In this document: positions 1 through 64,000 of the stretch, one piece after another
How the letters are laid out: each line of letters opens with the position of its first letter
Position numbering within the stretch: position 1 is the stretch's first letter
Notes under the pieces: generated by a model
Database searches by the model: none
What the model was told of the DNA's origin: nothing
The model's input: only the letters and a program-made list of their open reading frames with translations
Position numbers and translations under genes: made by a program
From: Camelus ferus
Taxonomy: Eukaryota
Assembly (NCBI RefSeq): GCF_009834535.1
Contig: NC_045696.1
Coordinates: forward strand, 61,444,001-61,508,000
Direction of reading: 5' to 3'
DNA: 64,000 bases

Positions 1-54
1 TTGATTTGCATTTCCCTGATGATTAGTGATGCTGAGCATCTTTTCCTGTACTTG

Positions 55-220
55 TTTTCTCAACCTCTTCTTATAAAGATGCCAGTCTTACCGGATTAGG
101 GTCCCACACTTATGACTCCACTTAACCTTAATTAGCTCCTTAAAGGTCCTATCTCCAAAGTCACATTGGGGATTGGAGTCCAACCTATGAATCTGGAGGG
201 CACACAGTTCAGTCCATAAA
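55..220. mobile_element. MaLR (MLT1-like) LTR fragment
   Basis: 'ttataaagatgccagtctt..ggattagggtcccacacttatgactc..cttaacc..cacattggg..gcacacagttcagtccataa' matches the typical MLT1 terminus (from recall). Confidence 0.65.
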
Positions 221-438
221 GACTAGTGAACTTGAATTTAGCAGGTAGCTGCTCAGGTACTGACTTTACCTGAACCTAGTTGAGTGCTTTTAGACAGCAA
301 GTCCAGTATTCTCTGGGAGCCTTGACTTCATCTGTAACGTGTGGTCAATTTCATGAGGCTGTTGAGAGGATGAAACAAGATCATGACTGGAGGACATTTT
401 ATGGATTATAAGTTCCTAAACAATAATAGACTTAATTA

Positions 439-444
439 TTTATT
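439..444 (-). terminator. TM4SF19: Likely poly(A) signal (AATAAA) of TM4SF19
   Basis: TTTATT on the plus strand, about 200 nt past the TGA stop; first canonical hexamer seen after the stop. Confidence 0.55.
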
Positions 445-646
445 CTATTAATATATCACCTTGCAGTTTACAGTGTGACTTAAAATGCATTGTATCATTC
501 AACACACATGGAGGAAATTATTATTGTTATGATTACCACATGATTACCTAAAAGGGAAGTTTGTTTATAACTCATACCCACTACTGGCAGAAAGGATTCA
601 AGGCAGCTAATGATGAAAACACTCATGTATGAGAGGACATTACCTG

Positions 647-827
647 TCACTTCCCACACAGGCTGCAGAAAAGGCCCAGGAAGCTGCTGATGAAATGAAT
701 GACCACCAGGAGAATCTGGAGGAGGCTGATGCACAGAAGGGCGGAGAAGAAGCACACGTGCCAAACAACAGCTTTAAAAGGCTCCAGGCAGACAGAGTTC
801 CAGAGTGAATGGTCATAGAGATAATTC
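647..827 (-). CDS. TM4SF19: TM4SF19 last coding exon (181 nt including TGA)
   Basis: Acceptor GATAG|G at 828/827; encodes (R)NYLYDHSLWNSVCLEPFKAVVWHVCFFSALLCISLLQILLVVIHFISSFLGLFCSLCGK*; TGA at 649-647. Confidence 0.95.
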
Positions 828-3663
828 CTATCCTCAAAAATAAGGAGACCAGGGGTTGAGGAATAAGTAAGAAAAGCCCCACCAACCTCAGTAGAAAACT
901 GGGTTGTCCCTCAGCTCAGGTTGTAGCACTAGACTTTTGAGAGTGACTACTGTTGCTGCATTTGCAATCTTCTGAGCAACAGAGAAGCAAGATGCTAGAA
1001 TGTGTGGCCATTGGTGTGTCTTTCTCTCTCTGAAGAGAATGCAAATCCAAATTTCTATCCATTTACCTGGTATGCAGGTCCTTGAATGGGTAACCATATT
1101 TCCAAGCCTGTGTCTGATTGAAGGATGAGACATCAAACATGCAAAAGGGACCATCTTTCAGAGCTACTCCAGAAGTGATAAAGCAAATCAAGGCTCCAAG
1201 CAAAGCCAGGCCACTTGACAACAGAACAGTAAGCATCTGCAGATGGACAGAAGAAACAGTGAGCCTGAGATGGGATCGTGGCTAAGTAACTGTTGGGGCG
1301 ATCTGGCCAAGTCTAACTTCTCTGGTGCTCAGGCTTTCCCCCATCATGGGGATAATCCGACCCACAGCACCTCCTATAAAGCAGAACCAGGGTAGGGTTG
1401 GCTGATGAGGGGTTGGCTGGGTAGAGCCAGGAAGAGATGAAGAGAAGGGCAGAGAAGGAGGAAACACTGGCACCTGGACCCGGCAGCAGGCTCAGCCTGA
1501 TTCAGCAGGCTCTTCTGAGCATCTCAGCAGATTGGCATCAATAACTTTTACAGACTGCAGCCATTCAGCCTCTGCGTTAAAGGGTGGGATTTGTTATTGC
1601 AAGCCCACCTCTGAACTTTTTACGGGAAATCTGTATTTTTTCCAAAATTCCAAGTTGCCATCCCTGACTTCTCTCTTTCTCAAATCAAGCATGAAAAGAA
1701 AGAAGAGCAGAATGGGGGAAAGGAGGAAGGAAGGAAGGGAGGAAGGGAGGGAGGGAGGAAGGGAGAAAGAGAGAGAGACAGAGAAATTCCAGTCAACTCT
1801 GAAATGATTCCAGTTCTGTCACTGTACTTTTCTAGTCTGTACACCACTTCCCTCCCAAAATATAACAATGTGTTTATTTCTTGGCAGGATTCTAACTTCC
1901 AAATTGGTTTCTTTCTCAGGATACTAGATTTTTTTCTCTCCTTCCTAAAGAACACATATTTTTAAAATTTAAATAAAACATATACATATATATATATATA
2001 GTTAGTATACAGAATCATAGAGTCATTTCCCACTGATGTCAAGCTGGTTTGGAACTTGGGAAGGGCCACAGAAACGAGCATAGAAAGTATTAACTCTAAG
2101 TTAAAAGATTCAAGATGAATTAGTCTGAGATAAGCCTAGGACAGTGGTACTCAGAATGTGGTCCCTGTCCTAGGAATATCATATCACTTGAAACTTAATT
2201 AGAAACGCGAATTTTCCCACCCCAGACCTACTGAGTCAGAAAATCTAGGGGTGGAGCCCAGCAATCTGTGTTTTAACAAACCCTGCAGGGACTCTGATGC
2301 ACCCACGTAAGTCTAAGAACCACTTGCTTAGGGGAAAACTAGACGTTGACAGAGAACAGAGAGTGAATGAAATGTGTGGGTGTTTTTATTTAATTCTTTA
2401 ACATACATTTCTGAATCAGTGGGGTTCCCAACATGTGGGCTGCAGATATCAAAGCAGGCTGCAGAGTTACTGTAAGGAGGCCACAAATTTCATGTGTCTG
2501 GGACTGAATGAGCAATATAGTTTATACATTTATGTACTGAGTTTTTTTCAAATATATAGATGCTGCTATAATTAATAAAATGCAAATTTACTCTGGGCCT
2601 CAGTTTCATTATCTGTAAAATGGAGAGGTTAGACTAGAATCTAGTTATTACATGATCTCTGGAGAAACTTCCAGCTCTAAGAAAAATTAAGCAAAGGAGC
2701 TAGGAAATTTTCTATCAGTGACACATGACTCATACCCATATTGTTCAGTAAGCTAAAACTAACAATAAGAACCTCACATCTGTGTTTACGTTTATAGTTC
2801 ATTAAGCACGTACTCCCTTGACTTGATCTTGTTCACTCATATTTTTATAGATAAGGACCTGAGGTTGAGAAAACTTGCCCAAGAGTTTAGAGTTTCTGAA
2901 GGGTATGGTCAGGATCTGACTTCAAACCCTAAGACTGAAATTTCCTCTTTACCGTTCTGTCTCTAAAGTAATAGAATGTGGGGACATTTTAGGTATTAGA
3001 AGTGCTTACGCTTCGGCAGGGCCCACTCTTACTGAAGCAGCCATATCTCCAGCCCATCAAGGAGATGAGGGTAGCTGCAGTGAAGACCTGGGAGAAAAGA
3101 GAGGAGGGTTAAGAAGAGATAGGGTTATTTACATTTCTAGCTGTCATCTATGGCAGTTGAAATAGAGTGGTTGGATACTCCACATGGACTTAATTATCCC
3201 ATCTTTCCCAGAGGGTTTGGCTTTGCCTAGCAGGACAATTTTGGATAACTAGCTTGATGTGACTCTGTGGATGACAATGTTCATACCCAGCCTGCCTAGT
3301 CCAAAATTCAGTAGCCTTTGACCAGACTTCCTAGAGTCTTCTATAGAAGACTGCTGCTATAGACCCAGGATCAGCTTGTTCAAACTTTTCTATGAGGAAT
3401 CAAAACAGTCCCCACCCTGAGCTCACTGCTCCACCCCTGAGGGGCACTTTGGGAGTTCACACCCAGTGAACCCGGACACTTACCATGAGGCCTCCTCCCC
3501 AGAGCCCAGAGCCCAGCATGGCATGCCTGCCAATGAGGCCCCTCAACAGGTAGGTCACATCCCAGTTAGGAAAGAGGAGCACTGTGTTGGCTGCAGCAGC
3601 AAACAGGGCTGTAGTCCCAAGGCTCAGCCCCAGGATGCGGGAGCAGGTCCGTGAGCATGCCAT
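647..3663 (-). CDS. TM4SF19: TM4SF19 (transmembrane 4 L six family member 19), spliced CDS join(3484..3663,3010..3087,1067..1236,647..827), 202 aa
   Basis: Spliced translation MACSRTCSRILGLSLG..NWDVTYLLRGLIGRHAMLGSGLWGGGLM/VFTAATLISLMGWRYGCFSKSGPCRS/MLTVLLSSGLALLGALICFITSGVALKDGPFCMFDVSSFNQTQAWKYGYPFKDLHTR/NYLYDHSLWNSVCLEP..LCGK* matches the L6 tetraspanin-like TM4SF19. 180+78+170+181=609 nt, all introns GT-AG. Adjacency to UBXN7 matches known mammalian synteny. Confidence 0.96.
1067..1236 (-). CDS. TM4SF19: TM4SF19 coding exon 3 (170 nt)
   Basis: CTGCAG|ATG acceptor, AG|GTAAAT donor; encodes MLTVLLSSGL..GYPFKDLHT(R). Confidence 0.95.
1690..1785 (+). repeat. Purine-rich low-complexity tract (GGAA/GGGA/GA)n
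   Basis: Directly visible 'aggaggaaggaaggaagggaggaagggagggagggaggaagggagaaagagagagag'. Confidence 0.85.
2142..2326. mobile_element. MER5A-like hAT-Charlie MITE
   Basis: Ends cagtggtactcag...aagaaccactt; internal 'ccccagacctactgagtcagaaa..gggtggagcccagcaatctgtgttttaacaa' is characteristic of MER5A (from recall). Confidence 0.8.
3010..3087 (-). CDS. TM4SF19: TM4SF19 coding exon 2 (78 nt)
   Basis: Pyrimidine tract + CCCAG|GTC acceptor; AGC|GTAAGC donor; encodes VFTAATLISLMGWRYGCFSKSGPCRS. Confidence 0.95.
3484..3663 (-). CDS. TM4SF19: TM4SF19 first coding exon (coding part 180 nt; exon starts at 3685)
   Basis: Acceptor TTCCAG|G at 3686/3685; ATG 3663-3661 in strong context ACAATGG; donor ATG|GTAAGT at 3484/3483. 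Confidence 0.9.
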
Positions 3664-4069
3664 TGTGCGGGGAGAGGATAGAGTCCTGGAACCAATGGAA
3701 GGAGGGTCATGGTAGCTTTGTGGACACTGTGAGCTGTGGGTAGAGGAACCCCTGGAGCATAGGGTGGGGTAGAGGAAATAGACAACAGACCCTGTCATTT
3801 CCCAGGGTCAGATCAAGAAGAGCCAAGGAACTCGCTTAAAAACTCTACCTCTTACAAATATTCCCTAGTGGATTGGATTTACCCTATTTTCCACCAACCT
3901 CCACTCACTCACACGCACACACACACACACACATGCACACTCTCCTCATCCCATCATAATTTGCTTGCACCTCTATTACCAGCAGATTATTTCTATTTGA
4001 TACAGAAAAACTAAATATTAAAGATGTCATCTTCTTGCTTTAAAAGATGTCATTTTAAAGATGTCCACT

Positions 4070-5700
4070 GTCACCACTTCCATTCAGCATTGTACAGGAG
4101 GCCTTACCCAGTATAAGAAAATAAAAAGCAGCAAAAGCCACAGATATGAAAGAAAGAAGTAATAATTGCCATTATTCACAGGTAACATGATCATCTGTGT
4201 AGAACATTGTAAGGAATCTATCAAAAAGTTACTAGAACTAATGAGTGAGTATAGCAAGTTTATTGAATTAAAAATATACAAAAATTCTATTGTATTTCTA
4301 TATATAAGCAATAATAAATTATAAAAATAAAAAATAATTTACAATAGCATATAAATAAAAATAGTTATGGACAAATTTAACAAATTATGTGCAAGACATG
4401 TACACTAAAAATTATAAACCATTGCTGAGAAAAAGTTAAAGAGGAACTAAAGAAACAGAGCGACATACCATGTTTATGGATCAAAAGGCTCAATATCATT
4501 AACATGTCAGTTCTCTCTAAAACGAAGCACAGATTCAATGCAATCTCAGTCAAAATCCTAGCAGGGTTTTGTTTAGAAATTGACAAGCTGAATCCTAATT
4601 TATATTAAAATGCAAAGGACCTAGATTAGCCAAAACATTTTGAAAAAAAAAGGAACAAAGTTGGAGGACTTACATTATGTGATTTTAAGACATTATAAAG
4701 CTATAGTAATCAAGACAGTGAAGAAATGGTGTATACAAACATACAGACAACTAGAACAGACTAGAGAATTCAGAAATAGATCTGCATGCATATGATCAAA
4801 TGATTTTTGAAAAAGATGTTATTTTAGTGGGAAAAGGATAGTGTCTTCAATAAATGATACTGGAACAATCCATATGCAAAACAAAAATATATACTTTGCC
4901 TATTGCTACAAACCATATTCAGTAATTAACTTGAAATGAACCATAGACTTAAACCTAATAAAACTTTTAGAAAAAAACAAAGGAGAAAATCATTGGAATC
5001 TTAGATATAGATTGATTAGATAGAACACAAAACGTACAACCTATAAAAAGTGATAAATTAAACTACTTCAAAATTAAAATTTTTTCTCTTCAAAAGACAC
5101 CATTAAGAAGATGAAGAGACAAACCACAGGCTGGGAGAAAATATTCGCAATATATATTTTATGAATATGTATGTGACTGTGAATACGTATACATCTGACA
5201 AAGGACTTGTATCCAGAATACATAAAGAACTCTTAAAACTCTACCATGAGAAGACAAGCAATTTGATTTTTAAAATGGGAAAAAAGGGGGAGGGTATAGC
5301 TCAAGTGGTAGAGCACATGCTTAGCATGCATGAAGTCCTGGGTTCAATCCGCAGTACTTCCTCTAAGAATAAATAAATAAGTAAAACTAATTACCTCCCC
5401 CCACCAAAAAAAAAATAATAATAATTAAAATGGGAAAAAGATTTAAACAGGCATCTCACACGCACACAAAACATCTCACACGCACACAAAAAAGATATAT
5501 GGATGACAACTAAGACTAAGAAAAGACATTCAACATCACTAATATAGGGCAATGCAAATTAAAACCAAAGTAAGATCCTACTACACACCAACTGGAATTG
5601 TTAGTTAAAAAGCTGGACTATCCCAAGTATTGTTGAGAACATGGAATAACTAGAACTCTCGCAGATAGATGGTGAGAATTCAAGTGGTACAGCCTCTTTG
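4070..5700 (+). mobile_element. Old L1 (L1M-type) ORF2 3' fragment, interrupted by a SINE
   Basis: Degenerate L1 ORF2 motifs ('aaagttactagaactaatgagtgag', 'aacaaagttggaggacttaca', 'tctgacaaaggacttgtatccagaata'); many stops. Confidence 0.85.
5286..5424 (+). mobile_element. tRNA-derived camelid-type SINE (Vic-1-like) with TSD
   Basis: GGGGAGGGTATAGCTCAAGTGG (A box), GGTTCAATCC (B box), AATA-rich tail; TSD TTAAAATGGGAAAAA at 5270-5284 and 5425-5439; nested in L1. Confidence 0.9.
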
Positions 5701-7607
5701 GAACAAAAACCTGATTAGCCTAGGGATTTTTATCTATCCAGACTACAGCTTATACAGGGACCTGTGTCAGATACAGCTTTCAGTGGGCGATTTGGTGGGG
5801 GGAGGGGGGAGTGTATGCTCCTGCCCACCCCATTCCCCATTCCTGCATCCCTTGGTGATCTTTACTTCCCCAAATCTCAGAGTCCAAACTCATCTCTGCT
5901 GCTCCTCCTAGCAGGGAACTTCCTGCTGCAATTGCTAATATTTTAGTGGCATGAGTGGCCTTCACTCTGTTCCCTCTCCACAGGGTATTTGCTCTCTAAG
6001 CCATGTTTCTCACAGTGAATAAAATAACTTATCCCTGATGAAAGGAAGTTCAGATCTCTGAGGAGGGGGCACACGGAAGAGCTGCGGGTAGGATATGGAG
6101 GACGGTGGCCCTTACACCAAGGATGGAGTGGTAGGCACCAGGGATCAGGAGGGATGGTGTGTTCCTTCTCCTGCCCTCCTTCAGTGGCCCACCACAGAAG
6201 CCTCCTTTCTTGAAGTAGGTCTCCGATGATACTGATATGGTACTTACTGCCCTCTCCTCAGGTCCTCAGGGTGAGGAACCTGCCCTGCTGTTGGGAGGCA
6301 GGGTACCTGTGTGATAAATATCCTCCCCACAGCGTGTGATGCAGCCTCCCTTCCCAGAATGTCCAGCCACTGAGTGCAGGGCTCTCAGTGTGTGTCTCCA
6401 TGCTGGGGTGAATTAACCAATCCAAGGTGTTGGCAAGTAACAACTTTAACCCACACTCCTCCCAGATGACAAGTGTGTGGTTGGGCTTTGAATCACTCTA
6501 GACGGCTGGCTAGGAAAAGCTTTTGTTCAGGAATGCCTTCAGAGGACTTTGAATCATTCTACCTGTGAGTAAAGGCCTGTCTAGACATAGATCACCAACA
6601 TGAACCCCTCTGACGATCTCCTCCATGGAAATTTTTCCTATCAAGAAAGAGTTTTAGAAGGGAAATTTAAAAATACAAACATGCAGAGGGAAAATGAAGC
6701 AGTTGAGCATGGCCTTTAGGATGAATAGAATTCAGAGAATCCTGACTGTCCTGCTCACATTCTACTAAAAGCACTTGCTGTGCTGCTCCGTCCAGAAGGG
6801 CTGTGGCTCAGTTTGAATTTCACTTCCTCTCCCTGACTTTGTTCACCTGGAAATCACACCATTCTGAGAAATGTTTCCATAAATGTGAGCCAGGAGATTA
6901 GCAGAGAGTTTGGCTAATGCGATATCGGAAGAGACAGGCAGGATCATAAGGTAAAACCTTACAACCAGGCTCTAGGGGAGGCCCTGTTCTAACCTGGGAT
7001 CCTGGCTGGGTAAAGAAACCATTAGCTACATGTCTGGGCAACAGTTTAAGTGATCTGCTAAGTCACATGGAGGAAGAGACTGCAAATTCTGTGTCTCTCT
7101 ACCTCACTTATCACCTAGCCAGGCTTTTATCATTTTTTCATCAGTCATACATTTATTAAGTGACCACTGTCTGCCAGGCAGTATTCACTCTGGTGAATCA
7201 GAGACAGCCTCTTCTCTTGAGGAACTTAAATTCTGGTGGGGAGACTAACCAAACAATAAGCAAGTGCCAAGAACTGTCCAACTGAAGGTGTGATGGAAGC
7301 ACCCAGAGGACTGCCTAATCCTGCTTGCAGAAGCAAGGCAGAGCCTCCTGGAGGAAGTGTTGTCCAAGCTAAAACTTGACAACAAGGCATTATTAGACAG
7401 GCAGTGCTGGGAAAGGAAAAGTATTCTAAGCATGTGTAAGGACCTGGAGTTGACAGACTGAAGCAGAGAGAAATTAAACAAACTGAAGTCACATAGCTGC
7501 TCAGTGCCTGAGCCAGGTCTCCTATGAGTTGGAAGTTTGTGCTCTGAACTGCTAGGCTAAACTATTCCCCGGCCTTCCCTTCACTGGGCCCTTTCATTTC
7601 TGCTTAC

Positions 7608-7745
7608 CTGCATCCAGTGGCAAGAATCAGGGTGGAAGAGAAAGAATGTGGAGAAGGGCTCCGTGTTCAGAGTGGGCCCGTACTCCTGTGGCCCCAGCTG
7701 GGATTCCTGCAGGGCTGGACCAGAGGCTCCTCTGTCAGGACTGCT
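7608..7745 (-). other. TM4SF19: TM4SF19 non-coding exon 1 (5' end approximate)
   Basis: Strong donor CAG|GTAAGC at 7608/7607; TATA-like CATATATAC at 7767-7775; sequence resembles the human TM4SF19 5' UTR as I recall it (..GCCTCCCTGGCCCTCC..CTGATTCTTG..GATGCAG). Confidence 0.75.
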
Positions 7746-7766
7746 CGGGAGGGCCAGGGAGGCGCT

Positions 7767-7970
7767 GTATATATGTGGAGGCCACCCGGGTGTGTGTGTG
7801 TGTGCATGTGTGCCCCCACACCACTGCCTACAGGCTTCCATGGAAGGAGCTTTCCTCTTCCTAGAGAGCCCTCTCCTGATGACCCATCCTCTGCTCATTT
7901 TCATGTGACCCAAAAGAAGGAACCAGGAGGCATGGCCTCGTGAGCTAAAATGCCTTAATGAGTCAGAGGA
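7767..7970 (-). promoter_or_regulatory. TM4SF19: TM4SF19 proximal promoter (TATA-like box, NFAT/kB-like, M-box, AP-1)
   Basis: TATATAT 7768-7774; TTCCATGGAA 7836-7845; GGAGCTTTCC 7846-7855; TCATGTGAC 7901-7909; TGAGTCA 7959-7965. Confidence 0.6.
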
Positions 7971-8409
7971 TGCACTGGTGAGAAATACCCTATCTTCCTT
8001 CCTTTCCCAAGCAGCAACACTTTTTCAAATACTTGCAGCCCATATCTGTTTCACTCACTGCAAAATTTGGGCTCTTTGGAAAAACAGTGCTGAGCAGAGT
8101 GGCTATCAGTTTTCCTTATCACCTTCCTTACTTTGCTCTTAGCTGTGGTTCCTTTACTAGCCTTCTAATTTTTTGTTCACACTTCAGGCCACCATCATCT
8201 TGTACCACAGTCACACCAGATTGCTGAGCATTTCATGGCACTCTCTGCATGGGAGGTCTGTGACACTGTTTTGACAAGCTCCTATTCAAGATCCAGTTCA
8301 AACATCTCCATGGAAGTCCTCTATGATTTCTTCAGAGTCAGGCAATTCTTTCTCTATGCTCCCAGTTTTTAATGCTCTTCTTTCTCTGTGCTCCCAAATT
8401 TTAATTTTT

Positions 8410-9400
8410 TTGTTAATTTAGGTATTACAAACAGTAAAATGCATAAATCTTAATTATAAAAATTGAATTGTTACTTGTGCACCTAGAGTAACCACACACA
8501 GATCAAGATATAGCATATCTCCAAATCCCCAAAAGGTTCTATCGTGTCCCTCCCATCATTATCCCTGTCCTAATGTTAAATATTCCATTTTGAATTTTAT
8601 CATCAATTAGCTTTTGGCATTTCTTGAATTTCATATAAATGGACTCATATAGTGTGCACTTTTTTGTCTGGCTTTCTTCACTCAATTTTATATCTGTAAG
8701 ATTCATCCATCATATAATTCATTCTTTTTTATTATTCCATTGTATGACATATTACAATCTATTCTGCTATTGATAGACATTTATTTTCAATTTTCGCCTG
8801 TTATAAATGATGCTACTATGAATATTCTTATACATGCCTTTGGAGAAGCTATGCACTAATTTTTCTAGGGATTATACCTAGGATTGGAATTGTTGGGTCA
8901 TAGGGTAGGTGAATGTTTAATTTTGGCAAATAATATTGCCAGTTAACCAAAGTGGGCCTACTAATTTACACTCCTGCCAGTGCTGTATGAGAGTTCGGTT
9001 GCTTCACATTCTTACCAACATCTTAAATTAAGCCATTCGGGTAGGTGTTTAGTAGTGTCTGACTGTGGTTTTAATTTGAATTTTCTTGATGAGTTAGTGA
9101 CTTTTCATATACTGATTGGCCATTTGGAGATCCTTTTTTGAGAAGTGCCTGCTCAAGTCGTTCGCCCAATTTTTACTGGTTCTTTGTCTTTTCCTTTACT
9201 TGTAGGAGTTCTTTATAATTCCAGGTATGAGAGCTTTGTGAGATATATGTATTATGAATGTTTCTTCCTTCTGTAGTTTTCACTCTCTTACTGTCTTTTC
9301 ATTAAGAGCAGTTCTTGATTTTAAGTAAGTTCTGTTTATCGATCTTTTCCTTTATGATCACTTCTTTTTGGGTCCTGTTTAAAAAAATCTTTGCCCACTT
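8410..9400 (-). mobile_element. Old L1 (L1M-type) 3' fragment
   Basis: Antisense L1 motifs 'tttttgtctggctttcttcactcaa', 'ggattggaattgttgggtcatagggt', 'gtggttttaatttgaattttcttgatg'. Confidence 0.8.
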
Positions 9401-9964
9401 CCCACAGCATTTTTATTTACCCATGCTATTTAGGGCCTCTTCCTTCACAACTGTGAGACTCTTCAGGGCAGAGAGCCTGTATCTTATTTTGCTTTGTAGA
9501 TCCAAAATCCAGTATAGAGCTTGGAACAAAGTGGAATTCAGGAATCATTTAATTAATAAAATAATTTATGCACTGGATGAAGTAACACACATAATCTCTC
9601 TGCACAGAGATTTTACTTCTAACAATGAAAACAAACAATATTGAGAAAACCCTTGATGCATATATATGAGAAGGAATAATTACAGTAGCTATCACATTTC
9701 TTTGCTGCATATGAGCTGCTTTCTATGTATGACATTTCTATGTATGCAGATATATATGTGCCTGACACAAAAGCTGGTAAACAACTTATTGAAAAGTTCA
9801 TTAAATAGGATCCAGTTTTCATTTTCATGGTAAAAGAGAATCATTTAGAGCCCAGATGAATTCTTGGGTCTCCCCCAGAGAATTGAATTTTGATAGAAGA
9901 TTCTAGGCTGAGGGGGGCTCACAAAGCTTTACAATTAAGAAGAAACATTTATTATAAAACACAT

Positions 9965-10235
9965 TTACAGACATAGAAAACAAACTTATGAGGGGAAAGG
10001 GAGTCGGAAGGGATAAATTAGGAGTTCAAGATTTGCAGATACTAACTAATATATATAAAACAGATAAACAACAAATTCATACTGTATAGCACAGAGAACT
10101 ATATTCAAGTATCAAGTAATTTATGGTGAAAAAGATTATGAAAACAAATATATGTATGTTCACGTATGACTGAGGCACTATACTGTACACCAGAAATCGA
10201 CACATTGTCAACTGACTATACTTTAATAAAAATAT
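9965..10235 (+). mobile_element. L1 3' UTR fragment (artiodactyl/camelid type)
   Basis: 'acagacatagaaaacaaacttatg..ggagttcaagatttgcagatactaac..actgtatagcacag..tgtacaccagaaatcgacac..actgactatactttaataaaa'. Confidence 0.8.
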
Positions 10236-11699
10236 ATATAACCCCCACTACATTTACAAACTATCTCATTAGATCCTTACAACAGATCTAAAGCAAGTAA
10301 AATAAGTATTTGGTTGGCCTCATTATGCTGATAAAGAGATTATAGCCCAGAGGAATTTGACTGAGAGTAAAGTGAGTGAGATTGGGGAAATGATCCTACG
10401 TTGTTTGACTCTACACAGTCCCACACATTGGTGCTTGAGATGTCTTTTTTTTTTTTTTCCTAACCCGGATTCCAACTAACTTCAGGTATTTCTTCTTGGA
10501 GACAGTACTGTGGTGCTTTGGCACCTGAGAGACCTGGAACTGGATTTCTGCTACAAACACCTATTAGCTACGTGAACTTTGGTAGTTCACTGAGCCTCAG
10601 TTATAAAATGATGCCTATCTAACAAGTTTATTTTGAGAATTTTAAATAAGATGCAAGATGCCTCTCCTGGGTTAGTTCCTCTCCTTCTTTTCTTGGATCT
10701 TAGCTTAGCAAAAAGAATTTTATATGCAGTGTCCATTAGAACACTTCATAGTTAGGCAATTAGAATGATCTGATGGCAGGCTGCCAGATATACTAAGATT
10801 TTTAGAAGGTATTTCTGTTCCCAGCCCTATGGCTTATCCAACAGCAGATACTCTTGTATGAATATCATTAAAATGGTGCTTGTGGAGCAAAAGGAAGTGC
10901 TGGAATTTGGCTTTTACATGTTAAAGTGTCAAATTTAGTTGGGACTGCTGAGAGCAGCTGTAGGCCTTTGTTTCTTAGGGTAAATTTATGACAATTAATT
11001 CAATGATTAATCTTATGAACAAGACCCCTCTTTTAGAAGCTATATACTTGGAATAGTTTCTCTAAGTCAGGCCAGCTTAAGTCAGATTCTTTGTTCCCCT
11101 GTGGTAAGACCACTATGGTCACAGAGTCCTGGTCATTGCCATGAAAGAACTAAAACATTACCTTTTTACAGACGTGTTAATAATAGAATTTGGCTCTATC
11201 GGTAACGCAGCTACTAGTTATCACTTGTTTGGTGATAATTCCAGAGGAATGCAAATGGGGGTTTAGGGAGGGCACAAATTAAGAATGAGGCCTGGGTTGG
11301 AAAACAATTTGCCTAATGCCGTGAAAGTCTTCCCGAGGCTGAAAGGTTTGTGAGAACAGGATGGATAAATAGATGTTTCATTCTGGGGCATATTGTGGGG
11401 TTTGGAGGTGGGATGTGAGCAAGGAATAGAGGAAGTTGAGAAAATGGAATTCACTGGTAGAAGGGAAAGGGAAAAGATGATGACAGTTAGGCCAGTCTTT
11501 CTCAAATAAGAGTGACAGACTAAATCAGCTTCCTTGTGGGTGGGCTTCACCCTCAACTGACAGCTGACTACACAAGAGAGCACATTTTCCTTAATTGGAG
11601 AGAGAAAAAAAAGGAAGATAAGAGATGTTGAAAGAGTTGCCATTTATACCAGTCCACTGAAGAGGAAGTTCTGGGTTGTTTTCTTTTTACAAATATTAT

Positions 11700-12880
11700 A
11701 AACTTCAACCCACTTAAATTAGGCTTCTGGCTTCAACAACACACTGAAACTGTTCTTGGTCTCCAATGATTTCTTGCATCTAATGAACATTTGACCCCTA
11801 GGCAGAATTAGACATAGTTGGCCACAAGGTCCTTCTTGAACATTCTCACTCTTGGCTCCCTTTACACCCCAGTCTGGGGGTTCTCCCTCACTGACTCCTC
11901 CTTGACTGGGCCTCTTTATGTGGGGGTCTCCAGGCCTGGGTTCTGGGCCCTCTTCTTTAACTTTCCTCTAGTGACCTCATTCTTTCCCATGGTACTCAGT
12001 TCCATCTATAACACTGATGACTTCTCAAGTCTCTTAACTCCAGCTCACGTTTCCTTCAAGCTTCAGATTCACATGTCCAACTTGCTATACTACACCTGCA
12101 CTTGGAAGTACCACAATTAACACATCCAAAATGACTTCTCCCCCAACCAAACTGCTTGGTCCGCCAGTCTTCCTGCCTCAGGAGTGACACCACTACTTAC
12201 CCACTGTCTGAAATTTGAATCATTCTTAATTTCTCTTTCCTTCATTGTCCCACAATCTAATCCAACTTAAGTCTTCAAATTTCTACCTTAAAATGCATCT
12301 CTAATCTATACAATACTTCCCAGTTCCATTGCCACTCCGTTACTCTGGTCCAGGAAACTTCCGTTTTGTACCTTGGTCAGTCTCTTGCTCCCTTCTAATC
12401 CACCCTCCACACAGTAATAGCTTCTCATTATACTCTATATGAACACTGTATGAACTCCTTACTGGGCCTAATAAGGTGTTGTATGATCTGGCTCTCACAC
12501 TTTATGCACTCCCTTTGCTCACTATGCCAGACACATTGGCTTTCTTTCAATACCTTAGATACATCAAAAACTTTTCTGCTCCACAGCCTTTGCATTTGTC
12601 GTTCTGCTTGGAAGTTTTCCTCCTGCCCTTGGCATGAGCTACCTTCTTTTCATCCTCCAGGTGTCAGCCTAAATGTTAACTCCCCAACATCTTATTAAAA
12701 GCAGAATTCTGTTGACTTCTTCTCTAGTTTTGTTCATAGTATTTGAATCAAATCTATTATTTTTTCTTTTTTTTATTGTCTGTATTCGTAACTGAAAAGA
12801 AAGTTCTTCAAGGGGAGGGGCCGGGTCTGCTTTGCTCATCATGATCTCTCTCTTAACTCCTGGCTTTTCTCCCAATAACT
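11700..12880. mobile_element. L2 LINE remnants
   Basis: Pyrimidine-rich L2-like motifs ('cttcagattcacatgtccaacttgc', 'ctccacagcctttgcatttg', 'gtctgctttgctcatc'). Confidence 0.6.
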
Positions 12881-13308
12881 TAGCAATTAATTTTTTTCCT
12901 CCACCTGTTTAAGCTGAGTCCTTAATTAGTCATTAGGACTGCTAACGCTAATTTTCAAACCAGGACTGCTGGTTTGAAGACTAGACTGCTTGAACTTCCA
13001 ATATGTCAAATATAAGAATCTGACTTTCCCGACGAGGCTAGCTAACTCACTAACTCCATGACAGTTCCACCAATATTTACAGAGCGCTTACCATGAATGT
13101 TTAACATGTATCTAAGAGCAGAGATTCTAACATTACCCTTGACAAAGAGACTATGAACTAACCTTTGTCAATAAATACTATAGTGTCCTAAATATGAGAA
13201 TATGAGAGCAAGCTTCTGAAACCTGAATTGTATTAACAAAAGTAGCATCCAGAGTCTTATCTCACAAAAACAATAATGCAAAAAAACTAATACCGAAAAG
13301 TTTTTGAT

Positions 13309-13314
13309 TTTATT
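13309..13314 (-). terminator. UBXN7: Distal poly(A) signal of UBXN7
   Basis: AATAAA (minus strand) with upstream UGUA motifs (~13325-13350) and a downstream U/GU-rich element (TTAGTTTTTTTGCATTATTGTTTTTGTG, ~13263-13291). Confidence 0.7.
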
Positions 13315-16300
13315 TCCAAGATCAAATATTACAACAGGACATTTACATGTATTTATAAAAAAATGCAGCAGTTGAATTTATTATAGATCAGAGGTTTCCT
13401 TGAGTTTGGTCCCTCTCTCAGCACAGTGAGCTGATGTCTTCAAAAGACTTATCGTCCCACTCCCCTCCCTCCCCCACCCCAAATGTCCCACCGCCCCCCT
13501 CCCCAATTCAAGTTGCAGTATCAATATAAAGCAACTGGGTACAACACAGCAAGAATATTCACAATTTGGTACAGCCAAAACCAGAGGATCACCAACTGAG
13601 AGAAAGATCCTCATTTTAGAAATTATTTACCTATAGACTATGTGTATCTATAGATATATCACACCCAGTTATCTAAGATTTCCCTGGTTTTAGAGCAAGT
13701 GGAAGTTCCATTGAGTCTTAGCCAGCAGTTACAGCTCTGCTTTATCTAATGGCATGTTTTTCTCCTCCTATGAGTTTAGATTTTCTACAGCCTCCGTATG
13801 TATTCAAATTTAAGGCTTTCCCTAGCACCTTTATTATCACTTACTCGATATACAGGAGGGTCTCTAGTGTGTCTTGAACAAAAAAATTTAGTAGATGATC
13901 CAGCTGCCCCTTTCTCACAGGTCCCAAAGCCTTCTTCCCATTCTTGAGAAGAGCTACAGATACAAATGCTATCTCCTAGCACCATGGAATTAAAGCCCCA
14001 AAAACTGAGAACTGTATGTGTGTGCACTTTAGGGAGCACTTGCCAGAAACACTACAATAGGAGCACTGTCTCTGTCCATTATCTTCTTGGATTCAATAAT
14101 AACGTTACACCACAGATTAAATTTAGAGCCTGTCCTGCATTAAGAATACGAATCTCACTGAGACCACCACTTTATCTGGAATAAACTGAATACACAAACA
14201 TCCCAGGGAACCTCTAAATACCGTTAGAAACCGCTTGAGAAACACTTTAAAGTAAATACCCCAAGTTGACTTCACTCAAGTCCCCAACCCACCCCCAACC
14301 CTATCCCCAAATTTCATTCCTTGATTAACCTCTCTGAATAAGATGGGAAGTGAGGTTTGGAAAATGATATGAAAAACGTTTAAAAAACACAATTAGGGAA
14401 GACATGCCAGAATTGGACATCCAGGTGATTCAAAACGCATTGTTCAAACTGAATTCATACAAAGCATGCACAGAGCCTACAAACACAGAGCCTGAGAATT
14501 TCCATGGAACAATCAACATCTACTTGAAAAACGGCTTTGTCTTTTGAAGGGTTAAAAAAAAAAAAAAAGACACCAGAGGCTTAGAAGCTAACAATCAAAA
14601 GGAAAACCATTCTAGAAAAAAGGATTCTTAAAGGAGTGAATAAAATATGTCTAACAGATTCATGCCAAAGCTTGGCTAGAAGCCCCTCAAAGTCTAAGTA
14701 TCATGTTAGCTCAACTGGTACTCATTTCTCTGTATCGAAGACTAGAGGATTATCTCACAGCTTTACTGTCTGTTTCCCAGCAAGTTTTAAATTGCCTTTC
14801 CAAATCAAAGGGACAAACCTAGGAAAGTAACAACGCAAAAGCCCCTAAATAGATAAGATAAACAGCCCCTACAAGCTTGATACTCATTAACAAAGTGGAG
14901 GTCACATACTACTTTCATTCTAGTTAGCAGGTAAAAGGGGATTATTTTGGTGGCAATGGTCACTCCATGTGAGGTTTAACTTACAGGGCAATAAATTATC
15001 AAAAAGCTATTGTTAAGAGCATATGATTAGTGTCAAAAACCTATTTATATTTTGAATCACACCATTATATTTTTCATTATTAAAACACAGAAGTTTTGAG
15101 AAAAGCACACTATAAAACCATTTTGTTGAAAACATCAAGATACTCTACTGAGCATCAACATTCCAATGTCACTAACTTGAAATATATCCTGGTGACATGT
15201 ACTCTAAAGTCAGCAACCTTGACGGAATGAAAAAAAAAAAGCAGAATGGCAGGGAATGGCTCCAGATCAAGAATCTCTCTCCCTTGTCAGTTAAGATGCC
15301 CATACTGAGTCTATGAAAAAAGCAAATAGGAAAGATTGTAAGGAAGGGAGAATTCAATTCCAGGTCAGAATTTTTCTAATGATTTGAAATGCTTCCCATT
15401 TTATTTACCATGTCTAATAAATGAATGATTCATGGTGGCCCAGTACAATTAATAACTTCTTTTAATGGAGATAAAAATTTTCTTATGTTAAATCCAGCTT
15501 ATTCTTCCTATTTGAAAACCCAAGTGACCTTATAAGGGATATAAATTCTTAGGGCATTTTGATCTCTGTAAAGGAAATACTTTAAAACAAACAACAAAAA
15601 CTTGCTCTTTGTTGCAACAGAATTAAGTACAACAAGACAACTTTCCATATTTATAGATTAATATGTGATTGTTCTTAGGCAAAATACTACCATTGGTATT
15701 TGTATCTCTAATCCTACAAGTAAATCTGGTTATCTTTTGAAAATACTTTACAGAAATGCTAAATTATGTTTTATTAAAGTAGTTCATTAGATTGCCCAAC
15801 TCTACTTTGAGATCATGTCAAAGAAAGACCTCTACCAAAAATGATCATGTTTATGAGAATGACTGAGATTCTAAGTCATACAACAGCATTCCATAGGCAA
15901 AAAAAAAAAAGGGGGGGGGGAGGCATGTCATGGAGCTAGCTATTCTATATTTAGAATAAGAATTCTTAAATAAGCTATAAAAACAATGTTTGCCTCTAAT
16001 TCTTTCCTTGTATATTAATTTATAAAAAATGAAAAATGTTACATTTAAAAACTTAGAAATGGAATCTCCAATTTCATTGAAAACCATGACTAATTTTCAG
16101 AGAATGGTTGTCAAAAATCAAGACTAAATAATAGAAAAGTAAAAGAAAGTAGAAAGATTTTCTAACTAAGGGTCTCATTACACCCAATAATTTAACCACA
16201 AGATCACTTGATGGGAAAACTACCAAGGTCATCGTAATCTCTATAAAAAGTATTCTAGACTCTAAGCCGTCTCTCTAGCAGAATTACCAGAGAAGTAAAT

Positions 16301-18379
16301 CAAAGACCAAAGTAGCCATCACTGAAATACCAAATTTTTCCATATCAGGAGAAATCAACATATTGCCTTGGTATTCTTTGTTGGTTATTTTCAGTACTAA
16401 AGAACACTCTTGACATCATTCTACAATGTGTACAGTGCAATACTAAGTTTCATGGCAAGACAGGAATTGAAATGCTAAGCAAGGCAAATCAATGAAGTTG
16501 AATATTCATAGTACACAGCTGTCTTAAAATAGCCTTTTAATCAAGGCTACTATTATTGAAAAATTGCCATGTTCACCAGAAGAGTGGGTTCTTCTTACTC
16601 TCATTTAGTTCTACACAAGACATTAGTTATTCATCAGCCTGCATCCCATGATTTACTATTGAGTAGTTAAATGAAAGAGGGTCAGAGAGACAGAGAGAAT
16701 GACACCATGGAGATACAATATGGAATAAGAAATATTTTAAAAATCAGCCTAATTGGATTTTGAAAAACTTGTTTCTACCAAAACCAAGTGTGAATTCTAC
16801 AACTTACACAAATCGATTTCCTAACAATTGCTCAGCCAATAAAGTGCTTTGTTTTATCACACACATAAAATACAATTTAACTCTGGTGTCAGTAAAATAT
16901 TTGGTATTCATTAATTACATTTTAGCCATACTCAACACTGATTAGGAACACAGCATTAAGTTTTAAAATCAATAAATTGTGTTTAAAAGATAATTACTAG
17001 ATCAGTAACTATGTGTAACTAATGTACTCTCCTTTTTGGAGATTTCATTCATCACAGTAAGGGTACATCATGTTATTCAGCAAACGAAACCTAGACACAG
17101 AAAAGCAAAGGAACTGATTAACAAGTATATTTTTAATTAACCTATGGATAGATAATATATAAAATAAAGGGAAGAGACTAGAAGCATTAAATTTTGGAGT
17201 GGAAAAGACTTTGGAGATAAATCTAATTCAATAGTCTATAGTCGTGCGTTGTCAAGAGTTTCTGCAAAGGGTCTGCAATTCCATATACACATTTATATTT
17301 TCTCCATCTAAAGAATTAATGATATTAACACTTAACCCACAACTCCCCACCACTGCCTAATTTTAAAATTACAGGCCCTTTTATACTTGAACAGACAGAA
17401 CTGTTGGTCTAGTTCTATTCTGCTATTTAGAAGCAGAGCTGTTACCCAAGTACACTTATGCCTACATATAGTGTCCCTTCTGCATATCATATCATATATA
17501 ATATACCATACATTTAATTTGTACCTGGGTAGAGAAATTAAATCTTTCCTTTACTTTTCAGTTGCTAGTGGCACCCTCTGGTATTTTCCAAGTGAGATTC
17601 TTGCTAGCTAAAATCTTTAATCCTAGAATCAATAATCCTTTCCTACTTGGGTACTGGATATGCCTTACTGATAAAAGTCATATCCTAAATCTAATAGTTT
17701 TAAAAGGTGGAACTAAAGAATAAAAGTGAGTTGAAAGAAAATCTGAGCCACAGTATTTGCCACTTTTCAGTTTTATTTTCCTAACTAAAGCCTACACTAT
17801 TCTTTACCCTTTCTAAACTTCTTTTGTAATTATAGTTCAGTCTCAGAAAGGTAAGCTTTACATGTTCTCCAGTTATCTCACATGTAGTGTGTCTCTCCAG
17901 CTAAAACAGGCAGGAACCAGATCTTAGATTTCAAGATTTTTCCCAATTTTGATTAAGGACTCAATAAATAATTGTTAACTTACAGAGTCAAGGAAGTAGA
18001 ATTTTATATATTTAAAAACATACACATAGAAGGTTCAATAATCTAGTACAATGGGATACAGAAAAGATAATTATATCTTTTCCAAAAAATTGTTAAAAAT
18101 TTGATAAAATTCTTTATATTTTCCATCTATTCTTGGCAAATAATGCCTTAGTTATTTTCCTTTCACATTTTCATCAGTACATCATTTAAAAAAAGCAATT
18201 AGTAATCAGTCCCTCAAAATAATGGTGTAAATAAGAATTTATAGGCATAGCACCAATCTCACAAGCTTTAACAAAACCAAATGATAACTTACAGAGCCAA
18301 ACAATGGGAAGATAACCTTTTGAGCAAATTGATTTCCCTGTTACAGGAGACTACAAGCATAGGAGTGAAGAGCGTGAAT

Positions 18380-18540
18380 GCCAATTTTGATTTTACCACT
18401 TACTAGCTGTGACATCCTGGACAAGTTCTCTGAACTTCAGTTCTCTTCCTTATCTGTAAAATGGGGGAGAAATAAGCATTCTGTAGAGTTCTTATGAAGA
18501 CTAAAGACTAAAGTATCTAGCATATGGTAGTTACTCAAAA
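18380..18540. mobile_element. MIR SINE remnant within the 3' UTR
   Basis: 'accacttactagctgtgacatcctggacaagttctctgaacttcagtt..tatctgtaaaatgggg' MIR core. Confidence 0.75.
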
Positions 18541-21440
18541 TTAGTTCCCCATTCTTCCCTCATTTGGCTGTTCTCTTCTCTGGTCTCTTCCTAAATAAAA
18601 TTCAAAAGATTTCCTGTTACTTTTCCTCCCACTAGTTTTCATTTCATCTCTCTGTATGTGTCTCCTGTCATTTACTCTATCTTGTTGTTTTCCTGTCTAC
18701 CTTTTAAAATCTCTTTTAAGCTGTTTCCAATACTGACAAGGAATGACTATTTTAACCTATCTTACTAACTTCATTTTATCTATTCAATAAAACCTCTCCT
18801 CCAAAGAGCTAAGGAATTTGCAGAGGAAGTAAGACAAACTGGAGGAAGCATGCTACCTAAGTGGATTAAGTTCTTGAACAAAGCACAATCCATACTCTTC
18901 CTGTACACAACCCATGCCTCCCCTGTGGGCCTCTATATCAAGCCCAGGATAATCACACTCCTGCTTCAAAATAAAATAAAATCCTCTACATCTTGTACTC
19001 TAAACACCCCAGTTGTATCTAAGCTGGACCAGCATCTCATGCTCTATCTCTCTGATATGCTTACTTAAATCACTTTGCTGTGGTCATTTCACAGTAAGCG
19101 AAGTTGAAAAAGTCACTTTGGTTTCTCATAAATGAATATGCCAGGGCTGAACTTATCAGAAAGAACTACATCCTAATATTAATGAGCATGTTTTCTCAAG
19201 TTCTCTAGGTATGATTTGTAAAGAGAAACTAGTAGGTAAAAGAATGAAACAGAGTCCTGTGGGGAAAATTCTTGACTTCATATTTTCGACAGATTTGGGC
19301 TTTAGCTGTGACTTTGCTGAGAGTAAAGATAGGTGCCATCACAGCACCAAAGCTGAGCATACCCTCACTTCTTACCCTGTGCCTCCCAGAATTTTTAGAT
19401 TTCTGACCTTGTCTACAACCAACCTTTTTTTTTTTAACCCTCTAACACATCTTTGTATATAGCTCCATTCTTCAGATAGCAAGTATATTATCCAAGTTCA
19501 GAGATACAATTGAGGAATTAACATGAAAACCATGTTTCCTCAATAAAGCAGAAGCTGCTAGTTAGGCTTGAGAGCCTATGAAAAAACACCAAAGTGGTAT
19601 TACTCAGTCACCAATCTAGAGAGAGAACTTTGACTCAAGGTATAAATGAAATTGTAATTATATAAATATATTTATAAATATTTATACAATTATATACTTA
19701 TACATAAGCACTTACACAGACTTAGAAAAAAATGTAAGAACATTAATTCAAAAGGACTCACTGAAGAATAAACAGAATTTTCCATGATTTCCTTGAGGAG
19801 ATACATAACTCATTCTTTAGGGAGGGTCCCTCAAAGTCCAACCATTAGAAACCATATTTTCTGTGTACTAGCAACACACTAGCATCTTTTTTTTTTTTTA
19901 ATCCCCTAGTTGCCAAGAGAGTGATCTTAAAGTAGATGGGAACCTAAAGGTCTCTGAGCAATAGCAATTTATGTTCCTCAAGTAGAAGAATCAATCTAAT
20001 CCCAATCAACAAAATAGGTTCATTCTGTATGATGGTTTCATAACAATTAAAGTTCTGATTTTGCCACCAGAATTACTGCCACCCCTTCAGAAGACTATTT
20101 AAAGCTCCAAATAAGAATTGAGCGTATAGTGAAGCTGATTAAGTCAAACAGTATTACAGAAATTCATGATGGCCTCTCCTAAATAAATACTGAAAAACTC
20201 TTTCACCAACTACAACCTGAATGTGGCCTTTGTTGGCAGAAAAACCCCACATCATCTGAAGATTACTGGTAATCTTCCCCACCTCCCTTACTAAATGTTG
20301 TCCTATGAATGGATTTTAGAAGTCTTTCCCTTAGAGAGCTTTTCCATTTTGATACCTTTTTCAAGAAACAGCATGAGAAATTAAGCTCATTCAGTCACCA
20401 GAGCCTTTTAGAGACTGTTCCAACTAGGGGTAAAAAATGAATCATTATTTTTAACCAAAGGAACATGGTTAGCAACTCTCAGCTGCATCTTTTTCTTTCC
20501 CCCACCCCGGGACATATATTAAGTATGCCTTAAAGCACATAGGACAACCAATAACCATAGTGGTTACAACCACAAGCCATTGTACTCATGATTATTGAAC
20601 AGCTGCCTTCCTACAGATCACTTGTGGACCCAAACAATGGAAGGGCCAAAGGAACTAATATGCTGTATTGGCAAAAACAGCAAGCACCTTCCTATTCCAG
20701 TCACCACAATGTGCTCATGAAATGTCCATTCCAGGACTAGCAGGATCAAGACAGTTTATAGACAGTAGCAAAGAAAGCTGTCTCAGGCTAGGATACTGAA
20801 AGCCACGCCATGCTACTCACGCTAATTTAACACTCTTTTTGCCAATAACACATATCGTGGAAATAATCCTATCTGGGAAGATGGGAATCTTTTGAAAAAA
20901 ATTTTAAATATGATGAGCAATAATTATAAAGGATGCTTTTTCCATGTAAACAAAAGCCTGGACACTTTGTTATGTGATATTTCCTATATGAACAAAAAAT
21001 CAAAACAAATGCTAAAGAATTTCTTCTCCCTACTAAAAATGGGGCTTACAAAAAGGGGAGGTTGTTCTTGTTCTGAATCTAACCATTCCTTTACCAAAGA
21101 AGACTGAAGAGTAACATTATCATTTGATCCCCCAAAAATGCCATGTAAGAGACCACTTATTGGAACGTACATTTCCTGCTGCCAGTACTAGGAGATCTTA
21201 TCCTAACACTTCCATTTGGTCACCAGAGTAGGAAAAAGAAGAAAATAGGAGAGGAGAGAATTAACAGGGGTGGGAGAGAGACTGATTTTAAGAGAGAGCA
21301 AGAAATAAAACAGAAGGCAGGTGACTTGCTTGCCCAACTTTGGCCCTGTGGTCCTATGAGCCAAAACGCATACTCAGTGACATGGTATCTCACAGAACAA
21401 GGGAAAAAAGGGGTAAGCTGAGAGAGGTCAGGCCATGATG

Positions 21441-21602
21441 TTAATTTCTTTCCTGTACAAAGACAGTCTCTTGAGGACAAAGCCCTGCCTCTTGTAACGT
21501 AATATCATAGTCCAGATGAGAGAGTTTCCTTCGAGGGAAGTTGGTGAGAAGTTCAAAACGTTCATTTGGATATCCTTTAGACTGAACATGCTTCACCAAA
21601 GC
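21441..21602 (-). CDS. UBXN7: UBXN7 exon 11 coding part (162 nt, UBX C-terminus, TAA)
   Basis: CATAG|GCT acceptor; [53 protein letters not shown]. Confidence 0.97.
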   Translation of the reverse strand, partial: ALVKHVQSKGYPNERFELLTNFPRRKLSHLDYDITLQEAGLCPQETVFVQERN

Positions 21603-24600
21603 CTATGAAAAATAAGAGAAAGACAAAGTTGTTAGATGGAAATAAAAAGGAGAGCATACTGAAGAATTAAAAATCTAATATTCACTTTTATATCAGATGA
21701 GATATAAGTTTAAGTTATTCTTTTAGATAATCGAAGCTCACTCTTGTGGAAGGGCCAATATAACCCTTTGGATGGGGAGATAATAAACCTGTAACCAATA
21801 GTTTAGAGCCATTAAGTAACACTGAAATATACAGGATTATTATTGTCTCTCCAGTAAACAAACCCAGTATCTATTTATAAAATTATTGTCCTCATTTTTA
21901 AACATTTTATCAGTTTTCCTTCCCTCTTTTTATCAGGGAAGATATGTCCTTCATTCTACCTATAGCCATTCTTGCCACCTGTGCACTGAATCCTTTTTTT
22001 GCCTTCTCAGAAACTGTGCCACTGCAGAATACCACTCTTATAGGTATCTTTAACATCTCCTTCTCTATAGATGCTTCTCATCAGAATTAAATATGGTCAG
22101 TCTCTCCTTTAATCATCTTTCCCCCTCTGATTACTGCCCACTCCCTACTCTAGCTTCACAACTAGACTTCTCAAAAAAGTGGTCTATACTTATTCCATTC
22201 ATTGTCTCATCTCCCATTCCCTTCCCATTACTAGACTAGGGTGACAGTCTGGGTATTAGCACCAGAGGCCAGACCCTACTTGCATTCCAGTTATAGTCTT
22301 CAAGAATCTAATTATCTCCTAGCTGCAGTAAGTGGCCAGGTATGAACACTTGACCCAAGGGGGTTCATTCATATGCAAGTTAAGCTAGTCAGATTCATTC
22401 TCTTTTCCCAGAGTTGAAAAATACAGAGAGAAGACCCATCAGCTGTGGACTTGAGGAAAAGGCTCTCACAGCATCACTATGATGGATTATATACAAGCGG
22501 TTTTATAAACAAAAGCCACCAGAATACAGAGAATAATGGTATGAAGTAGAGAATCACAAGGGGAAACCAAATAGGTCCCATGAGAGAAATACAGAGGAAA
22601 ACAGTCTTGGTTCTGAACTACTTCACAGTTCCAACTACTAGGAAATCCAGGAGCCCCACTATATTCTTTAAATAACCCCAATCCCCTTTTCCAGTAATTT
22701 CAGTTGGGTTTCTATTACATGCAGCCATGGAACAGAAAAACCTTGACTGGAACAGACTATGTGAGTGCCCGAGATAATATGGGAAGGAAATAAAGCAGTT
22801 AGAATTAAGATTCACCACAGTTAAGTTTCCAGCTGGAGGTCAGCCTTAACACCAATTTTAAAGAATTATCAAGCTAATTACACCAATTAGTTTTTTTTGC
22901 TTCATGTAAATGCTTCCAATTAGATACACTTACTAGTAGTTTAGCTTGCTCTGGAAGAGTGATTTGTTCCCTTTTTCCATCTGGATACCGCAACATCAGC
23001 TGTGCTTTTGGTCCTAAAGTAAGGGTTGAAAAAAATACAGGAGCTTAAGACAGAAGACTAACTTAAACAAATAAATGAATCCCTTCAGTAATATTCAAGT
23101 TTAAGTAAAATAAGCCTAACATGTAACTCACCATTTACATCTATGCCCTCCACTATTCCATCTGATTTTTCGGGTGACATTTCCAATATTTCCGAATCCA
23201 CGGCTGGCAATCCTTGGTGGTTTATGGCTGTTCCAGGCTCAGTTCTGGTGGGGGGCTCAGTCAGTGGCCTTCTGTTCTCCTCTTTTCTATGCCCCAAATC
23301 TTTGTGGGGAGACTTCCTAGATTTGGCAAGATTCTCTATCTCCTCTTCTTCATCAGAGCCACAAACGGATATGAACTCCTCACTGCCAGAAAAAAGTTCA
23401 GATTCAGATTCTTCATCTGAGCGGCTATCCTGTTTTGTCTGTGTGGAATCAAAATGTGTCTCTTGCAAGGAGGCTCTGATGGCAGCTTCTAGCTGGCTGT
23501 CTTCACTTGCATCTATAAGGCTCTCCTGCAAGATGCAGTCATAAAACATGGGTAGAAAGAAAAAGAAAACAGTTAAATCAAAATAGATAGTCAAATCAAG
23601 CAGGGCATAAAAAATGTAATAGTCAGCTTGCATTATTATTTTCTGCTGAATGGATCTCTTCTACTAAATTTTAAGCTATTTGAGGGCAATAACTTTGTTT
23701 TACCCAGCCAAGCTGAAATGGATATTTTAAGAACAAAAATTAAAAGTGTTATGCTACCTGGCACAATGATTGACAAGTGTAGGGTGTTTTTTGCTTTTTT
23801 GCATCAAAATGAATAAAACCAAGAAAGTAATTTATTCTCTGTCCAGAAAAAGACCAGGATTAAAGTTTTAAATATCGAGCCAAAAAACATCAGTCTTTAA
23901 AATGACTAAACAGAAAGATGTCTCTCTTGCTCACCACTGTATACTTCAACAAGCACTACTTGGCACACAGAAGGGTATTAATAAATAACTCAGTAATGAT
24001 CATTTTGCAAAAAATCTAAGTCAGATTTTTAACATTCAAAACAAAACATCATACAATAAATAGGAAAAAAACCTATATTTTCCTAAGCTTAATTCCAATG
24101 AAGGCTTTCATGTGATCATGAGAAATGAAAATTTTAATAGTTTCCTGTTGGAAAAGTTCTAATGTCACAGATTTCACTAAATTTATTGAGTCACAAAATA
24201 CGGATTGCTTGAGTGGAACTTATTCAAATCCTAACTCAAATAAACTACACACACACAAATTCTTTTTATGGTAACTAAACTTGAACACTGGATATCTTAT
24301 GATATAAAAGAATCAATGTTAATTGTTTAAGGTTGTGTTAATGGTATTGTGCTTATTTTAAAAAAAAGAAAAAGAATCTATCTTTTAAAGATACATGCCA
24401 AAGTATTAATGAATGAAACAATGAATTCTGAAATTTGCTTCAAAATAATGTGCAGAGAATGGGGTATAGCTGAAACAAGACTGGCCACGTGTTAATTACT
24501 GAAATTAGTTAATGGATACATAGAGGCTCAATAAATTCCTTCTACTTTAAAATTTTCCACATTAAAAGGTTCAAAAATGTATAGGTTGCTAACAAAAAAC

Positions 24601-24694
24601 TAAAGGAACCTCAATGTGGCTTTCTCTATCTGCCAATCATATAGTTAAAAAATTAAAGAAAACATTTTAAAGAAACGTAAGGCTAATTTACCAC

Positions 24695-24725
<31 letters not shown>

Positions 24726-27140
24726 AAGTAGATGTGCCCATGTGACCTGCAATGGCTTAGATGAACTATAGATTTATAACAATGACACTGCACAGCACAT
24801 AGCTTGATTTTAAACACTCCTGCCATGGCAGACACTGCTGGCTTCCTATCCAACATTCATTCTCCTCTGATTCCTTACTTACAGAATCTTAATCATGTCT
24901 ATAAAATGAAATATGTCCCATTAAAAAATTCCATTTACCAATTTCCCTTGCAGCTAGAAAAAAAAATTGTGGTATGGAGCTGAAGCAGCACTTCCAAAGA
25001 AATTATAGAACTAAATGCCTACATTAGAAAAGAAAGTCTCATATTAATGACTAAGTTTCCTTCTGAAATTAAAAAGTACCCACACAGAAGAAAAATTAAA
25101 TTAAACCCAAACTATGCAGAAGGAAAAAGGAAAAGGATAGAAATCAATGAATGATTTAGAAAACAAGAAAAATCAATGAAATTAAAAGCTGGTTTAAAAA
25201 AAAATCAATAAAATTTTAAGCCTCTAGTCAGACTGTCAAGGGAAAAAAACGTCACAAATTACCAAATACAGGATTGGAAGAGATACTACAGATACTACAG
25301 TCATTAAAGGAATAATAAGAAATACAATGAACAACTTTGTGTCAATATACTCGACCCCTTAGATAAAATGGACAAATTCCTAGAAAGACACAATCTACTA
25401 AAGCTCATTAAAGAAGAAATAGATAATCAAACAGTCCTGTATATTAATGAAATAAAACACTGCTGAGCAAAACTAAAGACTTAAATAAATGAAGAGACAT
25501 ATGCCACGTCCATGGATCTGAAGACATTAATTTTAAGATGTCTATTCTCTCCAAAACGATCTATAAAGCCAATGCTATTCTAATCAAAGTCCCAGCATCT
25601 TTCCTCATATAAAGTGAAAAGTTGATTCTAACTAAAACATATATGGAAATGCAAAGGACATAAAATAACCAAAACAACTATAAAGACAAGCAAAGTTGGA
25701 GGACTTACATCATGCAATTTCAAGATTTAATATAAAGTTATAGTAATCATTAAGACAGTAAAATACTGATTTAAACAGAGACATATCAATCACTGAAAAG
25801 GACAGAATCCATAAACCCACACATATATGATAAGTTTCTGACAAAGGTGCAAAGGCAATTCAAAAGGGAAACGATAATCTTTTTAACAAATGGTGCTGGG
25901 ACAAGAGTATAGGCATACGCAAAAAAACCCCCCCAAAACCCTACACAACCCCACCCTAATATCAGATACGAAAATTAATTCAAAATGATTCACTGACTGA
26001 AGAACTTAAATGACAAAAATCACGGGGATAAAATATTCGGTTAGGCTAAGATTTCTTAGATAACACACAAAAAGCACAGTATAAAAGACAATTAAATTAG
26101 ACTTCACCAACTTTTTAAAATTTGCTCTTCAAAAGACACCATTATGGAATGAATGAGCAAGCAACACACTGAAAGAAAATATCTGCAAACCATATATTCA
26201 ACAAAGGACTTAACATCTAGAATATAAAAAGAATCCTTACAACTCAATAAACAGATATACAATCTAATTTTAAAAAACAAGCTATAGACCTGAATAGACA
26301 CTTTACCAAAAAAGACAGACAGCAAAAAAAAGCACATGGAAAGATGCTCATATCAAAAGGTATCAAACTGTAGATTTAAAATATGCTTAGTTTACTATTT
26401 CACATTAATTATACTTCAATAAAGCTATGGAGTTTTTCTGAGTAAAATAAACAGAACACACAAAAAAGCAAACAGATGTGCCCAAATGACTTGCAAAGGC
26501 TTGGACTGACTACAAGTAATAACAATGTATCATGAGGGCTGATTCTAAAGAATGACACTATGATGGACTGTGTTAGTTTCCTATTTATATCCATTCTTCT
26601 CTTCTTCTTAACAGAACCTCAATTGCTTTTGTGCAAGAAAATGTGTTAAGCTAAAATAAGCAGAACTCTTATCTGTGGCTGTTTAGCTTTGTAATACAGA
26701 TACTATCCCCTTCCTCCTTGTGCATGGTAGAATATGATACCTGGGAGCACAGTATCTGTACTGTGACCATGAGGACAAAAGCCAACACTAAGGATAGAGG
26801 GGGAAAAAAAGAAGACTATTGTGATGACAGCCACAATGGTCAAGCCCTAGACTGCTTGCCTCTGAACTTCCTGTTGAGAAAATATGTCTTCCTTATTTAA
26901 GTCATTATTTGTTGGTGTTTCTCTTGCACAGCTGATCAAAATTTGTAATTCAGAGAATTTAGTTTCAGAAGTGGGGTCTGAGGTACTAGTAATCCAAATC
27001 AGCCCTATGTAATTGTCCAATTTTACAGTCCCACTCTTTTCCCTACTAAGTGCCCTAACTTTTATAAGAGATCTGGTGAGATCTTAAACTCAATTTATGT
27101 TGTAATCCAGCACCTCACAAGCTCAGACTCTTACGGCAAT

Positions 27141-27183
<43 letters not shown>

Positions 27184-30010
27184 TGTGTGTGTGTGTAATG
27201 CCTTAACAAAGAATTCTACTTAAGTAAAATTTCTGAGTAATGGGGGGGGCGGATTCTGTACAACCCCTTGGCAAGCACCCATAGCTTTTCCTTAAATGAG
27301 CACTTTATTCTAGGTGATAACTTAAGGAACTGGTTTCATCACTGCATAAGATTGGACTGCTAAAGTCACAGCCTCTAAAACTAATTTTATCCTCACTGCC
27401 ATCAAACCTAAACAGTTCCTACAACCAATCTGAGATTCCCACATCTTTGAAGGTCTCTTATTTGCAACTAATCTTGGTATCAATTATCAAATAGGCCTGC
27501 TTAATAATACTATATTATAGAAATTAAATACAGAAGTAATCTTTGGGTGGATCTGGGAGCCAGGTCCTAAAGCTACATAATCAGTAATAATGCCCAACTA
27601 CACCATGAGAATTTTTCTAGAAAAAAATACCATTTCCACTGCTGCTTAGACCTGGATTCTGAAAGTTCAAGCAATGCTAGTCATGAAGAAGTGGATTCCT
27701 CTGTCACCAGCTTGCCAGATCAGTCCTCCTGCTCACTGCTACATATTCACATTGTTTACTTCTAAATCCAAGTCTTAGGTCAGATGCCTAACCCTAGCTG
27801 CAAGGGAGCCTGGAAATATCAATCTTTTAATTTCATTGAGAAAATAGAACCCTTATGTGGGAAACTACCAAAATACAAGGTAAGATGTTGTACAACCACA
27901 AACTATAACTGTCCACCACTTATATTATCATCTTTACAATCTTAACTGCAAACATTTTACAAAAGACATTTTTATACAACTACACTTAATTGCGCATCAC
28001 CACTTCTTAGGTCATACTTACTGAACGGGCACATTTCTTGGGGGGACTGCTAGAAAGTCCATCCAGTTGCCCATGTTCACCCAGAAATCCCGTAACTTGG
28101 TCCAAGAAAGAAGATACGTCTAACTGGTGCCACTCAACCAGCTTCTGACCTAAAGATTAAAAACCAGGATATATAAATATAACAAAATCAGCACTCTTTC
28201 TGAATTCTAAGTATTTCTTTTGGCATATACATAATTAAAAATTATGGGGGCACATCCCCACCCATCACCAGCCTAAGTTACACAGTGTCTTCATAACCCA
28301 GAGGATACATTAATTATAACCAACCTAAGAGATTCCCAGCCATCCTGATAAGAGCAACTACTTTATCTGCTGATATCTTTTATTGCCATTTAGGAGATTC
28401 AGATAAAACAATACCAATATAAAACTCAAAATCAATTAATAAAAAAACCAACTCTACCCTCCACTTCTCTGGTGGGATTACAATCACTACCTGAATAATC
28501 TTAACATTATAATGACCTAAGGAGATCCCTTAAAAATGATAAGGAAAATAAAGTTATTTTTTGAAAGAACAGAAATGCACAAATATAAAATAAGTTGTTG
28601 GAAACAGACTCCCTAAATATATACATCAATGGATGTTTAAATAATTATAAAGGGCATGAACAAGAACCCTTTGCCTAATTTAATACAAACAATTTTTTTT
28701 GTATTTCTCTTTTTTTTATTTCTAAAATTTGGTTTTTTAATTTTTTAACTTTTTTATTGATTTATAATCATTTTACAATGTTGTGTCAAATTCCAGTGTA
28801 GAGCACAATTTTTCAGTTATACGTGAACATATATATATTCATTGTCACATTTTTTTCTCTGTGAGCTACTGTAAGATCTTGTGTATACTTCCCTGTGCTA
28901 TACAGTATAATCTTGTTTATCTGTTCTACAATTTTGAAATCCCATCTATCCCTTCCCACCCTCCGCCCTCTTGGCAACCACAAGTTTGTATTCTATGTCT
29001 ATGAGTCTATTTCTGTTTTAATACAAACAATTTTGAAACTAGACCCAGTCAAACAGTAAAGATCAATTATTTAGGTAACTGAAAGATAAATGATAGGTTA
29101 AAGGCCATAAGCTGAAATAAATCTTACCTGTCCGAGGATCCAAGATGGAAACATAGGGGAAATCCCCTAGCTTATAAAACTGTATGTATCTCTGACCTTC
29201 CTCACTGTCGTGATAAACCTGTTAAGTCATTGATATATATATATATAAAATAAATCAGCATCTTAAAAAAGTACCAACTATATTCTTGTTATATACCAAC
29301 AGCAATTAATTCTCCAAAAACACCTTTGGTATATGTTAGGATCTCACTCCTCCATTAAAGAGGAAATGAAGGTTACCTGGTGCGAACTCCCTCCACTTCC
29401 TGCCCTTAGTCACTTCTGGAAATTTACATAAACATAGCAATTCATTCTTCCTCCCTTCCCAGTTCAGAAGAAAAGAGGTATTGCCCTTTCTTTCTTTTTT
29501 AATATTTTATTCATTCATTTACTATTGTATATTTTATTCTATCTTATCTTGGCAAGGGAAGATAATTAGGTTTTATTTTTAGAGGGGATATAGGAGATTA
29601 AACCCATGACCTCAAGCATGCTAAACATGTGCTCTACCACTTGAGCTATACCCTCCCCATTCTTCCTTTCCAAATTCTCTGTCCACCTACATCACTCCTG
29701 ACTCTCAACCACATACATCTTAATAAATCACAATATATTAAGATTATAAACTCAAGTGCCTAGCATAGTGCTAGGCAAAGAGATGCTCAAACAACAGTCA
29801 CTGTATAAAAGGTTACCATTCAGAAAAAAACATACTGAATTTAGGGGAATATAAAACATGAAGAGGCAAATTACTAACATTAATAGCATACCTTGTAGTG
29901 TGAAGAAAATTAAGTTCATTCAGAAGTTTCTAACTATCCTTTTTTTAAAACTGAAGTATAGTTGATTTACAATGCTGTGCTAGTTTCAGGTGTACAATGA
30001 AGTGATTCAG

Positions 30011-30053
<43 letters not shown>

Positions 30054-33000
30054 TATTCTTTTTCAGATTCTTTTCCATTATAGTTTTTCACAAGATATTG
30101 AATATACTTTCCTGTGTCACACAGTAGGTCCTTGTTGTTTATCTATATTATATATAGTATCTGTTAATCCCAAACTCCTGATTTATCCCTCCCCACCCTT
30201 CTTTCCCCTTTGGTAACCATGTTTATTTTCTATGTCTGTGAATCTATTTCTGTCTTATAAATAAGTTCATTTGTATCATTTTTTTAGATTCCACATATAA
30301 GCAATATTATATGATATTTGTCTTTCTCTGATTTACTTCACTTAGTATGATAATCTCCAGGTTCATCTATGTTGCTGAAAATGGCATTATTTTATTTTTC
30401 ATGGCTGAGTAATATCCCATTGTGAGTGTGTGTGTGTGTGTGTGTTTTGTCTATATTTTTTCTCTAGGGGTTTTATAGTATCTCGTCTAAATATAGTCTA
30501 ATCTGTTTTGAGTTTATTTTTGTATATGGTGTTAGAGAATGTTCTAATTTCATTCTTTCACACATAGCTGTCCAGTTTTCCCAGCGCCATTTATTGAAGA
30601 GATTGTCTTTTCTCCAGTGTATATTCTTGCCTCCTTTGTTGTAGATTAATTGACCATAAGTGAGTGGGTTTATTTCTGAGCTCTCTATCCTGTTCCACTG
30701 ATCTATGTGTCTGTTTTTGTGCCAGTACCATATTGTCCTGGTTACTGATTTTTCTTGTAATGTCGTCTGAAGTCCGGGAGCATGATTCCTCCAGTTCTAC
30801 TCTTTTTTCTCAAGTTTGTTTTGGCTATTCGAGGTCTTTTGTGTTTCTATACAAATTTAAACATTTTTGGTTCTAGTTCTGTGAAAAATGCCACTGGTAT
30901 TCTAATAGGGATTATACTGAATCTGTGGATTTCCTTGGTAGTGTGGTCATTTTAGCAATATTGATTATTCCAATCCAAGAACACAACATATTTTCCATCC
31001 ATTAGTGTTCACTTCAATTTCTATCTTCAGCATCTTATAATTTTCACAGTATAGGTCTTTTGCCTCTTTAGGTAAGTTTATTCCTAGGTATTTTATCCTC
31101 TGATGCAATGGTAAATGGGACTGTTCCCTTTATTTCTTTCTGATATTTCGTTATTAGTGTATAGAAATATAACAGATTTCTGTATGTTAACTTTGTATCC
31201 TACAACTTCACTGAATTCACTGATGAGCTCTAGCAGTTTTCTGGTAGCATCTTTAGGGTATTCTACGTAGAGTATCACATTTGCAAACAGTGACAGTTTT
31301 ATTTCTTTTCCAATTTGATTTCTTTTTCTTTCTTTTCCTTCTCTGACTGCTTTGGCTAGGACTTCCAAAACTGTATAGAACGAAAGTGGCGAGAGTGAGG
31401 ATCCTTGTCTTGTTCTTGATCTTAGAAGGAAAGTTTTCAGCTTCTCACTATTGAGTATGATGTTAGCTGTGGGTTTGTCATACATGGCCCTTATTTTGTA
31501 GGGGTATGTTCTTTGTATGCCCACTTTCTGGAGAGTTTTTATCACAAATGATGCTGAATTTTATCAAAAGGCTTTTCTGCATCTATTCAGATGTTCATAT
31601 GGTTTCTATTCTTCAATTTGTTAATGTGGTGTATCACACTGATTGATTTGTTCCGTAATTTTTCATAAAATAAAAAATTGGAGCAAGATCATCTACCTTT
31701 AGCTTGGAAAATTTATATAAAAAGAAATAGCCAGGAAGACTGAGTGACAAGTTTAAGGACATATAGTTAAAGACTGTCAAACTTAAGCTAAAATGCAAGT
31801 CTTAGTCAAATGTTTTTTGATTATTTCAAGATCTTCTACAACACTATCAATTATAGTAGACACTAGAACATGTGCTACTGCTAGCATTATAAATGTGACT
31901 AGTCCAAACAGCTGTACTGTTGGTGTAAAACATATACCAGATCCTGAAGGCTTAACACCAAAAAAAAATCAAAACACCTCATTAATATTTTAATATTACT
32001 TTTATATTAGATACACTGACTTTAAAAATAAAATTAATTTCACCTTTTTCTTTTGATTTTTTAATATGTGGCTACTAGAATATTTTAAATCACATTATAG
32101 TTCTATTGAACAGTACAGCTGTATACTCTATCAAGATGCTCAAACTCTTCTGAGATACAAATATTATATGGTTTACATGGCTTGGTTCTTTTTTTCCCTC
32201 CTTCCCTTCATTGCTACCCTAACTATGACTTGTCCTTACTATATTCAGTCATTATGGATGGTTTTACTTTTTCATATGTCATAATTTAACTCAGTTATTA
32301 ATTTTTTTCTAGTTTATAATCCAATTCCTCCTCCCTGGCCTCCCACACTACCAAAGGAAAATACTACAGAAATTTTTTTGCTAACTCTCCCCACCTGCCA
32401 GAAAATGAAATGTTCTCGGATAATATTCTTCACAGCTTCATTGCTCCATACGTCACGGTTGAGGCACTGGCATGCAAAGTCTTGTACATTTTGAATGTTT
32501 ATCATCAGCCACTTATTCTGCATCTGGCCACACTCTTTGGCCTGTAAGAGTAAAGTTACATAACGTTTGTTAAAAACATCTTCTACTTGGTAACTGATAT
32601 GGTTCAGAATTCAGAAGATGCCCTCTTTTCATACAAATACACAGTTTTTCCCCTTAAGTATGACACCTAGAATTTTTAGAATCTAAACATTAATTACATT
32701 ACCTTGCATGTGCGTATATAATTATACCATCTATATTCAAGTATGTTTCAGATTGAAATGAACTAGTTTTCTTTTATCCACTGTTATTTGCTACAGTGGC
32801 TGGATTTTTTATTGATTCCAAAAACAAGGCCAACAAGTCACATAATTCTACTGAATTTTCTCTTCTAATTCCTATCCACAAATACACCTTTTTAATAGTT
32901 GTAACCACTGTCTATATATCAGTTTATGTTGTTTTATTTTCTTTAACATCACTTCTATACATATTTCCAAATACTATATTCATTTCAATTATTACGCACA

Positions 33001-36000
33001 TGCTATTTTACAGAATCACTCTAAATTTTTCAGTAAAAGCTGCTCAGGGTTTTTTCTCTCGGGATTGTTTTCCTGGGAATATATTTCAAAATTGAAATCA
33101 CAGATCAAAGAATGTTTCAGAATGATCTCAAAAAGACTCCCCAATTTATAGCACAAATATCAACCATGAGTGCATATTTTTTGCCTCATACTTCCTTATC
33201 ACCATAAAGACCTAAGAAATATTGCTGAACTGGAAAAGAATGGCAGAAAAGCAAATGAGCAAATGCTACCTCAAACCTTTGCACAGAAACAATGAAATGA
33301 ATACCAGAGCTTTGAATAATTTTGTCTTGGAACCATATTCTTTTCCAAATCACTCTGACATGGGAAAATCTTAAGAATCAACTAACTCAGGTTAATAACA
33401 ATTGAAGAACACGTATCATTTTGGAGGTATTGGAGAATGTTAGGCTATCTTCTGTTTTAAGAAAGTTTAAACAATCTTACAAAAATTGTTATTCTATTTT
33501 TCTGTATGAATCCCCTAGAGAAAATAATTTTCTAATACTCACTACTGGTTCCACAGGTGAAAACCCAAGTTCTAAAAGGAAGTATCCCTATATTGAGCCA
33601 GGAAGCTGCAATTAACTCTACAAAAGCTTATTTTTTAAGATACAAAGATAATAAAATAAGGAAGTAATAGTATTCCACTTACTTTCTTGTCTATAGCAAG
33701 CACACAGATTTAATAAATGAGTAATTATACTGCCTTAATTGAAGAAAAAGTGTTTGAGAATAAAGAAAAAACTTAATACACATTCTAGAGAAACAGACTG
33801 AAGAGTACAGGACTACCCTATAACAAGGAAAATTTACTAAGTCTGCCTCCACTACAGCACTGACCAAAAAAATGTGTAACACTGAAAAATAATGAAAGTC
33901 CAGAGTTTAAAAACAATAGAGAGTCATTTGCTTTTGTTCTGAAAAATTCATTTATTCACATTAATGCTTTAACTCAAATGCATTCCTTCAACAGATATTT
34001 ACTGAGTAACTACCATGTTTCAGGTAGTTATAGATGTTGGACTTAGAGCAGTTACTAAAACAAAAATCCCTGCCTTCATGAAGCTTATTACATTGGGAGA
34101 AACCTTACACCAGCAAAAGAAACTGAAGATGCTCTTAAGAAATAATTTCTAGTAGGAAGGGCCCAAAGACACAAATTTCACGCAAAGCAACAATATTTGG
34201 AGGGAATGTAAGAGAATCTTATACAATCTAAGTATACTAATTTACATGAGTCAATGACTAGAAGTGAAAGTGGGTCATGGGACAAATAATGAACCTTTCC
34301 TCTTGGTATCCATTAGGCTGTTCTGAATCAATATTCAAAAGCCATTATAGGGAGATCCAATGGCAAGTGCAGCTATATCAAATAAAGAGATACGTGATAG
34401 GGTTTATCTGGTGATAAGGGAAAAATAGTGGGAGACTAACATCTCTCCTAGTCCCAAACAGATCAGGAAAGTATGAATAGAGGATACAGAGGAAAAAATA
34501 ATTTGTTTCAATAAATATATATGCATAAAGTCAAAAAGGAAATACATTAAAATATGCACAGTACATTTTAAGGCAAATTATGGTTATTATTTTTCCTTGC
34601 TAGTTTTTAATTTTTATATAACTTTTGCCTAATTTGAATAAAACTAAATGTAAGCTATATCTAAAGTTATTTAGAAAAATTTTATCTTACATATTTTGTT
34701 ATTGAATCAGTTCTTTAAATTTTAGCAAATACTTTTATTTGCATTTAGAGCAAGTACTTTTGAAATTAACAAAGTACTCTTAGTAGGGCCAGGTGCGTAT
34801 GCAACTGAATGGCAATTTTAACAAATAAATATGCATTTTTATAAAAACAATAAATATTATGGAAATTGTTCTGATTCTTTTGTACAGTACATTCCAGTTT
34901 ATGCCATTCAATCATTTAATGAAGATTTAATAAGAGCCAGTTGCATGCCAGACACTCTTCTAGCTACTGTGGATACAAAACAGTAAATAAAACAAAATCT
35001 CTGTATTCATGGAACTTACATAGTAATGGGGAAAGAAGAAAAACCTATGAAATGTTCCCTTGCCCAGGTCAGATTATTCATCCCAAGGGCCTTGGTCACT
35101 CAGCTCCAACTACACCGGTTTCCTTGACTATACAAGAAATAAGCCCATGCTCTTGCCAACATCAAACATCAGTACCTTTACACTTAACTGTTTTTCTGTT
35201 CTTCCCCTAGAGCTTTCTATCATTTACATTCTCTCACTTCATTCAGGTTTCTACTCAAATCTCATTCTTTCAGAAATCTTTCCTGATCTTCCTATCTAAA
35301 ATAAATCTTCTCTCATCACAGTTATAAACATGTGAAACCTATGAAATCAAACTTGCTTTCAATTTGCCTGTGCTTTCAATTTGCCTGTAAGAACACATGC
35401 ACCTTAATGACCCCAAACAGTCCTCTCTCTCCTCTTCCCTTACTCTATTTTATTCCTTCTCCCAGTAACTACTAAAAACTGAAATTTCTCTCTCTCTAGA
35501 AAATACATACTAAATATGCTATATAGGTATTGTTTTTTTTTATTTGTTTATAGTCTTTCTCACTCGAGACTAAATTCCTTGATAGCAAATTTGTTTACTA
35601 TTACCTCCTTGTAGCAGAAACTGAGTAAAGGTGTCAAATACCCATTTTCCCCTTCTCCTTCTTAGTAACAGAATCTCCAATTTTCAGCTAGGCATCTTGA
35701 TTTCTGAGTGCACCTTTGCAACTAGGTGTGGCCATGTTGCCAAGTTCCAGTCAGTGGGTTGTGAGAAGTAATGTGTAAAACTTCTAGGTTGTGCCTTTAA
35801 ATGGAAAGGTATACCCTTCTCAGCCATTTCCCTCCTTCATACTAGCTGGAAAGCAAACATGGTAGTAAGCCACTTTAAATCTTGTAGACAAAGGCAAGCA
35901 AGAACTAAGGAAAGCAGAGTAAGACAGAAAAAACTGCACTCTTAATATCTTCCTAGAGCAGAACCATCCTATCAGCATGTACTTCTATCTTCTTTAAAGC

Positions 36001-39000
36001 TATTGTTTTATTCCTGGTCTCTCTCACACCTAGTTACATCTTTATCCCAACAAATACAATCCCTATCCCCTAGAACAAGGCCTTGCAATAGGAGGCCTTG
36101 CTAAATATTTACTAAATGAACAAGTGAACTAGTCAGTCTCTCATTTGGTTAGTATGACCCAGAATCCTTGAACATGGTCTACCTCTAATTACACCAAGAA
36201 AGTCTAGTTTCTAATCCTGTAGAACTATGGATCAGATCTACATCTAATATGGTGCCCAAACCTGTGGGCCCTGCCTCAGCAGCCAGAGTATCCCTCTAAT
36301 TTTTAACATTCACCTCTCTAAGCTTCAATGACTAATTTTGTATATTACCTCTTTAATTTTTATAAAACTAATGGATATCTTTTCTGGGAATGTTTATGTC
36401 ATTTAAAGATTGTAAGTAATAAAGTTGAGTATTATCAGTGAAAAAATGAATAGATTGCAAACAATTATAGGTCATGAAATACAAAGAAAAGGTGACATAA
36501 GTTAATAAAATGAATCAAACTTCAGATGACAATATCAAAAAAGATTCACATTTTCCCTCAATGAATAAGCAGCAGAGTAACAGTTTTTATGAGTTCAAAG
36601 CGACCAAATTAAATAAGCCAAGTTCAGAGTTATTTTGTTAAGCCCCAGAGAATTCAGAAGCTAATGAAAATTTAGCACATCAAAATAATCTCAGATATGT
36701 TTTGTCTTTCATACTGTGCTATTCTCTCTCAATGGTTATATTATCACCAGAACAGTAGAAAGGACAGGGAGCTGCCATATAAAAATAAAGATCACAAGAG
36801 AAAGATGAAGAAAACTGAGAAAACATCTAACCTGGTATCTTTGAGCTGATGAATGAATACCAGACTCTCTCAACTCTATACTTTATTTACACAACAAAAA
36901 GAAACTTTTGGTCAAATCATCATCATTTGGACAGTTACATGCAGCCAAAGATTTTCAAGTTTTATAATTCAGAAAATTAAAGAACTCAGAAAGAACAAGC
37001 TTACAGTTAAATTTCTTGTCCTAAATATTTAATTTAGGTTAGTATGAGTATGTTAAAGGACAAAATTTTAAAAAACCAAACAACCACAATTCGCTTTCAA
37101 GTGTGTAGCTACTAACATCATTTTTGTAGTACTTGTTTGGCCTACTTTATCTTAACAGAAAAGATTTATCTGACATTTAAATGATTCACATCTATGGAAA
37201 AGCTCTTCTGATTCAAAAGAGCATTAATAATGTTAGTCAACACACAAAAGCAACTGTTTGAACACCTCAACAGAAAAATATTTAAAATCCTAACTAACCT
37301 CATCCATTCAACAAATACTGTGCTCCTATTAAATGCTATAGACTAGATCCCAAGGATTACCAAAATAAAAAGAAACATGGTTCCTCTGCCTTCATTAAAT
37401 GTATAGCTTAGCAATCAAATAAACCCACTCTGGAAAGCTCTTCTTTGGCTTCAGCTAAGTTAAAGTCAAGAACTAAGGGAGAATATATTCTGCAACTACA
37501 GAGATATTCCTTTAACACAAGGAGCCCCACAGGAATACAGATAAAAGATACCTACAGAGGGGGAGGGTATATCTCAGTGGTTGAGTGCTTGCCTAGCATG
37601 TACGAGATCCTGGGTTCAATCCCCAGGACCTCCATCTGAAAAATAAATAAATAAATAAATAAATAAAGTAAACCTAATTACCTCCCTCCTGCCAAAATAA
37701 ACAAACAAACAAAAAAACCAAAAAACAAAAAAAACCCTACAAACAATTCATAAATAGCCAAACACACACACACACTATTCTCAGTAGTAATAAAAGATAT
37801 ATAAACTTTTAAAAGTAAGGTTTTTAAAAAACTATCAAATGGCAGATTCTAAAATGATATCACAAGGTTAATAAAATGATTTTATCAGGCAACCTCATAC
37901 ACTGCATAGTAGAGATATAAATCTACATAGCAGAAATGTAAATCAATATAACCTTCTAGTATCTCATACTTATTAAAATGCCAATTCTCCATATGCTGAA
38001 AACTGTTTTTTTGCTGAGAAAGAAAAAAAAGTGCCATTGAAAATGCAAAAGGATTCAGAGAATCTCCAACAACTTACTGTTTCAAAGCTGCCTTTATGCA
38101 TCAAGTCAATGGGTGGCCGGAATAAATCTGCAAGGGTAGTTAGTTTCTTATCTATTGCTCCTCCATTTCTTAATTCCTGTTCTTGCCGAACTGCGACAAA
38201 GGTGGAGGAGAAAATTTCAGTTAGCCATAAAATGGAAGTCATGAATCTTGCCATTGAAAAAACAAACAAACAAACAAACAGGTATCAATTGCAAGAACTA
38301 GTGAACAATGTGCCTGACCTCAAATGCAAAGATCTAAGGCTGACTCTGAAAAATACACAAAGTGAGGTAGGGTGGGAGTCTTAAGACTTGGTACTCTCAA
38401 TTCAAAGGTAAGGATAAAAGCAGAAATTATGTAAGTCACCCAATGAAAATATTTCCTTCATGTACTCAAAACTAATTTTAGCATGAGACAAAACTCACCT
38501 CCATTTATCCAGTTCTGAAAGTCATCCTAATTTATCCACAGTTCTAACTACATTCCCTATCTTTAAAGATTCTTGCAGTGAGAGATAATGATCACTGTTG
38601 TCACTTTCTCCTGCAAGGGCACAGGACTTTCTGGATGACCTGAGTCAGTCTGGGTTCCACTTCAACTGTCTCAAGTTACAAAACTTATCTGTGCTTCAAT
38701 GAGCTCATTATAAATCAACTACAAAATCAAACATGGTCCAAGAGTTTCTCATATACTCTAAACATAACTGTCTTTTTCTTTAGGATTCCACTGCTAAATC
38801 AGTACTAAATCCATTAAAAGTAGAAGGCCAAGATTCTTATTCTAACTCATTCTACAGAAAGATATAAACCTATTCCAATTAACCGTAGCCAAATTTTAAT
38901 AGTGGCTGCTTTGGGTAGTGTGGCTTTTTCTTCTCCTATTTTTCAATCCCTTACAATAACCATTTTCACTGTGGTCATTCCTTTAATTGACAGATATCAG

Positions 39001-42000
39001 GATCTTGAGGAAAATCATTTTATTTTATTATAGTCAGAATTTAAGTGCTCAATCAGAAATGGATTAAGTTTGTAAATTACCAAATTTCTTACATTATATC
39101 CATCTCTCTTACTCTTTTATAACCAAGTAGCTTTGAATTTGGAACAATTCAGCTCAAGGGGGTGTTGTTAATCACAGACTGAATTCATAAGAATCCTCAA
39201 AGTTATCAGGCCTAATATTAATCATCTCTCTTAAAAAAATTATATAAAACAAACTAGGATCTTGATCTGTAGGTGAGTGTGTGGGTACTTTCCCACCTTG
39301 TGGTTTTACCTGTGGGAGAAAGGTGAGGAGAGGAGGGAGAAAGGAGGGAGGGGAGAGAGAAGGAGAAAGATGATAAACTGGTCCATAGATACCTACTAGT
39401 TTCAGTTTGAAAATCCCGGAAACCATCAAATATTGAACGTGCAGGCCGTCGTCTTTTAGGAGCTTCAGGAGGAAAACATAGAATTGATACAAAAATTGAA
39501 ACATTAATTTTGTAACAATTCTAAAAACACCCTTATCTGTAAGAATTTCTGATTTTAAGACACTCAGATTCATAATGGTGCTCTCCTTCAAAAAATAACA
39601 TATTTTAAAAACCTTCAAAAAAAAAAAAAAAACCTTCAGATCATTCATATATAACTAACCCAACCATCTTCAACCCAACCATTTTGTCTTACAAAAAAGA
39701 AAATTAAGGCCCAGTTAAGGAGACTTGGCCAAACCTGTGTAAAGAGATAGGAAGGAAGATTTTGAGGATGACTCCCCATGGTGATGAAACTACATACATA
39801 TTATGCAAATATCGAATTCAGGTTAGTCTAAGGGATCTGACTATACCCTTTGGTAGAATGCTTGAGTAAGTTCCAAACCATAATATTTAAGAACTACCTC
39901 TTAGTAAGTGGATACACATGTAGAAATATAAACACCAAAAAACATTTTTAATTCTGGAGGAAAACATTTTTCCACTGTTATGGAAAAGTGAACTGAGCCA
40001 AGGTCTTCTGATACCCTTGTATACTGTCTATTATCCAACCCTTAAGTATTGTATGGATAAAGTTTAGAAAACAACAATCAAAATGTTATTTTCCTACATT
40101 ACATATTCTTGAACCTAAAAATATTACCAAGTCATTTATATACACTACAGTAAATATGAACATTTAATGATTCTTTCAATATGGGTAACAGTAATTAAGC
40201 TGGATTATGGCAAGCCTGGCCAACTTGTATCCAGAACAATGTTCCATGTTAACAAATAATAATTAAGATAGTAGGATTAGATAGAAACTATAAAAGTTCC
40301 CCTATCCCATGTTAAAGCATCTTCCCCATCAGCCTGTGTTGTCCATTATATAGGTTAATTCTTTTAATCTAAGAACTACTGAGTAAAAAGGAAAACAAAA
40401 CAAAAACAACAAAAAATGGAGAAGCATGTTGAAAACAATTCCATATTTGTTTAAAGCATTGTCTGTCCATATATCACTTCTGCACATATGTGTATCAGTA
40501 TTTATATTAAAGAATAACAATAGTATCTCTAGGAAAAGGAATTTGGTACACATGAGAGACTTCTATATCTCAGCTTTGCACTGAATTTTAAAATTTAAAT
40601 TGAATTTTACATTTAAATTGCTTTATTTTACTGACTAAATTATATGAATTATTTTATATTTTTTCTACTTAAGTGTATAAGATTTAAATATTACATTATT
40701 TTTCTCTCCTTAACTATATAAATAAGAAGCAAGAAATGTTATTCTTTTCAACCTTGGAATTATTTTTAATCGAGTTCCTATTTTAAAAGTGTATGTTTCT
40801 AACAGGAATAATATAATCTCTCAAACAATGCCTTCATAAACTCATTACCAGATACTCTTTAACCATAACAATTAAGAAAGTAAGAGTATCTTAGGATAAG
40901 ATATAGAATAGCTGCCTGAGAAAGCATATTATTATTCAGGAGGTAGGACATAAAAGGTAGTTTTCTTTTACTTTTCAATTGCCAAAGGCAGGTTAGTTAA
41001 TATTCTATATTACTTCACACACACACACACACACACTCTCTCTCTCACTCTCTCTCTCTCCCCACCATTTAGCCCTTCTCTATCAGACATAATCTCCTGG
41101 AGATTCATACTAGTTCTTCTTATTGCTAGCTTTCCAGTCACTACCCTCTTTGATTTCTTGGGCTTCATAACCTGCTCCCATTTGTTTCCCCTTTCTTCAT
41201 CCTAAATTTAACCAAGAACCTCTTCTCAGATTACACCTCTAGCTCTAGGACCATTATTACTTCTGCCTGCCTCTTCAGTACGTGGTTTCCTGACTCTTTC
41301 AAACCACCTGCTATAAGTAAACATCAGTCCTCTGTACTCTTACTCTACTGCCCACATTTAAGTGTTGGTCACTGAGGTCAAAGAGGTTAAGCTACAAAGA
41401 ACTGAAAGAGATTCAAAAGGAGCTTCATAGTCAGAACAGGTGAGAGAGACAGAGAGCAAAATTCAATGAGAGGAGTGGCACTATTTCACATTTTCACAAA
41501 TCTGTTAATAACTGGTATAAGAGAAGACACGTGAATTTGTAGATTTGCTTCTGCATTCAATTTGCTGTCATCCCTTTAGTTCAAGTACATGAAGAAAATT
41601 AAAAGTCAGCTTCACACAGATATGTAGTAGGAAAAAGAAAGAGTATTTTAATAGTGTTTTAAGATAATTGTGAACATTTTCCTTTGATACACCAGAACTC
41701 AACCAGTGGTAGTTTCTTAAAGGTTAGCTGCAACATGGAATCTGAAATCTTATCAATGAACTTTTCATACTCTGCTCTATTGAAAACCACTGTTCTATGT
41801 GGTAGACAGACACTATGATGGCCCCCAATTATACCTATCTCCCAGTATTCATAAACTGTGTGTGAGTATCTTGAGGATGGGAAGGATCAAACAGAATGTA
41901 GCAGTGGTGATGGGATGTCACTTTCAACACTAGGTTACAAAAAGATGGTGGCTTCCATCCTGGGCTGCCCCTCTCTGACTCTCTCGCTTGCTCTACAGTA

Positions 42001-44049
42001 AGGAGCTGTTATCTCCAGCCAACCAACAGCCACATGAGTGAGCTTAGAAGATCTTCCTCTAGTCAAACTGAGGAAGCTCTGGCTGACATCCTGATTACAT
42101 CCTACAAGAGACCCTAAACAGAGGCACCCAGATAAGCCACACCTGGATTCCTGACCCACAGAAACTGATATAGCAAATGTTTATCATTTCAGGAAGCTGA
42201 ATTTGGAAGCAATTTGTTACACAGTAATAGACATCTAATCTATATTGTAAATGTAGATTATTTATATATAGATCTGAATAGATCTTTTACCCATGCACAA
42301 TTTTGTAATATTGTGCTTTGGACATTTGAAAATATTTGTTCACTGAGTTATGCAAATATTCCAAGTAGTAACCATTTCATCATACAATACATATTTTTTT
42401 AAATCAACTGTTAGTATCACCACTAATCTCATCAGAAAGCCAGTATTGGGAAGCTATCAAGCTCAAAATCATGGACATAAACTTTCTAAAATTCTGATTT
42501 CTGCCTGAAAGCTTTTTCTGTTCTTTTCTTAAATCATTGGTAACAAATGTCAGTTGTTTGTCCTGAAGCAGTAACAGGCTTTGTTCACATTCAAGAAAAT
42601 GTCTCCCAAATGCCTAAGTCTAATATACTACAGTCTGTCAGTAATCTTTCAAGAAAAATAATGTTCCATAAAAAATCAGCTAGTTTAGTTTTCACCTCAA
42701 ATAACTGTACAAGTGTTTTTCTTTAAAGTAACAATACTTCAGTATGCAGAAGTGCTTTATGCACACATCTTATTTCATCAAACAGAGTTGTTTAAAAATG
42801 TATACTCAAGGATCAAGATTTAATAAAATTAATTTTACTACTTCATCAAGAACATTATTAAGTAAAATTGGCTTTTTTTTTAATTGCTAGTAAGTGCATG
42901 TCAGTGAAGAATTCAATGGAGTAGCAGCAGTTTGGAGCCACTGTCCTGATTCAATTAAGATGTAGCAGTTTGTCATATCACTGCTTCTGAATCATCAGTC
43001 CAAATGTCAACACAATGAAAAAGGCAAATAACTTGTTAGTATCATTATGAAAAAAGTTTTGATCTTACAGACCCCCTGAAGGGGCATCAGGGACTCCCAG
43101 ACCACACTTTAAGAATCACACTTTAAATCAATACTATCCTAAGAAGGAAACAGTTCTCCAAAAACCTTTTGAAACTTAGAATAAGGTCTAATAATGAAAG
43201 TTAGGACTGACTTCATAACTGCGTAAAGTCACTCTCAATCCCCTCCTTAATATACATCAAACCAAAGATAAAGGGAGAAAGTGGGATTTCAAAAGGGAAC
43301 TCTTCTGCCTCTGTTAAATAGTAAAATAGCACAGTATCTATTTGCTATAGTCTTCCCCACTCAAAGATCCTGCCTCATTCCTTGGAATAAAAGATTAAGC
43401 TTATAAGGGCATTACTCCTCAGCTCCAAAGCCTATTCATAACATTTATACAAAAAAATCATGAACAATGCTTTATAACTTCTAGTATATTAACAGCACAA
43501 TGGCTAGCTAAATCAGTCTAGAGAGCAGATTTTTTACTTCAATATTCAGAACTTAGTTTTCTTCCTCCCATCTTTATTTCTTTATTTTTAAATTTTTTTG
43601 AAGTATAGTCGATTTACAATGTTGTATTAATTCCTGGTGTACAGCAGTGATTCAATTATACACACACACACACACACATATTCCTTTTCATATTTTTTCA
43701 TTATAAGCTATTACAAGCTATTGAATATAGTTCCTTGTGCTATACAGGAGGACTCTGTTGTTTATCTGTTTTATATATAGTAGTATCTGCAACTCCTAAA
43801 CTCCCAATTTATCCCACAATGCCCCCTTTCCCCACCCCACAAACAAAAGTTTGTTTTCTATGTCTATGAGTCTGTTTCTATTTTGTAAATAAGTTAATCT
43901 GTCTCATTTTTTAAAATTCCACATATAAGTGATATATGGTATTTTTCTTTCTCTTTCTGGCTTACTTCACTTAGTATGACAATCTCCAGGTCCATCCAAA
44001 TGTTGCTGAAAATGGCACTATTTTAATTTTTTATGGCTGAGTAATATTC

Positions 44050-44107
<58 letters not shown>

Positions 44108-47100
44108 TTGTGTATCATGTTCCTTATCCAATCATCTGTTGATGGACATTTAGATTGCTTCCATGTCTTGGCTATTGTAAATAGTGTTGCTATGCAATGG
44201 GGTGAATGTATCTTTTTGAATTAGTGCTTCCTCTGAATACATATGCCCAGGAATGGGACTGCTGGATCATATGGTAAATCTACGTTTAGCTTTTTAAGGA
44301 ATCTCAATACTGTTTTCCATAATGGCTACACCAAACTACATGCCCAGCAACGGTGTAGGAGGGTTCCCTTTTCTCCACACCCTCTCCAGCATTTATTGTT
44401 TCTTTCCATCTTTTTTCTGAATCTAGACAGTATATTCTTTTACTCTTTCTGACAGTAAGCCCCAAAGCTGCCATATTAAAGAACAATCTTAAAACTTTCA
44501 ACTAAGGTGCTTTTGAAATCAAAAGATATGGTTTATATAATTTTCTTCATCCTTTTCTTATAACTTATTTCTACCTTTATTTTAGTTTACCTATGAAACT
44601 TTTTATAGGCTTATTTCTTTGTATAATTGTTCTCAATATATACAATATACATTTCTATGTCTCTGTCTACCCAACCAAATCATAACTTTATCTTCTGTTT
44701 TTAATAGACATATTAATGCCTAAAATATCTGGCTACCTTACAAAAGGTATATAAGCACATATTAAAATAAAAACTGTAAGTTTTCTTTAAATCTGATTAA
44801 ATGCCCCATTTTCTACCATCTTGTACCCCAGACTGATACCACAATTTTTTTGCATGGATTAGAGACTACTTTCTCCTTTGTTCAACATACGAATAGCACT
44901 TTTAAAAATTAAGAAAGAGTGAAGGTACAGCATACCAAGACAGTAAGGATATGGCAGTCAAGTTAGTATCCAGAAATAAAAAAATAATTGGAATCTTTTA
45001 ATAATGATAGATTTGTTTCCATTATAAGGCAGCAGTTCTTTTTGCTTATTTTCCTCCTTTTGGCCTTCTGCAACAACTATCAACTTTTTAATCTAGTTCA
45101 CTCCTTAGAAAGAACTAACTCTGCAACTTTCCTGAGGGAAGTACAGAATTACAAGATAAGAACTGACTCTACTTAAAGTAACAATCTCTGAGCAAGCCTT
45201 TACATCTTTTGATAGCTTCATTAAAATCCTGAAGACAACAATAAAGTCAAAGCTAAGGGAAAAAGGTGAACTTACCACCAAACAAAGGTTCTGGTTCCAC
45301 CAATATTTCCTGCTTTTGAGGAATTGGGGCACGAACTTCCTCTCTAGTTAAAAAAAAAAGTTGGAAAATATCCAAATGACAACTGTTTTCTGCTACCTGT
45401 TGTTGCTGTAAACTACTGTAAATGCATGCAAATTAACAGGTCAAACAAACAACAGATTTAGTGACCTTTAGGAACTACATTAAATTATGATAAATGGTTT
45501 CCACATAGAGATCAACTGGAATAAAGTACCTGGCGTAGATAGCTCAAATGGGTTTATAAAGAAAACAAACAGAAAAATAAAAAAATATTTCCTCTTTCCT
45601 CTAAGTTCTCCTAAATTCTTTAAGAAAAAAGAGAGGGGGGAAAAACAAAACAAAAACAAAAACCTCATGCAGAAAATTAGCAGAAAAATATAAGCTTAAT
45701 AAAAGCAGTATTATATCACCACTACATCAAATAATAATTAAATCACAGATATATTTTAAAAAGCAGTTAATTTTATGCTAGTCATGAAGATGGCTAACAT
45801 AGGTATTACCCTTGGATTATTTATTAAATAGGCACTAATATATATAGAACAGAAAAAGTAATTACTCATCTTTTAAATGTCTATAAACTCTTCAAAGTCT
45901 GCTTTCAGAGGGTTTACCAATAATCCATCTGTTCTAGTGAAAATATTCATTTAGCTATATTATAAAACTGGTATATATCCCTTTATATATACACCAGTTT
46001 TAATATTTGAGTTAAAACTAAAATAATTAATTCTGCTGATTAATGTTCATAAAAAGTAATAGTAAGTTCCAAATTTATTATGGTCTTGATTATAATAAAT
46101 GTTAAATTAAGCCTAATGTTTTTCATTCAGGTGTTTCTAATAGTAATAACTGAGTTTAAGGCTCTGTTTCTGACATTTAAAAGTTGGAACTTCAAAACAT
46201 ATTTTATTTAATAAATAAAAACTCATTTGTCAACAAAAACTAACATCCTGTAATCAAAGAACAGCTAGTTAGACAAATAAATCTACAATAAGCCAAATGA
46301 CAGAAGGATAAAAAATAATTCATCACTACTCACAGAATTTCAATAATCTGAAGAAACAGACAATGTGTCTAACAGGAAGCTCTATTAAACCTTTTATACC
46401 AAAGAGAAATCGGCCATTATCTTAAGAAAACTAAAAATTTAAAAGACATCTCTTACCTGAATAAATCTTTCCATTATTGGCATACTTCACTTTACTCTGT
46501 GTGTGTGTGTGTTATGTGTGTGTGTATAGAATTCTTTTGATCTAAGGCAATTTAATTACTCAAAAAACAAGCCTTAATCTGATAAAATACATCAATTAGG
46601 ATGATGGATTAAAGAGTAATCCCTATGAAGAAAGACCTGATTATTATATATTTGAGGGTACCTATTCCAAGATTGCTAGCTTCCTAACAAAATGGAAGAA
46701 TGGAACAGAAGAAGGTGAACTATAAAGAGTAAAAATTATAGTTTAGGAAGTAGGTGCCACTATCAAATGTTAATCATTAGTAATACAAATAATCTAAGTC
46801 AAATTATAATATAATTTGGTAGGAAAAGACATTCATTAATCAAAACTATTTCTAAATAAGACTAAGAAAACATGTTTTAAACAGTGAGGACTGATAATGT
46901 TCTCCCAAATCAGCTGTGAATATCTGTTATTCAAGTTTCTGTAAACTTGACTTAACTTCTGTAAATCATGCTTCCATATTGATTTCCATTAAAAATTTGA
47001 GTTTGGTTGGTGTAGAATGGGCTATCACATTTGAAATACATGGTCAACATTGTGAGGAAAAAACTTTATAAGATAAACTTTAAAGTTCACACTTCTTATG

Positions 47101-50100
47101 GAAACAATATTACTCTAGATTCTGGAACTAGATAAAAGAGTATTCCTAATACTATTTGACTTTTTAAATCCAATTTAGTAAAAATAAAAAACCATGTCTT
47201 TTGCCTATTCTTATTTAAGGGGATTCCTCTTATTTAGTATCTCATGTTGTAAACACTGAAGAGTTATAAGGGACTATGAGTATTAAACACTTATTTAAGG
47301 ATCTTTGAAATTTTATTTCAAAAATCAATGTTTTCCTTTGAGTAGCATTCATTCTAGTATTTTCCAGAGACTACTGGAATTTGGCCTAACAGATATTCAT
47401 TTCAAACTCTCACTGGTGTCAAATATAGAGGATAGAAAACATCAAATCTGTTCACCATTTATTACTATTCTCTATATATTAAGTTGTATATACTGAAGGT
47501 ACTTTAATAATTAGCTACATATAGCTATTTAAGGTATAAAGGATTAGAATTACTTATCAAAAATTTTTCATGACAACTCAAAACTTTCCTGGGACAATGG
47601 AGGAAAATCTAGAATTGGGAAATCTGAGTTTTACTGGGCTTTAGTTCCATATCTGCTGCTTAATTGCTATATAGCTCAGGGAAATGGCTATGCTTCTGCT
47701 TTCTCTGTAAAATGTGGATAATAATGCCAGACTATAGGATTCTTTTGAGTATTATATAGGCTTGACAGTGCTTTAGAGAATTTAAAGCATATAGGTATAA
47801 AAATTTCCACCTAACACATTTTCAGATGCTTTCAACCTTTCATTTGTTCAAAAACAAAGAATTAACCTAACTGATAAAAACATAACTATTCAATTTTGGC
47901 AGGGGGTAGCTCCCAATAATAAATAATAAATTCATACTCGGTGTGTGGTCTGACAGTGGAGACACTTGCAGAACTGGTACTGGGCTCTTCAGCGATTCCT
48001 CCACCATCCAAAAACATAGTGACTGCCATCTCCAGATTATTGTTGCAGGCTTCAAGCATATGTTTCCCTACACTTTCACTTGCACCTGAAATGGTATAGT
48101 AACAGGGGAAACATTTTAAAAAGACACCTTCTTACATTCAGTTCACATTAGAATACAGAATTCTCAAGCAAATTGATAATACTTCTCCCCCTTAGAATGA
48201 ATTTAAAAACAGAAAGGTCTGTTTGTTTACTTCCACACTGTTGGCTGATTAGTGTGAAATATACAGAGCTAGAAAAGTAGTAGCATTAAAATAGTAGTCT
48301 TCCTTCATAATAAAACAAAAACTAAGTAAAGCCTTTATTTGCCATTTCTTTAAATGGACCAATTATATATTTGTTACTAAACTGAAAAAGAAAAAGACTA
48401 TATTCTAGAAAGTTAGAAATACTTTGTTAGAAAGAATGCATTTCACTTAATTTGTTTCTATTAAAAAGAAAGCATTTTCATAACAACAGGAAAGAAGGGA
48501 GATGAGACATTTTTGTCAAAGATATAACTAAGTCAAAATCTGGTAAGAAATGTCAACCTTTATCATTTAAAACTGGCCCTATCACACACTTACTCATTTA
48601 TACAATAAAGCCAGCATAATCTGCTCAATGTAAGGTAAACTGGTAAAGCCCTTTAAGAAAGCAACTTTAAAACACATATCAAGAAACATAAAAATACTTT
48701 TTTGACTCAGCACTTTGGGCTTCTAAATAAATCTGTATAAAATATATGCATAAACATATCCATATATGCATCCAATATAGCTTCATTTAATACTGAAGAA
48801 AACTTAAGTGTCCAGTACTAGAGTCTAAACTGAAGAATCTATTTGGTGGAACATTCTGCGGCCATCAAAAAGTGTATAAGGCTTTCCATATGGGATGACT
48901 TTCTATCTCAATTGCGTCCCTTAGAGTCTCCTTCAGTGAGGTTGGGATGGGGGTTGGGGGTGTGGTGAAGGCTGGGGTTTTTTTTTTCGGTCTGAAAATG
49001 CCTTTATTTTGTTATTGTTCCTGAAAGACAGTTTCACTGCATACTCTATTTTAAGGATGACAGCTATTTTCTCTTAGTACATTGAAGATAGCATTCCAGT
49101 GTCCTCTGGCTTCTGTTGTTGCTTCTGGGAAGTAAGCTGCCAGACTAAAGAAAAACATTTTTATAGCAATATGTTGTTTCTCTCTAGATGCTATAAAGAT
49201 CTTCTTTGTCTTTGGTCTTCAGGGCTGATTTCATTTATCCTCCTTGGGATTCACCGGACTTCCACCATAATGATTGTTATCTTTTATCAGTTCTGAAAAA
49301 TTCTCAGATATTTCTATTTAACAATTATCTTACTCCACCATTCACACTTATTTCATTCTGGAACTCCAATTAGGTGTATGTTAGAACTCTTCACTCTATG
49401 CTGTGACAATTTGTTTTTTGTTCACTAAGCTTTTAATTTCAGTTTATTTTTCACAACTACAAGGTCTTAGAGTTTTTTTTCCCCCTAATCTGATTGGTCA
49501 TGTTTCAGAGACCCTTACTTCATACTCATATTTCAATCCTTTCATTTTTTTCAAATATATTAATCAAACTTACTAAAATTACTAAGAAAAACTTTCTGCA
49601 GTCTCTAGAAGTCACTGTCTCTTATTTCTGCTGGCTCCTGCTCACTGTGCCATGGTTTTTGTGCATTTTGTGATTTTTTTTTTTACTATGATCTCAAGTG
49701 TCTTGAAATTTTAACTTGCAGACTTTTATTTTTTTTCTTTTATTTATTTTTTATTGATTTACAATCATTTTACAATGTTGTGTCAAATTCCAGTGTAGAG
49801 CATCATTCTTCAGTCATACATGAACATATATACATTCATTGTCACATTTTTTTCTCTGTGAGCTACCATAAGATCTTGTGTATATTTCCCTGTGCTATAC
49901 AGTACAATCTTGTTTATCTATTCTACAATTTTGAAATCCCGTCTATCCCTTCCCATCCTCCACCCCCCTGGCAACCACAAGTCTGCAATCTATGTCTATG
50001 AGTCTATCTCTGCCCTGCATTCATGCTCTGTTTTTGTTTTTTTTGGTTTTTTTAGATTCCACACATGAGCGATCTCATATGGTATCTCTCTCTCTCTTTC

Positions 50101-50892
50101 TGGCCCACTTCACCCAGAATGACACTCTCCAGGTGCATCCATGTTGCTGCAAATGGCACCATGTTGTCAGCTCTTATGGCTGAGTAGCCTGAAGAATTTT
50201 AAACCCTGGGCTGAAGGTACATTCCTCCTAAGAGGATATGATTTGATAGATTTTGTAAGGTACCTGAGGGCACTACCAAACAGGGACTATTTAAAATACA
50301 TTCTTGACTTAAAAGTTTTATAAGACCACATGGTAAATGTGACCCTGTAAGGACCCTTGCTATAAATTCTCAATGAAGATATCTTCTGCCACTCCCCAAA
50401 TGCCAAGGTCCCAGCTTCATGAATGGGAGGGGTCTCCTTTCAGATTCCTCTCCTTAGGAAAGCTGCAGGCTTGTTTCCTGTTTCCTGTGCCCTATGAGGC
50501 TATCAAAAGAGAAGTTCAAAGCCATCCAGTTTGAGCAGATTTCACAACGGTGAAAGCTTACTTTAAAATCTAGCTAACATCTCATTTCCAATTTCATTTC
50601 ATTTTTAGCCTCTGATTATTCTGTACTTTCTTGCCAGCTCAATGATATATTTTGAGTTTTTATTCAGGATTTTTTTTCTCAGTTGGGAGGGTTATTCATA
50701 ATCTCTCTTTAGTTTAACCCTACTGCCAGAAATGGAAGTGCTAACTCTACTCTTAATATCTTTCATTTGTTTTCTCTTCTTTACTACTTTGTCTAAGGTT
50801 TTTAAATCAAGTCCCTAATTATTCTTACCTGGATTAGTATAATAGGCCCCTAACTGATTATCATTCTATCTTCTACCTTGCTGCTGAGGTTA

Positions 50893-50934
<42 letters not shown>

Positions 50935-53900
50935 ACACACACTCGTGGTTTAAAATTCTTTAATGGCTCTCTGACACCTACAGTATAAATTCCAGAGCGT
51001 GATCAGGCCTCAGCTTATCTCTCTGGCTTTGCCTCTCCTTTTCCCCACCCTACACAATTCAGTATAGTCATACTATATCACGTGCTTGGAATGTCCTTAT
51101 CCTCCTTATCTCCCCCTTCATCTTGTTCATGCATGCTCAAGAATCACCATAAGTGTTACTTCTGCCAATTCATGTGCTAAGCATTCTCTACACTACCGCC
51201 TCCTCACTCCCACCCTTGTGATACTCTTCTATTATATACATAGATATACTACTAAGCAGTAAGTGTATGCTTACTTTCTGGCTCCTCTGAAAAAGCAGGA
51301 GCGTCTTGAACACAGCAATTGGCTTTTGTCTTGGTAACCCCAGCATTCAGCATTGTGTTCACTTGCATGGACCAACATATAATAAACTGACTTAGAACTA
51401 TCTCAGTACTTCAGCCAACCAGTTAGTATACCAGGGAAAGAAGAGCCAGATTTTGGCCAAAATAACTCTTCCATATCCTTTGAAATTTAAACCACACATA
51501 TTTATGTTTCACATTTCATTTACAAAGCAATATGGTTACACTGTGGAAATTGCAAATGGCAAATGAGTACTTAGGATAAATGAATTTAAGAAAAAACTTC
51601 CAGTGATAGTATCACATACAAATTTTAAAAGTGCTGTATCTCAAACAATGTAAAGTGAAAATCACATGCTCAAAAAAACTGTCAATGATACAGAATAGCT
51701 ACAGCTTTGTCAGACAGCTGACAAAGACATATCTAAGATGCTAGTGGAAAAAAGAACAAAATTATTTCATGAAACATGATTGGAAAATAGCATTAATATA
51801 CTATATTGTGATTAAATGTTAAATTAGTAAGTAATATTAAAAAAGCATCCAATCATTTCACTTGGAATCTCTAGAAATTTACATTAGTCAAAAATCTTTT
51901 TTGGGCATTAGACAAATATAGAATTGCCTTTTTTGGAGTGTGCTTTATATCTGGGTATATACAGTAATTTAAGTTACCTAGGGCCAGGGAGGTTTTTTCC
52001 TTTAAAGGGGCTTCACATATTACTCAAATTTAAGAAACTTTGTTCTACTCTTCTATCTTCTTCAACTGCAAACCAATCCTACAGTTTCTATCTAATTAAT
52101 ACCACCCCTATCCATCCTGTTCTGTGTCTGTTGCTGTAGTCTTTGTTTAAGCCTTCAACATCTCTTACATGAACTATCGGATTTCTTTGCTCTTGGTCAT
52201 GCTCCTTTTGATCTACCTTCTACGCTGCAAAGGAATGTAAATTTGATTATCTCTCTGTTTCAATAGTTCTGCACTGCTGACTGGAAAAGTTTCCATCTCT
52301 CTTGAGCCGCACACAAGACTTCGCCCTTATAAACCACTCTGATTTTATACCCCTCCACTCTCTTCTCACTTCATACTATTCTCTCAAGCTGCAGAGGTCT
52401 ATGTCATCATCTAGATAGATCCCTTGGTGGTACTTTACAATGCCATATCATTGCATAATATGGATAGTGATAGCAGTCAAATCAGTTCCCTCATTTTTCT
52501 TGACTACACACCAAATACCCAACTTTCTGCTAAGTTTTGGACCTTTTCCCAACCCCTTCCCACCCTGAAGTAGATACAGGAATGGTTATTACTTTTCCAG
52601 GGAGCCTTATCTCTATCCTAGTCCCTGCTAGTTCTTCTATCTTACAAACTTTAAAAACTCACTGAACTGGCCAGTTCTCACATTTCTCATACCAGTTCTA
52701 ATCTCTGTAAGTTCTCCGTCAAGCTGAACCAAAAGTTCTCAAATTCTAGTATATACAAATTTACATTCTCACCATTAGAAAACACACTTTTAAAAAGTTG
52801 TATCTCAAAATAAGAACAAATTCAACTTTTTGAAGGGAAGAAGATCAAATATCTGAATAGCCAACCGTATGTTAGGTTATTAAATACAAACTCTTGGGGC
52901 AAAAACAGCACAAATTTGATGAAAAATATCAAGACTCACGTGCTTCCATATTATTACCTCATAAAACCTGAGGCTTTGTTTCAGTGCTTTTCTAATATTT
53001 TTACATCGTGTCCAGTTATATTGTGTTGTATTACTGTACTTCTTAAATGTTAGTCTAAAAGTTGTGTTTATTGTACTCCGCCATTTTAATTTACTTTTCT
53101 ACATAGCAGCTTCTGAAAATTAAAAGGTTCCTATAAGTAAACTACTCCGACTGCTTATTCTAGCAAGAGATGCATGTACTATTACGTTTTGCCTCATAAC
53201 AAACCCCAAACTAGCTTCTGAATGGCATATCTACTGATCTTTTTCTTTCATAGAATTAAATGGCTGATTTTATACCATTTTGGCTCTTGTCTCTTTAGGT
53301 GCTCACATTGCACTAAAGCACCACAAAAAGCACAAAGAACACGCTGATGGGGGATTGAAACTTCCTTCTGCTATAACAGCAATCAACGCTGGCTGCTTTC
53401 ACTCCTATTGAAATTTATTTGTTTGTAAGGAAATTCGCCTTAAAAACGACCATTGCAAACAGTTGTCATTATCCTTCCACCACCCTCCAACTATTCAACT
53501 ATCAAAGCTCCAATGCCACCGATACAAGAACCATTTAGAGAATCTGTGGGTTCTGAAGTAAAACAGAAGATACTATAAAAATTAGGAACTTGTTAAACCA
53601 ATCCTCAGGCAAGCTGGTCTGTCAACAATATGGTCTGCCTACCTCAAAAGTCTTCCTAATCACCTAAAAATGTTTATGCTGCCTAAAACACTATTACTCA
53701 AGAGATTAATTTGGGTAAACAAACATCCTTTTCAAAACTATAAACACTTATTGAAGAGTTAAGGATGTATCAACTATTTCACAATGTGAACTAATTCAGT
53801 CATACTACTTCCCTAAAACCTAGCAACAATCAACTAGAGGGTTCAGATATGAGAATGGAGGGTTGGTTCAGGAAAAAAGGGGTGTAAGTAGCTTTAGCAC

Positions 53901-56900
53901 TTCAAGTACCTTTGGGAGGAGAGGTAAGGAAGGTCTGCATGAAGCGTCACATGGCTGGGGGTGAGGGAGGGTAACTTAAGGCACTAAAAAGACACTGGGC
54001 TCCTGGGGACAGAGACATCCAACAGTTCAAATGAAGTTATCAAAATTTTTCCTCTAGGGGGAGGGTATAGCTCAGTGATAGAGCACATGCTTAGCATGCA
54101 TGAGGTCCTGGGTTTAATTCCCATTACCGCCACTTAAATAAAAAATAAACAAACAAACCTAATTCCTTCCTACTCCCTCCCCCTGCAAATAAATTAAAAA
54201 TAAATAAATAAAAACAATAATTAAAAAAAGAAAAAAAAAAACTTTTTCCTCTGACCAGTCCTATACCCAATAACGAAGAGAAAACATTCTTCATATTCCC
54301 TTTTGTTCTCACGTTAGAGAGTATAATATAGCCATTAAGAACCTGGATATTGAATCCTAGTTCTATTATTCACTAGTTGTGTGACTCTGAGCTAGTTACT
54401 AATTTCTCTAGCCCTCAGTTTCCTCAGTTACAAAACAGGGATAGTACCAATTTCATGAAGTATTTGTGTGTATTAAGACAATTCATATTAAAGAACTTGG
54501 CACAGCTCCTTATCGGCAAACAGTTAACTGTTAATAAAAATAGACCGTCCCTTTATATCTGAAACTAACATTGTAAATTGATTTCAGTAAAAAATAAGAA
54601 TTAAAAAAAAGAAAAAAAATAGACTGTCCCAAGTTATATGGTACTCAAACTATCAATGAAATCAAGTGAAAAATATCTGAAGTATGAAGTATGAATATTT
54701 ATATATAGCTATGGAGAAACACATTATGTCAGAGTAATAACCAGAGTAAGACTGTTTTCTTTCCCTCACTCATCTGATGCTATGACTGTGTTTCACTCAT
54801 GTTACACTCATTTTTTTTAAGTGGTAAAATAAAGAAAGCAAAAAATATTACTCTAAAAAAACCTGAATGTTAAGGATAAAGAATAAAATGATACACAAAA
54901 GGGATCTGTTCCAAAGAAATCTGTAACAACTAGATAGCATTCCAGTATGATTGAGAAGTATCAAAAGCTTATGTAGAGACAGAGGAAAATGTAATCAAAG
55001 TACAGGTAAGTATTCCAAAATTTCCTAGGTCCAGAGGTCTATTGAACTATAGATTAAAATAGAATTTATTAAAAGGGATTATACAGGGAATGACTTTAAA
55101 ACACAGAAATAAAGATATAATAAAGGAATAATAACTGTGCTATTTGGGGGGCAGATGGTGTCAACACTGGAGGCTCAGAATTGCCAACCTATCTATAATC
55201 TTCATTTAACCATTTAGTGCTAGAATCTAAGCTATAGGCAGCATATCCTGGAGATGGCCCTATCATATCTGTTGACAATTTGACAGGATAACCTCCATCA
55301 CTGGAGCTTGTCAGGATAGTGATTTAAGAGCTTTTCTAAAAGAGTCTCTGCCTATGAAGATTTTTTAAAAAGAAGGCACATGCTAAATCCTGGCAAGATT
55401 GAAGAGGCAGTGTTAGAGAGGGGCCCAAGAAGCAAAGTACACCATTCACTTTCCTAAATAAAGCCAAATTAACTGAGCCATCTGTGCTGGGATAATCAGG
55501 CATTCTTAGTTTATCACTTTTGTATCACTTAGTATACCATTTTAGAAACAGAAGACAACTGAAGGGTAATTAAAGGTTCCAGTGGTTCTTTTTTTTTAAA
55601 TTGAAGAATAATTTACAATGTTGTGTTAGTTTCAGATGTACAGCAAAGGGATATATATATATATATGTATATACATGTGTATGTATGTGTGTGTGTCTAT
55701 AGTCTTTTCCAGGTTCTTTTCCATTATAGGTTATTACAAGATATTGCATATAGTTTCCCATGCTATACAGTAGGTACTTGTTATTTATCTGTTTTATATA
55801 CAGTAGTGTGTATGTGTTAATCCCAAACTCCTAAATTATCCCTCCCCTTCTTTCCCCCTTTGGTAACCATAAATTTGTTTTCTATGTCTGTGAGTCTGTC
55901 TGTTTTGTAAGTAAGTTTATTTACATTATTTTTTTAGGTTCCATATGTAGGTAGCATCATATGACATTTGTCTTTCTCTGTCTGACTTCACTTAGTACGA
56001 TAATCTCTAGGTTCATCCATGTTGCTGCAAATGGCATTACTGCATTCTTTTCATGGCTGAGTAGTAGTTCATTATACAGATATATATGTATATAGGTATC
56101 AGATGCTCTTTGGGGGGCAGATGGTATCAACACTGGAGGCTCAGAATTGCCAATCTATCTATAATCCTCACTTAAACATTAAGTGCTAAAATCTAAGCTA
56201 TAGGCTGTGTGTGTGTATGTATCTCACAAATTCTTTATCCATTCATCTGTCAATGGACATTTAGGCTGCTTCCATGTTTTGGCTATTGTAAATAGTGCTG
56301 CTCTGAACTTTGGGGTGCATGTATCTTTTCCAATTAAGAGTTTTCCCCAGATATATGCCCAGGATGGGATTGCAGGATCATACACTAACTCTATTTTTAG
56401 TTTTTAAAGGAACCTTCATATTGTTGTTCATAGTGGCACCAATTCACATGCCCACCATGTAGGAGGGTTCCTTTTTCGCCACATCCTCACCAGCATTTAT
56501 TATTTGCAGACTTTTTAATGATGGTCATTCTGACTAGTGCGAGGTGACACCTCATTGTACTTATGATTTGTATTTGTCTCCAGTGATTCTTAATGTCAGG
56601 AAGTAGTAGAGGCATTTGGTGCTGTGAGAGATCTTTTTTGGTGTTTCATGATTGTAGAGTAGGGGGCACTACTGACATTTAGTGGAGAGAAGCTGGGGTC
56701 CTTTAGTAGGCTGGAAAATGGCCCCTGTCCTCTAAAGACTATTCACACTTTCATTTCAGACTTCTGGCCTCCAGAACTGTAAGAGAATAAATGTGTGTTA
56801 AGCCATGCAGTTTGTGGTAACTTGTTACAGCAGCCACAGGAAGCTAATACAAGCGCTAAATCTTCTGTAATGAATGCAACAGTCCTACTCAACAAAAAAT

Positions 56901-59900
56901 TGTCCTAGCCAAAATGCCAACACTTCCGCATAGCTAAATAGAGAAATCGAAAGTTAACTGAGTGAGCAGAGGAAAAGCAAGAAGGGCTAAATGATACAGA
57001 TGAAATGAACAGTGATAAATTTAATCAAATTATAAATTTTACCTGTATACTCAGAGGTAATAACAACTTCTGATGGGTCAGCTGTAAAAACTTTGAACTC
57101 CTATCTTATTACATTCAGATTAAAGAACATACCTTTTTCAAAAGGGGAAGGGGATCTAATAAAACAAATTTGCAGATTTAAATTATCTGTGAACCTGTTT
57201 AAATGGGCTTATTTTGAGGTCCCAATATTATAGGTAGCAGCAGGACAGCTTAATCTAACCCAATGTCTTTGTTTGGGCTGCTATAACAAAAATACCACAG
57301 ATTAGGTGGCTTAAACAACAAATGTTTATTTCTCACAGTTCTGGAGGCTGGGAAGTTCAAGATCAAGGCTCCAGCAGATTTGGTGTGTGATGCAGGCCAG
57401 TTTCCTGTGTGATAAACAAATGTCTTCTCACTGTGTACTCACATGGCTGAAGGGCCAGACAGCTCTCTGGGGTCTCTTTTTTTAAGGACACTAATCCCAT
57501 TCATAAGGACTCCATCCTCATGACCTAACCACCTCCCAAAGATCCCATCTCCTAATATCATCGCACTGGAGGTTAGGGTTTTAAAATATGTATTCTGGAG
57601 AGGACACAAAAATTCAGTCTATAACACCTAGGAATCCGCAGCTACGGCAGGAGTCCCACTTTACTATTTCTCACCACATACACTCTTTCTTTATCCATTA
57701 CCTTTTCTTCCTTCCATCTGCTTTAAGCTTGCTAATGGCACCAAAGCGCATTATTTACCCAGCTTGTGGCACACAATTTATCAGTGCCATCTCCTTGCTG
57801 CTGCCTTAGTTCACACTCTCTCCATTAATGACTTGATATAGGAAATAGCCCAAAACCTGTAATGCAATCCATGTCTCCACCACAGCTGGAAGAATGAAAA
57901 AACATTCCAAACTTTAGTAGTCCCTTATACTATTCTCTTCACTACTTTCAATGCCAAAAGAACAGTCTCTTCACCACTATCAAGGTATGGTACTGAGAAA
58001 ATCTGACTGTGTTGCTCCCCTAATTAAAACTTTTCATCCAAGGCGGGGAGGGTATAGCTCAAGTGACAGAGCACATGCTTAGCATGCACGGGTCCTGGGT
58101 TCAATTCCCAGTACTGCCTCTAAAAATGAATGAATGGATGAATAAGTAAATAAATAAATACATAAATCCTAATTACCTTCCTCCTCAACAAAAAATAAAA
58201 TTCAGAACAACTCCAAGATTTCTTAACATGGGTTACAAGGCCCTTCCTAATCTGGTGCCCACTTAACTCTTCAGCACCATTTATTGTATCTCCTCCTAGC
58301 TATGCTCTATTCATTTGGAATTATCATCAATTCCTTCAACTACTGCCTTTCTCTTCTTGTCTCTATATATGTGTAAGTCTGTCCCTCTCTCCTCCAGGTT
58401 TCTGCACATATTTCTCCTGTGAGAAACATCTCTCCTCCAGGTTTTAGCTAAGAAATTATTTCTTCTGGGAAGCCTTTCTTGACCTCCCTCTTTTGTGCTA
58501 CTATAATAGCTCCTTACCATTATCCCAATGTATTATCATATTTATGTGTCTGTATTCCTGTTAATCTTTAAGTTTTCTGAGGACATACACCATGTCTTAT
58601 TCATGGTAGTATCCTCAAAATCTTAACCATGCCTGGCACATAGTGCCGTATCAATAAATACTGAATTTATTACTAAGAATCTGTTCACAATTCACCAAAA
58701 AAAGTACCACCTCCCTAAATTTCTGCTCAGACTTCATTATCACCTTTGAAATAGTTCTCAAAATTCCAGAAGAGTTTTCTTTTAATATCTAGAACACTTG
58801 AAAACACCTTTCCTGACACAGAGAACTTTAAATACATCTTAATACTAACTCAAGAAAAATGCAAAAAGAATATGAATGGTAATTGGCCACAAAGCCAAAT
58901 ACCACAAACACCAGAGTTTCTAATGTCTTTAACAAATATGCATTCATTCAACGATTTGAAAGAAGGATTAAGCTAAGGGGGTTCCATAATTTCACTAAGT
59001 ACATTCAAGCTTTATGGAATTCTATACTATCAACCTCTGGTACTCTTCTAGGCCTCCACTTTCTATTCCCTCACATTTTGGCTTTACCTGTTGATTGTTT
59101 ATTTTTACCTCTTCTATAGCATCTATGTATCCCTCATCTCATGAATTATTCTGATTAATCTGTGCATTTTGTATGTGTGTGGCTGGATATCAGCCCAAGC
59201 TAGTGTTAATGGGATACTGCCATGATTCAAAACATTTAAAAAACTGTTCTAAAAAAAAAATCAAAACACTGTTCTTTTGGAATTACCTTTAGATCCAGTG
59301 GCATGTTCCTTTCTCATGTTTTGAAAATTGGTATGACTTCTGAAAGTAGTCAGCAGTCATTCAAAGCCATCTTTGAGAGTATCAAGGGAGATGAAACTGA
59401 GTAATATTGCAAAATGTGGCAGACTATAAAGTAACAGGACTGGTTTTCTATGTAGCTTCATATAATGCAATGGCACCAAGTGGTAAAGGTATATAGCTTC
59501 TCTGTGTGATCACTTCAAAGACAATCATTTATCTTGGTCATTTGATTATCAAAGAGTCTAATCATAGGGAAAATGTTTATGATATAAAGTAAATTGAAAA
59601 TTTCAGAATTCTAAATTATGTATACTATGATCCACAATGTAAAAAATAATTTTAAAATAATTTATGAAATTAAATAAGTATGTAAATAAGAATTGGAAGG
59701 TAATATGTGAAATAAATAAGATTGCTATTGTGAGAATGAATTAGTGTTTCCTTTTTTCAAAATTATGTCATGGTGATGTGATATATTTTTAAATATCTTT
59801 TTAATTTTTAACTTAGTTTTTAATTTATTTTAATTTAATTTAGCTTTAATATTTAAATATTAAATATGAAGTCATACTTCATACTCACATACCACACATT

Positions 59901-62256
59901 TACAGAGAGAAGAGATTTGTTCTATTTAGTGAGAAATAAAACTTAAAATTCTTGCAATTTTTTCTTCTACTTCTAAATGCCACAGAAAAGGTAAGCCTCG
60001 CATTTTTGAAAATGCACTACTTTTACCAGAATATTGAGCTTCCCAGTAAGAAAAACCTTTTTGAAATGAGAGCTTAAGTTCTTAAGGCCAGTTTCATCTG
60101 GCAACGCACAAATGTCAAATACCTTTTTGTCAGAAATATTACAATTTAAATATATATGGACAGAATCCCCCAAATTTCTTAAGATACGTGAAAAGGATAT
60201 GTGTGAAGGGGTCAATCATGTGTTTCTAATAATCAATTACTATCTTGTTAAAAAATAATTACTAGAAATCCATACTACATTAAGAACAATCTAAGGTACT
60301 TTCTCTTGCACACTTCCAGATACCATTGTCTACTGAGGGTCTCCAACTTGATTCAGGAATACAAGGACTTGTGACCAAGAAACAAGCCATGTAGAGTAAC
60401 AGAGACAGAAATAAATCAAATAAGTGAGTCACATCATCTCAACCACATTTTTGGTTTTGTCTATATCCAACAAAAATGTTGCGTTAGAAGAAATAATGCG
60501 AGGAGGCTAAAGCAGTCTGAGTTCCTGAAGAGGTGGTAGTTAGCATAAAAACTGGAGTTAAATAGGTGGCATTTTAAACCACCTCTAGAAAATCCAAAGA
60601 AAAGATAATCATAATTAGTTCTATACCTGACTCACTAAAAAGATTATTCTATACAAACATAATGCAGCAGTATTAACTTATATACACAGTAATTTTCTAA
60701 TTTTCCCAATAATGATCTGCTTAGACATTGGGAAATCAATTACATCTCTAATATAATAGTCCAATCACAGAAATTTTAAAATATTAAGAAAAGTTATCAT
60801 CCCATTCCTCATCCCAATTTTATTATAAATTTTCCTCTACCAACTTTGACGTGATGTTTCATGCCCACAACCTAGACAATGAATGCAACATTTATTTATC
60901 ACTGCAAAATAAAAAACAGAACTAGCTTTAACTATAAACCAGCAACTCATAAACAACCTGTAGTGGTTAAAATATAAAATTTTACCTAACCAGATCTTGC
61001 ACGTCAAACTCCAGATATATTAAAAATGGAAATGTTCTCTGTATCTAACAAATTACCAGGTAAAGTATAGATCTGCTAAAGGGAGGGAACTAACATCGTG
61101 ACCTCCTTCCAAAATGACAAACTAGAACGGCAAAATCACAATCAGGCACATGGAGTACTCTTCTCTCAAATCACTCCACAGAGAACTTCATCATTTGCTC
61201 CGCCCTCTAATAACTCATGCAAAAAAAGTTCAGCACCATCAGAGAGAAACAAGACAGAGAATTCATAGAATGGCTTAAGGGCCTTTCCTCCAGGCGGTAA
61301 GAGAATCTGCGTGTGCCCTTCGCAGGGGTCCAAAGCAAAAGAAAACCGAGGGTTTGGGGGATACTGACACACAGAAACTGGTTTTCTCTCAAAGAAGTTT
61401 CTGCCGTCATTGCTATTTTATCAGCAGGAGGCCCCGGCGCCATCGTCTCAGTCTTTATTATTTTATTATGGGGAGGTGGGAAACGCCACCAAGGGTTCCT
61501 CCAGGCCTTTCCTATTAAGGTTGGGGAGGGTTCCCCCTCATTCTTCTCTCAGAACCTCAGTCTTGAGGGTACTCCTGACCACCCCCTCTTTCTGGCGGCC
61601 TATCGTCGGAGATCCGTAAAGGCGCTGCCGAACCCACCAACCTCGCCGTTAAGGCGGGAGGGCCCGAGCACGCCAGGGCCACAGCGATGGCTCCGAGGGG
61701 CCCAGAAAGGGGAAGGGCAGGCCAGAGACAGGGGGGAGAATGACCTGGCCAAGGAAGAAAGGAAAAAGGAGGTGAGGGGATGCGCTGCACCCCAACTATG
61801 CACAGAGAAGAGGAGAAGATGATGAAGGAGGAGGGCGGTGGCCCGGGTGCGGCCCCCCACCTCTCCCGCCCCCAGGTCCCCGGGCCGACGGGGGCGGATG
61901 GGCTCGGCCCATTCCCTGAGTCTAGGCTGAAAGGGAAAACGGGTGGGGAGGTCGCCCTCCATACTGTGAGAAGACCGAGAACGAGGGTATGGGGTGCGCG
62001 GGGGGGCTGTCTCCCGCCTGAACCCGGAGACCCGACGCCGTCGTCGCCTCTTCCTCAGGAGAGAGGACGGGAGCCGTGGGTAAAGCCCGAGGGAGAAATG
62101 CACGAAGGTACAGGGAAGCCCGGGGCAGACCGGGCGCTCGCTCCAGACCCTACTCTCCACCTTCCGGTAACCGCGTCTCTTACCGGTGATGGCGGTGAAC
62201 TGCTGAATTAACCCCTTCAGCGCCGAGGACGCCGCGGAGCCCCCGTGGGCAGCCAT
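21441..62256 (-). CDS. UBXN7: UBXN7 (UBX domain protein 7; p97/VCP adaptor, UBA-UAS-UIM-UBX), 11 coding exons, 489 aa
   Basis: Exons 73+148+68+66+113+147+91+128+394+80+162=1470 nt, all introns GT-AG, continuous frame [35 protein letters not shown]; near-identical to mammalian UBXN7 as I recall it. Confidence 0.98.
22934..23013 (-). CDS. UBXN7: UBXN7 exon 10 (80 nt)
   Basis: TTTAG|GA acceptor, CTA|GTAAGT donor; (G)[26 protein letters not shown]. Confidence 0.97.
23132..23525 (-). CDS. UBXN7: UBXN7 exon 9 (394 nt, UIM and acidic linker)
   Basis: TTGCAG|GAG acceptor, G|GTGAGT donor; [28 protein letters not shown](G). Confidence 0.97.
25000..26345 (+). mobile_element. Old L1 ORF2 fragments (antisense to UBXN7)
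   Basis: 'agataaaatggacaaattcctagaaagacacaatctac', 'caaagttggaggacttaca', 'aacaaatggtgctgggac'; internal deletion; degenerate. Confidence 0.85.
27142..27196 (+). repeat. Compound (AG)n/(GT)n microsatellite
   Basis: Directly visible. Confidence 0.95.
28022..28149 (-). CDS. UBXN7: UBXN7 exon 8 (128 nt)
   Basis: TTTAG|GT acceptor, TCA|GTAAGT donor; (G)[42 protein letters not shown]. Confidence 0.97.
28697..29018 (-). mobile_element. Young 5'-truncated L1 3' end with 16-bp TSD
   Basis: T-rich tail on the left; TSD TAATACAAACAATTTT at 28681-28696 and 29019-29034; about 91% identical to the copy starting at 49748. Confidence 0.9.
29128..29218 (-). CDS. UBXN7: UBXN7 exon 7 (91 nt)
   Basis: AACAG|GTT acceptor, G|GTAAGA donor; [30 protein letters not shown](G). 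Confidence 0.97.
29495..29658 (-). mobile_element. tRNA-derived camelid-type SINE
   Basis: Reverse complement of the SINE head: 'gctctaccacttgagctataccctcccc'. Left boundary approximate. Confidence 0.85.
29940..31652 (-). mobile_element. L1: 3' UTR joined to an ORF2 (RT region) segment, with internal deletion
   Basis: L1 3' end at 29940-30420 followed by ORF2 sequence; the ORF at 31093-31545 ([27 protein letters not shown]) is degenerate L1 reverse transcriptase. Confidence 0.92.
32395..32541 (-). CDS. UBXN7: UBXN7 exon 6 (147 nt, UAS domain)
   Basis: TACAG|GCC acceptor, CAG|GTGGGG donor; [49 protein letters not shown]. Confidence 0.97.
35610..36060. mobile_element. Old LTR (MLT1/LTR16/33-like) remnant
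   Basis: 'cacctttgcaactaggtgtggccatgttgccaagttccagtcagtggg..agctggaaagcaaacatgg' resembles old ERVL/MaLR LTRs. Confidence 0.55.
37559..37734 (+). mobile_element. tRNA-derived camelid-type SINE
   Basis: GGGGAGGGTATATCTCAGTGG..GGTTCAATCCCC..(AAAT)n..AAACCTAATTACC tail. Confidence 0.9.
38078..38190 (-). CDS. UBXN7: UBXN7 exon 5 (113 nt)
   Basis: GTCGCAG|TT acceptor, ACA|GTAAGT donor; (I)[37 protein letters not shown]. Confidence 0.97.
39397..39462 (-). CDS. UBXN7: UBXN7 exon 4 (66 nt)
   Basis: CTGAAG|CT acceptor, A|GTAGGT donor; (A)[21 protein letters not shown](I). Confidence 0.95.
41480..43122. mobile_element. Charlie1-like hAT DNA transposon remnant interrupted by an MLT1 LTR (~41798-42239)
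   Basis: Charlie1-like motifs ('cagtattgggaagctatcaagctc', terminal 'cagaccccctgaagggg..ccagaccacactttaagaatcac'); nested MLT1 'tgtggtagac..ttcctgacccacagaaactg..gttacacagtaatagac'. Confidence 0.75.
43590..44400 (-). mobile_element. L1 3' end fragment with (TG)n expansion at ~44053-44104
   Basis: 'gaagtatagtcgatttacaatgttgt..ttccacatataagtgatat..gggactgctggatcatatggt..ggagggttcccttttctccacaccctctccagcattta'. Confidence 0.92.
45276..45343 (-). CDS. UBXN7: UBXN7 exon 3 (68 nt)
   Basis: AACTAG|A acceptor, G|GTAAGT donor; (E)[22 protein letters not shown]. Confidence 0.97.
47938..48085 (-). CDS. UBXN7: UBXN7 exon 2 (148 nt, UBA-like domain)
   Basis: TTTCAG|GT acceptor, GA|GTATGA donor; (G)[48 protein letters not shown](E). 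Confidence 0.97.
48910..49714 (-). mobile_element. Ancient L1 (L1ME-like) fragment
   Basis: 'tctgaaaatgcctttatttt..cctgaaagacagtttcactg..attgaagatagcattccagtgtcctctggcttc..ctggaactccaattaggtgtatgttag'. Confidence 0.65.
49728..50187 (-). mobile_element. Young 5'-truncated L1 3' end with T>C (sense A>G) hypermutation
   Basis: Aligns ungapped to 28751-29019 over 269 bp; ends at 'tggctgagtag'; possible degenerate TSD 49715-49727 / 50188-50200. Confidence 0.9.
50899..50942 (+). repeat. (CA)17 microsatellite, read as (UG)17 in UBXN7 pre-mRNA
   Basis: Directly visible; embedded in an L2-like remnant (~50740-51360). Confidence 0.95.
54057..54241 (+). mobile_element. tRNA-derived camelid-type SINE
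   Basis: GGGGGAGGGTATAGCTCAGTG..; A-rich tail; flanking TTTTTCCTCT repeated on both sides (TSD-like). Confidence 0.9.
54330..54530. mobile_element. MIR remnant
   Basis: 'cactagttgtgtgactctgagctagttactaatttctctagccctcagtttcctcagttacaaaacaggg'. Confidence 0.7.
55590..56580 (-). mobile_element. L1 3' end fragment carrying an internal 97-bp non-L1 insertion
   Basis: L1 3' UTR/ORF2-end motifs on both sides of 56109-56205, which duplicates 55143-55239. Confidence 0.9.
56620..56930. mobile_element. MER20-like DNA element interrupted by an MLT1 fragment (~56735-56852)
   Basis: 'gggggcactactgacatttagtgg' and 'aaaaaattgtcctagccaaaatgccaa' flank MLT1-like 'gacttctggcctccagaactgtaagagaataaatg..ttgttacagcagccacaggaagctaatac'. 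Confidence 0.6.
57264..57626. mobile_element. MLT1A-like solo LTR (about 363 bp)
   Basis: TG...CA ends; 'gggctgctataacaaaaataccacagattaggtggcttaaacaac..ttctggaggctgggaagttcaagatcaagg..attcagtctataaca'. Confidence 0.85.
58045..58200 (+). mobile_element. tRNA-derived camelid-type SINE
   Basis: GGGGAGGGTATAGCTCAAGTG..GGTTCAATTCCC..A-rich tail. Confidence 0.9.
58205..58665. mobile_element. L2 3' remnant
   Basis: Ends with the L2 terminus 'catgcctggcacatagtgccgtatcaataaatactgaat'. Confidence 0.7.
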
Positions 62257-62570
62257 CTTACCGCCGCCGCCGCTGCCGCCGAACAACAACACAGACACAC
62301 ACGGACCGCCCTCCCCCACCTCGCCGCACGGTTTGCGCAGGCTCATTGACCGCCCCCTAGCTCCGCCCCTCCTACCCCGCCCCCCGCGGCGGTCAGCGCA
62401 GGCGCACTTCCAGACCGGTTCGGGAGCGCTCTCCGCTCTCCCGGTTGGCTGCTCGGTTGCTGCCTGCTGCTGCACCCTTCTTTACAACCTCTGTTGCCTT
62501 CCTTTCCAAGCTCCGAGGCCACTCTCATAGGCCGATATCACCGCGATATCGGTTCCTGGTTTCCGAAGGA
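61590..62570. promoter_or_regulatory. UBXN7: CpG island / UBXN7 promoter and exon 1
   Basis: Abrupt rise in GC and CpG content; YY1-type AAGATGGC over the start codon; GC boxes 62361-62385; NRF1-like GCGCAGGCGCA 62396-62406; ETS-like CACTTCC 62405-62410; no TATA box seen. Confidence 0.9.
62184..62256 (-). CDS. UBXN7: UBXN7 exon 1 coding part (73 nt)
   Basis: GGTAAGATGG start context; [24 protein letters not shown](G); donor G|GTAAGA. Confidence 0.97.
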
Positions 62571-63122
62571 AGCTTCAAGCTTGGCAGGCAGTAGATTCCC
62601 TGTCTTTCAGCTTCACAAGCTTTATTGACAGACTCAACTGCCGATGACAGTTTATTTTTTCTTTTTTGCAACTCCGGAGCCCTATGCTAGGTTTCCTGTA
62701 GCTCCCATCAAAATACAAATCCTACATCATCGCACCGAAGCGACTTTCGCACCTGTTCTCCAACCACTAAACTAATTGCTTGGCCCGTCCAGCAGAAGTA
62801 AACTATTAGAACCCTTCGTGCCAATAAAGCACAGGGCTCAGAGTCTGATACATAGTAGGTTTTAATAAACGATTGTCCAGTCCGCTTTCCTTCAATAAAT
62901 ACGTCAACACATCTCCTCTTAAGGTCTCAGTTTCCTCACCTATAAAATGAGATGTCATTTATGTAAAGAAGAAATGTATATAAGTATACACAATATAGGA
63001 AAGAAATGTATAGAAAGGTCACTGGAAAGGTGTCCTCAAATATAATGGTTACCTCTAGAGAGGGGAGCAAGGAGGGGGTGGTGAAAGGGGACTTTGAGGG
63101 ATTCTTTTATCCTTTATTTTTA

Positions 63123-63262
63123 GGGTTTGGGGGAGGAGAAGAGGGGAGGGAGGTAATTAGGTTTATTTATTTATTTATTTTTAGAGGAGGTACTAGGGAT
63201 TAAGCCCAGGACCTCGTGCATGCTAAGCATGTGCAGTACCACTTTCAGCTATACCCTCCCCC
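63123..63262 (-). mobile_element. tRNA-derived camelid-type SINE with TSD
   Basis: Reverse-complement SINE; TSD TATCCTTTA(T/G)TTTTA at 63108-63122 and 63263-63277. Confidence 0.9.
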
Positions 63263-64000
63263 TATCCTTTAGTTTTAAAAAATATAATATGAGTATGTTA
63301 TGTATATGATTTAAAGTACTTTAAAGAAAACAATTATAGGAGTACATTCAATCCTGATGATCCCCACCTTGAGGATAAAATTAAAGAGACTCAATTTAGG
63401 TTCTAGCCTCCCACCTCCCACCCACATATTTTGCATCTACACAGGAAAATGGCCCAATAAAAGATGAGTCATCTGGAGAAATGACCCATCCAAAGCACCT
63501 GTAAATGCACTATTGAGGTGAATTTAAAAATAACCAAGTCAAATCAAAGTAACCATAGGGTTATATGATTGGTGTATAAGAAAGCAGTCTCCTAATCAAA
63601 AGTATCGTCAGTTAAATGACAAACCTCCCAGGTTGCTACAATGCTCTACGAGGGTTGAGGAAACCTAGGACCCAGTTGCGGGTTGGGGAAGCTGTTTGGT
63701 ACATATTGACCCAGAGGTGCAAAAAAAGGAAGGGAAAACCAGAGCAAGAAACAGTGTGACATCTTCCTTCCTAAAGGCCTTAATCCTAAAGTCTGTGTCA
63801 CTGTAGCCAACTATGCAAAATCGGACTCCAAATAAAATAGTCCAACACCATTGACTACAAAAACTAGATACAATTATTCCTGCACCTCCATTAAATGAAG
63901 AGGCTAACAATGAGATCTGTATGTTTATTTCCAAGGTCTTAGGGTTCAGATATACTGATGTGGTTTTTAGATAAATCTTATGAAAAAGTGAAGATTGTGG

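Follow-up and report, generated by a model that had tools for sequence, protein, structure and literature searches.

Strand-bound A-to-G clusters in L1 copies of Camelus ferus that probably record ADAR-edited RNA fixed by retrotransposition

Editing of RNA by ADAR can become a change in DNA when the edited molecule is reverse-transcribed. In cultured cells, the human L1 machinery wrote ADAR edits into 3 of 235 pseudogene insertions described in PMC11702581, and A-to-G clusters of the ADAR type are described in proviruses, in the 3'LTR of BLV and, as cited in the same source, in HTLV-2 and STLV-3 (PMC8025556). ADAR1 and ADAR2 are described as binding the L1 RNP and restricting L1 largely independently of editing, and in these two cell-culture studies expressed L1 RNA appeared unedited by Sanger sequencing (PMC5224506, PMC8677026). 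The literature searched, mostly outside subscription journals, contained no report of an ADAR-edited L1 fixed in the germline. Here we describe an L1 copy in the 2.09-Gb genome of Camelus ferus whose differences from its relatives are predominantly A-to-G on the sense strand, together with further copies changed in the same way.

The window analysed is a stretch of 64,000 nucleotides (NC_045696.1, positions 61,444,001 to 61,508,000). The focal L1 is a 440-bp L1 3' fragment at 49753..50187 on the minus strand of the window, and it and its surroundings comprise the following features.

49753..50187, minus strand: L1 3' end, 5'-truncated, with 28 sense A>G among 35 differences in the paralogue alignment
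49960..50187, minus strand: dense zone, in which 23 of 46 A after A/U are changed and which reaches to within 14 bases of the truncation point
49753..49959, minus strand: sparse zone adjoining the tail, in which 5 of 54 A after A/U are changed
50052..50186, minus strand: end of ORF2, comprising its last 44 codons and the stop
49753..50051, minus strand: L1 3'UTR
49728..49752, minus strand: remnant of an A-rich tail (T-rich on the plus strand), identified from the sequence
49715..49727, no strand assigned: candidate target-site duplication, left copy, with 10 of 13 bases matching the right copy
50188..50202, no strand assigned: candidate target-site duplication, right copy, which terminates in TTTT/AA
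28733..29019, minus strand: unedited sister L1 3' fragment in the same orientation, 91-92% identical, which serves as a comparison copy and not as a pairing partner
47886..48128, minus strand: exon of the host gene KIAA0794 downstream of the focal L1, within a stop-to-stop frame

Two hallmarks of target-primed reverse transcription (TPRT), an A-rich 3' tail and a 5' truncation, are present in the focal L1, and TTTT/AA is a site of the L1 endonuclease type. Long sister copies carry, on the same strand, an ORF2 with endonuclease and RT domains. Between 49715-49727 and 50188-50200, 3 of 13 bases of the candidate duplication differ, which exceeds the expectation for a copy diverged by 2%. The focal L1 appears to sit in intron 1 of KIAA0794 (which we take to be an alias of UBXN7), sense to the gene; the exons are numbered in this way because an ATG-bearing frame lies near 62.2 kb. 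Its flanks, from about 48.9 to 50.5 kb, are presumably an old L1 fragment hosting the young insertion. Minus-strand frames at 3457-3807 and 495-1281 presumably bear exons of another gene that lies downstream of KIAA0794; they resemble TM4SF19 and a neighbouring gene.

A preliminary description of this locus had counted 24 differences in 269 bp between 49748-50016 and the sister copy at 28751-29019 (14 T>C, 3 C>T, 4 G>A, 1 A>G and 2 transversions), and the count was reproduced exactly. For a broader reference, we took the majority letter in each column of 29 paralogues, drawn from the 39 other genomic copies with the highest scores, and excluded the variable T/G tract at 50030-50053. Against this majority, the focal L1 has 35 differences in 411 columns, consisting of 28 T>C, 2 C>T, 2 G>A and 3 transversions, with 0 A>G. 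As the element lies on the minus strand, 28 of the 35 differences are A>G in the sense of the L1 RNA, in agreement with the preliminary description, and the asymmetry between the strands is strong (in plus-strand letters, T>C at 28 of 170 and A>G at 0 of 97; P = 1.5e-6). The paralogues carry a mean of 2.7 T>C (range 0-9, n = 29; Poisson P = 4e-19 for the 28 of the focal L1) among a mean of 10.8 differences in total, a contrast that is conservative because the paralogues were picked for their likeness to the focal L1. The 7 remaining differences are close to the paralogue mean of 8.1, so that the focal L1 looks like a copy of ordinary age that underwent a single burst. Most of the T>C sites (22 of 28) fall in columns in which T is kept by 93% or more of the paralogues, and the remaining 6 are polymorphic in the family. 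Sense G>A changes, the type that APOBEC would leave in a cluster, number 2 among the 35.

The changes are equally selective in their neighbours. By 5' neighbour in the RNA, 11 of 36 adenosines were changed after U, 17 of 64 after A, 0 of 35 after C and 0 of 34 after G (31, 27, 0 and 0%), that is, 28 of 100 after A/U (WA sites) and 0 of 69 after C/G (P = 8e-8). The preliminary description had stated that the edited adenosines follow A or U and that a 5' G is avoided; A/U precedes all 28 changes and 5' G is indeed spared, with the correction that 5' C is spared equally. It had also placed the T>C changes most densely towards the right, and the WA sites bear this out, with 5 of 54 changed left of 49960 and 23 of 46 right of it (P = 1e-5). 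Relative to a sister copy, the A>G-type changes in the end of ORF2 recode K>R, T>A, N>S, S>G and I>M. With 0 of 35 adenosines changed after C, the focal L1 taken alone fits a pure WA mutator equally well.

The C alleles do not form a common subfamily consensus, a circumstance that the preliminary description had named as refuting. The next-best copy is 90% identical (among the 40 candidates scored out of 7,332), and the changed haplotype contains a 24-mer that occurs once in the genome. One 25-mer occurs 10,502 times in its unchanged form, 12 times with two sense A>G and once with two antisense A>G; the ratio of 12:1 overstates independence, because the 12 matches comprise 4 old unbiased copies, 1 borderline copy and 7 convincingly biased ones, with 5 from one derivative family. 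The bases themselves are supported by DNA contigs from two studies (P2 and P6) that match exactly over 49958-50024, a span that holds nine of the T>C sites and to which this support is limited, the sites right of 50024 having no contig among those listed. The two DNA runs come from different studies, and at most one can be the source of the assembly. Of the 24 runs listed, 14, which carry two different organism labels, contain 0.82-0.85 of the 141 words sampled, against only 0.75 of all focal words that are free of T>C sites; this signal, at the level of words rather than proof at the level of bases, hints that both labelled organisms carry the changes. RNA runs contain part of the intron, and the dense zone was without cover in the RNA run. 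In the DNA runs, contig depth among the filtered records was zero over the unique flanks and right of 50027, a figure that carries no weight.

Eight sequence patterns aimed at changed copies returned 92 distinct loci including the focal L1, each scored with the selecting motif omitted. Four were heavily changed (the focal L1 and three more), six were milder copies of a deletion derivative, one was borderline, three had weak patches and 78 were unbiased. The three further heavily changed copies, which are independent of the focal L1, are L043 (C15, near 6.55 Mb; 31 A>G among 43 changes), which belongs to another subfamily, L156 (C14, near 56.49 Mb; 72 A>G among 118) and L159 (C1, near 107.27 Mb; 39 A>G among 83). 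Clear target-site duplications surround L043 and L156. Among unselected controls, 0 of 30 L1 copies and 1 of 30 derivative copies were biased. One pattern gave 17 matches of which L159 alone was changed; two patterns gave 8 new matches, with L156 strong, L151, L153 and L158 showing weak patches and 4 unbiased by the context test; and another gave 3 new matches, with L118 biased and 2 unbiased. An adjacent double change, TT>CC in the end of ORF2 (L090-L116, L176-L200), gave 57 matches, of which 52 were new and none of these heavily changed; it marks mostly older L1s that show no A>G bias.

In the four heavy copies taken together, changes fell on 50 of 126 adenosines after U, 76 of 259 after A, 18 of 125 after C and 6 of 125 after G (40, 29, 14 and 5%), and each step of this U>A>C>G gradient was significant (P = 0.049, 0.0015 and 0.017). 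Use of 5' C was seen in L159 (8 of 26). The changed zones of these copies hold 157 A>G and 16 A>C or A>U. In two copies the zones are sharply bounded inside the insertion: in L156, 69 of 227 A were changed in the 3' 560 nt and 3 of 104 beyond, and in L159, 29 of 121 A were changed in a 340-nt patch and 2 of 149 and 8 of 550 on either side (P <= 2e-9 for these contrasts, with the zones drawn after inspection). The patch in L159 ends at the junction where the derivative leaves the end of ORF2. In the focal L1 and L043 the changes reach the truncation point; L156 runs 300 nt further.

The derivative is a 3.05-kb L1 with 278 junction matches (L077-L083 and L120-L149 in the junction-pattern set), in which the 5'UTR and ORF1 are followed directly by the final ~320 nt of ORF2 and then the 3'UTR, most of ORF2 being absent; it resembles the ORF1-only 'half-L1' elements. 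Six derivative copies have a milder, WA-biased patch. Four of them (L036, which is also L137, L040, L041 and L045) have 12 sense A>G sites in common with incomplete overlap, which L118 and L042 hold in part; all 12 follow A/U, lie within 300 nt at 63-359 nt from the 3' end and are nearly private to the four copies. These four have no other exclusive common letter and few private A>G (3 of 304). The change is lacking in 4 of the 40 unselected cells of this comparison, an excess over the number that reversion at an assumed 1.5% predicts (P = 0.003). The 'rest' rates of unselected copies take in unaligned flanks and were left out of account. In L118 and L042, private A>G fall on 12 of 166 sites after A/U and 0 of 90 others. 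In a tree built from the 5' 1.4 kb of 35 derivative copies, the six biased ones did not come together, though the tree was mostly unresolved and its bootstrap unsettled. The sharing among the four copies reflects either an edited copy that turned source or one source RNA that was edited repeatedly at the same sites. Their incomplete overlap hints at repeated editing, in which case certain source loci may pass identical edits to more than one daughter copy.

The pooled neighbour order is that of the human ADARs on long duplex RNA. From published in-vitro coefficients (PMC3113232), the changes expected after U, A, C and G are 55, 79, 14 and 2 for hADAR2 and 69, 70, 10 and 2 for hADAR1, and the observed counts are close to the hADAR2 expectation. 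A 3'-G preference was absent, both in the focal L1 (3 of 29 with 3' G and 25 of 140 without) and among the WA sites of three pooled copies (15 of 46, P = 0.87). An eight-term ADAR model that extends beyond the nearest neighbour performed weakly on the pooled sites (hADAR1, AUC 0.57, P = 0.014; hADAR2, AUC 0.54, P = 0.13) and did not predict the changes of L156 taken by itself (P = 0.22 and 0.66). Because the 3'-G preference is absent, we class the pattern as one that works like ADAR hyper-editing and not as a proven member of that class.

As a source of duplex, self-folding of L1 RNA was considered and rejected: the longest self-inverted match in three long copies was 27-36 nt, and the longest stack in a sister 3' end was 9 bp. 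A nearby inverted partner was rejected as well, none above 80% identity being found for six copies. In the 74 kb around the focal L1 there is no inverted L1 above 72% identity, which makes editing of the host pre-mRNA after insertion unlikely; in the surroundings analysed for the other copies, there is none at L043 (30 kb) or L156 (20 kb), and L159 has one of 80% at a distance of 8 kb. Elsewhere, at L085, an L1 piece (8694-9886) is inverted to a neighbouring full-length copy with 92% identity over 1.2 kb, and an arrangement of this type could supply a duplex at a source locus.

These observations probably reflect editing by ADAR of an L1 RNA paired with an antisense L1 strand, followed by retrotransposition of the edited RNA in the germline. 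The same origin had been proposed in the preliminary description, and it is supported by the lack of a matching subfamily, the independent copies, the bounded patches and the U>A>C>G gradient, from which we infer ADAR itself. The source L1 transcript would form a duplex with antisense L1 RNA along a few hundred bases. Since no inverted repeat lies within L1 itself, the complementary strand would be either an inverted L1 piece at the source locus, carried by the same read-through or host transcript, or an antisense RNA of its own. Judging from the spectrum and context, ADAR would then deaminate A to I at up to half of the preferred adenosines. ORF2p, target-primed at a TTTT/AA site from the tail, would insert C opposite I, and the change would be fixed as a sense G. 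The edited copy would be inherited and then age normally; the changed alleles are present in several samples. Limits inside one cDNA, as in L156 and L159, would be consistent with a duplex of restricted extent, comparable to the cultured-cell insertions of PMC11702581, whose edits keep to inverted Alu pairs. The duplex or the inosines may have stalled the enzyme at the truncation point, which is no rule because L156 runs beyond its patch. It is somewhat likely, by a narrow preference on our part, that ADAR is a recurrent germline mutagen of L1 and that about one in a thousand insertions, a rough figure drawn from the pattern yields, records an L1/antisense RNA duplex, with the limits of the patch mapping it.

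The main rival of ADAR, which the preliminary description had not considered, is polymerase eta or a Y-family relative that patched the second (sense) strand and placed G opposite template T after A/T. Misinsertion of dGTP opposite T by polymerase eta is described in PMC13716900. The strand and the WA context fit, as do the lack of any change at the 69 adenosines after C/G in the focal L1 and the missing 3'-G preference. WA is a hotspot of polymerase eta, and its spectra are rich in A>T and A>C, whereas the four copies show 16 transversions of A against 157 A>G. The fraction of WA sites changed (29-50%) is far above the error rates of polymerase eta, 5' C is used in other copies while 5' G is avoided (14% versus 5% over the four copies, P = 0.017), and every copy seen has its patch close to the 3' end, in a search that used 3'-end patterns only; we consider polymerase eta an improbable author of the clusters. 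Misincorporation by ORF2p during first- or second-strand synthesis, under an imbalance of the nucleotide pool, would also confine the changes to the sense strand of the L1 and to individual insertions. A pool effect would not be expected to start and stop sharply inside one cDNA as in L156 and L159, the avoidance of 5' G is opposite to a next-base slippage model of first-strand synthesis, and the same 12 sites recur in four derivative copies, so that infidelity of ORF2p seems very improbable.

Just as improbable is a later origin, in which the L1 inserted unedited, the host pre-mRNA was edited afterwards and a cDNA converted the locus. The focal L1 is sense in a host intron that is in part present in RNA runs, as such a course would have it, but the other L1 3' pieces of the host gene share its orientation, the sole inverted one is 72% alike and 40 kb off, and the surroundings of L043, L156 and L159 offer no closer partner than the 80% copy mentioned above. 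That the C alleles are a subfamily haplotype, or the product of biased gene conversion or of assembly error, is largely refuted and has hardly any probability left. The 6 of 28 sites that are polymorphic in the family, the two-base change whose 57 matches are mostly an older subfamily variant, and the sites right of 50024 that no listed contig covers speak for it. Against it stand the 90% identity of the best other copy, the unique 24-mer, the exact DNA contigs in two studies, the excess of words found in 14 runs over those free of T>C sites, zero A>G on the other strand and at most one gain of G/C by transversion.

If ADAR editing before insertion is the correct reading, L1 RNA in the germline is sometimes double-stranded and edited in vivo, in a way that went undetected in cell culture, and inosine-rich RNA can still be reverse-transcribed by ORF2p. 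RNA edits would then be inherited as mutations, here some 28 in a single step within 440 bases, with about 10 residues of the end of ORF2 recoded. Ages estimated from edited copies would come out too high, and their assignment to subfamilies could go astray. As copies with this signature can be tallied in any genome assembly, a role of ADAR editing in the control of L1, if any, becomes directly testable by comparing lineages, ages and patch positions. If ADAR is moreover a recurrent germline mutagen of L1, genomes would hold a datable fossil record of the activity and specificity of germline ADAR, an A-to-I counterpart of the APOBEC-edited retroelements.

Among described systems, the insertions of PMC11702581 resemble the copies reported here in having T>C/A>G changes clustered over part of the insert and ascribed to ADAR acting before reverse transcription. 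As described there, they are somatic insertions of cellular mRNAs with edits in inverted Alu pairs, where the duplex is visible, whereas here L1 sequence itself is changed, the copies are inherited and the partner is absent from the insert. The proviruses of PMC8025556 likewise show A>G within a window with clear limits, made permanent in DNA through reverse transcription; they are described as exogenous retroviruses in somatic clones with windows of ~70 bp and at least 7 changes, in contrast to the patches of 230-560 nt with 28-69 changes in a germline non-LTR element. Hyper-edited RNA clusters share the purity of A>G, the depletion of 5' G and the U>A>C>G order (PMC4365171; rules in PMC3113232), but are described in RNA only and with an enrichment of 3' G that is absent here. 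Relative to the L1 studies of PMC5224506 and PMC8677026, the changed copies imply that on rare occasions an L1 RNA is edited heavily and inserts all the same. The APOBEC-edited retroelements of PMC4866542 and PMC2873906 are alike in form, with a cluster of one type on one strand, bound to a context, in a single copy; the scars described there are G>A left by deamination of C in cDNA, mostly in LTR elements, and those in the camel L1 copies are A>G.
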